DNA of 64,000 nucleotides from Trueperaceae bacterium. GTDB lineage: Bacteria; Deinococcota; Deinococci; Deinococcales; Trueperaceae. The notes under the pieces were generated by a model, which worked only from the letters and a program-made list of their open reading frames with translations, was not told the origin of the DNA and ran no database searches. Positions within the stretch are counted from its first letter, which is position 1. Every line of letters begins with the position of its first letter. Positions 1 through 64,000 of the stretch are shown here, piece by piece. The stretch lies in NCBI GenBank assembly GCA_034520945.1, contig JAXHNB010000005.1:831529-895528 (forward strand), read 5' to 3'. The position numbers were made by a program, and so were the translations under genes.

Positions 1-1
1 C

Positions 2-1237
2 CACCGCCGCCTGGGCCGCGATCTGGAGATCTTCACGCTGGACGATGAGATCGGGCCCGGCCTGCCGTTGTGGTTGCCGCGCGGCACGGTGATGGTGGAC
101 GAGATCGAGGCGCTCGCCAAGGAGATGGAGGCCAAGGCCGGCTACCAGCGGGTCCGCTCGCCGCACCTCAGCAAGGAGGACCTGTTCGTCAAGAGCGGCC
201 ACCTGCCGTACTACGAGCACGCCATGTACCCCGCCATGGACCTGGACAACGTGCGGTACTTCGTGAAGCCGATGAACTGCCCGTTCCACCACAAGATCTA
301 CGACGCCCGGCCCCGCAGCTACCGCGAGTTGCCGCTGCGGCTGGCCGAGTACGGCACCTGCTACCGCTACGAGGACTCCGGCGCGTTGATGGGCCTGATG
401 CGGGTGCGCAGCATGCAGATGAACGACGCGCACATCTATTGCACCGAGGACCAGTTCGAGTCGGAGTTCCTGGCCGTGATCGAGCTCTATTTCGAGTACT
501 TCCGCCTGTTCGGGATTGAAGAGTACGTCATGCGGCTCTCCAAGCACGCGCCGGAGGGTCTGGGCAAGAAGTACGTGGACGAGCCGGAACTCTGGCGCCG
601 CACCGAGGACATGGTCCGGCGCGTACTGCTCGAGAACGAGGTGCCGTTCACGGAGGCGGACGACGAAGCGGCGTTCTATGGCCCCAAGATCGACGTGCAG
701 ATCACCAGCGCCATCGGGCGCGAGTTCACGTTGGCGACCAACCAGGTGGACTTCGCGCAGCCGCAGCGCTTCGGCTTGACCTACGTCGCGGAGGATGGCA
801 GCCGCAAGATGCCGCTGTGCCTGCATCGGGCGCCCCTGTCCACGCACGAGCGCCTGATCGGCTTCCTGATCGAGCACTACGCCGGCGACTTCCCGCTGTG
901 GTTGGCGCCGGAACAGGTCCGGATCGTACCGATCGCGGACCGCCACGCCGAGTACGCCGAGCGGGTGCGTCATACCCTGGCCGCCCAGGGCCTGCGGGCC
1001 GAGACCGACCTGCGCAGCGAGCGCATGAACGCCAAGATCCGCGATGCCGAACTGTTCAAGGTGCCGTACACCCTGATCCTGGGCGACCGTGAGGAGGAGG
1101 CGGGCACCGTAAGCTTCCGCAGCCGCCAGGAGCCCGAGGCGAAGGGCGTGCAACTGGAGCGGTTCGTCGACCATCTCGTCGCGGCCCGCGACGCGCGCGC
1201 GGGTCGGGTCGCGCCGATCGCCGCCGCGACCGCCTGA
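2..1237 (+). CDS. thrS: Threonyl-tRNA synthetase (5'-truncated by window edge)
   Basis: Frame open from nt 2 (HRRLGRDLEIF...); KPMNCP, YRYE, MQMNDAHI, AFYGPKID and HRAP motifs; C-terminal anticodon-binding domain. Confidence 0.96.
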   Translation, partial: HRRLGRDLEIFTLDDEIGPGLPLWLPRGTVMVDEIEALAKEMEAKAGYQRVRSPHLSKEDLFVKSGHLPYYEHAMYPAMDLDNVRYFVKPMNCPFHHKIYDARPRSYRELPLRLAEYGTCYRYEDSGALMGLMRVRSMQMNDAHIYCTEDQFESEFLAVIELYFEYFRLFGIEEYVMRLSKHAPEGLGKKYVDEPELWRRTEDMVRRVLLENEVPFTEADDEAAFYGPKIDVQITSAIGREFTLATNQVDFAQPQRFGLTYVAEDGSRKMPLCLHRAPLSTHERLIGFLIEHYAGDFPLWLAPEQVRIVPIADRHAEYAERVRHTLAAQGLRAETDLRSERMNAKIRDAELFKVPYTLILGDREEEAGTVSFRSRQEPEAKGVQLERFVDHLVAARDARAGRVAPIAAATA

Positions 1238-1454
1238 GCCGAGGCCCCTCGGGGCGCGTCACCACCGAGGAAGCGCGCCGTCCGGGCCGGCGGGCATGGC
1301 GGGCGGGGCGACGCCGGGCCGTGCTTCGTGGCGACGTCTTCCCGGCCAATTGTCCCTTGTTCCGGCAGGAATGCGGTCCTAGTCTCGAGAAGGTCGAATC
1401 GGCACCATGCGGGCGGCGCACGACTCGTACGCTTTCACGAAGGGCAGGGACCCC

Positions 1455-3137
1455 ATGCCGCGCCTCGTTGCCATGCTCGCCCTCGCTGCCTGTGCCGCGA
1501 TCGCTTTCGGCCAGTCGATCTCCTCGATCGGTTCCAACGACGTCGTGACCGGCACGATCTCGGCCATGGAGTCGACGCACGCGTACCTCCTGGACCTGCC
1601 TCCGGGGATCGAGCACCTCGTCATCGACGTCGACGGGGGCGACCGGGACGCCGATCTGGCCGTCTATTTCGGCGCCGAGGAACGCTTCCGCGACACCAGC
1701 AGCGACACGGCCGCGTCGTACAGCCTCGCCTCCCCGTCGGCGGGCCAGTACCGAATCGAGGTACTGAACCTGCTGTTTCAAGAGCTGCACTACACCCTGA
1801 CCGTGTCGGCGCAAAGCCGCCGTGCGCCCGACCGGGAGGCGACCGCCGGACCGATCCAGGGCGACATCCGCCTCGGTGAAGCGCGCCGCGGCGTCGCGCC
1901 CGCGTCCCGGTCCGGGCACACCTACGACCTTGGCGTGCCCAGTGGCACGCACGCCTTCACCGTTCGGGTCGATGCCGGGGGACGCGACGTCGACCTCTCC
2001 GTGACGTTCGGGGGCCGAGAGATTTTCCGCGACGTGAGCACGAACCCGTACCCGGTGTTCCGCCTTCCCGATCCTGCCGCCGGTACCTACGCGCTCACGG
2101 TCGTCAGCCCCCTCGGCCGGGAGGTGCCCTACGTCCTCTCGGTCGAATCCCCAGGGGCGCCCACCACGACACGTCCGCCCAGTCCAGAACGGCCGTCCGA
2201 CGCGCCGGCCACCGCTCCGTCGCCCGGCGCGCCTGGGGACACGGCAGCGCCGGCCGGACCAAGCGCGTCCGCGTGGCGGCACGATTTCGCGTCGGGTGAG
2301 ACGTTGGGCTGGACGCTCGAGAACGGCTCGCTGTCCAATCCCGGTGGAGGGGGCCCCGGCGGCGGCGGGTACCTGTATGCGGACACGCCGAGCGATCGCG
2401 CGGTGGGGTACTTCGTGGCGCCCACCGAGCTGCTGGGGGACTGGTCGTCGCTGTCGTCGCTCACGCTCGTGCTGCGGCACGGACCGCAGTACGAGGGCGA
2501 GCTTTTCGGTCCGTACGAGTACGACGGCGTCGGCGACGTCGTGCTCGCCAACGGCGCGAAGACGGCGAGCTACGCGTTCCCGCGGGCCCCCACGCGCGCC
2601 TGGTCACCGCACGACGTGTCGCTCGTGGACGCGACGGGCTGGCGACTGGGGGGCGGCGCGACCAGCCTGGCGGAGGTGCTGGCCGACGTCACGTCGTTCG
2701 CGGTCCGCGCCGAGTACCTCGTTGGCCACGCCGACGCGGGGATGGCGAGCGTCGAGGCGTTCCGCGGCGGCTCCCTCGGCGGAGCAATGATGGAACCGAC
2801 CGTCACGGCGACGTGTACGACGACGGCCGAGGACGGCGCGATCGGCGATCTCGCGCCCGGCAGCCGCATCCACGTCGCGTGTCCGGCAGGGTGCACCGAC
2901 GGCGGCACGGTCTGGGGCCACGGCACGTACACCGACGATTCGGCCATCTGTCGCGCCGCGGTCCACGCCGGTGTTCAGGACGGCGCATACCCTGGCAGCG
3001 TTCTGATCCGGATCCTGGGCAGCCGCGACAGCTACGTGGGTGCCGAGCGCAACGGCGTCAGCTCACGGTCGTACGGGAGTTGGCCGCGCAGCTTCGCGTT
3101 CGGCGAGGGGTTCGACCTGAGGGACGGCGCCCGGTAG
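1455..3137 (+). CDS. Secreted multidomain protein: signal peptide, two PPC-like domains, Pro-rich linker, laminin B/IV-like domain, LCCL domain
   Basis: MPRLVAMLALAACAAIAFG signal; repeated DxDLxV...GxYxxxV units; YFVAPxxLLGDW...VLADVTSFAVRAEY; CPAGC...VWGHGTYTDDSAICRAAVHAG (LCCL). Confidence 0.7.
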   Translation: MPRLVAMLALAACAAIAFGQSISSIGSNDVVTGTISAMESTHAYLLDLPPGIEHLVIDVDGGDRDADLAVYFGAEERFRDTSSDTAASYSLASPSAGQYRIEVLNLLFQELHYTLTVSAQSRRAPDREATAGPIQGDIRLGEARRGVAPASRSGHTYDLGVPSGTHAFTVRVDAGGRDVDLSVTFGGREIFRDVSTNPYPVFRLPDPAAGTYALTVVSPLGREVPYVLSVESPGAPTTTRPPSPERPSDAPATAPSPGAPGDTAAPAGPSASAWRHDFASGETLGWTLENGSLSNPGGGGPGGGGYLYADTPSDRAVGYFVAPTELLGDWSSLSSLTLVLRHGPQYEGELFGPYEYDGVGDVVLANGAKTASYAFPRAPTRAWSPHDVSLVDATGWRLGGGATSLAEVLADVTSFAVRAEYLVGHADAGMASVEAFRGGSLGGAMMEPTVTATCTTTAEDGAIGDLAPGSRIHVACPAGCTDGGTVWGHGTYTDDSAICRAAVHAGVQDGAYPGSVLIRILGSRDSYVGAERNGVSSRSYGSWPRSFAFGEGFDLRDGAR

Positions 3138-3219
3138 CGTCAGCACCGGTCGGATCGGGCAAGGCGATGGATGCTGTCCGTTCCCGAGCGGCGCGTCGAC
3201 CAGATGTGCGACGCGGGCG

Positions 3220-4131
3220 TCAGTCGTCGTCGGGATCGGGTCGCGCCAGGATGGTGACCGACTCGATGCGGTCCGGGACGGGGAACAGGCCTACCGCGAG
3301 CTCGCCCGTGGCGCGCCCCATCACGCCGCGGCGCGCCCCGATCTGGAACGAGCGGCCCTCGTCCGGCACCGATTCCAGTTCCTCCCTAAGCCAGTCCTCG
3401 ACGGTCCCGTCCGCGCCGCGGGCCGCCTCTACGCCCTGCTCGGCCAGCGTGGCGGCAGGCGCGCTCAGGCCGGCCACGATGGAGGGGTTCTGCGGGTCGA
3501 TGCGGGTCAGCGCGTCCAGCACCTCCAGGCCGGAACGTACCTCGCCGAACACGGTGTGGTTCCCGTCCAGCCAGGGCGTGGCGGCGAAGGTGATGAAGAA
3601 CTGGCTGCCGTTGGTGTCCGGCCCGCGGTTGGCCATGCTCAGCAGGCCGGGACGGTCGTGGCGAAGGCCGTCTTTGATCTCGTCCTCGAAGGTGTAGCCG
3701 GGCCCGCCCGCGCCGGTGCCCGACGGGTCGCCGGTCTGCGCCATGAAGTCGTCCAGAACCCGGTGGAACGAGACGCCTTCGTAGTAGCGATGCAGCGCGA
3801 GGAACACGAAGTTCTCGACCGTGCGGGGCGTGCGGCCTTCGTACAGGTCCACGGTGAGCGTGCCCGCCGTGGTGTCGATCTCCGCACGGTAGTCCGTGTC
3901 GGGCGCCAGCACCTGTTCGGGGCCGTCGAAACGGCGCACCGGCTCGTCGCTGCGGAACGGCACCGCGGCGTACCCCTCGGCGTCGGCGCGGGGCGCGTCC
4001 GCCACGTTCGGCGTGCCCTCGGCCCGAGGCGCCGGCGTCACGCCGCCGCCCCACAGGTCGCCGTACGCCACCCACGCCCCGCCGGCGAGGAGCGCCGCGA
4101 CCACCAGGGCGACCGCCATCACCTGGCGCAT
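3220..4131 (-). CDS. Membrane-anchored cyclophilin-type peptidyl-prolyl isomerase
   Basis: [46 protein letters not shown]-terminal TM helix. Confidence 0.93.
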
Positions 4132-4398
4132 GCCGACCTCGGCGCGTCTGGCTCCGCTCCGCCCCCGGGAGGGCCGCTCGCGTGCGTCATGGCGCCGATT
4201 CTACCCCGGCGGCGCGCAGGCGACGTGACCTCGCGTAAGGGCGCCGTGAGCACCAGGACGTAGACTGAGCCCGAAGGTCGTGTGGCAGAACGCGGCTGGA
4301 GGGAAGGGTCCCTGCGGTGGCTGGTGTCGTTGATGTGGGTAAGCGCGAGGGCATGGCCGGCTGGACCGGTTCTAACTACCCCCTGGGACGTTGGTCTC

Positions 4399-5712
4399 AT
4401 GGATAAAGTGCGAGAACTTCAGAGGCGACTGTGGGCTGCGGCGAAGCGGGCTCCGAAGCGTCGTTTTCACGCGTTGTATGACCGTATCTACAGGGGTGAC
4501 GTCCTGTGGGAGGCGTGGGAGCGGGTGCGCCGGAATCGTGGTGCGGCTGGTGTGGATGCTCAGTCCATCGCGGATGTGGAGGCGGTTGGTGTCGAGTCCT
4601 TTTTGGAGGGGCTTGGTGCTGACTTGCGTGAGGGCAGGTACCGGCCGCAGGCGGTCTTGCGGCGGTACGTTCCGAAGGCTGATGGGAGGGAGCGGCCGCT
4701 GGGGATTCCGACGGTTCGGGACCGGGTGGTTCAGATGGCGGCGAAGCTGGTGTTGGAGCCTGTGTTCGAGGCGGATTTCTTGCCTTGTTCGTATGGGTTT
4801 CGGCCGAAGCGGGGCGCGACGATGGCGCTGGAGGAGCTGCGGAAGCAGGGGAACTCTGGTGGTCGTTTCGTGCTGGAGGTCGACGTCAGGGATTACTTTG
4901 GGAGCATCGACCACGAGAAGTTGATGAAGTTGGTGGCGTTGCGTGTTTCGGATCGGCGGGTGCTCAAGTTGGTCAGGCAGTGGCTCCGTGTGGGTGTGAT
5001 GGAGGATGGTGTGGTGTCTCGGGTGGTTGCTGGGACGCCGCAGGGCGGTGTCATTTCACCGTTGTTGTCCAACATCTACTTGCATTATCTCGATCTCTTG
5101 TGGACGCGGCATTGTTCTCATCTGGGGACTTTGGTGCGGTATGCGGATGACTTCGTGGTCGTTTGCAGGTCCCGCAGGGATTGCGAGGAGGCTCGGGCGC
5201 GTCTCGAAGTGATTTTGGGGCGTTTGGGTCTGGAGTTGCACCCGGAGAAGACGAGGATGGTCGACCTTTTCGATGGTAGGGAGGGGTTCGATTTCCTCGG
5301 TTGTCATTTGCGGAAGCGCATGTCGGGTCGGATTTGGGAGCGTCAGGGTAGGCGCGTGTACTTCTTGAATCGTTGGCCCTCGAAGCGTGCGATGAAGCGA
5401 ATTCGGCAGCGTGTAAAGGAGTTGACCCCGCGGCGTAGGTGCCATGAGGACATCAGGCACGTGATTCGTGACCTGAACGTGGTGTTGCGTGGCTGGGGGA
5501 ACTACTTTCGGACCGGGAATGCTGCGCGTTGTTTCAGTGCCCTTGATCGTTACGTCTGGGAGCGGCTGCTCCGTTTGCGCATCGAGCGTAAGGGGCGGCA
5601 CGTTCGGGCGGGCGATGTGGCGCGTTGGACGCGTGCGACTTTCTATCGGCTTGGCCTTCATCGCCTTACTGGCACGGTGCGTTACCCGGCACCGGTTCGG
5701 AGTGTTGCGTAA
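4399..5712 (+). CDS. ltrA: Group II intron reverse transcriptase/maturase, no endonuclease domain
   Basis: RT0 (WERVRRNRGAAGVD), RPLGIPTVRDRVVQ, SYGFRP, GTPQGGVISPLLSNIYLH, YADD, FDFLG, domain X (LRGWGNYF). Confidence 0.95.
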   Translation: MDKVRELQRRLWAAAKRAPKRRFHALYDRIYRGDVLWEAWERVRRNRGAAGVDAQSIADVEAVGVESFLEGLGADLREGRYRPQAVLRRYVPKADGRERPLGIPTVRDRVVQMAAKLVLEPVFEADFLPCSYGFRPKRGATMALEELRKQGNSGGRFVLEVDVRDYFGSIDHEKLMKLVALRVSDRRVLKLVRQWLRVGVMEDGVVSRVVAGTPQGGVISPLLSNIYLHYLDLLWTRHCSHLGTLVRYADDFVVVCRSRRDCEEARARLEVILGRLGLELHPEKTRMVDLFDGREGFDFLGCHLRKRMSGRIWERQGRRVYFLNRWPSKRAMKRIRQRVKELTPRRRCHEDIRHVIRDLNVVLRGWGNYFRTGNAARCFSALDRYVWERLLRLRIERKGRHVRAGDVARWTRATFYRLGLHRLTGTVRYPAPVRSVA

Positions 5713-5737
5713 TGTTGCATCTCGAGAGGTCACCGGT

Positions 5738-5770
5738 AAGCCGTGTGCGGGAAATCCGCACGCACGGTTT
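5738..5770 (+). ncRNA. Group II intron catalytic domain V
   Basis: AAGCCGTGTGCGGGAAATCCGCACGCACGGTTT: AGC triad, GAAA-type loop, AC bulge. Confidence 0.9.
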
Positions 5771-5800
5771 GAAAGGGGGTCTTGACTGAACTTCAGTGAA

Positions 5801-6889
5801 ATGCTCTCGAACCTGGTGGAACGGGGCGCCTCCGACGTGCACCTTCACTGCGGATTGCCGCCGCTGGCCCGCATCAACGGCAAGCTCACGCCGGTGGGCC
5901 AGAACAAGGTGACGCCGTCGTTTACGGAGAAGCTGCTGGACGTCATGTGCGACGACCGGCAGCGCGCCACGTTCCAGGAAAAGCACCAAGTCGACATCGC
6001 GTACAGCGTCTCGGGCCTGGGCCGCTTCCGCGTGAACCTGTTCCGGCAACGCGGATCGGTCAGCGCCGTGCTGCGCGTGATCACCGGCGACGAGTCGGTC
6101 CTGAAGGTGGTGAACCTCCCCCAGGACACCATCGACTTCATTCGCGACAAGGAGAAGGGGCTGGTCCTGGTCACCGGCCCGACCGGCTCCGGCAAGTCGA
6201 CCACGCTGGCGCGGATCATCGACGAGATCAACCAGGTGCACAACAAGATGATCGTCACCGTCGAGGACCCGATCGAGTACCTGCACCGCTCCAAGAAGTC
6301 CGCGATCGTGCAGCGCGAGATCGGCCAGGACGCCACCACCTTCGCCGACTCGTTGGTGGCGGCCATGCGGCAGGACCCCGAAGTGATCATGATCGGCGAG
6401 ATCCGCGACCACACCACGGCGGCAGCGGCGCTGTCGGCGGCGCAGACCGGCCACCTGGTGTTCAGCACCCTGCACACGCAGGACACCGTCCGGACCATCA
6501 ACCGCATGATCGAGCTGTTCCCCCCGCACGAACGGGCCACGGCGCGGATCCTGTTCGCCGAGTCGCTCGTCGCGATCGTCAGCCAGCGCCTGGTGCCCCG
6601 GCACGACAAGCCGGGCCGGGTCGCGGCGATGGAGATCATGAAGGGAACCCTGCGGATCAAGGACCTGGTGCGCGACGAGGAGCGAGGCTCGGAGTTGTAC
6701 GACGCCATCCGCGACTCGACGTTGGACGGCATGCAGCTGATGGACGACCACCTGGCCCGCCTGTACGCCGAGGGCGTGATCTCGTTCGAGACCGGCCTGG
6801 CGTCCGCCACCAGCCAGCAGGCGTTCAAGATGTCCACCACCCAGGTGGACGTCGAGGCGGGCCGCGACCCGCGCGCCACGCAGTACTAG
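5801..6889 (+). CDS. pilT: PilT/PilU family type IV pilus retraction ATPase (start could be in-frame CTG at 5786)
   Basis: GASDVHL, GRFRVNLF, GPTGSGKST, EDPIE, AMRQDPEVIMIGEIRD, TGHLVFSTLHT. Confidence 0.9.
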   Translation: MLSNLVERGASDVHLHCGLPPLARINGKLTPVGQNKVTPSFTEKLLDVMCDDRQRATFQEKHQVDIAYSVSGLGRFRVNLFRQRGSVSAVLRVITGDESVLKVVNLPQDTIDFIRDKEKGLVLVTGPTGSGKSTTLARIIDEINQVHNKMIVTVEDPIEYLHRSKKSAIVQREIGQDATTFADSLVAAMRQDPEVIMIGEIRDHTTAAAALSAAQTGHLVFSTLHTQDTVRTINRMIELFPPHERATARILFAESLVAIVSQRLVPRHDKPGRVAAMEIMKGTLRIKDLVRDEERGSELYDAIRDSTLDGMQLMDDHLARLYAEGVISFETGLASATSQQAFKMSTTQVDVEAGRDPRATQY

Positions 6890-6905
6890 GCCCGCCCCGC
6901 CCTGC

Positions 6906-10670
<3,765 letters not shown>

Positions 10671-10808
10671 GGGCCCAGCATACCGACGGGTCGGTGGGGT
10701 CCCCGCCAGGCACCGCGGCCCGCCGTGCTGGGCGGGCAGCGGGCGGCGCGGGCCGCATGCGGTTGCGTGCCGGCGGGCCGCCGCGCCCGTCCGTGTCGCA
10801 CATGCGCG

Positions 10809-10837
10809 TTGACACCCCCGGGTCCGCGTGATACCTT
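10809..10837 (+). promoter_or_regulatory. Sigma70-type promoter of tRNA operon
   Basis: TTGACA (10809-10814), 17-nt spacer, TG-n-TACCTT (10832-10837), 12 nt upstream of tRNA-Cys. Confidence 0.7.
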
Positions 10838-10849
10838 TCGAAGGCGCTT

Positions 10850-10924
<75 letters not shown>

Positions 10925-10956
10925 CCCCCTTCGGCTACGGACCGTCGTAGCCGCAT

Positions 10957-11031
10957 AGGCGCGTAGCTCAGTGGGAGAGCGCTACATTGACACTGTAGAG
11001 GTCGGCGGTTCAATCCCGCCCGCGCCTACCA
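10957..11031 (+). tRNA. tRNA-Val(GAC)
   Basis: AGGCGCG/CGCGCCT acceptor stem, CTACA-TTGACAC-TGTAG anticodon arm, GGTTCAATCCC T-arm, CCA. Confidence 0.96.
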
Positions 11032-11044
11032 AGAAGGACCCGAG

Positions 11045-11096
11045 AAGATCCCGCTGGTGGCCCGTACGTTCGTGCGGCGCGCAGCGGGATCTTTTC
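11045..11096 (+). terminator. Probable intrinsic terminator after tRNAs
   Basis: AAGATCCCGCTG...CAGCGGGATCTTTT stem followed by T-run. Confidence 0.6.
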
Positions 11097-11144
11097 ACGT
11101 GCCGCGTCGGCGGCGCGGAATCGTATCTGCGAGCAACGCCACGC

Positions 11145-11519
11145 CTACCGCTGCGTCCGAGATGCGAGCGCGATCTCGAAACGCGTCGCCGACCCGCCCG
11201 GTTCGATCGCGGTCGTGAGCCGCACCTCCTCGCCGATCTCTATACCGTCGGGAAGCCACGCGGCGGGCCAACGCGCGGCGGGAAGACCGTCCCCGACCAA
11301 CGTCGCCGTGACGCCGTTCGAGGAGACGACGCGGAGGGAGGCGTCCGCCACGGCGGGGACGCGGACGATGGGCGCGCCACGGTCGCTGCCGAGCAGCAAA
11401 AGCGGGCTTGGCAGCAGCACACCTGCGGCGTAGGCGATCGCTGCCACCACCGCGCAGGCGGCGACGGTTCTCGCAGCATTGCGGCGATTCCGCCGGCGCG
11501 GAGGGCCGTGCTGACTCAT
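11145..11519 (-). CDS. Hypothetical membrane-anchored protein
   Basis: ATG overlaps the cytochrome c stop (ATGA coupling); basic N-terminus then hydrophobic helix. Confidence 0.5.
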   Translation of the reverse strand: MSQHGPPRRRNRRNAARTVAACAVVAAIAYAAGVLLPSPLLLLGSDRGAPIVRVPAVADASLRVVSSNGVTATLVGDGLPAARWPAAWLPDGIEIGEEVRLTTAIEPGGSATRFEIALASRTQR

Positions 11520-11986
11520 TCGCCGATCGCGCCGGGTTGCTGCTCGCGCTGCCACGGTTCCCAGCGAGACTTCACGAAGGCGAGCACCGCTTCGACCTCG
11601 GGGTCGCTCCAACGGGCGCCGACGGCCGGCATTTGGACGCCGCCGTCGCGGATCAGGCCGATGATCTGGCGGTCGGGATGGTGCCAAGCGTGGGCACTGC
11701 CATCGAGGGGTGGGGCCGGGATACCGGCTTGGGCGGCGCCTCCACCCTCGACACCGTGGCATGTGGCACAGCTGTCCTGGTAGAGCCGCTCCCCGGTCGC
11801 GAGCACGTCGGCCGACACGGGCGACGGCGCGTTCGCGCGCGACCGGTTCGAGGAGACGCGAAGCGCCACGACGGCGAGGAGGGCCACGGCGAGCGACGCC
11901 ACAGCGGTCGCGGTGGCGGGGCGGCGTCGCCACCACGGGCGACGGCGCTTGGGGGACGACTGGGCCGGGCGCTCACCCTTGCGCAC
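11516..11986 (-). CDS. Membrane-anchored monoheme cytochrome c
   Basis: CATCH heme motif, APPLDGSAHAWHH, distal Met (QMP); GGAGG RBS before GTG. Confidence 0.85.
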   Translation of the reverse strand: MRKGERPAQSSPKRRRPWWRRRPATATAVASLAVALLAVVALRVSSNRSRANAPSPVSADVLATGERLYQDSCATCHGVEGGGAAQAGIPAPPLDGSAHAWHHPDRQIIGLIRDGGVQMPAVGARWSDPEVEAVLAFVKSRWEPWQREQQPGAIGE

Positions 11987-12168
11987 GTACGCCTCCTGAT
12001 GCGCGGGGCGCGATCGCGGGCGGGACCGGTGCGCGTTGCGTACCGCCACCGGCGGCCTCGATCGAATGGGGGGTGCGGTGCTTCAGATCGAGTATGACCA
12101 TGCGTGCAAGGTACCCGGCGACTGTTAAGGCCGTGCAAAGTCGCGCGGCGTCCGAGCCCGTGGGCGCG

Positions 12169-13400
12169 CTACCTACGGACCGCCCGCCACGCGATGTCGC
12201 TGCGGGAATGCGCCCCCTCGAAGTGAACCCGCCGCACCAGCGCCTCGGCGTGCGCCCGCGCGTCGGCGACGTCGGCGCCGATGCCGGTGACGCCCAGCAC
12301 GCGCCCGCCACGCGTCACCACACGCCCATCCTGCGTCTCGGTCCCGGCGTGGAACACCACGGCGCGGTCCGACGGCGCCACCTGCGGCAGGTCGATGGGC
12401 ACCCCCTTCGCGTACGGCCCGGGGTAGCCTGCCGAGGCCATCACGATGCACACCGCCGCTTCGTCGCGCCAGGCCACGTCGACTTCGTCCAAGCGGCCGG
12501 TCGCGGTCGCGTGCAGGATCTGCGCCAGGTCGCCGTCCAACCGCGGCAGCACCACCTGCGCCTCGGGATCGCCGAAGCGGACGTTGAACTCGATCACCGC
12601 CGGCCCCTGATCGGTGAGCATCAGGCCGGCATACAGCACCCCGCGCAGCGGGCGTCCCGCCGCCGTCATGGCGCGCGCCACCGGCCCCAGGATGGTGTCC
12701 ATAGCGTGCGCGACCTCGCGCGGGCCGAAGCGCGGCACCGGCGAGTACGCCCCCATCCCGCCGGTGTTCGGCCCGACGTCACCGTCGAAGACGGGCTTGT
12801 GATCCTGCGCCGGCACCATCGGCCGGACCGTGTCGCCGTCCACGAACGCCATGAGTGAGACTTCCTCGCCCGACAGCCGCTCCTCGACCACCACGCGGGC
12901 GCCGGCGTCGCCGAAGGTGCGCCGGAGCATGGCGTCCCGCAGGGCGGCCTCCGCCTCCGCCAGGTCGGTGGCGACCACCACGCCCTTGCCGGCCGCCAGC
13001 CCGTCCGCCTTGATCACCACCGGTGCGCCGTGACGTCGCACGTGCGCTAGGGCGGCGTCGAAGTCCGTGAAGCTGGCGCTGCGCGCTGTCGGAATGCCAC
13101 GTTCGTGCATCAGCGCCTTCGCGAACGACTTGCTGCCCTCCAACAACGCTGCGTCGCGTCGCGGCCCGAACACGGCCAGGCCCGCCGCCTCGAACGCGTC
13201 CACGATGCCGTCCAACAGGGGCGCTTTGGGGCCCACCACGCTCAGGTCGACGCCGTGCGTCCGCGCGAAGTCGATCAGCCCGCCCACGTCGTCCTCGGCG
13301 ATGGGGACGCGCTCCGCCACCTCGGCGATGCCGGGGTTGCCGGGCGCGCAGAACACGTGCGTCGCCGTCGCGCTCTGGGCGAGACCGCGTACCACGTCGG
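12169..13400 (-). pseudogene. purD: Phosphoribosylamine-glycine ligase missing its first ~15-20 residues
   Basis: APGNPG, EGSKSFAK, KADGLAAGKGV, QDHK...GPNTGGMGAY, EFNVRFGDPE; the N-terminal GxGGREHA motif is absent. Confidence 0.8.
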
Positions 13401-13417
13401 CGAGGTCACGCCGGGGG

Positions 13418-13670
13418 ACCCTGCGGGGGGTCGAGGTGCCGTTGGTGGTGTGCGACCGGCCGCAGGCGCCCGTGGTGCAGCGCGCACGGGCATGGGGCGT
13501 TGCGTGCCTGGTGCGTGAGCGGCGGGGTTTCCCCGACAAGGCAGGCTTCGAGGCGTCCGTCGTGGAGGAACTCCGCGCCGCCCACATCGACCACCTGGCG
13601 TTGGCGGGGTACATGCGCATCGTGGGCCCGACGCTGCTGACCCCCTTCGCGGGACGGATCGTGAACGTCG
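13418..13670 (+). pseudogene. purN: Internal fragment of GAR transformylase
   Basis: VVCDRPQAPVVQRA...LAGYMRIVGPTLL..FAGRIVNV; breaks just before HPSLLP; no N-terminus. Confidence 0.75.
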
Positions 13671-13829
13671 CACGCCCGACGCGTAGCGCCTGGAAGGCGC
13701 CGTGCTTCGTCCACCAGGGTGCGCGCGCTGGTAGGGGATTGGTAGGGGTGCGTCGTACACCCTCAGGGTGACGCCATGCTTCGTTTCGAACACGCGAAAC
13801 GAGTCGGCGACACGCAAGGAGGGGGAGAG

Positions 13830-14387
13830 ATGAGTACGACGAGTACGCAGTTGAACGGCGTGGACCTGGCGCGCCTCCAGGAGACGGTGTCGCACATCCA
13901 GAACGACCCTGGGCTGGCACGGTTCACCTTCCGCGCCCAGACCTCGTGGCAGGACGGGGCCCACGTCCGTACCGAGATCGGCGGGTTTTACGGCGCCGGC
14001 ACGGAGGACGCCTCCCGCACGGAACCGTTCGTCCTCGAGGGGGACGAGCCCCCGGTTTTGCTGGGCACCAATCGCGCGCCCAACGCGGTCGAGACGGTGC
14101 TGCACGCCCTGACGTCGTGCCTGGCGGTGGGCTTCGCGTATAACGCCGCGGTGCGCGGCATCGAGGTGCGCAGCCTGGACTTCACCGTCGAGGGCGACCT
14201 GGACCTGCACCGCTTCCTGGGGTTGAGCGAGGAGAACCGCGCCGGCTACGAGGGGATCGAGGTGCGCTACCGCGTCGACGCCTCGCGGGAGCAGATCGAG
14301 GAGCTGTGCGCCTACGTCCAGTCCACCTCGCCGGTCATGGACGTGTTGCGCAACCCCGTGCCCGTACGGGTGTCGTTGGAGGCCTGA
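13830..14387 (+). CDS. OsmC/Ohr-like family protein
   Basis: LNGVD, DEPPVLLGTNRAPNAVE..L.AL.SC, EGDLDL..FLG, SPV; strong RBS. Confidence 0.85.
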   Translation: MSTTSTQLNGVDLARLQETVSHIQNDPGLARFTFRAQTSWQDGAHVRTEIGGFYGAGTEDASRTEPFVLEGDEPPVLLGTNRAPNAVETVLHALTSCLAVGFAYNAAVRGIEVRSLDFTVEGDLDLHRFLGLSEENRAGYEGIEVRYRVDASREQIEELCAYVQSTSPVMDVLRNPVPVRVSLEA

Positions 14388-14389
14388 AC

Positions 14390-15172
14390 ATGCCGATCGT
14401 CGATGTGAACGACCTGCGAAACCAAGTCAAGGACGTCTACCAGCGCGTCGCGAAGGAACCCGACGCCGAGTTCCACTTCCGGACCGGACGGGAGCTGGCC
14501 GCGGACCTGGGCTACCCGCCCGAGCTCCTCGACCGCATTCCCGAAGATTCCGTCCGCTCGTTCGCCGGGGTGGGGCACTACTTCGATCTGCTGGAGCTGC
14601 GTGAGGGCGACCGGGTGTTGGATCTCGGCAGCGGATCGGGGATGGACACCTTCTTCGCCGCCCTGCGGGTCGGCCCGCGCGGCGAGGTCGTCGGGCTGGA
14701 CATGACCGACGAGCAGCTCGACAAGGCCGAGGCGTTGCGCCGCGAGCACGGCTTCGACAACGTGAGCTTCGAACGGGGCTACATCGAGGAGTTGCCCTTC
14801 GAGGGCGGGCGCTTCGATGCGGTGATCAGCAACGGCGTGATCAACCTCTCCGCGCAGAAGGACGAGGTGTTCGCGGAGGTCGCGCGGGTGCTGAAGCCCG
14901 GCGGGACGTTGGCGCTGGCCGACATCGTCACGGAGCGGCAACTGGACGAGGACATCAAGTGCAACGAGTCGTTGTGGGCCGCCTGCATCGGCGGCGCGGC
15001 GCAGCAGGACCACTACCGGGCCCTGATGACCCAGGCTGGGCTGGCGGTCACCGTCATGCGCGACAACGACGCCTACGGGTTTTTGTCCAAGTCCGCGCAG
15101 GGGGCCAGCCGTCAGTTCGGCGTCAAGAGCGCCTCGTTGGCGGCGCGGCGCGAGGCCGGCGTCTCGGCCTGA
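14390..15172 (+). CDS. SAM-dependent methyltransferase (ArsM/UbiE-like)
   Basis: VLDLGSGSGMD, GLDMT, FDAVISNGVINL, LKPGG, WAACIGGA. Confidence 0.85.
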   Translation: MPIVDVNDLRNQVKDVYQRVAKEPDAEFHFRTGRELAADLGYPPELLDRIPEDSVRSFAGVGHYFDLLELREGDRVLDLGSGSGMDTFFAALRVGPRGEVVGLDMTDEQLDKAEALRREHGFDNVSFERGYIEELPFEGGRFDAVISNGVINLSAQKDEVFAEVARVLKPGGTLALADIVTERQLDEDIKCNESLWAACIGGAAQQDHYRALMTQAGLAVTVMRDNDAYGFLSKSAQGASRQFGVKSASLAARREAGVSA

Positions 15173-15225
15173 GGTTCGTACGGGTCAGGTGGGGGTGCGT
15201 GGGCGCCCCCACCCGTTCTCTTGCG

Positions 15226-15942
15226 TCAGGCCCCGCCTTCGATCTCGGTGACGAAGGCGGGCAGTTGCACCGGGTCCACGCCGACCGACTCGAACACGGC
15301 GGGGGGGAACCCCAGGTCGCCGACGAAGAGGCGCCCAGCGGGCCCGCCGGGCTCGAGGCCCTGCTTCGGCAGCCCCACCGCCAGGGTCATGCTGGGACGC
15401 ACCGCCTCGCCGGGGACGCTGCCGTCGTCGGCGTGCACGCCGGTGGGGACGTCCACGCTGATCACGCAGCATCCGTCGTGCATCTTGTTCAACACCGTGA
15501 TCACGTCGAGCGTCCGCCCGCGCGGCGGCCCTTCGAGGCTGGTGCCGATCGCCGCGTCGATCACGCAGGCGAACTTCATCTTGGGCAGGCTCGTCTTCAC
15601 GCGCACGGTGGGGACGTGCTTGAGGAGCTCCAACTGCTCTCGGGGGGTGCCGCTGTAGTTGCCCGCCTCGTGCGTGGGCACCACCCACACGCGACGGCCG
15701 CGCAGGCCCAGGAGGCGCGCGGCGGCCAGGCCGCCGCTGCCGTTGTCGCCCCGCCCCGCCACCACGAGCACCGGCCCTTCGGGCGCGAACGCGCCGACGA
15801 GTTCGCTGAGGTTGCGGCCCGTGTGCTCGACCAGCACGCGGGCGTCCAGGCCGTACTTGCCGGTCGCCATCATCACCAGTTGCTGCATCTGAGCGCCGGT
15901 GATCTTGGGAAACGCGTCCCACGACATCTTCGGGAATGCCAC
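15226..15942 (-). CDS. Stand-alone YjeF_N / NAD(P)H-hydrate epimerase-like protein
   Basis: GRGDNGSGG (degenerate GxGNNGGD), IDAAIG, SVDVPTG, LPKQGL. Confidence 0.75.
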   Translation of the reverse strand: MAFPKMSWDAFPKITGAQMQQLVMMATGKYGLDARVLVEHTGRNLSELVGAFAPEGPVLVVAGRGDNGSGGLAAARLLGLRGRRVWVVPTHEAGNYSGTPREQLELLKHVPTVRVKTSLPKMKFACVIDAAIGTSLEGPPRGRTLDVITVLNKMHDGCCVISVDVPTGVHADDGSVPGEAVRPSMTLAVGLPKQGLEPGGPAGRLFVGDLGFPPAVFESVGVDPVQLPAFVTEIEGGA

Positions 15943-15953
15943 GCTCGTTCCCT

Positions 15954-16685
15954 TCAGCCCGTCTCGAGCGCCGCGTCTACGTCGGCCGTGCAGTAGACGT
16001 TCTGCACGTCGTCCAGATCCTCCAAGGCCTCGATGATGCGCTGCACCTTGGCGGCGTCGCCGCCGCCAGGGGCGGCGACGACCTGCGGCACCTTGGTGAG
16101 CCGGGCCACCTCGGGCTGCAGGCCGAAGCGCGTCTCGAGCGCGTCGGCGACCCCGAACAGCTCGGTCGGGGGCGTATAGATGGTCAACGCGCCGTCCTCG
16201 ACCTCGAGGTCGGTGGCGCCGAGGTCGATGGCGGCCTCCTGCACCTCTTCACGCGGGTCGCGGTAGACCAGCAGACCCACCGAGTCGAACTGCCACGCCG
16301 TCGACCCGGACATGTTGCCGCCGTGCTTGGTGAGCACGTGCCGCACTTCGGCGACGGTGCGGTTGCGATTGTCCGTCAGCGCTTCGATCAGGAACGCCAC
16401 GCCGCCCGGTCCGTACCCCTCGTACGCGACCGATTCGAAGTCGCCTCCGTCGGTGCCGCCGAGCGCGCGCTCGATGGCGCGCTCGATGTTGTCGGCCGGC
16501 ACGTCGTCGGACTTCGCGGCGCCGATGGCGTTCTTGAGCGCGAGGTTGGTGGACGTGTCCGCCCCGCCCCCCTCGCGGACGGCGCTCTGGATGGCGCGGA
16601 TGTGCTTGCTGATGATCTTGCCGCGCTGGTTGTCGTTGGCCGCCTTCTTGCGCTTGATCTGCGACCACTTGTTGTGACCTGACAA
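15954..16685 (-). CDS. YebC/PmpR family protein
   Basis: SGHNKWSQIKRKK, YEGYGPGG, TDNRNRT, LEDLDDVQNVY; TTG start after GGAGG. Confidence 0.95.
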   Translation of the reverse strand: MSGHNKWSQIKRKKAANDNQRGKIISKHIRAIQSAVREGGGADTSTNLALKNAIGAAKSDDVPADNIERAIERALGGTDGGDFESVAYEGYGPGGVAFLIEALTDNRNRTVAEVRHVLTKHGGNMSGSTAWQFDSVGLLVYRDPREEVQEAAIDLGATDLEVEDGALTIYTPPTELFGVADALETRFGLQPEVARLTKVPQVVAAPGGGDAAKVQRIIEALEDLDDVQNVYCTADVDAALETG

Positions 16686-16782
16686 GCCAAGACCTCCTCG
16701 CGAATGGGCCATTCTACCCCACGGAGCCGCGCAGGCGGGCGTTGCACGCACGCTGCGGCGTTCAGCGGTGGCGGTGGGGACG

Positions 16783-17340
16783 TCAGCGCACGTAGAAGCG
16801 GGTCTCGACCACGTCGTTGACCTGGAACGGTTCGAGCTCGATCTGGATCGCGGCCCGCCAGTCGTCCTCGCCGGCGCGACCGCGGAACGTGACGCGCGAC
16901 ACGTCGGTGCGGCGCGGCGTGAAGCTGGCGCGTACCCGGTGCCAGCCGCGCGGGGGATCGACCACGAACACGACGCCTTCGTCGCTGCCGTCGATGGTCA
17001 CCGTGCGGCGTGCCGGCACGTACACGTTGCGGGCGAACACGTGCACCTCGCCGTCGGGTTCCAGGGAGGTGAGGGTCACGTACCCTTCCACGCGGCTGCG
17101 GATCCGGAACGAGATCTCCTCGCCCACCCGGTAGGACGAGGCATGCCCGCCGCTCGGCTCGAACACCTCGAGCACGGCGTTGGCCCGGTCGGGCAGGCGT
17201 GAGCCGCTCCCGCGGGCATCCGGCCCGGTGTACGTGACCGTGCAGCCGGCCAACAAGGCGGCCCCTAGGACCAGCGCGAAGACGCGCAGCAGGGGGCGGA
17301 TCGAAGATGGTGAAGATGGTGCGGACGCGTGAGGCTTCAT
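16783..17340 (-). CDS. Lipoprotein, DUF4384-like
   Basis: Lipobox LLAGC; YRVGEEI.F...GYVTL....DG motif. Confidence 0.7.
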   Translation of the reverse strand: MKPHASAPSSPSSIRPLLRVFALVLGAALLAGCTVTYTGPDARGSGSRLPDRANAVLEVFEPSGGHASSYRVGEEISFRIRSRVEGYVTLTSLEPDGEVHVFARNVYVPARRTVTIDGSDEGVVFVVDPPRGWHRVRASFTPRRTDVSRVTFRGRAGEDDWRAAIQIELEPFQVNDVVETRFYVR

Positions 17341-17372
17341 GCGTGTTCCTCCGTAGGGTCCGGGGCGCCGCC

Positions 17373-17702
17373 TCAGCGGCCGTCCTCGGTGCGGTCGTAC
17401 GTGGTGACCATGTAGGGAAGGTCGGTCTGGTGGTAGCGACCCCGTTCGTCGTACCAGTAGATGTAGGTCCCGTTCGCCTGGCCCCCGTTGATGGCCTCGA
17501 CCCCGGCGCGGGTGACCTTGCCGTCCACCAGGCCTTCGAACACGACGTCGCCGCCGTACGCGTACACCGTGATGTACATGCGCGTGTTGGTGAAGTCCTG
17601 GATCGAACGGCGAATTTGGTTCTGCGTCTCGTTGCGACAGCCGCCCAACACCAGCGCGATGACGAGAAACAGCATGGCTGCCCACGCGAGCCTGCGCGCC
17701 AC
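17373..17702 (-). CDS. Hypothetical lipoprotein
   Basis: Lipobox LGGC; GGAGG RBS; host-like codon usage. Confidence 0.7.
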   Translation of the reverse strand: MARRLAWAAMLFLVIALVLGGCRNETQNQIRRSIQDFTNTRMYITVYAYGGDVVFEGLVDGKVTRAGVEAINGGQANGTYIYWYDERGRYHQTDLPYMVTTYDRTEDGR

Positions 17703-17776
17703 GGGAACACCTCCGTCCCCAATCTACCACGCCACGCATCGGGCCCGGGCCGCCAGGGCGGGTATCATGCCCGAAC

Positions 17777-18733
17777 GTGAGCGATGGTCTGCGAGACCCG
17801 TACCAGGTGCTGGGCGTACAGCGCGACGCGAGCCACGACCAGATCAAGTCGGCCTACCGCAGGCTGGCGCTGAAGTACCACCCCGACCGCAACCCCGGCG
17901 ACCCGGAGGCGGAAGAGCGCTTCAAGCGCATCAGCGAGGCGTACGCGACGTTGCGGGATCCGGAGCGTCGGGCCTGGGTCGACCGCGGCGGATCGCCGAC
18001 CGAGGGGCGCAGGCCCGACTTCAGCACCGTGGACTGGCAGACCATTTTCGAAGAGGCCGACGTTCAGGTGGACTTCGGGCAGGGCATGCCGCGCACCGGC
18101 AACGCCGTCTTCGACGCGCTGTTCGGGGCCGTCACCGGCATGTTGCGCACGCAGGGCGTGCTTCCCGGCGAGGACCGCGAGAGCGAGGTGCGCATCGACC
18201 TGACCGCCGCCCGCCAGGGCGGCACCACGCGGGTGCGGGTGCCGGGCCCCAGCGTCTGCGCCGTGTGCAGGGGGCGCCGCTTGGCGCCTGAGGGTCGGCC
18301 CTGTCCCGCCTGCGGGGGCCGGGGGTTCCGGCCGCGGGGCGAAGCGGCGGAGGTCGAGATCCCCGCCGGCATCCGTCCCGGCACCAAGCTGCGCCTCCGC
18401 GGTCTCGGCGGGCCGGGGCGCCCACCGGGCGACGCCCTGGTGACGGTTCGCGTCGAGTTGCCGGCCGGCGTGTCGCGCGTGGGCGACGAGCTGCGAACCG
18501 AGGTGAGCGTGACGCCGCTGGAGGCGCGGCATGGCGTCACCGTGAACGTGCACGGCAACGACGTCACGATTCCGGCTGGCACGCCCGATGGAGGCGTGGT
18601 ACGTGTGCCCGGTGGGGGGCTCGCCGGCGCCGACCTCCGCGTTACGGTGCGCCATCACGTGTGGCGAGGTCTCGTACGCTGGGGTCGTGACAAGATGTCC
18701 CAGGTCCTTCGGGACGGGGGAGGAGAGCGTTGA
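17777..18733 (+). CDS. DnaJ-family co-chaperone with partial Zn finger
   Basis: J-domain with HPD; CAVCRG and CPACGG motifs; DnaJ C-terminal domain. Confidence 0.9.
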
Positions 18734-19191
18734 ACGACGACGATGCAGGTTTCGACAAGGACAAGCCGCTGTACGTGATCAGCGTCGCGGCCGAGCTGGT
18801 CGACATGCACCCGCAGACGCTTCGCCTCTACGAGCGCAAGGGCCTGGTCGAGCCGAGCCGGAGCGCGGGCAAGACCCGCCTGTACTCGCAACGCAACATC
18901 GAGCAGTTGCGTGAGATCCGGCGCCTGACGCAGGAGCTCGGCATCAACCTGGCCGGCGTCGAGGAGATCATCAAGCTGCGTGAGAAGCTGGATCAGCTCC
19001 AGGACAACATGGAGAACCGCATCGGGCAGCTCCAGCACCAGTTGGAGGACCGCATGGGCACCATTCGGGGTGCGCTGCCCGCCGAGATCGAGACGCTGGC
19101 GCGCGACCTGGCGGTCCAGCTCGACGTCGAGGGGGGCGACGAGGATACGGACGAGGACGACGAGGACGCGGACGAGGACGACGAGGCGTGA
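18730..19191 (+). CDS. hspR: MerR-family heat-shock repressor HspR
   Basis: [25 protein letters not shown]...GINLAGV; coupled to dnaJ. Confidence 0.88.
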
Positions 19192-19242
19192 GGCCCCCCG
19201 CGGCGTCCGGCGGCCGACGGGCCGCGTGATAGGCTCGCCGCC

Positions 19243-20613
19243 ATGAGCCCAACCCCGCTGGATGGCGTCCTGGCGTCCGAACGTTCGCGTTTCGAAGCGG
19301 AGCTGTTCACGTTCCTCCGCATTCCCTCGATCTCGACCGATCCCGACCGGGCCGAGCAGGTACGCCACGCCGCGGCGTGGCTTCGTGACGACCTGGCGGG
19401 CATGGGGTTCGAGGCCGAGCTGCTGGAGACCGCCCGGCACCCCGTCGTGGTCGCGCACCGGCAGGTGTCGCCCTCGCTGCCGACGGTGCTGATCTACGGT
19501 CACTACGACGTGCAACCCCCCGACCCGGTCGAGGCGTGGGACACGGATCCGTTCGATCCGACCGTGCGGGACGGCGCCGTGGTCGCGCGGGGCGCCAGCG
19601 ACGACAAGGGACAGGTGTTCGCGCACGTCAAGGGGGTGCAGGCCCTGCTGGCGGCGGAGGGTGAGCTGCCCGTCAACGTCACCTTCTTGATCGAGGGCGA
19701 AGAGGAGATCGGCAGCCCCAACCTGGCGGCCGTGCTCGAGGAGCACGCGGACCGCCTGGCGGCCGACGTGGTGGTGGTCAGCGACGGCGCGATGCTGCCC
19801 GGACGCGTGCCGACGCTGACGTACGGCCTGCGGGGCATGACCTACGTGGAGGTGCGGGTGCGCACCGCCGCGCGGGACCTGCACTCCGGGGCGTACGGCG
19901 GCGCGGTCCCCAACGCCGCGCACGCGCTGGCGGTGATCCTGGCCGGCCTGAAGGACGCGAATGGGCGCATCACCGTGCCGGGGTTCTACGATGACGTGCG
20001 CGAGATCACGGACGAGGAACGCGCCCAGTTCGCGCGCGTGGAATTCGACCGGGACGCCTTCATGCGCGACGCGGGCGTGCGCGCCACCCCCGGCGAGGCG
20101 GGGCGGGACGTGCGCGAACGCCTGTGGGCGCGGCCCACCCTGGACGTCAACGGGCTGGGCGGCGGTTTCCAGGGCGAGGGGTCCAAGACGGTGATTCCCG
20201 CCGAGGCGTTCGCGAAGGTGTCGTGCCGGCTGGTGCCCGACCAGGACCCGCACACCATCACCGAGGCGCTCCGGGCGCACCTGCGGGCGTTGGCGCCGGA
20301 GGGGGCCGAGGTCGAGGTGACCGAATTGAACGCCGGCGCGTGGGCGTTGAGCCCCCTGGACGGCCGCGCCGTGCAGGCGGCCGCGGCCGCCATCCGCCGC
20401 GTGGACGGCCGCGATCCCGCCTTCGTGCGGACGGGCGGCACCATCCCCGTGGTGTCCGACTTCCAGCGCCTGCTGGGCGCCGAGGTGGTGCTGGTCGACA
20501 TGGGACTCGAGGAGGACCGGATCCACTCGCCCAACGAGAAGTTCGACCTGGACCTCTACCACCGCGGCATTCGTCTCAGCGCCGAGGTCCTGCGGGCGTT
20601 GGCGCCCGCCTGA
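19243..20613 (+). CDS. M20 family dipeptidase
   Basis: YGHYDVQP, RGASDDKG, EGEEE, DLHSG, IHSPNEK. Confidence 0.92.
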   Translation: MSPTPLDGVLASERSRFEAELFTFLRIPSISTDPDRAEQVRHAAAWLRDDLAGMGFEAELLETARHPVVVAHRQVSPSLPTVLIYGHYDVQPPDPVEAWDTDPFDPTVRDGAVVARGASDDKGQVFAHVKGVQALLAAEGELPVNVTFLIEGEEEIGSPNLAAVLEEHADRLAADVVVVSDGAMLPGRVPTLTYGLRGMTYVEVRVRTAARDLHSGAYGGAVPNAAHALAVILAGLKDANGRITVPGFYDDVREITDEERAQFARVEFDRDAFMRDAGVRATPGEAGRDVRERLWARPTLDVNGLGGGFQGEGSKTVIPAEAFAKVSCRLVPDQDPHTITEALRAHLRALAPEGAEVEVTELNAGAWALSPLDGRAVQAAAAAIRRVDGRDPAFVRTGGTIPVVSDFQRLLGAEVVLVDMGLEEDRIHSPNEKFDLDLYHRGIRLSAEVLRALAPA

Positions 20614-20632
20614 GACGGCCCGGGCGACGTTC

Positions 20633-23600
20633 GTGCGGATCGAGCGGCTGGTCGTCTCGGGCTTCAAGAGCTTCGGCGAGCGCACCACCCTGACGTTCGA
20701 CGCCGCCGTCACCGCCATCGTCGGCCCCAACGGCAGCGGCAAGTCGAACCTGGTGGACGCGCTCCGCTGGGCCACCGGCGGCGGGCGGGCGCGGGCGTAC
20801 CGGGCGGAGGACAAGACCGAGCTGATCTTCCACGGCGCCTCCGGCAAGAAGCGGATGGGCCTGGCCGAGGTGGAGGTCGAGATCGGCACCGATGACGGGC
20901 CGCTGCGCATCCGCCGCACCCTGGACCGCGACGGCGTCACCCGCCTCAAGCTCAACGGCCGCAACGCGCGCTTCCTGGACATCGACGAGGCCCTGGCGGG
21001 CACCGGTCTGGGCACCGGCAGCCTGGCCGTGATCGGGCAGGGCGAGGTGAGCGGGGTGCTGATGGCCGATCCCTCGCGCCTGCTGGCGTACGTCTCCGAG
21101 GCGGCCGGCGTGGCGCAGCTGACCACCCGGCGGGAGCGGACCGAGGCCAACCTGGAGCAGGCGCGCACGCACCTGACCCGCCTGGACGAGAACATCGCCG
21201 AGGACGCCGCCCGGGTCGAGGCGCTCACGCGCGAGGCCGAGGAGGCGCGACGGCACGACGAGCTTCGCGCCCGCGCCAACCGGTTGCGCCTCACCATCGC
21301 CGACGCGCGGGCAGGCGACCTGCGCGCGGCCGTGGCCGAGCTGGCCGAGCGCGTCGAGGCGCACGAACACGCGTTGCAGCAGGGCCGCGACACCCTCGCG
21401 GAACTGCGCACCGCGCTGGAGGAGGCCCGTCGTAGGGACGCGGAGGCGGAGGCGGCCCACCGCGAGGCGCACGCCGCGCACGCGCGGGCCGTGGCCGAGC
21501 TCCGCGTCGCCGAGCACGCCTATGAGGCCGCCACCACGCGGGCGGCCGACCTGGCCGGCCGCAAGGAACGCGCCGAGCACGAAGCGAACGAGCTGGCGCA
21601 GCAGGAAGCCCCCCAGGCGCCGGACGACGACGCCGAGGCGGCCGAGCGCGCCGCCGACGCGGCCGAGGCGACCCTGCACGCCGCCCGCGAGGCCCGCGCG
21701 GAGGCCGAGGCGGAGGCCGAGGAGGCCCGCCGCGCCCGGGAGGCGCTCGAGGACCGGGCGGCCCGGGCGGCGCGCGACGCGGCCGAAGCGGAGGCGCGCC
21801 ACGCGTCGCTGACGCAGCAGTTGGAGGAGGTGCGGACCGCGCTGAGCGAGGCGGACGCCGCGGCGCCCGCCGCGGACGGCGACATCGGCGAGGAGGCGGA
21901 CCGGGCGGGGCAGGCGCGCACGGCGCTGGCGGCGGCCGAGTCGGAGCTGGCGTCGGCCCGGACCCGCCTGGAGAACGCGCAGGCCCAGCACGCCCGCGAC
22001 GCGGCCGAGGCGCGCGCCTGGGACCGTGCGTCGCAGCGGCAACGCGCCGCCTTCGAGGCGCGCCAAGGCTACGCCCAGGGCCCCCGGCACGCCCTCACCA
22101 GCGGCGTCCACGGCGTGGAGGGGTCGCTGGCCGACCTGATGCGCGTGCCCGAGGAGCTGCAGGAGGCCATCGGCTTGGCCCTGGGGCGCCGCGCCGAGTA
22201 CGTGGTCATGAGCGACGACGCGTCCGCCCGCGAGGTGCTGGCGCACGTGCGGGAGCGCGGCGGCTGGGTGACGCTGCTGCCGCTGACGCTGGTCCGCCGT
22301 TCGCGCCCTGGCCTCGATTCCGACTTCGAAGCCGAGGCGGGCGTGATCGGGCTGGCCAGCGAGCGGGTGTCCTGCGACGCGCGCTACCGTCCCGCCGTCG
22401 ATCAGGTGCTGGGCGGCACCGCGCTGGTGGACACCGCCGAGCGGGCCACGGCGCTGGCCAAGCGCTACGCCCGCAGGCCGCGGATGGTGACGCTGGACGG
22501 CGCCATCCTGGAGCCCGGCGGGGCGTTGTCGGGCGGCCGGCGCCAGGGTCGCGGGCCCGTGCTGGGCGCCGCCGCCGAGCTGGAGGAGGCCGAAGCGACC
22601 CGCGACCGGGCGCGCGAGGCCGAAGCCGCCGCCAAGGCCGAGGTGGAGGCCGCCCAGGCCGCCTTCGAGACGGCACGCGCGGGGGTGGAGGAGGCCCGTG
22701 CCGCGTTGGACCGGGCGCGTGAGGCCGAGGTGCGGGCCCAGGAGGCGCGCGCCGCCGACGCCCGCATGCGCGAGGAGCTGGAGGGGCGCCGGCAACGGCT
22801 CGAGCAGGCCCTGGCCGCGCTGCCCGAGGTGCCTGGCGGCGTGGCCCCGGAACGCCTGGCGGAGGTCCGCGAGCGCGACGCCCGTGCCCGCGGCACCTTG
22901 GCCGACGCCAACAAAGCCGAGAGCGACGCCGCGGAGGCCGCCTCCCGCACGGCCCGCGACGCGGCCTTGGCGCGGGAACGGCGGGCCTCGCACCAGGCCG
23001 CCCTGGAGCGGTGGCGCCACGACCGCACCCGCGCCGAGGAACAGGCGCAAGAGGCGGAGCGGCTGGCGCGGGAGGCCGAACGCGCCTGGGGCGAGGCGCA
23101 GGAGGCGGAGGCCCGCGTGGAGACCGCCCGGGCGGCGGTGCCGGAGGACGCCACCGACGCCGAGCGGGCGCGCGAGGAGGCACGCGAGGCGTTGCGGGAG
23201 GCGGAGGCCGCCGTGGACGCCGCCAACGAGCGGCAGACCGAACGGGCCGAGGCGCTGGAGCGGGCCCGCGTCCAGCAGGCCCGCCGCGAGAGCGCGTTGG
23301 AGGCGGCGGAGGAGGAACGCGCGGGGTTCCCGGACGGGCTCGAACCGCTGGCGCTGGGGGCCAAACAGGCCAGCGCCGAACTTCGCAGGGTCGAGGCCGA
23401 ACTGGAGACGATCGGGGCCGTGAACCACCGTGCGGCGCACGAACTGGCCGAGCTGTCGCCCGCCCACGACGCGCGATGCGCGGAGGCGGAGGAGGCCCGC
23501 ACCGCGGTGGACGAGTTGTTCACCACCCTGGCGCGACTGGACCGCGAGACGACCCGGCGGCTGACCGCAGCGGTCGACGGGGTCCGCGAGGCCTTCCGGC

Positions 23601-24076
23601 GGCACGTCGCCGAACTGTTCGGCCCGGAAGGGGAGGGCGAGATCGACACCGACCACGAGGACGGCCGGCCCGTCGGCCTGCGCATCCGCCTGCGCCCGCC
23701 CGGCAAGCGGACGCAGGCGCTGGGGTTGCTGTCGGTGGGCGAGCGAACGATGGGGGCGCTGGCGTTCCTGTTCGCCCTGATGGGCGATGAACACGCCTCC
23801 CGCCTGCCGGTCGCCGTTCTGGACGAGGTCGACGCCCCACTGGACGAGGCGAACATCCACCGCTACCGCCGCTTCGTGGAGCGCCTGGCGGCGGCCGGGA
23901 CGCAGTTCGTCCTGATCACCCACCAGAAGGCGACGTTCGAGGTGGCCGGCGCCCTGTGGGGCGTGACCACGCAGGACGGCGTCAGCCGCGTGTTCTCGAT
24001 CCACCGCGACGACGCGTCCGCCTACGACGCCGCCGCCGACCTCGTCGCGGACGAGGGGCCGTCCGTCCCCTCATGA
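20633..24076 (+). CDS. smc: Chromosome segregation SMC protein
   Basis: GFKSF, GPNGSGKSN, coiled coils, hinge, LLSVGE signature, LDEVDAPLD, ITH. Confidence 0.92.
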   Translation: MRIERLVVSGFKSFGERTTLTFDAAVTAIVGPNGSGKSNLVDALRWATGGGRARAYRAEDKTELIFHGASGKKRMGLAEVEVEIGTDDGPLRIRRTLDRDGVTRLKLNGRNARFLDIDEALAGTGLGTGSLAVIGQGEVSGVLMADPSRLLAYVSEAAGVAQLTTRRERTEANLEQARTHLTRLDENIAEDAARVEALTREAEEARRHDELRARANRLRLTIADARAGDLRAAVAELAERVEAHEHALQQGRDTLAELRTALEEARRRDAEAEAAHREAHAAHARAVAELRVAEHAYEAATTRAADLAGRKERAEHEANELAQQEAPQAPDDDAEAAERAADAAEATLHAAREARAEAEAEAEEARRAREALEDRAARAARDAAEAEARHASLTQQLEEVRTALSEADAAAPAADGDIGEEADRAGQARTALAAAESELASARTRLENAQAQHARDAAEARAWDRASQRQRAAFEARQGYAQGPRHALTSGVHGVEGSLADLMRVPEELQEAIGLALGRRAEYVVMSDDASAREVLAHVRERGGWVTLLPLTLVRRSRPGLDSDFEAEAGVIGLASERVSCDARYRPAVDQVLGGTALVDTAERATALAKRYARRPRMVTLDGAILEPGGALSGGRRQGRGPVLGAAAELEEAEATRDRAREAEAAAKAEVEAAQAAFETARAGVEEARAALDRAREAEVRAQEARAADARMREELEGRRQRLEQALAALPEVPGGVAPERLAEVRERDARARGTLADANKAESDAAEAASRTARDAALARERRASHQAALERWRHDRTRAEEQAQEAERLAREAERAWGEAQEAEARVETARAAVPEDATDAERAREEAREALREAEAAVDAANERQTERAEALERARVQQARRESALEAAEEERAGFPDGLEPLALGAKQASAELRRVEAELETIGAVNHRAAHELAELSPAHDARCAEAEEARTAVDELFTTLARLDRETTRRLTAAVDGVREAFRRHVAELFGPEGEGEIDTDHEDGRPVGLRIRLRPPGKRTQALGLLSVGERTMGALAFLFALMGDEHASRLPVAVLDEVDAPLDEANIHRYRRFVERLAAAGTQFVLITHQKATFEVAGALWGVTTQDGVSRVFSIHRDDASAYDAAADLVADEGPSVPS

Positions 24077-24103
24077 CGCGAAGGACGGGCCGGTGACGCC
24101 CCG

Positions 24104-24838
24104 GTGAGCGGGGACGGCGCCCCCCACCCAGCATCCGCCTGGCGGATCGTGCAGCTCGACGAGATCGACTCGACGCAGGAGGAGGCCAAGCGCCGCCTGC
24201 GTGCCGGCGAGCCGTTGGACGCCACCGTGCTGCGGGCGGCCCGGCAGCGTGCCGGCCGCGGCCGCCGCGGCCGCAGCTTCGTCAGCGAGGTGGGGGGGAG
24301 CTACCAGTCGTTGGTCGTTCGGGACGCGGAGGGCGCCTGGCGCCACGGCGCGATCACGCTGGCGCTGGCGGTGGGGATCGCCGAAGCGTTGGCCGCGCGC
24401 GGCGCGCAGGTGGGCCTGAAGTGGCCCAACGACCTGATCGACCCGGCGGGCCGCAAGTGCGGCGGGTTGCTGGCGGAGCACGTGCACGGCCACCTGATCA
24501 CTGGCGTCGGCGTCGGCGTCGACGTCGCCACCGCGCCGGCGGGGTTCGGCGTGGTGCGCGCGCCGCTGGACGCGGTCCACGCCGCCGTGATGGACGGCGT
24601 CACGCGCGGTCTGGCGCTCGCCGATACGCCCGTGCGGCTGCCGGGCATGTTCGCGCCGTGGGACGTGCTGGCGGGACGGACCGTCAGCGTCACCCCCGCC
24701 GCGGCCGGCGCGGGTCCCGCCACGGGCGTCGCGGAGGGCGTCACTGCAGGCGGCGCGCTACGCCTCCGTTCTCCGCGCGGCGACGTCCGGACGGTCCCAG
24801 GCGGCAGCGTGATCGCCGTCGATCCGTCCCTGACCTGA
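24104..24838 (+). CDS. birA: Biotin-protein ligase (no HTH)
   Basis: DSTQ, QRAGRGRRGR, KWPND, KCGGLL. Confidence 0.85.
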   Translation: MSGDGAPHPASAWRIVQLDEIDSTQEEAKRRLRAGEPLDATVLRAARQRAGRGRRGRSFVSEVGGSYQSLVVRDAEGAWRHGAITLALAVGIAEALAARGAQVGLKWPNDLIDPAGRKCGGLLAEHVHGHLITGVGVGVDVATAPAGFGVVRAPLDAVHAAVMDGVTRGLALADTPVRLPGMFAPWDVLAGRTVSVTPAAAGAGPATGVAEGVTAGGALRLRSPRGDVRTVPGGSVIAVDPSLT

Positions 24839-24955
24839 ATCGCGGGGCCAGCTGGGCCGAAGGTATGCCGACCTCGGGGCGCGCGCCGCATGCGCACGTG
24901 GCACACGTCGGCGCGCGGGGGGCGGGTGGTAGCGTCGCGGGCGGGGAGGATCCAC

Positions 24956-25831
24956 GTGACCGATGCCCGCCACCCGAACGACGCTCCGACGGGCCAAGCG
25001 CCCGAAGACGACGCCCTGGACGCGTTCCTCCGCGCGCGGTACCGCGCCCAGTCGGAGGCGCGCCCCTGTCCCTCGCGGATCGAGGTGGCCGGCTGGTGGA
25101 TGGACCTCGTCGGGCTGATCATCCCCGAGTGGGCCACCTGGCAGCCCAGCGAGGAGGCGGACTTCCTGGCGCACGCCGACGGCGTGCGCGCACGCACGGC
25201 GGAGCTGGTCGAAACCTGCGATCCGGACCGCAACGCCGCCGAGCAGGTCGCGCGGGACCTGCACCGGGCGCTTCCCACGCTGCACGCCCGCCTGGAGGAG
25301 GACGCGGCCGCGATCGTGGCCGGCGACCCGGCCGCCCACGACCGCGTGGAGGTGGTGCGGACCTACCCGGGCTTCCGGGCGATGGCGGCCTACCGCGTGG
25401 CGCACTGGTTGCACGGTGCGGGCGCCTGCCTGATGGCGCGCATGATCTCGTCCGAGGCGCACCGCGCCACGGCGATCGACATTCATCCGGCCGCGAAGAT
25501 CGGCCGGCGCTTCTGCATCGACCACGGCACCGGCGTGGTGATCGGCGAGACCACCGAGGTCGGCAACGACGTCAAGATCTACCAGGGCGTCACCCTGGGC
25601 GGCCTCAGCGTGCGCAAGGAGGACGCCCGCACCAAGCGGCACCCCACGGTCGAGGACCGCGTGGTGATCTACGCCGGGGCGACCGTGCTGGGCGGGGACA
25701 CCGTCATCGGCGCAGGTTCGGTCATCGGCGGCAACGTGTTCCTGACGCGTTCGGTGCCGCCCGGGTCGCGGGTGGCGTTCCGTCCGCGCATGCAGGAGAC
25801 CGCCCCCAACGGCGAACGCGGCGAGGTGTGA
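24956..25831 (+). CDS. cysE: Serine O-acetyltransferase (EpsC/CysE type)
   Basis: GDPAA, YPG..A...YRVAH, IDIHPAA, IDHGTGVVIGET, KRHPT. Confidence 0.9.
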   Translation: MTDARHPNDAPTGQAPEDDALDAFLRARYRAQSEARPCPSRIEVAGWWMDLVGLIIPEWATWQPSEEADFLAHADGVRARTAELVETCDPDRNAAEQVARDLHRALPTLHARLEEDAAAIVAGDPAAHDRVEVVRTYPGFRAMAAYRVAHWLHGAGACLMARMISSEAHRATAIDIHPAAKIGRRFCIDHGTGVVIGETTEVGNDVKIYQGVTLGGLSVRKEDARTKRHPTVEDRVVIYAGATVLGGDTVIGAGSVIGGNVFLTRSVPPGSRVAFRPRMQETAPNGERGEV

Positions 25832-25979
25832 GGGGCGGCGCGGCGTAGCGTTGCCAGGCGCGTCCCCATACCCGATGCTCGACGAACGTCACCCGTTCGG
25901 GACATGGGGATACCCGCCGCGTTCCACGCGTGAGGAGACGTCATGTCCGAGGAATGGGTCGTCAGCGGTGGGGGCGCCA

Positions 25980-26130
25980 TGACGCATGAAGCGTTCAAGG
26001 CGGCACTCCTGGCCTCGGCGAGCATTCCCATCCTCACGCCGCCGGTCCCCATCGGCGCCGACCACCACGTCGACGGCGGTGTACGCGATATCGCACCGCT
26101 GCAGGTCGCGAGCGACACCACGGCCGCGAA
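25980..26130 (+). pseudogene. Fragment of patatin-like phospholipase
   Basis: AALLASASIP...PPV...VDGGVRDIAPL (catalytic DGG region only). Confidence 0.6.
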
Positions 26131-26147
26131 CGACCGCCACATACCCC

Positions 26148-27272
26148 CTACCGACCCGGCGGAGCGGATTGCAGAATCAGTCCTCGATACGCCTCCAGCG
26201 CGGGCTCGGCATAGCTGCGGAACGTCTCGACGTCGCCGATGTCCCTGCGCTGTTCCTGCGGCAAGCTTCTGAAGACTGCTTCCAGGTCGGGCTGTCGTTC
26301 GAGCTGTCGCAGAACCCCGCTGCCGGCATCGTCGAGGGATGCGAATCGTTGTTCGAGATGGCTTCGAAGCGCCTGGAGATCCCCGCGGAGGTCCAAGCGG
26401 GCCACCCGCTCGTCGAGTTCCTCGACCGTGGGCAAGGTCGCCAAGCGAACGTCGAGGGCCTCGTTCAACTCGCTGAGAAGCTCATCCCTCGTGTTCAGCA
26501 GCGCTGCATCCATGGCCTCCTCGATCCGCCGCTCCAGCGGCGCGCCGGGCTGAACCACGGGCAGCACCACGCGGGTGGGCGGCGTCGTACCGTCCGCGGC
26601 CGGCGTGCCTTGGGGGACCGATTCGTCCCAGGCCGATCGCCTGTCCGCGTTCGTCACCTCCTCGTTCTCGCCGCGTGCGTTCGCAGCGGCTCGGGCACGA
26701 GCGTCCACCTCGAGCACGTGGGCATCGAAGATGCCTGCGACGGTGCGCGGGGGCACGCCAGCCAAGCGGAGCTGTTGCTGTCGACCCAGCCAGTACAAGG
26801 CCGCCGACGTCGACGGCGGCATGACCCGCGCCTGCGACCCCTCGGTCACCTCGATCTCCCAGGGGCCCGCGAGTGGACTGAGTGTGCGGGCAGCCGCGCC
26901 GTCGAGGCGTGCCCACATCCCGAGGCCGAGTCCGACGACGAAGAAGAGGGCGAACGCGAAGGTCACCGCCCCCACCGCCGCCGTGTTCACGCGGAGGTGC
27001 CTCAGGATCGCGGTGTTGGATGCACGGAAGGTCGAAAGGGCGGCATCGGTCGCGACGTGCGAGTCAGACGACAGCGTCGACTTCAACCCCTCGAAGCGCT
27101 CGTCCAAGGCCTGTCGGTCGGTGCGACCGCGCAGGGCGGCGATCGCGCCGGTCGCGAGTCCCGCCAAGACCGGCAGAGCGGCCGTCACGGCCGGCGACGC
27201 GGACGCCGCCACCATGAACCCCGCCGCGAACCCGAGAATCGCCAGCGCACCTGCAAACCCGATGTATCGCAT
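26148..27272 (-). CDS. Hypothetical membrane protein (about 3 TM helices plus helical/coiled-coil C-terminus)
   Basis: GGGAGA RBS; hydrophobic N-terminal helices; heptad-like C-terminal region. Confidence 0.65.
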   Translation of the reverse strand: MRYIGFAGALAILGFAAGFMVAASASPAVTAALPVLAGLATGAIAALRGRTDRQALDERFEGLKSTLSSDSHVATDAALSTFRASNTAILRHLRVNTAAVGAVTFAFALFFVVGLGLGMWARLDGAAARTLSPLAGPWEIEVTEGSQARVMPPSTSAALYWLGRQQQLRLAGVPPRTVAGIFDAHVLEVDARARAAANARGENEEVTNADRRSAWDESVPQGTPAADGTTPPTRVVLPVVQPGAPLERRIEEAMDAALLNTRDELLSELNEALDVRLATLPTVEELDERVARLDLRGDLQALRSHLEQRFASLDDAGSGVLRQLERQPDLEAVFRSLPQEQRRDIGDVETFRSYAEPALEAYRGLILQSAPPGR

Positions 27273-27352
27273 GCTGATCTCCCTTTCCGATCGAATGGAC
27301 CGGGCTCTCCAGCCCGGGCCGACGACGTCGCGACCGCGGGCCTAGACGCCAC

Positions 27353-28110
27353 TCATGAGGATTCCTGCTCGGGCCTCCCGAAGTAGCCCGACGCGAGCAA
27401 CCCCGCGAGGCCGATCGCGGCCAACAGCAAAAACCCCGACCCGGCGCCGACGGCCTGCGGCGGTCCGAGGGACAGGCCGACGATGCCGAGCACACCCGCG
27501 ACGGCGCCGGTGATGCGCACGGCCGACACCAGCACGCGTCTTGGCCACACGACCCGCCTCCCAGGCAATCGCACGACTCCAACCATCACCAGGATCGATG
27601 CGAACACCGAGATGTGCTTCACGCCGGCCAGCAACGAGGTTCGTTCCAGCCACGCCTCCCGCATGGCCGCGTACGGCAGGTCGAGGGTCGTGAGGACGCG
27701 CGTCGCTTCCCACACCGCGCTCGCGATCAGCGCCGCGGCGAGCGCCAGCCCTACGGTCGCCAGGGACGACGAGGTGCGCCATGCCGTGACGCCGATCGCG
27801 CCGATCAGCAGGGCGTACCACAGGGCGGCCCCGAGGTGGAGGCGCACGGACGTGCGCGCCCGAGCGGCGGCGCTGGCGTCCGGCGTCGCCGCCGGGTCGC
27901 GAGGGATCATGCAGGACGGGCCGGCGTTCTCCCCGAGGATGCAGGCCACCTCGCCGGGCGTGCGCGCGAACCCCAAGGCGACGGCGACGGTGGGATGGCC
28001 GAGCAGGTCTGGCTCGCCCGGGCCGCTCGTCCCCATCGTCGTGACGTACCCGAACGTAGCCGCCAGCACGAGGCCGAGGACCGACAAAACCAAACCGAGC
28101 CGTCGCGGCC
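27353..28110 (-). CDS. Multi-TM segment, probably the frameshifted C-terminus of the upstream patatin gene
   Basis: Several hydrophobic helices; no convincing start; overlaps the low-quality tail of ORF 27907-31020. Confidence 0.5.
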
Positions 28111-31020
28111 AGGGACCACGCGCCCCCTGCGCCTCGCCTCGCGGGGGGACAGGGCGCTCCACAGCAGCGCGCGAAACATGAGGAAGGCCAGCGCGAAGAG
28201 GACGAGCCCGGCCCCCAACACAGGCCCATGACCCAACGAGGCCAAGGTCCACAGCGGGTTGTCGATCAACAGCAGCACGGCGCCGAACAACAGCAGCAGA
28301 TTGGCCCAGTACGAGGCCAGCAGGTTCGCGAACGTCTTCGGAATGGCGGCCACGAGCAAATTGGCACCCGCGAAGGACACGAACCCGACGAGGTTGCGGA
28401 CCGCGTCGGGCATCCGCGACTCGGTCGAGAGCGTGTCCGTGAGCTTGCCGCTGACGCGCACCAGCCTGGACAGGCTGTCGGTCGTCCGGCGGGGATCCAG
28501 CTGCAGGCCCTCGCGTCGTTCGGTCAGGAACCGCGCCACCTTCGCCTTGGTGGCGCCAACGTCCAGCTCGGCACCGCCGTCCTCGGTGCGCCGTTCGACG
28601 CGCAGCGCCTTGCGCCCTTCCTCGCCGAGGTGGAACTCGTCCTCCACGATGGCGAGGTGGGCCTCGGTGACGAGGTGCTCACGAACCTCGTCGCGCGCCT
28701 CGATCGGCGCGCCATCGAGCATCGTCGCGATCAGCCGTTCGGCGCCGTCCAGGCGTCCCCAGCGGATGTCGTGCGCGCGCCACCCTTCGTCCAGGAATGC
28801 CCCGAAGGACGCGAACCGGGCGCCGTACAGTTTGTCGTCCGGGATCGCCTGGCCGTAGTGGCCCGCATCGACGGGACTGATGCGGTGCACGTCGACGGGA
28901 GCGAACTCGTGGCCGACGTCCGTCGCCTCGAGCAGCGGATACTGCACCATGTCGAAATGCCGGAAGTGCTTCCAGTACCGCAAGAGCAGGGTGCGCACCT
29001 CGCTCGCAAGGGCAGGGGAGACCTCGAGTTCGGTCAGGTCGCGGAGCGCTTCCCCGGACTTGACGGTGCGCTCGCGGTTGTGCTGCGCGATCGTGGCCGC
29101 CACGGCGTCGATCAAGGGGCGATGGCGCGCCAGGAAGGCCTCGGCCGCCTGCCAACCCGCCGCGTCGGTCGGCGCCGCCAGGATGGCGATCAACGCCTCC
29201 CGGAACGAGGCGAATCCGCCGGAGCCGCCGCCCGAATGCACCAGGTCGCGCAGAGCCACGTGAATGTCGGTCGCTTCGCCCGCGCCGCGCCCGGGATCGA
29301 GGGCGAACACGGCGCGCTGCGCCGACGTCTTGGCGAGGCGAAGCAGCGGCTGCACTTCCGACCAGGCGTCGTCCACGCTGCGTGTGTCACCCCGGTCGTA
29401 GGCGCGCACCAGCGCGTCGAGGTGCGTGTTCGTGCCAACCACGTGGCGCAGCTCGTTCACGAGGTCTCGGTCGAACACGAACGCTTGGTCGATCCTGTTC
29501 AGCAGGTAGCGCGCCCTGCGCGCATATGTCGCCAGGTCGAAGCGTTGAAGGAAGTCCCACTCCAGCTCGGCGTCCGGCCGTTCTTCGCTCGTGTTGCGTT
29601 GGAAGTGGGAGTTGCGCCACGCGCTCGCCACCCTCCGGAGTGCGCGGCGGACGTCGTCGTCCGGGGGGACGCGCAGGGCGTCGGCGATCGTGTCGGCCAG
29701 GGCGTCGGTGGTTCTGGCGACGCGCAGCCGGTGGTATGCCCCGTAGGCGTAGCCGTACTGGGCCACCAAGCCCTGCAACGGCGCGCGCTTGGGGTCGATG
29801 GGACCCGCCGTCGCGTCGTTGGGGTCGTCCGGAATCGGCACGTCCTCCAGCACGCCGAATCCGAGGGTCCGGATCCGGTCCAGCAGGCGGTTGCGCTCGA
29901 CGATTCGCTGGATGTCGGCCCGGATGGTCTCGTAGCGCGCCAGCGTGACCACCTTCATGGTGTTCTCCAGCGCGTTGGGCACGTCGTCCAGCGCGACCGG
30001 CGCCTCGGGGTCGATCCGTTCCGGGGCGGGCTCCAGGTAGTACAGCTTGCGCTGGACCCTGACCCCGCTGGGCGCTTCGGAGAGGCGATCGATGGCGTGC
30101 CCGAACGGTTTGTTGTCCAGGTAGCCACCGTCGGCGAAGGCGCGGCGTACCTGCCGGTCGGGGGTGTCTTCGCGCCCGGAGCGGAACAGCTTTGCCCACG
30201 GCGCGCCGGCGTGCCGGCGTCCCGCCAGCCGTTGGGCGCCTCGCACCACGGCCGGTTCGAACGCGGCGGGCAGGCTGCTGGTGGTGCGCGCGGCGAAGGC
30301 CAGCAGCGGGTCGTGCTCGGCGGTGAACTCGTCGTGTTCCAAGCCCCGTTCGGCCAGGCGGAAGGTGAAGGCGTGCTTGTGGTCGTACTCGTGCACGACG
30401 CCGTCGGCAAGCCGGAGCTGAGCCACCTGTCCGGCGAGGTCGGTGCCGGTCACGACCAGGTCCAGGTCCTTGACCAGCGCGCCCGTGCCCTCGGGGCTGC
30501 TGCGGTTCAGCGCGTCCATCGCGTTCAGCAACTCGACGTACATGCGGTCGCTCTGGAACAGCGCCTTGACCGGTTCGCGGTAGGGGTAGCGCGTAGGGCT
30601 GCTGCTGCGGTGGTCGTTGATCAGCTTCTCGAGCGCGCCCTGCTGAAGCCACAACCGCTTCAGCGGTTCCAGGTCGGCGTTGCGGGCCAGCGCCTTGCCC
30701 AACATCACGGCGTTGATGCCGCCGGCGCTGGTGCCGGAGAGGATGTCGACGATGAATCGAACGGGGGGAGGGGAGACGAGGACGTCGTCGTCGATTTGGT
30801 CGAGGGGCGTCCCGCCGAGCACGTGCGCCAGCCTGCGGTAGACCCGGGCCGTGTTGGTGGTGGCCGCCTCGGGGTCAGCCGCGGGGCTGGTCGCGCGCAC
30901 CAGCTGCAACAGCTCCTGGCTGATGCCGTTCATGTAGATCGCCAGGCTGGTGCCGCCGTACATCACGACGGCGAGGCGGATTTCGCGGTGGACGTCGCGG
31001 TCTGCGCCGGTTGCCTGCAT
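27907..31020 (-). CDS. Patatin-like protein (patatin plus DUF3376-like region, C-terminal TMs)
   Basis: EIRLAVVMYGGTSLAIYMNG, GTSAGGIN, DGGYLDNKPF, KLYG..FASFGAFL...WR..D..WGRLDGAERL. Confidence 0.85.
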   Translation of the reverse strand: MQATGADRDVHREIRLAVVMYGGTSLAIYMNGISQELLQLVRATSPAADPEAATTNTARVYRRLAHVLGGTPLDQIDDDVLVSPPPVRFIVDILSGTSAGGINAVMLGKALARNADLEPLKRLWLQQGALEKLINDHRSSSPTRYPYREPVKALFQSDRMYVELLNAMDALNRSSPEGTGALVKDLDLVVTGTDLAGQVAQLRLADGVVHEYDHKHAFTFRLAERGLEHDEFTAEHDPLLAFAARTTSSLPAAFEPAVVRGAQRLAGRRHAGAPWAKLFRSGREDTPDRQVRRAFADGGYLDNKPFGHAIDRLSEAPSGVRVQRKLYYLEPAPERIDPEAPVALDDVPNALENTMKVVTLARYETIRADIQRIVERNRLLDRIRTLGFGVLEDVPIPDDPNDATAGPIDPKRAPLQGLVAQYGYAYGAYHRLRVARTTDALADTIADALRVPPDDDVRRALRRVASAWRNSHFQRNTSEERPDAELEWDFLQRFDLATYARRARYLLNRIDQAFVFDRDLVNELRHVVGTNTHLDALVRAYDRGDTRSVDDAWSEVQPLLRLAKTSAQRAVFALDPGRGAGEATDIHVALRDLVHSGGGSGGFASFREALIAILAAPTDAAGWQAAEAFLARHRPLIDAVAATIAQHNRERTVKSGEALRDLTELEVSPALASEVRTLLLRYWKHFRHFDMVQYPLLEATDVGHEFAPVDVHRISPVDAGHYGQAIPDDKLYGARFASFGAFLDEGWRAHDIRWGRLDGAERLIATMLDGAPIEARDEVREHLVTEAHLAIVEDEFHLGEEGRKALRVERRTEDGGAELDVGATKAKVARFLTERREGLQLDPRRTTDSLSRLVRVSGKLTDTLSTESRMPDAVRNLVGFVSFAGANLLVAAIPKTFANLLASYWANLLLLFGAVLLLIDNPLWTLASLGHGPVLGAGLVLFALAFLMFRALLWSALSPREARRRGRVVPGRDGSVWFCRSSASCWRLRSGTSRRWGRAARASQTCSAIPPSPSPWGSRARPARWPASSGRTPARPA

Positions 31021-31469
31021 CGTGTTGGGCCTCCCATGGTCGGTTCGCTGAAGCGGCTGGGATCGCGTCCACTTCGTACGACGCTCTGAGTCGTCCTGAT
31101 GGGGCGAACCTCAAGCCAAGACAGGCGCACGGAATACTTCGCATGATCATACAAATTGGTTCGGGGGGCACGCCTGCGTTCAAGGGGAACGTCTGGCGGT
31201 GTATGCCGGGACGAGGACGTTTCGATGTGCGTCCGGCTGGGTGCGGGGAGGCCGGACCTCCCCCGGGGTCGTGGACCGGGCCTGGGCGGCTCCGAGAGCG
31301 CGGAGGAAATGAGGTCGCTGAGCTCGAGGTCGTGGACGCGCATCGTCGCCGTCGCCATGTGATCCCGACGCGGGCGGTACCACGAGGTCGATCGATCCCG
31401 CCGGGACGTCTGTACCAAGCCCGCACGCGCGTGTCCACGTACCATCGACCATCAACGTGGAGGTGATGC

Positions 31470-32313
31470 ATGGACCGTAACGGCGATGCGCTCCCGGTCC
31501 CCGGGCCGGACCCGATCAGCCCCACGCCACCGTCAAACGCCGGCCGCCGAGCTTTCCTCACGAAAGCGGCCAGCGCCATCTTCGCTGGGATCGTGCTTTC
31601 CGGCCGCGAGGTCGAAGCCCAGGCGCCGTCACCCGAGGCGGCCACGCCACGACCCCCGTTCGACATCGCGGCCGACTCGGACGAGGACGTCCTCGTCCGC
31701 ATGCAGAGGGAGCTCGAACGAGCGCTCGCGAAGCCAATCGACGAGCGGCGGTGGGGCATGGTGATCGACACCCGCAAGTGCGTGGGGTGCGACGCATGCA
31801 CGATCGGCTGCGCCATGGAAAACAAGCTGCCCTGTCGGAGCCACCTATCTACGGCCCGACGGCATCGTCGAGATCGACTACGAGGCGTGCATCGGCTGCC
31901 GTTACTGTCTGACAGCGTGTTTATACCAAGCGAGGGCGTTCGACTTCGGTGAGAACTGGACCGACGCTGCGACCGAGGGCGCGCCCGACGCCCTCGCGCT
32001 CGACTCGGCGAAGGGGTACGAGCGCGAAGCGAGCTTCGAGTACGGCAAGGAGTGGACGCGAGAGCCGGGGGGGCCGCTCCGGGGCCTGCTCGAGCAAAGC
32101 CCCGTCGGCAACGCGCGCAAATGCCAGTTCTGCGCCCATCGGCTCGATCAGGGGATGCTGCCGATGTGCGTCACCACCTGCATCGAGCGAGCGACCTTCT
32201 TCGGCGATCTGAACGATCCGACCTCCTTGGTCAGCGAGCTCGCCTCGCGCACGAACGCGACGCGGCTCAAAGAAGAACTCGGCACTCAACCCAAGGTGTT
32301 CTACCTCGCATGA
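31470..32313 (+). pseudogene. Tat-exported 4Fe-4S dicluster protein (NrfC/TtrB-like) with internal deletion and frameshift at ~31830
   Basis: RRAFL Tat signal; [11 protein letters not shown], then frame change into CPVGAT...[11 protein letters not shown]...KCQFC...PMCVTTC...GTQPKVFYL. Confidence 0.85.
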
Positions 32314-32333
32314 GGGGCAAACGTGCTTAGCGC

Positions 32334-32830
32334 CAATGCCGTTCACGTAAGGATGATTACGGCTTCGGACGGGGTTTTGGTCGGTTGCGGCCAGCCTCCG
32401 TGCTTGGCGCGTTTGGGTGGGTCGTACGTGACGGCGCGCTTGACGACGCGGGGGCAGGAGCGCAGGCGTGCGGGATTGGGTGCGGAGAGGATTTCGTGGA
32501 TCGCTTCACGGATCAGCTTGGCCCGGGTCGTGGGGGGGGAAACACGCTCGGGTCTGGAGCGTTTGCGCCGTATGGCGCGCAGGCCGCCCGTGAAGGAGAG
32601 CCTGCCTTCGTCGACGTTGCCGCCGAGGGCGGCCTGGTGCAGCAGCCAGCGGATGGCGTAATGGACGCACGCGAAGCCGTAGAGCTCCTGGATCACGCCG
32701 CCTGGCGTGCGGCTGCGCAGCACCAAGGGGGGGGTGCCGCCCTGGCTGGCCTTGACCTCTCCGATGCTGATCTCGATGTCCCAACGCTTCGCGTACAGCG
32801 AAGCCTCGCGAAGCTCGAGGTCCTGTTGGC
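32334..32830 (-). mobile_element. IS4-family transposase C-terminal fragment with right end
   Basis: Y..RW.IE..IGEVK (YREK), LRSRTP.GV.QE.YG, RLSF, R.RSCPRVVKR; terminal CAATGCCGTTCAC at 32334. Confidence 0.8.
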
Positions 32831-32911
32831 GGCGTAGTCGGCCCCTGGCAGGGGGGCTCGAGTCCGCACGACCGTGGCGACGGCCTCGCCCCACCCGCGC
32901 GGCGCGATACC

Positions 32912-33009
32912 GCAGAATGTCGGCACCCCGAAGCAAGATGCCGGCATCTCGCGCCAGCAAGAAGACGAAACGTCGGGAGTTGCGCACAAGCCCCGACGTT
33001 TTGTATGCT
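32912..33009 (+). promoter_or_regulatory. Probable AbiEi operator inverted repeats plus -10 box
   Basis: AAACGTCGGG (32968-32977)/CCCGACGTTT (32992-33001); second imperfect IR at 32914-32949; TATGCT 5 nt before the ATG. Confidence 0.6.
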
Positions 33010-33014
33010 GCGTC

Positions 33015-33617
33015 ATGACCACGAACCGGCGCAACAACGTCGTCGAGCTCATTCGCTCCGCCGGAATCATTCGTCGGGCCGAGTTGGAGGCACTGGGCGT
33101 GCCGCCGTCGTCGCTGTATCGCCTCGTGCGCGAGGGCCGCGTCGAGCGGCTCGATCGTGGGCTCTACGCCGCCGCAGACCATGAACCCAGCGCGGAGCAC
33201 GCCCTCGCCCTGGTCGCCAAGCGCGTGCCGGCAGGGGTCGTGTGCCTCCTCACCGCATTGCGCTTCCACGGACTGACGACCCAAGCGCCGGCTGACGTGT
33301 GGATCGCGCTCCCCGAGAAGGCTCGGCGCCCGAAGCTCGCGTACCCACGCCTCCGCGTCGCCAGGTTTTCTGGTGCGGCCCTGAAGGAGGGCATCGAAAT
33401 GCACGAGATCGAGGGCGTGCACGTCCCTGTCTACTCAGCCGCGAAGACGGTCGCCGACTGCTTCAAGTACCGCAACAAGGTCGGTATCGACGTCGCCGTC
33501 GAGGCGCTGCGCGATTTCGGGACCCGCTTTCGCGGCCGCGCGACCGAACTGGCCCACTACGCCCGCATCTGCCGCGTGACGCGCGTCATGCAGCCGTACC
33601 TGGACGCCATCGCGTGA
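33015..33617 (+). CDS. Type IV TA antitoxin AbiEi
   Basis: wHTH with ERLDRGLY; VVCLLTALRFHGLTTQAP; AKTVADCFKYRNKVG. Confidence 0.9.
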   Translation: MTTNRRNNVVELIRSAGIIRRAELEALGVPPSSLYRLVREGRVERLDRGLYAAADHEPSAEHALALVAKRVPAGVVCLLTALRFHGLTTQAPADVWIALPEKARRPKLAYPRLRVARFSGAALKEGIEMHEIEGVHVPVYSAAKTVADCFKYRNKVGIDVAVEALRDFGTRFRGRATELAHYARICRVTRVMQPYLDAIA

Positions 33618-34546
33618 GCGGCGCTACGAACCTCCCCGCGTCCGTCAGCGCGCGGCTGCTTCACCGCGCCCGGCAGACGGGCGACGACTACCAAGGACTC
33701 CTAACGAGCTACTGTCTGGAGCGCTTTCTGTACCGCGTTGGCGTCTCGCAGGCCCGCGACCGATTCGTGCTCAAGGGCGCGATGCTACTGCGGCTCTGGT
33801 CCGATCGGCCGTACCGCGCCACGCGTGACCTCGACCTGTTGGGGATGCGCGACGCATCTTCGGAGATTCCCGCGGCCCTCCGCGCGATCTGCGAGGCGGA
33901 CGCGGCGCCCGACGCCGTGATCTTCGACGCCGCCGACATCGAGCTCACCGAGATCCGTGCGGAGGACGAGTACGCCGGAGTCCGGGCGACGTTGCCAGCT
34001 CGTTTGGGAACTGCCCGGCTTCGGCTTCAGATCGATATCGGGCGCGCCGACGCCGTGTGGCCGGAGCCCAACCGCCGCGCGTACCCGACCCTGCTCGACT
34101 TTCCCGCCCCCGAGATCCTCGTGTATCCGCGCGAGGCCGTAATCGCCGAGAAGCTCGAGGCGATGGTGGTGCTGGGGGACCGGAACAGCCGTATCAAGGA
34201 CTTCTTTGATCTCGACCATCTCGCCGCGAGCTTCGAGTTCGACCGCTCCATCCTCGCAGAGGCGGTCCGGCGCACGTTCGCGAGGCGTGGCACACCAATT
34301 CCGACCGAAGCGCCTATCGGCCTCACGCCCGCTTATTGGGAGAACCCTTCGCGCCCCGCCCAGGTGCGCGCTTTCGCTCGGCGTGCGGGCATCGAAGCCA
34401 CCGATCGATCCGGTGCGACGCTCCAGACGCGGCTCGCCAGCTTTCTACTGCCCGTGCTGGCGGACGCCCACTCAGGAGAGCGGCGCCCATGGGCGTGGCC
34501 GCCGGGAGGGCCATGGGTGCGTTCAGGTCCCGCTGAGGCTCGATGA
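33614..34546 (+). CDS. Type IV TA toxin AbiEii, nucleotidyltransferase
   Basis: ASVSARL, ERFLYR, FVLKGAMLL, RATRDLDL, AEKLEAM...NSRIKDFFD; GTGA coupling to abiEi. Confidence 0.9.
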   Translation: MSGATNLPASVSARLLHRARQTGDDYQGLLTSYCLERFLYRVGVSQARDRFVLKGAMLLRLWSDRPYRATRDLDLLGMRDASSEIPAALRAICEADAAPDAVIFDAADIELTEIRAEDEYAGVRATLPARLGTARLRLQIDIGRADAVWPEPNRRAYPTLLDFPAPEILVYPREAVIAEKLEAMVVLGDRNSRIKDFFDLDHLAASFEFDRSILAEAVRRTFARRGTPIPTEAPIGLTPAYWENPSRPAQVRAFARRAGIEATDRSGATLQTRLASFLLPVLADAHSGERRPWAWPPGGPWVRSGPAEAR

Positions 34547-34705
34547 TCGGTGGTTCTAAACGGCCGCACTCCCGTGCCGATTCGACGAGGCGCTCCTCGA
34601 GCTTCTCGCGCGTGCCAAGGATGACGCCCGCGGAGGCGCGTAGGCGGAGTGCACCTCGCGCCGTGCGCGCGGGCGCCGATGGGTCCGGCCGCGCACTCGG
34701 CTACG

Positions 34706-35210
34706 TCACTCGACGGCGTCGAGATCCTCCAACGACCATGCGACCACGCAGAGCTCTTCGTCCGTAAGGGCGGCCCGGAACGCGTCGGTGAATCCGCCCA
34801 CCGCCACGTACGCGTGGACGGCATCGGATTACTGCGCACGGTGCGCCCAACGCTGGCCGCTGTCGGCCGCGCGCTGCAGCACGGCGAGGTGGTCGTGATG
34901 CAGTCGGGGGCCCGCCACGCGCCCGTGCCACTCCACGGCACCGGTGAGGACGCTTCCCGTTGCGAGGTGCGCGACGAGGTCGATTTCGACCGAGCGTCCG
35001 GCACCATCGCGGCCTTTCCGGTGCGCCTCGAGGGAGCCGAGCTCGAGCGGCCGGTCCAACCGCGCGCGCAGGACGCTGTCGTGCCCCAGGCTCGTGTGCT
35101 GGGCGATCTCGTTGCGCTACGTCTGCCTGGAGGCGACGGCGCGGTGAGCCGCCTTGTATGCAGTGACGTCGCGCAAGCCCTCCTCCTGATCGAGCGCCGT
35201 CTCGACCCGG
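34706..35210 (-). pseudogene. Decayed AAA-ATPase/DUF234-type protein, C-terminal wHTH and nuclease-like parts
   Basis: LDQEEGLRDVTAY...RNEIAQ...LELG..EA joined to GRSVEIDLVA...LTGAVEW; internal stops. Confidence 0.55.
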
Positions 35211-35221
35211 AGGCTCTCTTG

Positions 35222-35590
35222 TCGATCACCGATTTTCGTCACTACCTGACCTCCGATCTTCGGATCCCCGACGATTTGCCCGGTCCCGTACTGCGCCTGG
35301 CCCGCTTCCAAGGTGCGATCGTCGGGTGGGCGACGATCTGGAACCGGATGGCGCCCGTCGACACGAACGTCGCTTGTCGCCGTCGGCCCGCGCGGCGACC
35401 GTGTTCTGGCAACGTGCAGGCGGCGGCCGTGGAGGACTGGACCGTGATCGCCTAGAGCTGCCCCGTCTGCGGCGCCGCGGGTCGGATCGAGGCTTGGCAG
35501 GGTACGCCCTGGGACCGCTTCGACGAGGCGTTCGGCGACGACGGGGACGCTGAGATCGACGATTCGGGCGTTGCGAACCGAACGAACTGA
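35222..35590 (+). pseudogene. Small Cys-rich (zinc-ribbon) protein with nonsense codon
   Basis: ITDFRHYL...CRRRPARRPC...IA*SCPVCG..GRIEAWQGTPWD; TAG at 35453-35455, probably from TGG. Confidence 0.55.
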
Positions 35591-35645
35591 AGAACGGTCC
35601 GCGCCTGACGTGGAGCATGGTGAGGGCAACGGCACCCCACCCCGC

Positions 35646-36109
35646 CTACGTGCGCGCAACGGGTTCGTAGCGGGCCCCTCGCCCCCGGCCCCGTAGCGCC
35701 AGGGGCCCTTCGTCCCGAAGGTCCTTGAGGACGCTTCGAATCAGGTCGCGGCTGATCCCGGGGAGTTCGCGTTCGATCTCGCTGATGGCAAAGGGGGCCA
35801 TGCGGCGTGCGATCGCGGTGCGGACCATCTCGGTGTTGGTGCCGCCGCGCCCTCTACGGACCGCGTCGACCCTCGCTTCGAGCTCGCCGTACGCGGCGAT
35901 CAGAATGCCGAGGAAGTAGTCGAGCCACGGGCGCGCATCGCGCGCGTCCGAGTGCCAACCCGCGCTGCTGCGTTCCAGCGCGTCGTAGTAGCCGTCTCGG
36001 TTTCGTTCGACGATGCGCTCGAGGCTCACGTAACGTCCCACCTCGAAGCCGTGGAGGTAGAGGAGGAGAAGCGTGCGAAGGCGTGCCGTCCGGCCGCTGC
36101 CGTCGGGGA
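35646..36109 (-). pseudogene. Fic-family protein, C-terminal fragment
   Basis: PDGSGRTARL (degenerate HPFxDGNGR), GRYVSLERI, YYDAL..SS.GWH, C-terminal HTH with GRGRGARY. Confidence 0.8.
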
Positions 36110-36110
36110 C

Positions 36111-36304
36111 CTGTACTCGTCCACGTTGACGAAGTGGCGTAAGCACCGCGCGGCCGGCACGCTGGACGGCCTGACCAGCGCGAGGCGCGGTCCCGCTTCC
36201 GGAAGCCATCCAAACCCGCCGCCCCACCCCAAGAGGCGTGGATCAACCGCCCGACACTCCAAACCGCATGACCACCACCGGCAACCACCGATTGACAACT
36301 ACCG
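36111..36304 (+). mobile_element. Internally deleted IS3-like element remnant
   Basis: OrfA-like LYSSTLTKWRK..AGTLDGL...RGP, OrfB C-terminal AWINRP, end-like TTGACAACTACCG; C/A-rich composition. Confidence 0.55.
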
Positions 36305-36428
36305 TCGAATCCTCAAGGAGGAGACCGATAGCCTCCGTGTCTACAGACTGCACGGGTCACGCGACGCGTACCTGGAGACCTACGGCGTGGACACGTTCGT
36401 CGACTTCGAGGACATGCTCATCGTATGA
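36305..36428 (+). pseudogene. cas2: Cas2 C-terminal fragment (type I-C-like)
   Basis: RILKEETDSLRVYRL......ETYG.D..VDFEDMLIV* matches I-C Cas2 tails; lies directly before leader and repeat. Confidence 0.8.
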
Positions 36429-36611
36429 TTCCTGCCGCGAACATTAAGCGATGGTCTTGTCGCCAGGGGGTTCGCGATGCCGAACCTGCCCGTGGCAGGC
36501 GTGAACCATGGAAACCGAATCGAACTGCGATGCTTTCCTGCGGGCGGCGCTCGGCTACGTTCGCGGGAGGACCGGCTTTCGTCCGTCCGTGACGGGGCTA
36601 AAATGGAAGCC
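36429..36611 (+). promoter_or_regulatory. CRISPR leader
   Basis: Between cas2 stop and first repeat; GCGAAC...GGGGGTTCGCG and a second GTTCGCG motif, as in I-C leaders; GCTAAAAT -10-like box near the repeat. Confidence 0.65.
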
Positions 36612-36648
36612 GTCGCAGCCCCGCTTCGGCGGGGCTGAGGATTGAAAC
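36612..36648 (+). CRISPR. Single orphan CRISPR repeat, 37 nt, type I-C-like
   Basis: GTCGCAGCCCCGCTTCGGCGGGGCTGAGGATTGAAAC: 9-bp hairpin and ATTGAAAC end; follows cas2 and leader; no second copy seen. Confidence 0.85.
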
Positions 36649-36775
36649 TTGAATCCTCCCACAGTTAAAGCAGTGGGATTCCTGCATCACCGTGCGTTGC
36701 TCCCAATGCGGGAGTCTGACTTGCACTCAGACAGGCGTTTAACGTCTCGGAAGAACCGGCGGCGACGATGCGTCT
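36649..36775 (-). ncRNA. IS200/IS605 right end / TnpB omega-RNA (reRNA) scaffold, ISDra2-like
   Basis: Minus strand ...GCCGGTTCTTCCGAGACGTTAAACGCC...GTCAGAC...GAATCCCACTGCTTTAACTGTGGGAGGATTCAA; terminal hairpin and TTCAA end. Confidence 0.85.
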
Positions 36776-36857
36776 TAAAGCCTCGGTACGGATATTCAGC
36801 GCGGCGTTCAGGTCACGGTCATGCTGAGCGCCGCAACCACACACCCACCTTGCACGC
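36665..36857 (-). pseudogene. tnpB: TnpB C-terminal fragment (Zn finger half plus RuvC-III)
   Basis: [34 protein letters not shown]. Confidence 0.88.
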
Positions 36858-36943
36858 GTCGCTGGGCTGCATGCCATGGGCATGCCACGGCGAAGCGATC
36901 GGTCCGCTCGCGGGGGTCCGAACCATCGGACTACGCAGCTTTG

Positions 36944-38302
36944 TCATTCCTCGCGGGTAAAATCCTCGTTCGTTCCGTATCCACCCGCCAGATCGTCCGC
37001 GATCCGCCGCCGCTCCGCCCGGCTGCGCTTGCTGTAGCGCCGCGTGGTCTGCAGGTTGGCGTGGCGCAGCAGGTCGGCGGCGGCGTCGATGCCGTGCCGG
37101 CGGGTCACTTCGGTGCCGGCGGTGTGGCGGAGACCGTGCACCTCGCGGCCGGTGTAGCGCACGCCGGCGCGGCCGCACAGGTCGCGCAGGCGAATGCGGG
37201 CGCGGGCCGGGCCGAAGCCCAGCACGCGGGCACCCGGGTCGGACGATTCGGGGCGGATGGCCTGCAACGCGTCCAGCAGGGCGCCGGCGGCGGGCACGTC
37301 GCGAATGCGGCCGCCCTTGCCGACCACGCCGACCAGCAGACCGCGTTCCAAATCGACCTGGCCCCAGGTGAGGTGCGTCGCTTCGGCGTTGCGGAGGCCG
37401 CCGGTGGCGCACAACTGCACGAAGGCGGCGTCGACCGGGCCGGCGGCGCGCAGCAGGCGGCCGACCTCGGCGGCGCTGTAGGCCTCGCGCTTGTCCTCGG
37501 GCGCGGCCGGGTCGGTGGGGGCGGCCAGGTCCCGGAACGGGTCGGCGTCGGTGGCGCCGACGTGGCGGAGGGCGCGGTAGAGCGCCTTGCCGGCCGCCAG
37601 GCGCACCGCGACGGTGGAGGCGGCCAGCGGGCCGCTCAGGTCGCGGCCGCGGACGGTGCGGGGCACGCCGTCGCTTTCCAGGCGGATCAGCCATACCGCG
37701 CCGGCGTCGGGCGAGGGACGTAATAGGTTCTCATCGGGCCAGGCGGCCACCAGGTCGTGCACGCCGCGGCGGTAGGCGGCGCGGGTGCGGTCGCTGAGGC
37801 CGGCGCGCTTCTTGCCGCGGGTGGCCAGCACGTAGTGCGTGACCTCCCACAGGGCCCCCGGGTCGCGTTCGTTCGCGGCGCGGACGGCGCGGATGCGGCG
37901 CTGTTCGGGCGTGAGGCGCGCCCAGCGGACGGCGGTATCGACGGCGTCCTCACTGCGGACCTGCAGGTCGGTGGTGGCGCTGAGCTTCACCTCGCCGCTG
38001 GCGGCGTGCTGCACCAGCGCGTCGATGCCACTGCGGAACAGGGTGTGGGCCCGGACGCGGCTGACGCCGAAGCGCCGCGCGATGGCGGCGAGGGACTCCG
38101 GTTCGGCGCCTGCGCCCAGGGCGCGCTCCAGCGTGTCGCGGCGGCGGCGTTCCAGGCGGGGGCCGAAGGCGCGCAGCAGCGTCAGCGCGGCGGCCAGGCG
38201 CCCAGGGGCGGCCAGCACCTCACGGGCGCTGCAGGCGCTGTGGTCGGGGCGCAGCAGCGTGAGGGCCAGTTCGTGGGCCGAGGTGCCGGCGTCGGAATCC
38301 AT
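36944..38302 (-). CDS. Tyrosine recombinase with N-terminal sigma70-region-4-like HTH
   Basis: Catalytic R (GLRNAE), K (VGKGG), HxxR (HGLRH), H (LRHANL), Y (TTRRY); N-terminal ESLAAIARRFGVSRVRAH. Confidence 0.88.
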   Translation of the reverse strand: MDSDAGTSAHELALTLLRPDHSACSAREVLAAPGRLAAALTLLRAFGPRLERRRRDTLERALGAGAEPESLAAIARRFGVSRVRAHTLFRSGIDALVQHAASGEVKLSATTDLQVRSEDAVDTAVRWARLTPEQRRIRAVRAANERDPGALWEVTHYVLATRGKKRAGLSDRTRAAYRRGVHDLVAAWPDENLLRPSPDAGAVWLIRLESDGVPRTVRGRDLSGPLAASTVAVRLAAGKALYRALRHVGATDADPFRDLAAPTDPAAPEDKREAYSAAEVGRLLRAAGPVDAAFVQLCATGGLRNAEATHLTWGQVDLERGLLVGVVGKGGRIRDVPAAGALLDALQAIRPESSDPGARVLGFGPARARIRLRDLCGRAGVRYTGREVHGLRHTAGTEVTRRHGIDAAADLLRHANLQTTRRYSKRSRAERRRIADDLAGGYGTNEDFTREE

Positions 38303-38310
38303 GGAGGCAT

Positions 38311-38351
38311 GTTAACCCTATAGCGACAAGAGACATTATCGAATCGTTAAC
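38311..38351. other. dif-like tyrosine-recombinase core site (11-6-11) flanked by GTTAAC palindromes
   Basis: TATAGCGACAA-GAGACA-TTATCGAATCG (38319-38346); arms contain inverted CGA(C/T)AA; AT-rich patch 16 nt upstream of the recombinase ATG. Confidence 0.6.
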
Positions 38352-38369
38352 ACCCAACGACGTTCAGCG

Positions 38370-38615
38370 CTACGGGCCACCGACCCAGCCACGGACAGGG
38401 TCGTAGCGCAACGGCTCGCCAAGCTCGTCGGGATCGAACTGCCCGTGCGCATCCGCTTCGAGCGGAGGTGCCAGCGAGGCGTCGTGCCACGACCGCAGGT
38501 CATCAGACGCCGACAAAAGCTCTTCACGCTCGCCGCCCATGGCCCTCGCCAAGGTACGGACCCAGATGCCCAGGGCCCGAAGATACGCTCGGAGCCACCC
38601 AACGACACGCGTCAT
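38370..38615 (-). CDS. Small hypothetical protein (81 aa), probably leaderless
   Basis: TACGAT 6 nt before ATG; MTRVVGWLRAYLRAL... amphipathic N-terminus. Confidence 0.45.
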   Translation of the reverse strand: MTRVVGWLRAYLRALGIWVRTLARAMGGEREELLSASDDLRSWHDASLAPPLEADAHGQFDPDELGEPLRYDPVRGWVGGP

Positions 38616-38747
38616 GGGTGCATCGTATCGCTTGGGAGCATGCCGCGCCACGTTCCTCCCCGCGCGTCCGAGCGCCGCCCGCGGCGTGAGGGATGCCATT
38701 GACGCCCGCGTGCGGCCGCGCGTACGCTCCAGTCCGAGGAGGCACAT

Positions 38748-39107
38748 GTGAAGCGTCTTGCCTTGAGTTCGTTGCTGGTGGCGGGGGTCCTGGCGGCCTG
38801 TGCGCCGCAGGCCACGGTCATGAACAACGTCGTCCCGAGCCTGATCTCGGTGCAACTGCCGCAGGACGACGGCGAACCGATCCGCCTCGACGGCCGCTAC
38901 TTCGGGGACGGGCAGGACGGCCAGGCCGACGACAGCTACGTCGTGATCGGCGCACGCGGCGACTGCACCGGCGGCGTCGAGCTCCAGGCCGACACCTGGA
39001 GCGCCAACCGCATCACCTTCCGCGATCCCGGGGGCGTCGGCTCGGGTTTCGTGTGCGTGGTGGCGAATGGTGTCACCAGCAACGGCTTGCCGCTCGACCT
39101 GAACTGA
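38748..39107 (+). CDS. Small lipoprotein with IPT/Ig-like fold
   Basis: GGAGG RBS, lipobox LAAC, DGRYFG...WS..RITF..P. Confidence 0.75.
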   Translation: MKRLALSSLLVAGVLAACAPQATVMNNVVPSLISVQLPQDDGEPIRLDGRYFGDGQDGQADDSYVVIGARGDCTGGVELQADTWSANRITFRDPGGVGSGFVCVVANGVTSNGLPLDLN

Positions 39108-39169
39108 TCGCCTGAACGGCTCGCACGCCCACGCAGGTGTCGACGGCCGGCCGTTCGCGGCCGGCCGTC

Positions 39170-40102
39170 TCACGTCTCGGCGCTGCGGGCGCGGCGGGCC
39201 AGCCGCGTCGCCACCAGCGGCGACGTCACCATCTGCACCACCGCGTACACCACGGCCGGCAACGCCACTTCGGGCGGCAGCCCCGACGCGAACACCATGA
39301 ACGCCGCAATGCTGAACTCCTTCTTCGAGACGGTGAACAGCAGCGCCGTCCGGTCGGCCGACGCCGGCAGCCGCCGCCCGGCCGCCCACCCCAGCAGGTA
39401 GCCGGTTCCGTTGAGGAGCAGCGCCACGCCGACCGCGCCCGCCACCATGGCCGGCCTGGCCAGGATCATGCCGGCGTTGGGGCCGACGACGGCCAGCACC
39501 AGCGCCAGGTAGGCCAGCGACGCCGTCGCCGACGCGACCGGCTCCAGCGGCGCGACGCGGCCGGGCCGCCAGGTCCGGAGCGCGACGCCGCAGGCGGTCG
39601 GCGCCAGCACCACCAACGCCAGCTCAATGATTAGCGGGGCGACCGGCACCTGAAGGTCCACCCCGGTGTACGCCAGGAACGCGGCCGGCACCAGCACCGG
39701 CGCCAGGGCGGTGTTCACGGCATTCAGCACCGTCGCCAGCGCGACGTTGCCCCGCGCGATCAGCACCAACAGCGGCGAGGACACGTCGGTCGGCAGGGCG
39801 CCGACCAGCGCGAAGCCCAGGGCGAACGGTTCCACCCCGAACGCCAGGCGCCCCAGCAGGAACCCCGCCAGGCTCATCGGGCCGTACACCAGGAACGTCG
39901 CCAACGCCTGCACGCCCGGCCGGGTCAGGACCCGCCGCAACGTGGCCAGGTCGAAGGTCAGGCTCACGCAGAACATCAACAGCGCCAGCAGCGGGGTGAC
40001 GGCGGGCCGCAGGGCGACGCCGAGGGCGGGGACCAGCAGGCCGGCCGCCGCGGCGGCCAGCACCAGTGGCGTCAGGTTGTTCTCGATCGTCCGCAGGCGC
40101 AC
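39170..40102 (-). CDS. Bile acid:sodium symporter family transporter (start uncertain)
   Basis: Multiple TMs; LMFCVSLTF, P..VSSPLLV.IARGNVALA. Confidence 0.85.
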   Translation of the reverse strand: MRLRTIENNLTPLVLAAAAAGLLVPALGVALRPAVTPLLALLMFCVSLTFDLATLRRVLTRPGVQALATFLVYGPMSLAGFLLGRLAFGVEPFALGFALVGALPTDVSSPLLVLIARGNVALATVLNAVNTALAPVLVPAAFLAYTGVDLQVPVAPLIIELALVVLAPTACGVALRTWRPGRVAPLEPVASATASLAYLALVLAVVGPNAGMILARPAMVAGAVGVALLLNGTGYLLGWAAGRRLPASADRTALLFTVSKKEFSIAAFMVFASGLPPEVALPAVVYAVVQMVTSPLVATRLARRARSAET

Positions 40103-40271
40103 GGGGGCGGCCCTCCCTTCCGCTCCGCCGGCGGGCGTGGCGTGCTGGCCGCGTGCCTGACGGGGTCGCGCGCCGTCATGGTACGCGCTCCCGTCCGGGC
40201 GCACCGCCGTCCGCACGCCGACCGTTGCCGGTCCCGGCGTGTGTGCAACGAGCATGTATGCTCTGCGGGTG

Positions 40272-41528
40272 ATGCGCGTTCGAGCCGTGAAAGGCACCTA
40301 TGACGTCCTGCCCGAACGCCAGCCGGTCTGGCGCCACCTGCGCGGCACGGTGGAGCGGGTTCTCGGCCGCGCCGGCGTGCGCGAGATCGTGACGCCCGTG
40401 TTCGAGCACAGCGACGTGTTCGACCGCTCGGTGGGCGACTCCGCCGACCTGGTGGTCCAGAAGGAGATGTACCGCTTCGAGGACCGGGGCGGGCGCAGCC
40501 TGACCCTGCGGCCCGAGTTCACGGCCGGCGTGCTGCGCGCCTTCGTCGACCACGGCATGCACACCCGGCCCACGCCGGTCAAGCTGTGGAGCCTGGGGCC
40601 GGCGTTCCGAGCCGAGAACGTCCAACGCGGACGCTACCGGCAGTTTCACCAGGTCAACTGCGAGTTCCTGGGCTTGCCGGGGCCGCTGATCGACGCGGAG
40701 GCGATCGCGTTGCTGCACGACCTGCTGGCCGCCCTCGGCCTGTCCGACCTGCGCGTCGCCCTCGGCAGCGTCGGCGACCCCGAGGATCGCGAGGCGTACA
40801 ACGCCTACCTGCGCGAGGCGTTGACGCCCGTGGCGAATGAGCTTAGCGACGCCAGCCGGGCGCGGCTGCGCCTGAACCCGATGCGGGTGCTGGACAGCAA
40901 GGAGGCACGCGACCAGGAGCTGCTGGCCGGCCTGGACAAGCCCTTGGACCGCTTGGGCGACGCGGCCCGGGCGCACCTCGACGCCGTGGCCGCCACCCTG
41001 GACGCCTGGGGGATCGCCTACGAGCTGGCGCCCGACATCGTGCGGGGCCTCGACTACTACCGGCGCACGGCCTTCGAGATCCACGCCGAGGGGATCGGCG
41101 CGCAGTCGGCCTTGGCGGGGGGCGGGCGCTACGACGGGCTCGTCGCGGCGTTGGGCGGCCCCCCGACGCCCGGCATCGGCTGGGCGGTCGGCGTCGAGCG
41201 GGTTCTGGATGCGCTGGACGCGGCCGGCGCGCTGCCGGGTCCGCCCGCCGGGCCGGACCTGTTCCTGGTGCCGATGGACGACCCCGCCGTGGCCGAGGCC
41301 GCCACGCTGGCGCGGGAGCTCCGCGGCACGCTGCACGTCGAGCACGCCTACGCGCGGCGCGCGCCCGGCAAGGGCCTGCGCGACGCCGACCGCGCCGGCG
41401 CCCGGTACGCCGCCCTCCGGGGCGAGCGCGAGCGCGAACGCGGCGCGTGGACCCTGAAGCACCTGGCCCGCGGGGACCAGCGCGAAGTCGAGCAGGACGC
41501 GCTGGCCGCGGCCGTCCGGGAGGAGTGA
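40272..41528 (+). CDS. hisS: Histidyl-tRNA synthetase
   Basis: KGTYD, KEMY.F.DRGGR...LRPEFTA, FRAE..QRGRYRQFHQ, RGLDYY, GGGRYD. Confidence 0.97.
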   Translation: MRVRAVKGTYDVLPERQPVWRHLRGTVERVLGRAGVREIVTPVFEHSDVFDRSVGDSADLVVQKEMYRFEDRGGRSLTLRPEFTAGVLRAFVDHGMHTRPTPVKLWSLGPAFRAENVQRGRYRQFHQVNCEFLGLPGPLIDAEAIALLHDLLAALGLSDLRVALGSVGDPEDREAYNAYLREALTPVANELSDASRARLRLNPMRVLDSKEARDQELLAGLDKPLDRLGDAARAHLDAVAATLDAWGIAYELAPDIVRGLDYYRRTAFEIHAEGIGAQSALAGGGRYDGLVAALGGPPTPGIGWAVGVERVLDALDAAGALPGPPAGPDLFLVPMDDPAVAEAATLARELRGTLHVEHAYARRAPGKGLRDADRAGARYAALRGERERERGAWTLKHLARGDQREVEQDALAAAVREE

Positions 41529-41530
41529 GC

Positions 41531-43323
<1,793 letters not shown>

Positions 43324-43327
<4 letters not shown>

Positions 43328-44133
43328 TTCCGCTGGTGCTCCTGGACCTGGACGGCACGCTGATCGGCGAGGGCGGGACGGTGCGGCCGTGCGTGTGGGA
43401 CGCTGCCGCGGCGGCGCGCAACGCCGGCGTGCGCTTGGCGGTCTGCACCGGCCGGCCCGGCTTCGGGATCGCCGCCCGCGTGGCGCGGGAGCTGGACCCC
43501 GGCACGCCGCACATCTTCCAGAACGGGGCGCAGGTCATCTACATCGACGGCGACACCGTCCAGGTGAGCGCCCTGCGCCAGAGGTCGACGGAGCGCCTGG
43601 TGCGGCACGCCCGCGAGCGTGGACTGGTGCTCGAGCTGTACACGCCCGACGCCCTCTACGTCGAGCGTCGCACCGAGATCAGCACCGCCCACGCCAAGAT
43701 GATCGGGGTGAACGCGATCGTGCGGGACCTCGCGGGGGTGGCGGCGGACGAACCGGTGGTGCGGGCCCAGTGGGTGGTCGGGCACGACCGCATCGACGAG
43801 GCGTTGGAGATCGAGGTCGACGGCGTCGACGCGGGCGTCGCCACCAGCCCCGCGCTGAAGGACACCTACTTCGTCAGCCTGACGCGTACCGGCGTCAGCA
43901 AGGGCAGCGCCGCCACGCTGTTGTGCAAGCGGCTGGAGATCGACCCGGCCCACGCGATGGCGGTCGGGGACAGCCTCGGCGACGCCTCGATGCTGGACGC
44001 CGTCGGGCACCCGCGCGTGATGGGCGATGCGCCGGCCGAGATGTTGGCGCGCTACCCGCATCATCTCGGCACGACCGAGACCTGTGGCGCGGCTGCGGCG
44101 TTGGAGGAGGCGGTCCGCGCGCGGCGGCGCTGA
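43324..44133 (+). CDS. Cof-type HAD hydrolase
   Basis: DLDGTL, CTGR, SKG, GDSLGD. Confidence 0.9.
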
Positions 44134-44172
44134 GGGGCGGGCCTGCGGGGCGGCGTTGGTACACTTCGCGCC

Positions 44173-45474
44173 ATGGACGCCCCCACCGCCATCGCAGATC
44201 TTCCCGCTTCGCTGGGCCGCCCCGTCCGCGTGGAGGGGTGGCTGACCGGCCTCCGCTCCAGCGGCAAGATCGCCTTTCTGCAGCTCCGGGACGGCAGCGG
44301 CTTCGTGCAGGCGGTGCTGCCGGCCGACGCCGTGGACGAGGCGACCTTCCAACAGGCGCGGCGCTTGTCGCAGGAGTCGGCGCTGCGCGTCATCGGCGAG
44401 GTGTCGGAGGACCGCCGCGCCCCCAGCGGCGTCGAGATCCAGGTGCACGGACTGGAGGTCGTGGCGGAGGGCGGCGCGTACCCCATCACCCCCAAGGAGC
44501 ACGGCGTCGACTTCCTGTTCGAGCATCGGCACCTGCACCTTCGCCACAAGGGACCGTGGGCGATGATGCGGGTGCGGGACACGATCGAGCGCGCCATCCA
44601 CGACTTCTTCGCCGAGCGGGGCTTCCTTCGCTTCGACACGCCCCTGTTCATGCCGACCGCCGTCGAGGGCACCACCAACCTGTTCTCCATCGACCTGTTC
44701 GGCGAAGGCTCCGCCTACCTGGCGCAGTCCGGGCAGTTGTACGCGGAGGCGGGCGCGTTGGCGTTCGGCAAGGTCTACACCTTCGGGCCGACCTTCCGTG
44801 CCGAGAAGAGCAAGACACGGCGGCACCTGCTGGAGTTCTGGATGGTGGAACCCGAGGTCGCCTGGCTGGACCACGACGGCAACGTCGCGCTGCAGGAGGC
44901 GTTCGTGGCCTACCTGGCGGGCCGCGTGCTGGAGGAGCGACGCCCCGAGCTCGACATGTTGGGCCGCGACCCCGCCGCGCTGGAGACGACGGCGGGCGGC
45001 GGGTTCGCCCGCATCAGCTACGACCGGGCGCTGGAGCTGCTGGCCGCGGCCGGGCACGAGCTCGCCTGGGGCGACGACTTCGGTGCCCCCCACGAGACCC
45101 TCCTGGGCGACGCCTTTGGGCGCCCGGTGTTCGTGGAGGCGTGGCCGGCCGAGGCGAAGGCGTTCTACATGGAGCCGTACCCAAATGATCCCACCCGCTC
45201 GAAGTGCGCCGACCTGATCGCGCCGGAAGGGTACGGCGAGATCATCGGCGGTTCGGAACGAATCCACGATCCGGCGCTGCTGGAGGCGCGCATCGAGGCC
45301 CACCGCTTGCCGCGCGATGCGTTCGCCTGGTACCTCGACCTTCGGCGCCACGGCAGCGTCCCGCACAGCGGCTTCGGCATGGGCCTGGAGCGGCTCCTCG
45401 CCTGGTTCACCGGCGCGCAGCACCTCCGCGAGGTGGTGCCGTTCCCGCGCATGCTGACGCGCATGTACCCCTGA
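44173..45474 (+). CDS. asnS: Asparaginyl-tRNA synthetase
   Basis: [46 protein letters not shown]. Confidence 0.96.
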
Positions 45475-45500
45475 GCGATCGCGGGACGCGCGCGTGGGCG

Positions 45501-46097
45501 TCAATCCAGGGTGGAGGGGGCGGCCAGGTGGGACGGCCACGGCCTGCCGGCACGTCCCTCGCGCAGGTAGGCGGTCCGCTCGATCCCCTGCTCCAGGAGG
45601 GTGCGCTCCAGTGAGCCCAGGATCTGTCGTTCCTGCGCGACGTCCAGCGGCGCGTCGTGCGCCGGGAGGTCCAGGACGGCGGCGGGGCGGCGTTCCACCT
45701 CGAGGGCGAACACCTGCGGACTCGGGAGGTCCGGCGGCCACGTCCCCTCCTCCACCATCACCGCGCGCACCGCGTCGACCAGCGCCTGCAGGCGCGCCCC
45801 TTCCCCTCCGGCATCGACCACCTCCCGGCGGACGGGGCGCGCCGCTCCGTTCTCGTCCAGGACGTAGACCGTGGCTTCGGTGCGCGGCGGGTTTTCCGGT
45901 GCCTCCGCCGGTACGCGGAGGTCCGGCACCTCGGCCGGGGGTCGGGGCGGCTCGGCGCGCAGGAAGGTCACGCCGGTCACCAGGACGGCCAGGAGCGGCA
46001 GGATCACCTGAGGCGACGCCCAGTGAATGCCGCCGGGTCCGGGCAGCGTCGGCCCGCCCTGCGCGTCGCGCCGGGCGCGGTCCGAGTCGGACCTCAC
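45501..46097 (-). CDS. GerMN-like membrane-anchored protein
   Basis: GTG coupled to amidase stop; TM helix; AVLDL...E..ILGSL.RTL. Confidence 0.65.
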   Translation of the reverse strand: MRSDSDRARRDAQGGPTLPGPGGIHWASPQVILPLLAVLVTGVTFLRAEPPRPPAEVPDLRVPAEAPENPPRTEATVYVLDENGAARPVRREVVDAGGEGARLQALVDAVRAVMVEEGTWPPDLPSPQVFALEVERRPAAVLDLPAHDAPLDVAQERQILGSLERTLLEQGIERTAYLREGRAGRPWPSHLAAPSTLD

Positions 46098-47449
46098 TGC
46101 GCCCCCGAGGCGGCGCTGCGCACGGCGGCCGCCAGCACCTCCGGCAGGTCCGGATCGCGAAGGTCGTCCAGGGCGAACTCCAGCAGCACGCCCCGCCCCG
46201 CCGCTCCCTCCAGCAGCGCCAGCGGTGCGGCCTCCACCTCGCCGGCGCGGTAGCCGCCGACCTGGAACAACGCCGTGGCGATGGCGCGGCCGTAGCGGCG
46301 GCCCAATTCCAGGTCGGGCACCAGGCCCAGCAGGATGCGGCGGCGCAGTTCGTCCTCCACGCCCGCATTCAGCGCTTCGCGCGCGTTGCGGCGGATCGCA
46401 GCGCGCATCACCGCCTCTTCGGCGGCCTCGCCCAGCACCCACACGCGCACCTCGCCGCTGGGGAGGTCGGCGGCGTGCAGGGACAGGAACAGGTCGGCGT
46501 CGGCCGCGGCCGAGAGGCGTTGGGCGTGCGGCACGTCCCCGGCCGCCTGCCGGGTGAGACGGACCGAGACGCCCTCGCGCTCCAGGCGTTCGGCCACCGC
46601 GCGCGCCAACGACAGGGTCGCTTCGCCCTCGCCCGGCAGGCCGCTGCCCGCCCCGTGCCCGGGGTCGAGCACCACGCTCAGATCGGTCTCGCCTCGTAAT
46701 TCGTCCGGCGTGTCGCTGGCGGGTTGGACCCGGATGCGCACCTCGCTGCCGCGGCCGGCCGCCAAGGTCGTCACCTCGAGGGTCGCACCGGGCGCGTCGA
46801 TGCGGACGCGGACCCCTTGACCCGCCGGGATCAGGTCGGCGCGGCGGATCCAGGTGCCGGCCAGGCTCTCGGCCTGCGTCAGGCGTGCTCGGCGCAACGT
46901 GATCTCGGTGACGCCGACCGCCGCGTCGTCGAAGCGGTGCCAGGCGACCGGCCCGTCCAGGGAGATTCGGAGCAGGTCGAAGCCGTCGCGGCGTTCCAGC
47001 GTAACGTCGTTCACGCTCGGGCGGGGCGTGACGATGACCACGGCGTCGCGCTCCGCCAGGTAGGAGATGCTGGCACCGAACGCCCGCACCACCGGCGCGA
47101 CCGGCACCCACACCGCGTCGTCGCCGCGGATGGCGGCCAGGTCACCGACGGGGCTGCCGTCCAGCCGGACGGCGCCCGTGACGCCGGCCTCGTCGCCGAA
47201 GGGTACGACGCCCAGTTGGAGGACGTGCCCGCTGAACAGCAGCGCGACGGTGTCCGACCCGACGGGGGCGGCCAATCGCGCGCCGAGTTCCTCCGCCAGC
47301 CGGTCGGCCGGCGCGTAGCTGTTGCCGGGCACGAGATCGGTCCGCACCTCGCCGGCGGGGCGACCGTCGATGAGCAACGAAGACTGAGCGAACGCCGCGC
47401 CCCACGCAAGGAGACCCGACAGAACGGCGAGGCGCAGCACGGTTCTCAT
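46094..47449 (-). CDS. N-acetylmuramoyl-L-alanine amidase (Amidase_3) with N-terminal domains
   Basis: Signal peptide; VLDPGHG, E...L.LA, VRLTR, LFLSLHA, VLLE. Confidence 0.85.
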   Translation of the reverse strand: MRTVLRLAVLSGLLAWGAAFAQSSLLIDGRPAGEVRTDLVPGNSYAPADRLAEELGARLAAPVGSDTVALLFSGHVLQLGVVPFGDEAGVTGAVRLDGSPVGDLAAIRGDDAVWVPVAPVVRAFGASISYLAERDAVVIVTPRPSVNDVTLERRDGFDLLRISLDGPVAWHRFDDAAVGVTEITLRRARLTQAESLAGTWIRRADLIPAGQGVRVRIDAPGATLEVTTLAAGRGSEVRIRVQPASDTPDELRGETDLSVVLDPGHGAGSGLPGEGEATLSLARAVAERLEREGVSVRLTRQAAGDVPHAQRLSAAADADLFLSLHAADLPSGEVRVWVLGEAAEEAVMRAAIRRNAREALNAGVEDELRRRILLGLVPDLELGRRYGRAIATALFQVGGYRAGEVEAAPLALLEGAAGRGVLLEFALDDLRDPDLPEVLAAAVRSAASGAQ

Positions 47450-47453
47450 CGGC

Positions 47454-47885
47454 TCAGTTCCCGACGTAGCGGTCGATCTGCTTCCGAACTTCCTTCTCGC
47501 GTTCCGCGCGACGCTTGTCGTGCTTCTTGCGCCCGCGGGCCACGTGGATCTTCACCTTCGCCCACCCGTCCTTGAAGTACAGCTTGGTGGGGACGCAGGT
47601 CAGGCCGCCTCGCTGCTGGGCACGCGCGATTTCGGCGATCTCGCGCTTCTTCAACAGCAGCTTGCGGGGCCGCTTCTGCTCGTGGTTGTTGTAGCTCGCC
47701 TGCTCGTAGAGGGGGATGGTCATGTTCTCTAGCCATGCCTCGCCGCCCGCGACCCGCACGTACGCTTCGGCGATGCTGCCACCGCCCTGACGCAACGACT
47801 TGACTTCGCTGCCGGTGAGGCGCAGGCCGGCTTCGTAGCCGTCCAGCAGGTCGTAGTCGAAGCGAGCGCGTCGGTTGGTGAGCAT
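47454..47885 (-). CDS. smpB: SsrA-binding protein
   Basis: NRRARFDY, EAGL.L.GSEVKSLR, RKLLL, RGRKKHDKR. Confidence 0.96.
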   Translation of the reverse strand: MLTNRRARFDYDLLDGYEAGLRLTGSEVKSLRQGGGSIAEAYVRVAGGEAWLENMTIPLYEQASYNNHEQKRPRKLLLKKREIAEIARAQQRGGLTCVPTKLYFKDGWAKVKIHVARGRKKHDKRRAEREKEVRKQIDRYVGN

Positions 47886-48023
47886 CGGTCCTCCCTCGCG
47901 TGCCGCGACGGCACGGGTACGGCATCCAACCACGCCCCGTGCCGCGCGCGTGTCGTAGTCGCCACGCATCTCCGCCTTTGTCCAGCGCGGGGGCGGGATG
48001 CGTCCAGGCGACGGCGGGCGTCG

Positions 48024-50276
48024 TCACTCCAGGACCTCTCCGATGTCGCGAGGGTCGACCTCGACGCGGACGCGGGCGCCCTTCAGACCTTGGTCGAAGC
48101 CGCTGGCCAATAGCGCCCGGCGGCGCGCGTCCGAATCGGTCCGAAGCAGGAGCTGGACCCAGCTGCGACCCCGCATGCGGGCGACGGGCGCGGCCGCCGG
48201 CCCCAACAGCTCCTCGGGCGTCGCCCCCTCCAGCGCCAGTCGATCCCGAGCCGTCCGCGCTGCCGCCCATGCGGCCTCCTGCCGGCGGGCCGAGAACTGG
48301 ACCCGCGCCAGGAAGCCGTGGGGCGGGTACCCGAAGCGGCGTCGGCGCGCGTCCATGGCGTCGGTCTGCGCCTCGATGGCGGCCGCCTCGCCCGCCTCCA
48401 GGGCCGCCAGCACCGGGTGCTCGGGGGCGAAGGTCTGGATCAGCCCCAACGGCGCGCGACGGCCGGCCACCTCCCCCAGTGTCAGCAGAGTGCGGAGCGC
48501 CCGTTCGTCGGCTCGGAAGTCGTCCGCGTGCAGGGTGCCGTCGATCTGCGTCACGCCGATCAACGACAGCACCGGCAGCGGCGCCAGTCGCAGGAGCGCG
48601 GTGGTGCCGACCACCACGCCCGGCGCGCCGCCCTGCAGGGGCGCCAGGTCGTCCCGCACGTCCGCGTCCCAGCGGTAGGCGCTCAGCGCCGGGAGCGCCT
48701 CCCGCACCGCGCGCAGCACCCACTCGGCGCCCGCGGCGCGCTGGGCGTCCAGGTCGACGCCGCCGCACGACGGGCAGCGCGCCGGGGCGCCCTGGTCGTG
48801 GCCGCACTGGTGGCAGCGCAGGCGGCCGTCGTGGGCGTGCCAGCGGAGCGCCAGGTCGCAGTTCGGGCACATCACCACCGCGCCGCAGTCCCGGCAGCCC
48901 AACGCCGCCGAATAGCCGCGCCGCGGCACCAGCAGCACCGCCTGTCGCTCGCGCGCCTGCACCTGCCGCAACACGCGGATCAGGTCGTCGGACAGGGGCC
49001 AGGCGTGGGTTCGTGCCAGGTCGGTGGTGCGCCACCGGACCGGCGGCGGGGCCAGGGTGATGCGGCGGCCCTGCCCGCCGCCCAGGGCGGACGCCTCGGG
49101 CCCGAGCAGGGGGTCCAGGCAGGCCATGGCGACGCCGTGGGCGTCGGCCCAGGAGACCGCCGCCTCCGGCACCCAGGTGCGGGCGTGGCCGCGGAGCTTG
49201 TAGGCGTCGTTTCCGGCTTCGAGCAGGCTCAGCCGGCCGGGCCGCGCGAGCGGCACGCCCAGCGTCGGCCAGGTGCCCAGCCACACGCGGGGCGCGCCGT
49301 CCCGCGCCATCTCGTCGGTGGCGAGGCGGACGCGGTCGTCGTCGCTGGCGCGGGGCAGGACGGTGTCCACCTCGTTGGCCAGCCAGCCGGCCGCCTCTTC
49401 GGCGACCCGCCGTTCCGGCGCCAGCAGCATCGGACTGCGGCCGGCCGCCAGCTCGGCGCGCAGGGCGGGCAGCAGCGCCCGGAGCCTGGCGGCGCGCGTG
49501 CCCCCGCCGATGCGGAGCCATGTCTCCTCGCTGGGTGCGTCGGGTCCGTCCGGCCCCTCCGGCCAGGGGACCGGCGGCGGTGGGGCCGCGGGCGCGGCCG
49601 GCGGGTAGGGCCGATCCTCGTACGTCGCGAGGCCCTTGGCGACCAGCCCGCGGACGGAGGCGTCGGGCACCCCCGCGGCGCGGGCCAGCGCGGCGGCGCT
49701 CTCCGCCTCGCCGTCCGCCCGAAGCTGCGCCAGGGCGGCCCGTTGCCGTGCGCGGGAGGCGCCGTCCAGCTCGCCTTCCTGCGGGGTGCGGCCGGGCCGG
49801 AGCACCGTGCGGGTCGGGGTGGCGATCTCGACCCGCTCGTCCAACAGGCCCTGGTCCCTGAGCAGGTCCCGCCGCTCCGGGTCCAGCGCGGCGGCGTCCT
49901 GCCAGGATCCCGCCGCCGGGGCGTCCTGGTCCAGCGTTCGCACGCGGTGGCGGAGCGGCAGGCGCAGGCCGGGCAGGCCCAGGCTGGCCAGCACCACCCC
50001 CGGCGGGGCCGCGCTGCGACCGGCCTCCTCCAGGAGCCACGCCACGGTGGCGGGCGGCAGGTGGGGCGCCGCGTCTAGCCAGTCGAGCGCCTCCTTCAGC
50101 TCCATCGCCCGGGCGGCGGCGACCTCCTCCAGGCCGGTCACGATGCCGGCCCGGACGGCCCCCTGCCACGGCACCACCATGCGCGCGCCGACCGCCCCGC
50201 GGGGACGGCCGTACGGCAGCAGCCACCGAAGCGGCGCCAGCGGCAAGGGAAGCAACACGTCCGCGGCCCACGGCAC
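48024..50276 (-). CDS. priA: Primosomal protein N' (helicase motifs degenerate)
   Basis: RRGYS, four CxxC pairs (CRDC, CPNC, CHQC, CPSC), DFRADER, QTF.PEHP, RR.FGYPP, GPAAAP, VDP. Confidence 0.9.
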   Translation of the reverse strand: MPWAADVLLPLPLAPLRWLLPYGRPRGAVGARMVVPWQGAVRAGIVTGLEEVAAARAMELKEALDWLDAAPHLPPATVAWLLEEAGRSAAPPGVVLASLGLPGLRLPLRHRVRTLDQDAPAAGSWQDAAALDPERRDLLRDQGLLDERVEIATPTRTVLRPGRTPQEGELDGASRARQRAALAQLRADGEAESAAALARAAGVPDASVRGLVAKGLATYEDRPYPPAAPAAPPPPVPWPEGPDGPDAPSEETWLRIGGGTRAARLRALLPALRAELAAGRSPMLLAPERRVAEEAAGWLANEVDTVLPRASDDDRVRLATDEMARDGAPRVWLGTWPTLGVPLARPGRLSLLEAGNDAYKLRGHARTWVPEAAVSWADAHGVAMACLDPLLGPEASALGGGQGRRITLAPPPVRWRTTDLARTHAWPLSDDLIRVLRQVQARERQAVLLVPRRGYSAALGCRDCGAVVMCPNCDLALRWHAHDGRLRCHQCGHDQGAPARCPSCGGVDLDAQRAAGAEWVLRAVREALPALSAYRWDADVRDDLAPLQGGAPGVVVGTTALLRLAPLPVLSLIGVTQIDGTLHADDFRADERALRTLLTLGEVAGRRAPLGLIQTFAPEHPVLAALEAGEAAAIEAQTDAMDARRRRFGYPPHGFLARVQFSARRQEAAWAAARTARDRLALEGATPEELLGPAAAPVARMRGRSWVQLLLRTDSDARRRALLASGFDQGLKGARVRVEVDPRDIGEVLE

Positions 50277-50407
50277 GGACGGGAGTCTACCGCAGCCTGC
50301 CGAGCCGGCCCCGTGGCGCCATGGAAGGCGGCCGCACGCCCGTGGGCACGCGGCCGCAGCGCCACGACCGGGAGCGGGCGGCGCGGGTCTGGTTCAGGGG
50401 GCCTCGC

Positions 50408-51373
50408 TCAGGGGGACTGCGCGGGCGGGTTGCCGGCCGCGCCGCTGCCGGTCAGGCTCCGCACGTCCAGAAGAAAGTTGTTGTCGGTCGGCAGCATGAT
50501 CGTCTGCAGGCCGGGGGCCAGCCGCTGGGCGACCTCCAGGCGGATGATCTCGGGGTTGTCGCGGATCGCCTCGCCGCGCAGGCGCAGCGCCTCGGCCTCC
50601 CCTTCGGCGCGGGCGATCGCGGCGTCACGCTCCCCCTCCGCCTCGATGACGCGCCGCTGCGCTGAGATCTCGGCCTGGCGGCGTCGGTTCTCCTCCACCG
50701 CGACCTGCTGCTCGGCCGCCTGCTTCTCCTCGATGGCGGTGGTGATCGATTCGGGGATGCTCACGTCGCGCAGCAGCACCGAGAGGATCGTCACGTTGTC
50801 CTTGCTGAGCGCATTGCGCAGGCTTTCCTCGACCGAGAGCTGCAGGTCGGTCCGTTGCGAGCTGATCAGGTCGGCGGCGTCGTACTGCCCGATCCCGTCG
50901 CGGATCTGCGTCCGCACCTCGGGTCGCACGCGCACCTTCTGGTAGCTGGGGCCGATGTCCTGGTGCAGGCGGGCGACGTTGGTCGGTTCCGGCTGGAACA
51001 GCACGGTGACGTCGACGGTGATCTCGAGCCCCTCCCGGGAGCGGGCGGTGACCGTGTCGTTGGTTTCCGTCGCCAGCGTCAGCTCGTGCTGGCGGATGTC
51101 GTACTGGGTGACCTGTTGCAGGCCCGGGACCACGATGTGGAACCCTTCGCCCAGTTCGTCGTCCTGCACGCCGCCGAACACGTTGAACACCACCCCGACG
51201 TGGCCCGCGGGCACGATCACGAAGGCTTGCGTGAGGGCGCCAACGGCCAGGCCGATGGCGATCATGAAGATGCCGAGGCTGCGGAGGGGGGCGCGGTCGG
51301 TCTGGGCGGCCTGAACGATCAGGAAAACGCCGCCGACGGCCACCACCAGTGCGATGAGAAGAATTAGGTTCAT
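50408..51373 (-). CDS. SPFH/prohibitin family membrane protein
   Basis: Two TMs, IVPAGHVGVVF, AIEEKQAAEQ, AEGEAEA repeats. Confidence 0.9.
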   Translation of the reverse strand: MNLILLIALVVAVGGVFLIVQAAQTDRAPLRSLGIFMIAIGLAVGALTQAFVIVPAGHVGVVFNVFGGVQDDELGEGFHIVVPGLQQVTQYDIRQHELTLATETNDTVTARSREGLEITVDVTVLFQPEPTNVARLHQDIGPSYQKVRVRPEVRTQIRDGIGQYDAADLISSQRTDLQLSVEESLRNALSKDNVTILSVLLRDVSIPESITTAIEEKQAAEQQVAVEENRRRQAEISAQRRVIEAEGERDAAIARAEGEAEALRLRGEAIRDNPEIIRLEVAQRLAPGLQTIMLPTDNNFLLDVRSLTGSGAAGNPPAQSP

Positions 51374-51481
51374 GCCCCCGAGCATACGCACAGTCGGAGG
51401 GGGGCGTGTTCGACCGGTGGACGTCCAAGGTGCGGGGAGGTCAGGGAAGGGCCGGAACGCCCGTGGCGCGCAGCCGTCACC

Positions 51482-53035
51482 TCAGGTGCCCTCGTCGGTG
51501 GCAGGTAGGCCGCGCGCTGCCTCGTCGCTGTTCGCGCCGGTGCGGGTGTTTCCCGTGTCGCCCTGCGGACGGCCGCGCGTGCCGGTGCGTCGGTGCCCGT
51601 CGCCGCGCGTGTCCGTCGTGCTCTCTCCCTGTGGCAGATGCACCGTGAACACGGTCCCTTCGCCCGAGCGGGAGCGGACCTCGACGTCGCCGCCGTGCTG
51701 CTGAACGATCCACCGCACGATCGCCAGGCCCAGCCCGGAGCCGTTGCCGCGGGTGGAGCGGGCGCCGCCCACGCGGTAGAAGCGCTCGAACAGGTGCGGG
51801 ATGGCGTCCTCGGGAATGCCGGGGCCGTCGTCGAGGATCTCCAGCTGCGCCTCGTCCGCCTGCTGCTCCAGCGACATGCGGACGTTGTGCGCGCCGGCGT
51901 TCAGGGCGTTCTGCACCAGGTTGAGGACGACCTGCTTGAGCCGGCCGGCGTCGCCTTGCACCTCGACCACCGGTTCGGGCGCGTCGACCACGACGTTCGC
52001 CTCGCCGGCCACGGGGGCGACCTCCATGTGCACCGCCTCGAGCACCTCGACCAGGTTCATCGGTTCCTTGGCGATCCGGAAGCCCGCGTCGGCCCGGGCC
52101 AACTCCAGCAGGTCGCTGACCAGCTTGCCCATGCGGTCCGCTTCGCGCCGGATCACGGTGAGGCTGTCGACCTGCTCCGGGCTGGGACGGGTACGCCTGA
52201 TCAAGTAGTTGGCGTGCCCGACGATGGCGGTGACGGGGGTCCTGAGCTCGTGGCTGGCGTCGGCCGTGAAGCGGCGCTGCGTCTCGAACGACTCCTGAAG
52301 CCGGTCCAGCATGTGGTTCAGCGTCACGGCCAGCTCGCGCATCTCGTCGTTGCTGGATGGGACGGGCACGCGCTGCGACAGGTCTCGGCCGGTCACGCGG
52401 GCGGCGGCCTGGGTGACCCGCTCCAACGGCCGTAGCACCTGGCGGGACAGCAGGAACACGCCGACCGCGAAGCCGACGAACGCCAGCACCACCGTCAATC
52501 CCAGGTCCTGCGCCAACTGGTCCAGCGTGGCGGTGACGTTGCTGGCTGGAACGCCCACGAACACGGCCGCGGACAGGACGACCTGTTCGGCCGGGAAGCG
52601 CAGCCGGCCGACGTCGCCCAGCACCCGCAGCGACTCGCCGGAGGGCAGCTGCACGCCCACCGTCATGCCGCCGGTGTTCAACATCTCCGTGAGGGCGGCG
52701 TCGCTGAGCAGCGTCACCAGTTCGTCGTCGGTCGGGTTGGGGCGGAACCGGGACGGCTCCACGTACGGCACGCCGTTTCGCACCACCTCGGGGTCGGACG
52801 GCACGTTGCCTTCGCGCCCCAGGATGACCATCTCGTAGTACGCGTCGCCGGGCAGCTTGCGGAGCCCTTCGAGCACCGCGCCGGAGGACAGGTCGGTGAG
52901 GGCCTGCCGGGCGCGCTCCTCCAGCGAGGCGTTGAGGGAGCGTTCGGTCAGGAGGTAGACGGAGACCGCCACGGCCGACAGGACGATGACGAAGAAGGCG
53001 CTGTAGAACAGGGTGAGCCTGAGCCTAAGCGTCAT
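51482..53035 (-). CDS. HAMP-domain sensor histidine kinase
   Basis: Two TMs, ASHELRTP, NLVQNA, DDGPGI, FERFYR, GSGLGL. Confidence 0.93.
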   Translation of the reverse strand: MTLRLRLTLFYSAFFVIVLSAVAVSVYLLTERSLNASLEERARQALTDLSSGAVLEGLRKLPGDAYYEMVILGREGNVPSDPEVVRNGVPYVEPSRFRPNPTDDELVTLLSDAALTEMLNTGGMTVGVQLPSGESLRVLGDVGRLRFPAEQVVLSAAVFVGVPASNVTATLDQLAQDLGLTVVLAFVGFAVGVFLLSRQVLRPLERVTQAAARVTGRDLSQRVPVPSSNDEMRELAVTLNHMLDRLQESFETQRRFTADASHELRTPVTAIVGHANYLIRRTRPSPEQVDSLTVIRREADRMGKLVSDLLELARADAGFRIAKEPMNLVEVLEAVHMEVAPVAGEANVVVDAPEPVVEVQGDAGRLKQVVLNLVQNALNAGAHNVRMSLEQQADEAQLEILDDGPGIPEDAIPHLFERFYRVGGARSTRGNGSGLGLAIVRWIVQQHGGDVEVRSRSGEGTVFTVHLPQGESTTDTRGDGHRRTGTRGRPQGDTGNTRTGANSDEAARGLPATDEGT

Positions 53036-53045
53036 GTGAGCGGCC

Positions 53046-53723
53046 TCACTCTTCGCGCAGGACGTACCCGACGCCGCGCACGGTGTGGATGATGCGGCGC
53101 TCCCCGTCGGCCTCCAACTTGCGGCGCAGGTAGCCGACGTACACGTCGACGACGTTGCTGCCGCCGGTGTACTCGGGCCACACCTTCTCCTCGATCTCGA
53201 AGCGGTTGAACACCTTGCCGGGGTTGCGGGCGAACAGCTCCAGCAGTTCGAACTCCTTGGCGGACAACTCGATGCGGCGTCCGTCGCGGAACGCCTCGCG
53301 CCCGTCGAGGTTCATGACCAGGTCGGCCACGCGCACCTCGCCGGTGACGGAGGGGTTGACACGCCTCAGGTGCGCGCGGACGCGCGCCAGCAGCTCCTCG
53401 ATCGAGAACGGCTTGACCAGGTAGTCGTCCGCGCCGGAATCCAGGCCGACGACCTTGTCGTCGACCGAGTCCTTGGCGGTGAGGATGATGATGGGGGTGT
53501 TGCTGGTCTTGCGAATGCGCCGGGCGACCTCGAGCCCGTCCAACACGGGAAGCATGAGGTCCAGCACGACCAGGTCCGGGTTCAGCTCGCGGAACTTGCT
53601 GAGGCCGGTGACGCCGTCGAACGTCACCACCGTGTCGTACTCCTCGGCCTGGAGTTCGAGATCGATGAACTTCGCGATTTCTTTCTCGTCCTCGACGATG
53701 AGGACCTGCGGCCTGCGCTCCAT
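53046..53723 (-). CDS. OmpR-family response regulator
   Basis: [20 protein letters not shown], wHTH with TVRGVGY. Confidence 0.95.
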
Positions 53724-53805
53724 GGCCCGAATGGTGGCATACGGATTCATGAGAGCCCTGTGGACCGGCGCAGGCCGGCGGCGCGGTGCGCGGCGGCCGC
53801 CCGCC

Positions 53806-54291
53806 TCAGGCGAGCGGGATGGTCTCCTGCACCACGATCTTTTGGGCCAGCACGTCCCGTGCCCAGGTGTGCGCCCCGTGCAGCGAGTGGTCGCGCCAGT
53901 TGCCGCAGCGTTCCGGGGCGCAGCCGGGGATCTCGCCCTCGTGCGTCGCCACCCCGCGAAGCGCCTCTTCGAACGCGTCGCGCACGCGCTCTGCGTCCGG
54001 CTCGCCCAGCATCACCAGGTAGAAGCCGGTCCGGCAGCCCATGGGGCTGGCGTCCACCACCTCGGTGTCGCCTCCGTCCAGCGCGCCGCGAAGGTAGCCC
54101 GCCAACAGGTGCTCGATGGTGTGCAGCGCCGCGGTAGGGATTTCGCCCCCGTTGGGTTGCACCAGGCGAAGGTCCCACTTGCTGAGCCGGTCGCCGCGCG
54201 GCCCCGCATTGCGGCCGGCCAGCCGAACGTAGGGGGCACGGACCTTGGTGTGGTCCAGGTCGAACGATTCCACGTGCGCAGCCTTGGTCAT
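53806..54291 (-). CDS. luxS: S-ribosylhomocysteine lyase
   Basis: [29 protein letters not shown]. Confidence 0.96.
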
Positions 54292-54463
54292 GACCGGAGG
54301 ATAGCAGCCGCTCGCGTGGCCGCGCGTCGGCCTCTACGCCGGCGGGCGGTCGCTTCGTGCCGCCGCACGTTCCCCCGGACGTGGCACCGGGCAGCGGGTA
54401 TGCTGGGCGCCGCCGAGCGTTCCCCGCCGTGGGCGGAACGAAGTCCTATATCTTGCTTGCGAG

Positions 54464-54994
54464 GTGCACCACGTGCAAAGGCGCGTAGCGATCTTCATCG
54501 ACGGCAGCAACCTGTACAACGGGATGCGCGAGAACCTCCAGAACACGCGCGTGAATCTGGGCGAGCTCATCCAGCAGCTACGCGGGGACCGCTACCTGGT
54601 GCGGTGCTACTACTACAACGCGCCGCTGACGGACGATTACGGGGAGGACCTGCGGGATGGTCAGACCCGCTTTTTCGAGAGCCTGCGCCGCATCCCGTAC
54701 GTCACGGTGCGGCTGGGCAGGCTCCACCGCCGCCACGACGGCTCGCTGGTCGAGAAGGGCATCGACGTCTCGATCGCCGTGGAGGCGTTGGGGCTGGCCT
54801 ACGAGGACGCCTACGACGAGGCGGTGATCGTCTCCGGCGACGGCGACTACGTCGAGTTGGTCGAGGCGATCAAGCGGCGCGGCAAGCAGGTCGAGATCGC
54901 CATGTTCCGCAACCAGTCGGCCGGCATCCTGATGGAGTACGCCGACGTGTTCCGGCCCATGGACGAGCTCGGTTGGGACACCATCCTGTTCTGA
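54464..54994 (+). CDS. NYN domain (LabA/DUF88) protein
   Basis: FIDGSNLY, EKGIDV, SGDGDY. Confidence 0.9.
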   Translation: MHHVQRRVAIFIDGSNLYNGMRENLQNTRVNLGELIQQLRGDRYLVRCYYYNAPLTDDYGEDLRDGQTRFFESLRRIPYVTVRLGRLHRRHDGSLVEKGIDVSIAVEALGLAYEDAYDEAVIVSGDGDYVELVEAIKRRGKQVEIAMFRNQSAGILMEYADVFRPMDELGWDTILF

Positions 54995-55042
54995 CGCGGC
55001 CCAGCGCCGAGACGTCCGTCCCAAGCGGGCCCGGCCCGCCGC

Positions 55043-57136
<2,094 letters not shown>

Positions 57137-57212
57137 TCACCGCGGCTGTCCCCCTGGTATACTCACAACCGCACGCAACCCAACTTCTCTCGTTCGATGG
57201 AGGCACATCCAC

Positions 57213-58313
<1,101 letters not shown>

Positions 58314-58354
58314 GCATTCGCTGTTGCGGCCCGGACATGGGCCGTGCAGGACGG

Positions 58355-58384
58355 AAGGGCCCCGCGTCGTCGCGGGGCCCTTTT
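58355..58384 (+). terminator. Intrinsic terminator
   Basis: AAGGGCCCCGCG-TCGT-CGCGGGGCCCTTTT. Confidence 0.8.
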
Positions 58385-58415
58385 CGCGTGGGTGCGCGTG
58401 CTAGCATTCATGTTC

Positions 58416-58780
<365 letters not shown>

Positions 58781-58830
58781 GCAGCGGGCGGGGGTTCCCC
58801 CGCCCGCTTCTCATGGGACCCGTCCACGTA

Positions 58831-58855
58831 CCCACCCCCTCCCACCCTCTCCCAC
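58831..58855 (-). promoter_or_regulatory. Inverted array of three GTGGG boxes with 10-nt period (MraZ-box-like)
   Basis: CCCAC at 58831, 58841, 58851. Confidence 0.5.
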
Positions 58856-58986
58856 CCCGGGACGCGGGCCGCCGTTCGGGCGGCCGTGCCGCGCCCGTGG
58901 CGGCGCAGCGGCGCACGGTGCGCCGCCGGCCCGCCGGGCGCCGAGGTGGGAGATTTCACTCGAAACGGGCGCGAACGCGATTCGAC

Positions 58987-59027
58987 GTGGGAAATCGTGG
59001 GGATAGGTGGGAAATCCGTGCTAAACT
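58987..59027 (+). promoter_or_regulatory. MraZ operator (three GTGGG boxes) and dcw promoter -10
   Basis: GTGGG at 58987, 58997, 59007, then TG-C-TAAACT. Confidence 0.75.
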
Positions 59028-59130
59028 GCGGCATCGCGGGGGAAGACCGTCCGCCACGACCCCTCGGCGCGCCCGCCGCGCCCGGTCACGTCGGCAATCG
59101 CCCTCCGCGCGGTGGGACGAAGGGGGAACG

Positions 59131-59568
59131 ATGCCGTTCGGCGAATACCAATACGCGGTGGACGACAAGGGACGCGTAATCGTGCCCCCCGCCTTCCGCG
59201 AATTCGTCGAGGACGGCATGGTCGTCACCCGCGGCATGGAGGGATGCCTGTACGTGTTCCCGCTCCCCGCCTGGCGCCGCATCGAGGCACGCCTGACCGA
59301 GTTGCCCCTCACCGATCCGGAGGCGCGCAAGTTCGTGCGCTTCTTCTACTCGGGCGCGGCCAAGGCCAAGCTCGACGGGGCCGGCCGCATCACGCTGCCC
59401 GCCACCCTGCGCACCTTCGCCGACGTCGACGCCGCCCAAGGCGCCGTGGTGATCGCAGGCGCCCCCAACCGGTTGGAAGTATGGAACGAGACGCGCTGGC
59501 AGGCGAACCTCGCGAAGGTTCAAGAGGAGCCGCCCGCCCCCGAGCTGCTGTCGGAGTTGATCGGATGA
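59131..59568 (+). CDS. mraZ: Division/cell-wall cluster repressor MraZ
   Basis: DDKGRV, RG.EGCL, LDGAGRITLP, RLEVW. Confidence 0.95.
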   Translation: MPFGEYQYAVDDKGRVIVPPAFREFVEDGMVVTRGMEGCLYVFPLPAWRRIEARLTELPLTDPEARKFVRFFYSGAAKAKLDGAGRITLPATLRTFADVDAAQGAVVIAGAPNRLEVWNETRWQANLAKVQEEPPAPELLSELIG

Positions 59569-60431
59569 CCGAGGCCGCCGCCCACGTGCCGGTGATGCTG
59601 GACGCCTGTCTCGAGGCGCTGGCGCCCGCACCCGATCGGTGGATCGTGGACGCCACCTTCGGCGCGGGCGGGCACACCCGGGCGTTGCTGGACGCCGGCG
59701 CGTCCGTGCTGGCGATCGACCGCGACCCCTCCGCCGAGACGCGCGCGGCGCGGATCGCGCACCCCGACCTCGTGTTCGTGCGGGGCGACTTCCGCGACCT
59801 CGAACACCTGCTGCACGCCGCCGAGATCCCCGCGCCGCACGGCGTGCTGATGGACCTCGGCGTATCCAGCATGCAGCTCGACGACGCAGGGCGCGGGTTC
59901 GCGTTCCGCCAGGACGGCCCGCTGGACATGCGCATGGCGGGCGAAGGGCCCAGCGCGGCGGACGTGATCGCGCAAGCGGACGAGGCCGAACTGGCCGCGA
60001 TTCTGTACCGCTTTGGCGAGGAGCGGCACAGCCGCCGCCTGGCCCGCGGCATCGTGGCCGCCCGCCAGGAGGCGCCGATCACCACCACCGCCCGCCTGGC
60101 GGAGGTGGTGCGGGAGGCCTACCCGCCGGGACCCCGCCACGAGCACCCCGCCCGCCGCACGTTCCAGGCGCTGCGCATCCACGTCAACGACGAACTCGGC
60201 GCCCTTCAGGAAGGGCTCGAGGCCGCCGCGCGGGGGCTGGCGCCCGGCGGGCGGTTGGCGGTCCTCTCCTTCCACAGCCTGGAGGACCGCATCGTGAAGC
60301 ACTTCCTGCGCACCTCCAGCCGCCTGACCCCCCTGACCAAACGACCGCGCACGGCCGCCGCGGACGAGATCGCCGACAATCCGCGTGCGCGCGCCGCCAA
60401 GCTCCGGACCGCCGAGAAGGTGTCGTCATGA
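59565..60431 (+). CDS. rsmH: 16S rRNA m4C1402 methyltransferase
   Basis: HVPVM, DATFGAGGH, DLGVSSMQLD, PLDMRM, FQALRI.VN.EL, FHSLEDR, NPRAR.AKLR. Confidence 0.96.
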   Translation: MTEAAAHVPVMLDACLEALAPAPDRWIVDATFGAGGHTRALLDAGASVLAIDRDPSAETRAARIAHPDLVFVRGDFRDLEHLLHAAEIPAPHGVLMDLGVSSMQLDDAGRGFAFRQDGPLDMRMAGEGPSAADVIAQADEAELAAILYRFGEERHSRRLARGIVAARQEAPITTTARLAEVVREAYPPGPRHEHPARRTFQALRIHVNDELGALQEGLEAAARGLAPGGRLAVLSFHSLEDRIVKHFLRTSSRLTPLTKRPRTAAADEIADNPRARAAKLRTAEKVSS

Positions 60432-60748
60432 GCAGGGGGGCCGTGCGCTTCATCCCGGCGTACCTGCTGCTGCTGTTGGCGTTGGCGGGATTGGGCGCGT
60501 GGAACCAGCACCTGCTGGACCGCGAGCTGTCCCTCATCGAAACGCGCGAACGGGTCCGCGTCCAGGTCGTCGACCTGCGCGCCCGTGCCGCCGCCGTGCG
60601 CGGCCCCCTGGCCGTCGCCCGCTGGGCGCAGGACCACGGCATGGTCCCCGCCCCCGAAGTGGACCGCGCGGAGCAGGTGATGCCGCTGCGCGCCCCCGAG
60701 CTCGCCGTGAGCGAGACCGGCTTGGAGGTTCGAACCGTATGGCGTTGA
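60428..60748 (+). CDS. Probable FtsL-like cell division protein
   Basis: Position between rsmH and PBP; TM, coiled coil, A...GM motif. Confidence 0.65.
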   Translation: MSRGAVRFIPAYLLLLLALAGLGAWNQHLLDRELSLIETRERVRVQVVDLRARAAAVRGPLAVARWAQDHGMVPAPEVDRAEQVMPLRAPELAVSETGLEVRTVWR

Positions 60749-62142
60749 GACGCGCGACCGCCGCCGTCGAATCGGAGCTGCGCCTGGCCCGACGGCCGCT
60801 GCTCCTCGTGCTGTTCGCCGTGCCGATGCTGGCGGCCTTGGCCGGTTTCGGCTTGCAACAGCACGGCTCGCCCGCCTGGCCCGGTCCCCCCAGCGTGGCG
60901 CCCGAGCGGGGCCGCATCCTGGCGGCCGACGGCACCGTGTTGGCCGAGGGCGACGTCGCCACGCGCCGCTACCCCCAGGGCTCCCTCGCCGCCAACGTCG
61001 TCGGCTTCTCGGGCGCGGTGCAGCCCGACGGACGATACGGACTGGAAGGCGTCGAGTACGGCCTGGACGCACGCCTGCAGGCGGGCATGGACGCGACCCT
61101 CACGCTGGACCCGATCCTTCAGGGCGCTGCCGAGCGGCAGCTCGAGGCGGCCGTCGCCGAGAGCGGCGCCGAGAACGGCAGCGTGGTGGCCCTGGAGGTC
61201 GGCACCGGTCGCATCCTGGCGGCGGCCAGCTACCCCACCTTCGACCCCAACCACCAGAGCACGTACGGCCGCGCTGCCATTCGCAACCAGGCGTTCCTGC
61301 ACGAGTACGAACCCGGCTCGGTGATGAAGCCGTTCGTGATCGGCGCGCTGCTGCAGAGCGGGCGGTTGCAGCCCGACGAGATGGTGCCGGCGCCCCCGGC
61401 CAAGCGGGTGGGGAACCAGACCTTCCAAGACGTCGCCAGCCACCCCGACGAGTTGGTGGTGCGCGACGTGCTGCGCTACAGCAGCAACACCGCGATGCTG
61501 TCCCTCACCGAGCGGTTCGAGCCGCGGGAGCTCTCCGGCTGGCTGTCGCACTACGGCTTCGGACAGGAGGTGCCGGTCCGCTCGGCGTTCACGCGGTCCG
61601 GCCACCTGAACGACTGGCACGACTGGGTGCCGCAGGACCAAGCCTCCGTCACCATCGGCCAGTCGATGGCGACCACCCCCCTGCAGTTGGCGGCCGCCTA
61701 CGCCGTGTTCGCCAACGACGGCGTGTACGTTCCGCCCGTCCTGGTCGACGACGAGGCCACCGCCGAGCCCTACCGCGTCCTGTCCAGCGAGGTCGCCCGC
61801 ACCGTCCGCGAGATGCTGCACCACACCGTCGAGGAGAGCGGCCTGGCCGCCTCGCGGATCCCCGGCGTGTCCGTGGCCGGCAAAACCGGCACCGCCGACA
61901 TCTGGTCCAACGAGCAGGGGACCTACCCCGCGGGCTGGTACTCGCTGACCTTCGCCGGCATGTTCCCCGCCGATGATCCCGAAGTGGTGATGGTGGTGAT
62001 GCTGCAGAAGCCCGACCCGGGTGCCACCAGCACCTACGTCGCCGCACCGCTGTTCCGCGCCATCGGCAGCGAAGTGGTGGCGCACTGGGGCGTCGTGCCC
62101 GGGCCGGACCGCCTGTTGGGCGCCCGCGGCGAGCTCCCGTGA
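60739..62142 (+). CDS. ftsI: Class B penicillin-binding protein (FtsI-like)
   Basis: RGRILAADG, RRYPQG, GLEGVE, EPGSVMK (SxxK), SSN, KTGT. Confidence 0.88.
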   Translation: MALRRATAAVESELRLARRPLLLVLFAVPMLAALAGFGLQQHGSPAWPGPPSVAPERGRILAADGTVLAEGDVATRRYPQGSLAANVVGFSGAVQPDGRYGLEGVEYGLDARLQAGMDATLTLDPILQGAAERQLEAAVAESGAENGSVVALEVGTGRILAAASYPTFDPNHQSTYGRAAIRNQAFLHEYEPGSVMKPFVIGALLQSGRLQPDEMVPAPPAKRVGNQTFQDVASHPDELVVRDVLRYSSNTAMLSLTERFEPRELSGWLSHYGFGQEVPVRSAFTRSGHLNDWHDWVPQDQASVTIGQSMATTPLQLAAAYAVFANDGVYVPPVLVDDEATAEPYRVLSSEVARTVREMLHHTVEESGLAASRIPGVSVAGKTGTADIWSNEQGTYPAGWYSLTFAGMFPADDPEVVMVVMLQKPDPGATSTYVAAPLFRAIGSEVVAHWGVVPGPDRLLGARGELP

Positions 62143-62196
62143 GCCGACCCGACGCGGCAGCGCGGCGCGTGGACGCGCGGCCGCGCCGGAGGTAGC

Positions 62197-63558
62197 GTGG
62201 CAGGCAGAGACGTGATGACGCGCCCCCTTGCCTCCCCCACCCCCGATGGCCTGGATGCCGGCACGCTGGCAGCCCTGCTGGGCAGCACGACGCCGGCCGC
62301 GTCGCTGCCGCCGGTGCGGGGCGCCACCCACCACAGCGGCCGCGTGCGGGCGGGGGACGCCTTCTTCGCCCTGCCCGGCGCCCAAGGGCACGGCATCGCC
62401 CACGCCGACGAGGCCCTGAATGCCGGCGCCGCCCTGGTGGTGTCCGACCGGCCCCACCCGCGCGGCATCCACGTCGGCGACCCCGCCGCCGCCCTGCTGC
62501 GCCTGGGGGCCTGGGCCCGCGGGCGCCTACGGTGCCCCGTGGTGGCGGTCACCGGCTCGGCCGGCAAGACCACCGCGAAGGCGCTGCTGCGGGCGGCCCT
62601 GGACGGGGAGGCGTCCGACGGGAACCTCAACACCCCGCACGCCCTGGCCGGGCGCCTGATGCGCGCGTGGGCCGACGGGGACGCACGACCGCTGGTGCTG
62701 GAGCTCGGCATCGACCGACGGGGCGAGATGGCGGAGCTGACGCAGCTGGTGCGCCCCGACGTGGCGGTCCTGACCAACCTGTCGGCCGGCCACCTGGACG
62801 GCCTCGGCGACCCGGCCACGGTGGTGCGGGAGAAGAGCGTCATGCTGCACGGCGCCGCGCGCTGCCTGGCGGCCGATGAGGCCTGGCAGCGCCTGGAGGC
62901 GTCGCTGGGCACCCGCACCGTCCGCTACGGCCTGGACGCGCCCCACGCCGAGTGGCGCGGCACGCTGCAGGGCGACCCCTTCGCGCCCGAATTGGCGGTG
63001 CACGCCCCGACGACGCGCACGCTGCCGCTCCCCGGGCTGGGGACCGGCTTGGCGGAGAGCGCGCTGGGCGCCCTCGCCGTCGCCGACCTCCTCGGCGTGC
63101 CCCAGGACGACGCGGCCGGGCGCCTGCCGCACGCCCCCCTCGAGCCGGGGCGGCTGCAGCTGCTACGCCTCGGCCGCCTCACGGTCTTGGACGATAGCTA
63201 CAACGCCAACCCCGCCTCCGGCGCGCAGGCCCTGGAGCTTCTCCGCCAAGCGCCCCCGCCGCGCGTGGCGCTGCTGGGCGACATGCTCGAACTGGGCGAG
63301 GAGAGCCGGCGCCACCACCGCGACCTGGGCGCGGCCACGCGCGGGCTGGACCTGGTGCTGGCCGTCGGGCCGGAGGCCCGCGCCCTCCGCGAGGGCAACC
63401 CGGCGGTGCGGACGCTGTCGATGGACGACGCCCTCGCCGCCGTCGCCGAGTTGCCGACCCAGGGCACCGTCCTGGTCAAGGCCTCCCGCGGCATGCGCTT
63501 CGAGCGGTTGGTCGAGGCGCTCCGGGCGCGCGCGCAGGCGGGGGCGGGGGCACCGTGA
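62197..63558 (+). CDS. murF: UDP-MurNAc-tripeptide:D-Ala-D-Ala ligase
   Basis: VTGSAGKTTAK, GNLN, VLELG...GEM, DDSYNANP, LGDMLELG, VKASRG. Confidence 0.92.
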   Translation: MAGRDVMTRPLASPTPDGLDAGTLAALLGSTTPAASLPPVRGATHHSGRVRAGDAFFALPGAQGHGIAHADEALNAGAALVVSDRPHPRGIHVGDPAAALLRLGAWARGRLRCPVVAVTGSAGKTTAKALLRAALDGEASDGNLNTPHALAGRLMRAWADGDARPLVLELGIDRRGEMAELTQLVRPDVAVLTNLSAGHLDGLGDPATVVREKSVMLHGAARCLAADEAWQRLEASLGTRTVRYGLDAPHAEWRGTLQGDPFAPELAVHAPTTRTLPLPGLGTGLAESALGALAVADLLGVPQDDAAGRLPHAPLEPGRLQLLRLGRLTVLDDSYNANPASGAQALELLRQAPPPRVALLGDMLELGEESRRHHRDLGAATRGLDLVLAVGPEARALREGNPAVRTLSMDDALAAVAELPTQGTVLVKASRGMRFERLVEALRARAQAGAGAP

Positions 63559-64000
63559 TGCCGGTCGCCTGGGCCCTCGGGGCCGCGCTTCTCTCCTGGC
63601 TGCTCACCGGCCTGTTCCTGGTGGCGTCCCGGACGCGCGGCTGGGGCAAGTCCGTGCGCCGGGACGGGCCCGCGGGGCACCTCGCCAAGGAGGGCACGCC
63701 CACCATGGCCGGCGTCGCGTTCCTGGCCGCCACCCTGGTGAGCGTGATGTTGCTGGCCGGCATGGGGCATCTGGACCGGCCGGTGCAGGTGCCCGGCCGC
63801 GACGCGCCGCTGGCGGAGGCAGGCGGCGCGATGCTGGCGCTGGTGCTGCTGGTCCTGGCCAGCGGCGCGCTGGGGCTGTGGGACGACCTCACCTCGCTGG
63901 ACCGAAAGCGCCGGGCGTCCGAGCACATCGACGCCGCCACCGGCGTGCTGGCGCGGTGGCGGTTGGCGGCGCAGACCGGCGTCGCGCTGGCGTTCGCGGT
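63558..64000 (+). CDS. mraY: Phospho-MurNAc-pentapeptide transferase (3'-truncated by window edge)
   Basis: DGP.GHLAKEGTPTMAG, GLWDD; follows murF. Confidence 0.9.
   Translation, partial: MPVAWALGAALLSWLLTGLFLVASRTRGWGKSVRRDGPAGHLAKEGTPTMAGVAFLAATLVSVMLLAGMGHLDRPVQVPGRDAPLAEAGGAMLALVLLVLASGALGLWDDLTSLDRKRRASEHIDAATGVLARWRLAAQTGVALAFA

Follow-up and report, generated by a model that had tools for sequence, protein, structure and literature searches.

A probable doubly truncated copy of an endonuclease-less group II intron in the pilT start codon of a Trueperaceae bacterium

Non-LTR retrotransposons of the L1 type leave 5′-truncated, 'dead on arrival' copies, in which the 3′ end is retained and target duplications are formed. 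Among bacterial group II introns, truncated or fragmentary copies are represented by the RmInt1 remnants described from Sinorhizobium in PMC4181065. A specialised IIB1 clade of group II introns, including Avi.groEL and EcKTE56.groEL, is located at initiation or termination codons according to PMC12584367, which summarises Michel et al. (2007), and the same summary gives this clade, from proteobacteria, a 300–700-nt insertion at the domain I (DI) base and a CL1-type reverse transcriptase (RT) with an endonuclease domain. Service in trans is exemplified in PMC12584367 by the RIR intron RT and the dnaN introns of Trichodesmium, where one intron RT serves ORF-less relatives. For endonuclease-less introns, homing to leaderless start codons was not found described in the literature searched, which included PMC7306698, PMC3753933, PMC4424553 and PMC3552965, with Michel et al. 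(2007) represented by its summary in PMC12584367.

The window analysed here is a 64,000-nt stretch of Trueperaceae bacterium contig JAXHNB010000005.1, and all coordinates are relative to it. Our main reading, to which we assign a probability of about 0.8, is that positions 4274–5786 represent an immobile copy, truncated at both ends, of a mobile group II intron that lacks an endonuclease and comes from a lineage whose homing sites are the start codons of promoter-proximal (leaderless-type) genes. On this reading, the pilT fragment is a dead copy, of recent date, of an element of known kind, and not a new retroelement.

The insertion site in pilT and its alleles

The empty site was recovered in metagenome contigs from two studies (runs X1 and X3), in which 4273 is joined directly to 5787 with 1513 nt skipped and no shared letters, so the intron fragment is placed at 4274–5786 (1513 nt), in sense orientation with pilT. 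The empty joint has a depth of 25.8 in X1 and of 13 in X3, the latter with 62 nt on the short side, and the flank contigs differ from the window at 0–2 positions. Homology to the other intron copy of the genome and to full-length relatives starts and stops at the same borders, with GC contents of 54–69% within the insert compared with 70–83% in the left flank. Microhomologies at the junctions are limited to 2 nt (CG, 4272–4273) and 1 nt (T, 5787). The original prediction of a 6-bp target duplication does not survive this comparison, since the joint shows no duplication, and the empty site that it had expected differs from the actual one.

The insert splits the GTG start codon of pilT. On its left lies host DNA with the −10-type hexamer TAGACT (4261–4266, forward strand), part of a pilT promoter that appears to be leaderless, and the last host base before the insert is the G at 4273 (forward strand), the first base of the original GTG, where relatives read (G/A)TG AAC TTC AGC. 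On its right, the TG at 5787–5788 (forward strand) fits host and intron equally, being either the remainder of the host GTG or the last two bases of the intron's terminal ATG, and together with C5786 it now reads CTG. The pilT gene, which encodes a pilus motor, follows on the forward strand at 5789–6889 (Pfam T2SSE, 6e-47), with codons 2–5 at 5789–5800 and then an ORF from the ATG at 5801. All six same-genus genomes with the cyclophilin–pilT pair have no insert, and in all six pilT starts with (G/A)TG AAC TTC, 6–7 nt after a TAnnnT-type hexamer (TAGAGT in four, otherwise TAGAGA or TACACT). Identity to the same-genus pilT genes is 81–84% and begins exactly at 5787 (5784 in G002), with both flanks of the insert collinear with those of the relatives. 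A sigma-70 scan of 4000–5900 returned 0 sites, a scan that demands a −35 box and is uninformative on a −10-only promoter. BLAST homology had also extended the other intron copy back to 4266 as intron sequence, an assignment that was rejected because the empty-site joint gives 4266–4273 to the host; this stretch fits the host equally because the relatives keep the same 6-nt spacer from the −10 box to the start codon.

The hexamer GACTGA, said to stand at both boundaries, is indeed present at 4263–4268 and 5784–5789, but it does not bracket the insert: the left one lies 5 nt outside and the right one straddles the junction. The former consists of most of the pilT −10 box TAGACT followed by GA, and the latter of the end of the conserved domain VI (DVI) 5′ strand and the following TGA. 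GACTGA occurs nine times in the window, and we estimate that a shared 6-mer between two fuzzy boundaries of about 20 nt would be expected in roughly 5% of cases.

The insertion appears to be recent and still polymorphic in the population. Polymorphism in X1 is indicated because the flank contigs of that run end exactly at 4273 and begin exactly at 5787, while in X3 a contig crosses the joint without a break. In X1 the two flanks have depths of 37.6 and 34.2 and the intron body one of 52.7, but rare variants are dropped from contigs, so that allele frequency can be gauged only weakly from depth ratios. The same run also contains a longer intron copy with 0 differences from the window over 4272–5773 (1502 nt), which is preceded by 249 nt absent from the window, the 30 upstream nt compared closely matching the other intron of the genome at the same place, and which continues after 5787 with the rest of DVI. 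Run X5 holds a 2089-nt full-length relative with 62 differences; X4 and X5 give no coverage of the left flank, and the state of the site is drawn from X1 and X3. None of the short-read contigs listed bridges the filled junctions 4273/4274 or 5786/5787, so the filled allele rests on the window's own assembly. The idea that ATG 5801 compensates for the lost start codon was dropped, as among the differences listed for the empty-allele contigs none falls at 5801–5803.

Intron RNA, reverse transcriptase and family

The fragment begins with the 3′ two-thirds of domain III (DIII; 4274–4313, forward strand), delimited by RNAalifold on 14 full-length copies, with a distal hairpin at 4276–4297 and the 3′ strand of the basal stem at 4307–4312. 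In the folded copies GGGGAY.. pairs with ..GGUCCC around an inner hairpin, and the fragment starts just before this hairpin, the 5′ strand of the basal stem being missing. The 5′ end GUGYG and DI with its exon-binding sites are absent: homology to full-length copies begins at 4272–4274, within DIII, and the Rfam domain-I families (D1–D4) gave no match in window positions 1–12000 even at E ≤ 1. Intron RNA upstream of the RT ORF amounts to only about 125 nt; full-length relatives carry 538–636 nt before the ORF. Domain IV (DIV; 4315–5735, forward strand), with the DIVa region and the ORF inside, probably closes through pairing of 4315–4322 with 5728–5735, which was read from the sequence and has compensating changes in the other copy of the genome. 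Domain V (DV), the catalytic hairpin, occupies 5738–5770 (forward strand) within a match to the DV/DVI family RF00029 at 5736–5817 (44.1 bits; gathering score 40), and is identical to 12 of 20 aligned related copies, with the other eight differing at 1–2 positions.

Downstream of DV only the 5′ strand of DVI, GGGGGTCTTGAC (5775–5786, forward strand), remains, as recognised by comparison with related copies; it is, like DV, near-identical to that of start-codon-homing lineage members. The distal hairpin, the bulged A, the 3′ strand and the CCAA of the intron end are missing, whereas the bulged A and 3′ strand are present in 20 related copies, with the branch A 7 nt before the intron end. The Rfam alignment of DVI to 5773–5817 was set aside as spurious, for it runs into pilT codons with low posterior values and the relatives show the real 3′ strand. 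Full-length relatives likewise continue into DI–DIII on one side and into a complete DVI on the other, whose bulged A stands 7 nt before the conserved ..CCAATG end; the intron 3′ end reads ..TAYYWATG in 67 of 76 relatives, of which the window keeps only TG, possibly host sequence. The pilT copy can neither splice nor move, having lost both splice sites, the branch A and DI, which carries the exon-binding sites.

The RT/maturase gene lies in a single uninterrupted ORF (4282–5712) with the YADD motif, and alignment with relatives puts its true start at ATG 4399, giving a gene of 437 aa plus a TAA stop at 4399–5712 on the forward strand. The encoded protein matches Pfam RVT_1 (3.7e-34) and GIIM (2.4e-16), and over its full length NCBIfam TIGR04416 (410 bits; cut-off 300). 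The thumb/X (GIIM) domain is present, the GWGNYFR motif and YADD align with those of relatives, and the protein ends after GIIM with no HNH match in the Pfam search. Identity is 70–75% to the RTs of four intact relatives and 57–77% over the best segment to most members of the start-codon-homing lineage, with two at 49%. Among PDB entries, the top matches are RTs of group II introns (7uim with 178.6 bits, 6me0 and 6ar1), and the match to the G2L4 RT (9d5x/9d4s) is weak, at 95 bits compared with 166–179 bits for the intron RTs.

Most of what had been proposed for the RNA and the gene held up, namely the uninterrupted ORF with YADD, the closing DIV, the good DV, the lack of DI and DII, about 130 nt of intron RNA before the ORF, and the lack of a DVI 3′ strand and bulged A. 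The proposed minimal DIII–DV RNA stood for DIV and DV, but not for DIII, which is incomplete.

Elsewhere in the genome there is just one further copy, a full-length intron without an ORF at about 113092–113975 of contig G000:C1 (hereafter the C1 copy), which is 91–93% identical and differs from the window at one position over 4276–4389. It extends past both ends of the insert, upstream into DI–DIII (RF02003, 73 bits) and downstream into a full DVI. No second copy with the ends of the fragment occurs in the genome, where several had been named as support for a new element.

An insertion habit was observed in the family. Among the related introns with a visible 5′ flank, 45 of 46 follow a start codon located 6–8 nt after TAnnnT, with ATG preceding 39 introns, GTG six and ACG one, and the same layout was found for only 15 of 2305 other ATG/GTG triplets in the same flanks. 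The pilT site fits this habit, with TAGACT, a 6-nt spacer and G|insert|TG in sense orientation.

With the insert in place, the pilT promoter would now read directly into the RT gene, and pilT, having lost its GTG (now CTG), would at best start at the ATG of codon 6 (5801). Judged from the sequence, the probable outcome for the host is a knock-down of one pilT paralogue and an RT gene under a host promoter, and the fragment's RT could act as a trans maturase/RT for the ORF-less C1 sibling. The longer copy seen in X1 might equally supply RT to the C1 intron, if in the same cell.

Origin of the fragment

Within the main reading, the most likely origin, at slightly better than even odds, is one aberrant integration. 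An intron particle would have targeted the pilT start site (TAGACT, 6 nt, GTG) in sense orientation; cDNA synthesis would have jumped over the 3′ half of DVI and would then have left the RNA early, inside DIII, to rejoin the upstream exon, with host overlaps of 1 nt and 2 nt. Of the intron, the product retained no more than DIII's 3′ part, DIV together with the RT gene, DV and the DVI 5′ strand. A single step is suggested by the identity between fragment and longer copy and by the coexistence of the two alleles. However, the jump points (the top of the DVI helix and the inner loop of DIII) match, to our knowledge, no template-switch site known as favoured, which counts against this route.

Considerably less likely is a normal full-length retrohoming after the pilT GTG followed by two separate internal deletions, the first removing the host TG with about 500 nt (DI, DII and the start of DIII) and the second about 45 nt from DVI to the intron's last TG. 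Such a course starts from a family-type site, has short repeats at both deletion ends (CG and T), and yields the exact observed sequence and an apparently clean 1513-nt insertion, because the intron's terminal TG equals the host TG. Yet it requires three events, although over 1502 nt the fragment and the longer copy are separated by 0 substitutions and the same sample still carries the empty allele. A full-length intron at pilT was absent among the contigs listed, an absence that proves nothing.

An origin with no targeting by a particle is improbable; here the pilT promoter would have suffered a random double-strand break or a fork collapse, and the repair, through end joining or microhomology-mediated template switching, would have taken 1.5 kb from intron cDNA or another intron copy's DNA. 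End joining or replicative template switching would be expected to give the 1–2-nt overlaps at both junctions and the lack of duplication, and a longer donor copy was available in the same sample; but the fragment sits in the start codon of a TAnnnT–6 nt–GTG site in sense orientation, like 45 of 46 relatives, and we estimate a chance landing at such a site at about 1 in 1000 or fewer. The original prediction had offered a cDNA captured at a break through microhomology, which comes close to one surviving reading; the microhomologies are 2 nt and 1 nt and not 6 bp, the site is not random but the usual homing site of the family, and a full insertion with two deletions explains the same sequence.

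It is very improbable that the true genome has the empty site and that the fragment was spliced in by the assembler. The empty joint in X1, possibly the source sample, has a depth near that of the flanks, and among the contigs listed the filled junctions are unbridged, as an artefact would have it. Against this, the overlaps between host and intron at the two junctions are just 2 nt and 1 nt long, much shorter than those used by assemblers, the flanks are collinear with relatives, and the X1 flank contigs break at exactly the two insert borders, as a second allele predicts, with the X3 contig passing through. Finally, a new ribozyme-independent retroelement descended from a group II intron, its fixed ends near 4263 and 5789 and 6 bp of the target duplicated, suggested by the intact RT, the minimal RNA and the GACTGA near both ends, is contradicted by true junctions without duplication, by the lack of any other genomic copy sharing these ends, by the assignment of the two GACTGA to a conserved pilT −10 region and a conserved DVI strand, by the lack of a close RT in the 40 relatives searched (best 47% aa), and by the identity of the ORF to that of a longer copy bearing upstream intron sequence; a reading of this type does not stand, which was worth settling.

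Going beyond a truncated intron copy in pilT, a broader and rather unlikely proposal by analogy is that the lineage targets a structure, the single-stranded bubble in the open complex that RNA polymerase forms at leaderless promoters, base pairing being confined to the start triplet, much as class C introns use terminator hairpins. The pilT copy would then be a snapshot of an abortive integration, and its ribozyme-less RT under a host promoter could persist as a trans maturase/RT for an ORF-less sibling, a first step to a domesticated RT of the free-standing, group II-like type.

Comparison with described systems

Rarely in nature can the empty site, a longer copy and an aberrant product of bacterial group II intron integration all be read at single-base resolution, as they can here, and pilT offers a clean GTG-site example for an intron lineage landing on the start codons of promoter-proximal genes. 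In common with other start-codon-homing endonuclease-less members, the pilT copy follows a TAnnnT box by 6 nt, in a start codon and in sense orientation; unlike them, it lacks the 5′ end and is left with at most the final two bases of the ..CCAATG 3′ end, and it destroys the host start codon rather than replacing it because this end is nearly all lost. Association with host-gene start codons is shared with the specialised IIB1 clade as summarised in PMC12584367, from which the present family differs by having about 540–640 nt before the ORF and a 437-aa RT without an endonuclease domain.

Similar to remnants of the RmInt1 type, as described in PMC4181065, the fragment is an immobile chromosomal piece of a mobile intron with parts of the ribozyme lost. 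Unlike the truncated copies described there, it lacks both ends yet keeps the RT gene intact, and its empty site and an ORF-identical longer copy are found in the same community, which makes the event datable as recent and allows the junctions to be read exactly. As in the Trichodesmium case given in PMC12584367, the assembly combines a single intact RT gene with a single intron of this family that lacks the ORF but is otherwise complete, and the window and the C1 copy hardly differ in the region before the RT start codon, where the RT is expected to bind (DIVa); the RT gene here, however, lies in a dead fragment and not in a splicing intron as with the Trichodesmium RIR, and its trans action is putative.

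An incomplete cDNA joined to its target with few-base microhomology also recalls the truncated L1 copies, although the pilT fragment has lost most of its 3′ end as well and made no duplication. Like the free-standing G2L4 RT, it presents a group II-type RT without a working ribozyme around the gene; unlike G2L4, its RT gene is still flanked by DIII, DIV, DV and half of DVI, and is identical to the gene of the longer copy.

Parts and relatives of the fragment

The fragment is flanked on its left by a gene for a cyclophilin-type isomerase (minus strand, 3220-4131; match to Pro_isomerase of Pfam, 1.7e-44) and on its right by pilT (T2SSE, 6e-47), and has a GC content of 54-69% vs 70-83% in the left flank. 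A single frame is open without interruption from 4282 to 5712, and alignment with relatives places the start of the reverse transcriptase (RT) at ATG 4399, giving a product of 437 aa. The protein matches RVT_1 and GIIM in Pfam, scores 410 bits against NCBIfam TIGR04416 (cut-off 300) and has group II intron RTs as its closest solved structures; it contains YADD and lacks an endonuclease domain. DV/DVI was matched by Rfam at 5736-5817 (44.1 bits), and no domain-I family matched window 1-12000, even at E<=1, so that the parts described in the original prediction (RT ORF, YADD, DV, absence of domain I) were correct. An RNAalifold comparison with 14 full-length relatives revealed that the fragment starts within DIII: the inner hairpin is retained, and the basal stem has its 3′ strand but lacks the 5′ strand. 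In 20 relatives, DVI forms a helix whose bulged A is located 7 nt ahead of the conserved end; of this helix, the window contains the 5′ strand only (5775-5786). Further downstream, a pair of plus-strand tRNA genes (10850-10921 and 10957-11028; Rfam tRNA, 69-70 bits) sits just past the end of a large dnaE-like ORF (6906-10925, minus strand).

The sole other related stretch in the genome was found on contig C1 (~113092-113975; ~1007-1888 of fetched locus L002), with 91% identity to window 4266-4445 and 93% to 5721-5787. The ORF is missing from it; domain I is recognized by RF02003 at 73 bits, and DV/DVI scores 44.5 bits. It runs ~500 nt upstream of the common part to a GTGCG 5′ end and has the remainder of DVI downstream. 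This C1 copy is full-length, with DI, DV and a DVI with the bulged A. It follows the ATG that opens a hydrophobic ORF of 63 codons, and this ATG is preceded by TAGGCT and 6 nt. Neither a further copy nor a second intact RT of the same family was detected in the assembly. The insert is thus a piece of an intron and has no ends that would define an element of its own. Another group II intron remnant, unrelated to it, occupies contig C5 (~576000-576900; L004, L106 1038-1325). Two Rfam families match there, group-II-D1D4-3 at 132 bits and D1D4-1 at 58 bits, and behind them a partial RT covers no more than residues 26-150 of the window RT, with 43% identity.

Start codons as targets of the intron family

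A total of 80 loci were fetched with the window RT, the best having 76-77% aa identity, and these contain full-length introns of ~2 kb with 538-636 nt ahead of the ORF. Since no close RT was present in the 40 related genomes searched (best 47% aa), the family looks horizontally acquired. Locus L084 (2498-3800) has a broken RT frame, its alignment falling to 31% identity from ~residue 95; the ribozyme ends and the insertion site of this copy appear normal.

The 5′ ends of the relatives were placed by intron sequence alone, and 46 of the 80 loci had a flank of at least 17 nt. The intron directly follows a triplet 6-8 nt past TAnnnT in 45 of these 46 (ATG 39, GTG 6, ACG 1), with the same spacing at 15 of 2305 other ATG/GTG of those flanks as a control. 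The C1 copy shows the same layout of TAnnnT, spacer and start triplet. The RT clade with this habit extends from ~57% aa identity upward, and its hosts, both MAGs and isolates, belong to Myxococcota, Planctomycetota, Acidobacteriota and Actinomycetota. The 3′ end ..TAYYWATG was observed in 67 of 76 loci; in this clade the end ..CCAATG is in frame with the host gene, and the host frames read continue from the terminal ATG. An AAGGA 7 nt ahead of this ATG is found in closer relatives and is absent in the actinobacterial branch (L033-L098), so that a replacement ribosome-binding site is not general to the lineage. Many copies of that branch start with TTGCG, not GTGCG, after the start triplet. 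In locus L037, GTG terminates the 5′ exon as well as the intron (..CCAGTG), and the other GTG-site copies retain ATG at the 3′ end. L068 is the sole family member without a TAnnnT box ahead of the ATG, and it may be an off-target insertion, since the frame past its 3′ ATG is unlike a gene start.

Given the layout shared by 45 of 46 relatives, the pilT site, TAGACT-6 nt-GTG, is a typical target of the family, with the fragment in the typical orientation.

The empty pilT site and its probable alleles

The isomerase-pilT pair has no insert in all six same-genus genomes that hold it, with a spacing of 310-536 nt. Homology to the window restarts exactly at 5787 in five of the six and at 5784 in the remaining one (G002), and pilT starts there with (G/A)TG AAC TTC AGC, 6-7 nt downstream of TAGAGT, TAGAGA or TACACT. 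The window reads TAGACT (4261-4266), six bases, G (4273), the fragment, and TG AAC TTC. In the public metagenome runs X1 and X3, which come from separate studies, a listed contig joins 4273 directly to 5787, skipping 1513 nt with no letter common to both sides. Without the insert, which spans 4274-5786, the site thus reads as an intact GTG start codon, and this differs from the empty site originally predicted. Nor is there a 6-bp target duplication: GACTGA occurs nine times in the window, and of the two copies proposed, the left one (4263-4268) belongs to the -10 box region and is separated from the insert by 5 nt, and the right one combines the last bases of the DVI strand with the TGA behind them. 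The only overlaps of host and intron at the junctions are CG (4272-4273) on the left and T (5787) on the right.

The listed flank contigs of the public runs show 0-2 differences to the window. In X1, flank contigs end at 4273 and begin at 5787 and the empty joint forms its own contig; the flanks have depths of 37.6 and 34.2, compared with 25.8 at the empty joint and 52.7 in the intron body. In X3, a single contig passes through the empty joint. These contigs suggest that X1, possibly the source sample of the window, holds two alleles, the insert-bearing one in the minority. The filled junctions were bridged by none of the contigs listed. A longer copy is seen in X1, where a 1751-nt contig has no differences to window 4272-5773 and carries 249 nt upstream that are absent from the window, of which the 30 shown closely match the C1 copy at the corresponding place; the C1 copy is distinct from this intron copy. 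Further public-run contigs run beyond 5787 into the remainder of DVI, and run X5 contains a 2089-nt full-length relative with 62 differences.

Origin, present state and comparison with known systems

We favour one aberrant integration, at a probability of roughly 60%, because no difference separates the fragment from the longer X1 copy across 1502 nt and the empty allele persists. The intron would have reverse spliced at the pilT start codon; cDNA synthesis would then have jumped from the intron's two terminal bases to the top of the DVI helix, run through DV, the ORF and some of DIII, and switched to the upstream exon at the 2-nt overlap. About half as probable is a normal insertion from which two internal deletions later removed sequence. 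It would also give an apparently clean 1513-nt insertion, because TG is the last dinucleotide of the intron as well. Capture at an unrelated break is unlikely, a random break landing at such a site in an estimated ~1 in 1000 cases or fewer. An assembly artefact and the new retroelement originally proposed are likewise unlikely.

In its present form, the fragment would be unable to splice or move. A transcript from the pilT promoter would begin at about the first fragment base and reach the RT gene 125 nt downstream. The place of the pilT start codon now reads CTG, so pilT would start at best from the ATG of codon 6 (5801); the genome has additional T2SSE ATPase genes. Ahead of the RT start codon, the window and the ORF-less C1 copy show one mismatch within 4276-4389; the window RT could therefore act in trans on that copy, and such service in trans by an intron RT is described for Trichodesmium (PMC12584367).

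A literature search that did not include Michel et al. 2007 found nothing on endonuclease-less introns at leaderless start codons. Bacterial group II introns occur most often as truncated copies (PMC4424553). The fragment is not a new element but an object of an ordinary kind with exceptionally good documentation. The present lineage differs from the clade at start and stop codons described by Michel et al. 2007, which, as outlined in PMC12584367, carries a large insertion in DI and encodes a CL1 RT that includes an endonuclease.

Follow-up and report, generated by a model that had tools for sequence, protein, structure and literature searches.

A truncated ISDra2-like tnpB whose omega-RNA scaffold ends flush with a solitary type I-C CRISPR repeat in a Trueperaceae genome

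The window, the whole 64,000-nucleotide stretch of DNA analysed here, is G000:C5:831529-895528 of an assembly of 3.47 Mb in 10 contigs (71% G+C, 97.4% complete, 5.1% contamination). Within it the remains of two systems meet. On the plus strand, the 3' stump of a cas2 gene is followed by a CRISPR leader and one repeat; on the minus strand, and directly beside that repeat, lie the right end, the RNA scaffold and the 3' stump of a tnpB gene of an IS200/IS605 element, with an integrase gene beyond (Table 1). Across the junction the plus strand reads ...GGGGCTGAGGATTGAAAC/TTGAATCCTCCCACAG..., where the slash marks the joint between 36648 and 36649. The first of these positions is the last base of the repeat, and the second is, on the minus strand, the final base of the IS200/IS605 right end.

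Table 1. Features on either side of the junction (window positions).
Feature	Position	Strand	Details
cas2 3' stump	36306..36428	+	last 40 codons and stop; first 56 codons gone
CRISPR leader	36429..36611	+	183 nt, from cas2 stop to repeat
Single type I-C CRISPR repeat, GTCGCAG...GGATTGAAAC	36612..36648	+	37 nt; family of the arrays in G310 and G324
Would-be omega-RNA guide, 20 nt, reverse complement of the 3' part of the repeat (GTTTCAATCCTCAGCCCCGC)	36629..36648	-	read from the sequence
IS200/IS605 right end with intact omega-RNA (reRNA) scaffold, terminal sequence ...GUGGGAGGAUUCAA	36649..36786	-	covariance model R1
tnpB 3' fragment, ~60 codons and stop (36665-36667)	36665..36848	-	PF07282; C-terminus of the G056 TnpB
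Junction segment in place of the remaining tnpB	36849..36943	.	common to C10 and an X3 contig; left neighbours differ
Tyrosine recombinase (integrase), 452 aa	36944..38302	-	PF00589, E 2e-13, weak PF02899; also in C10

Other features of the neighborhood were recorded in passing. About 2 kb upstream of the CRISPR remnant, at 32838-34543 on the plus strand, is a gene pair for an AbiEi antitoxin and an AbiEii nucleotidyltransferase toxin (Pfam E 1e-14 and 5e-45), and the remnant of a Fic-like ORF (35646-36227, minus strand), with no Pfam match, lies upstream of the cas2 stump; the proximity of this pair and the Fic-like remnant to the CRISPR remnant suggests a decayed defence island. Further upstream is a 1067-aa open frame (27910-31110, minus strand) encoding a patatin-like phospholipase with DUF3376. 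No tRNA genes were found between 30000 and 45000.

The cas2 stump was invisible to Pfam and NCBIfam profiles; it was recognized by tblastn with the 96-aa Cas2 of the genome G324 (L036:1014-1301), residues 57-96 of which correspond to window positions 36306-36425 with 53% identity (E 1e-10). The leader occupies the same position as in the intact type I-C locus of G324, where it is of similar length (~196 nt), and a single weak sigma-70-like site at 36400-36429 overlaps the end of cas2 and the start of the leader. The repeat itself, in full GTCGCAGCCCCGCTTCGGCGGGGCTGAGGATTGAAAC, with ATTGAAAC as the 3' part that follows GTCGCAG..., occurs once in the window and was matched by 0 of 100 shuffles. 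Throughout the genome it is a single copy even when up to 8 substitutions are allowed. It aligned with positions 1-37 of the 37 positions of the Rfam family CRISPR-DR9 at 29.7 bits, which is under the gathering score of 45.

Comparison with related genomes identified the family to which the repeat belongs. It was present at no more than 3 mismatches in 3 of 364 genomes of the phylum, this one included; G310 carries 73 copies (1-2 mismatches) and G324 carries 60 (3 mismatches), both of the same family and with a period of 71-72. Because the same 37-mer iterates in these two arrays, the limits 36612-36648 are the natural ends of the unit. The G324 array is preceded by cas3-cas5c-cas8c-cas7/csd2-cas4-cas1c-cas2-leader, which is a type I-C locus, and the window retains the cas2-leader-repeat order of that locus in the form of a stump. 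An array in the sense of at least two repeats separated by spacers is present neither in the window nor elsewhere in the genome, where only the one repeat was found. Judged by its array family, the adjacent remains of a cas gene and the leader, the repeat is a genuine type I-C CRISPR repeat. The 73 repeats of G310 are arranged in two blocks ~5.5 kb apart (G310:C27:166491-168465 and 174034-177228), with something lying between or inserted. An orthologous leader was absent from 127 other genomes of the same family, in which only repeats were matched, and no empty site is therefore recoverable. A 16-nt likeness (13/16) between the end of the window's leader and the last G310 spacer was judged to be chance.

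The other side of the junction has the anatomy of an IS200/IS605 right end. A subterminal hairpin, CCCAC..GTGGG, is followed by AGGATTCAA, which terminates at 36649. A DNA search with the 212-nt tail over the same 364 genomes identified relatives in 24, again including this one, and 13 right ends were extracted (12 loci from the phylum search and one further copy in G210). All 13 finish in ...GGG(A/T)G..TCAA and have unrelated flanks thereafter, and copies within a single genome (L051 and L052 in G210; L012 and L033 in G211) diverge directly after TCAA. The terminal-hairpin pattern was found at 72 more loci in several phyla (74 matches), with TCAA no more than 8 nt away in 70 of the 74 and unrelated flanks. 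Two right-end-like hairpins of the form GGAAACCCACTGCTTTAGC.GTGGGAGGAA, L018 in G140 and L030 in G189, have neither TCAA nor a tnpB-like upstream region and may be solo relics or an unrelated motif.

Upstream of this terminus, and overlapping both the 3' end of tnpB and the right end, lies a segment with the conserved structure expected of an reRNA. Covariance model R1, for which 11 relatives but not the window were used, matched 36649-36786 on the minus strand over all of its positions (1-139 of 139) at 76.7 bits (E 4e-22). RNAalifold, applied to an alignment of 12 sequences, found compensatory changes in 23 of 37 predicted pairs. Together with the ISDra2-like TnpB of the closest relative (below), these results make the scaffold a structured RNA that is conserved in the ISDra2-like family. 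Rfam, run in E-value mode over 35000-39000, returned no omega-RNA family, just the sub-gathering match to the repeat and chance matches, and a literature search on the 3' motif of the scaffold retrieved unrelated papers only. On the minus strand between 36200 and 37100 no promoter-like or terminator-like site was found, and among the sequencing runs listed as containing this stretch none was of RNA.

In ISDra2 the guide of the reRNA is the ~16 nt that flank the right end, and IS200/IS605 elements enter their target on the 3' side of a short motif, which doubles as the TnpB TAM, as passages of the ISDra2 study describe (Karvelis 2021, PMC8612924). If the scaffold in the window were transcribed, the guide of its omega-RNA would be the reverse complement of the CRISPR repeat. 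In the predicted minimum free energy fold, nucleotides 6-12 of that guide pair with the last bases of the scaffold in a 7-bp hairpin (z = -1.1). From the orientation of the leader and its one weak sigma-70-like site, transcription of the leader antisense to the omega-RNA is plausible.

What is left of tnpB encodes the second zinc-finger CxxC, the RuvC-III motif and the C-terminal tail. The minus-strand ORF extends over 36665-36883, and from ~36846 down it is TnpB-like (PF07282 positions 38-60 of 60, E 5e-7); over 61 aa it aligns at 62% identity with the C-terminal end of a 427-aa TnpB from G056. This closest full-length relative matches the structures of ISDra2 TnpB (8h1j, 8bf8) with E values of ~1e-145, and the description "ISDra2-like" is therefore justified. 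Compared with a complete gene of ~400 aa with RuvC I-III, only ~60 C-terminal codons remain. Neither a left end with a preceding target motif or TAM nor any other piece of the element was found in the genome. Among relatives, TTGAT precedes the left-end hairpin in G056 (a single copy, from which the TAM is inferred) and TTAT precedes it in the G210 and G211 copies; in G102 and G070 the homology begins within tnpB, leaving no left end from which a TAM could be read.

The juxtaposition of repeat and right end is base-precise, since the relatives of the right end diverge after TCAA and the covariance match stops exactly at 36649. The initial annotation had the repeat running to 36648 and the right end starting at 36649 with a gap of 0, and both limits agree with the unit ends in the arrays and among the right-end relatives. 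Its description of the anatomy also stands: a truncated ISDra2-like tnpB, an intact scaffold ending in GGGAGGATTCAA, the flush repeat as a would-be guide, and the leader antisense to the scaffold. Logan contigs from two runs, produced by an assembler different from that of the genome, span 36200-37151 and 36200-37022 (952 and 823 bases) with 0 differences and at uniform depths of 12.8 and 9.6. Both runs probably derive from the source sample, making the contigs independent of the assembly but not of the sample. This bridging without a single difference indicates that the junction is not a binning or assembly chimera.

The partners that an active element or an active array would need are missing. 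Genome-wide profile searches gave one match to the TnpB domain (PF07282), which is the stump itself, and 0 matches to OrfB_IS605 (PF01385); the Y1 (HUH) TnpA profile PF01797 also gave 0, indicating no transposase in cis or in trans. Pfam searches for Cas1 and Cas2 gave 0 and 0. Model R1 found no second copy of the scaffold in the genome, and a blastn search of 72,556 plasmids with the scaffold as query was negative. That no cognate TnpB turned up genome-wide is an outcome that the initial annotation had itself regarded as telling against its functional readings. The missing TnpB is not proof of absence, because the assembly is in 10 contigs with ~5% contamination and IS copies often go unassembled.

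The junction was also not seen to recur. The motif GTGGGAG-N(1-4)-TCAA-GTTTCAATCC had 0 matches in 185,579 species, each represented by one genome. In metagenome contigs it had 4 matches, all of them chance and none at an IS end; in one case the motif fell at the end of a normal spacer of an unrelated array, and the other three were unrelated sequence. None of 70 other right ends abuts such a repeat. In L080 (Candidatus Sororendozoicomonas aggregata), a right end with the same hairpin lies 111 nt upstream of an unrelated array, in which the word GTTCACTGCCGCACAGGC is repeated at 60-nt spacing, and is not flush with it. Neither the genome nor the metagenome collections thus held any such junction beyond chance, which is again what the initial annotation had said would weigh against it. 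A published fusion of a right end to a CRISPR repeat was not found in the literature searched.

A second version of the region is present in the same assembly. Window positions 38376-64000 align with C10:2862-28492 at 99.1% identity over 25.6 kb, positions 36853-38365, the integrase region, align with C10:144-1654 at 95.7%, and a part of the leader (36473-36576) aligns with C10:10-115 at 89.6%. C10 is a haplotype free of the junction: the end of the leader, the repeat and the IS piece are absent from it, and ~40 other bases stand in their place. A Logan contig of the C10 form was found in the same sample at lower depth (4.5 versus 9.6). One region is thus represented in two versions, by the end of C5 and by the start of C10, C10 having an extra segment of 1.2 kb (1655-2861) with no Pfam match. 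The bin therefore either combines two strains or contains a large duplication, with hisS, aspS and other housekeeping genes counted twice. Two candidates for further repeats were tried and rejected. A degenerate terminal repeat at C10:136-161 resembles repeat positions 1-26 (20/26), and 98 of 2000 shuffles did equally well, which makes it a weak suggestion only; another in the window at 36849-36960 is at chance level, its score being reached by 644 of 2000 shuffles.

A run of another study, X3, contains a copy of the element with 5 differences in 179 nt (36670-36848; 97% identical). At 36848 the window's homology to it ends, and the X3 copy continues beyond, translating as TAVSDLAVR(E), which parallels the AVKDLSVRH that precedes WVC in the G056 TnpB. 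Going by this translation, X3 holds a longer copy of tnpB. We considered it as an intact gene and do not claim that it is one, the TAVSDLAVR frame lying one base off the WVC frame (by the reported coordinates and hand translation). Another X3 contig crosses the right end and then departs from the repeat sequence, and X3 also has ordinary joints of repeat, 35-nt spacer and repeat. In X3, the insertion sequence and the array exist separately.

The segment that replaces the rest of tnpB has three different left neighbors: the tnpB stump in the window, the remains of the leader in C10, and in X3 (record 16, whose match begins at 36851) 467 unlike bases. On the strength of these comparisons, ~36849-36853 is a rearrangement boundary beside the tyrosine-recombinase gene, which has the orientation of the tnpB stump and immediately precedes it. 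For the integrase segment as a whole (36849-38365), all three left neighbors start within ~5 nt of 36851, and the segment is less conserved between the haplotypes than its surroundings. Both features suggest a small mobile or recombination-prone module.

We consider it probable, at roughly 85%, that the locus is a scar, left by an ISDra2-like insertion in a type I-C array after most of both had been deleted. On this view an IS200/IS605 element of the ISDra2-like kind, with its tnpB and omega-RNA, would have transposed into the array so that its right end came to lie precisely where the leader-proximal repeat meets the first spacer. The target motif would then have been the first bases of spacer 1, beside the left end, and would have been TTGAT-like if the element resembled that of G056. 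By position alone the repeat would have become the flank of the right end. Later deletions or rearrangements may have taken away five-sixths of tnpB from its 5' side, the left end and the rest of the array, along with all of the cas genes except the cas2 stump, itself presumably shortened by its first 56 codons in the same way. The order that remained would be the one now seen, from cas2 stump, leader and one repeat to right end with scaffold, tnpB stump and integrase gene. Since the left end and spacer 1 are lost, we infer, rather than observe, insertion by TnpA, and the same holds for the order of events and for a target motif in spacer 1. The complete preservation of the scaffold and its near identity to the X3 copy argue that the insertion was recent and that a past active phase is possible. 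A transcript of the scaffold, for example by read-through from the integrase gene, would carry the reverse complement of the repeat as its guide; without TnpB in the cell this scaffold-plus-repeat RNA would be inert. Given insertion into an array with a period of ~72, landing exactly on the boundary is by our own rough estimate a 1-in-72 event, which is unusual at one locus but unremarkable across a scan of very many windows. At this locus the exact strike on a repeat boundary (~1 in 72) is an unexplained coincidence, and counts against ordinary insertion.

Several other explanations were weighed against the scar. The initial annotation had proposed that the omega-RNA, with the repeat as its guide, directed TnpB, formerly the element's own or else one supplied in trans, to TAM-adjacent repeats, which could explain the loss of the array. 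Such a guide would match every repeat of the family, the scaffold is intact, the array did collapse to one repeat, and a longer copy of the element coexists with arrays of the same repeat in X3. Against this, the genome holds no TnpB for action in trans, cutting at repeats leaves the loss of the whole cas operon unexplained, and the junction is unique. A 5-nt TAM (TTGAT, taken from the closest relative) would be expected at ~1 in 1000 spacer ends, and the TTGAT complement begins none of the 39 spacers that were sampled from G310 and G324; the predicted 7-bp hairpin would in addition sequester part of the guide. With no TnpB, the cas loss unexplained and no TAM-bearing spacer among the 39, this account of the loss of the array did not hold up, and we regard it as very improbable. 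A version set in the past, in which the omega-RNA of the whole element once aimed TnpB at TAM-preceded repeats in the host's array or in arrays of incoming DNA and thereby triggered repeat-to-repeat deletions, is in our view very improbable. If true, it would mean that a transposon's RNA-guided nuclease had been aimed, by an accident of landing site, at the adaptive immune memory of its host. The joint might alternatively have been made by the CRISPR integrase rather than by TnpA, the 3'-OH of the right end at TCAA having been joined to the minus strand at the repeat/spacer boundary. Spacer integration by Cas1-Cas2 proceeds, on the minus strand, by attack of a DNA 3'-OH precisely at that boundary. 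It is at this single phosphodiester of the minus strand that the joint is found, and the IS strand terminates at its natural 3' end. We know of no precedent for integration of kilobase DNA by a CRISPR integrase, however. On excision the element forms a closed single-stranded circle, a duplicated repeat beyond the element is not seen (that side being lost), and ordinary transposition with a target motif in spacer 1 needs only one modest coincidence. We hold an integrase-made joint to be very improbable.

An artefact of assembly, in which a fragment of an array and a fragment of an insertion sequence from a mixed-strain metagenome bin were joined in a chimeric contig, would fit the bin's contamination of 5.1% and the mixture of two strains implied by the duplication of the C5 end at the start of C10. 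It is difficult to reconcile with the contigs of two runs, both probably from the source sample, that cross the junction with 0 differences, and its likelihood is very small. The remaining explanation, also raised by the initial annotation, is that the locus captures an early, type V-like step that puts an array downstream of a TnpB scaffold. Of two published routes to Cas12, one starts from a tnpB transposon inserting near an array already in place, according to passages of Altae-Tran 2023 (PMC10691335), and array DNA does directly follow the scaffold here. The nuclease gene is destroyed, however, one repeat is left, and that repeat is of type I-C and is read antisense, with the leader on its far side. 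New spacers would enter at the leader/repeat side, at least 37 nt beyond the scaffold, and would therefore not change the guide; there is also no adaptation module (no Cas1, and a stump only of cas2), and the arrangement is conserved nowhere. The same passages of PMC10691335 set aside as incidental those TnpBs that lie beside arrays of other CRISPR types, and insertion near a pre-existing array is kept as a mere possibility in the portions of PMC10691335 and PMC13565253 that treat it. The geometry, the lost nuclease and the missing adaptation genes together speak against capture with spacer acquisition downstream of the scaffold, and we think it highly unlikely.

On its own the locus carries little weight; its modest use is as an illustration. 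Because the flank defines the guide, an IS200/IS605 element that inserts flush with a host sequence present in many copies acquires, without further change, a guide RNA with many targets. Enrichment of such junctions at CRISPR repeat ends, if it were found, would bear on conflict between transposons and CRISPR and on the type V route that starts from an array already in place, neither of which is demonstrated by one dead locus.

Comparison with known systems places each part of the locus. Insertions of IS elements in CRISPR arrays or cas loci are rare, one example being ISC1359 in a Sulfolobus spacer, as passages of PMC4390879 describe. In the cases treated there, as here, the array is interrupted and the locus inactivated or rearranged; in those cases the insertion is into a spacer, whereas here it is flush with the end of a repeat, and the element draws its RNA guide from that flank. 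With the origins of type V systems and TranC (PMC10691335; Jin 2025 Cell, via PMC13565253; LaTranC, 9jfo), as far as the relevant passages of these papers go, the locus shares a TnpB-type scaffold beside repeat DNA. In contrast to them it has no nuclease, one antisense type I-C repeat, no conservation, and no split of the scaffold into tracrRNA and crRNA; an intact nuclease with a conserved, sense-orientation array downstream was not found. The type I-C locus of G324 resembles the window in repeat family (3 mismatches), in the order cas2-leader-repeat and in leader length, but the window has 40 cas2 codons, the leader and one repeat only. The closest likeness on the transposon side is to ISDra2 of Deinococcus radiodurans, in which, according to passages of Karvelis 2021 (PMC8612924) and the structures 8h1j and 8bf8/8exa, the TnpB C-terminus carries the same zinc-finger CxxC and RuvC-III motif. 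A structured RNA over the 3' end of tnpB and the right end, a TCAA terminus and a flank-defined guide are likewise shared. Unlike ISDra2, the element in the window consists of its last ~200 bp only, with no left end, tnpA or complete tnpB in the genome, and its flank is a CRISPR repeat rather than ordinary DNA. The locus looks like a one-off relic of known kinds, a dead type I-C locus with an ISDra2-like insertion, and not like a working system. As such it illustrates a further path of decay for CRISPR loci, and adds a relic to the ISDra2-like family in the Deinococcota.
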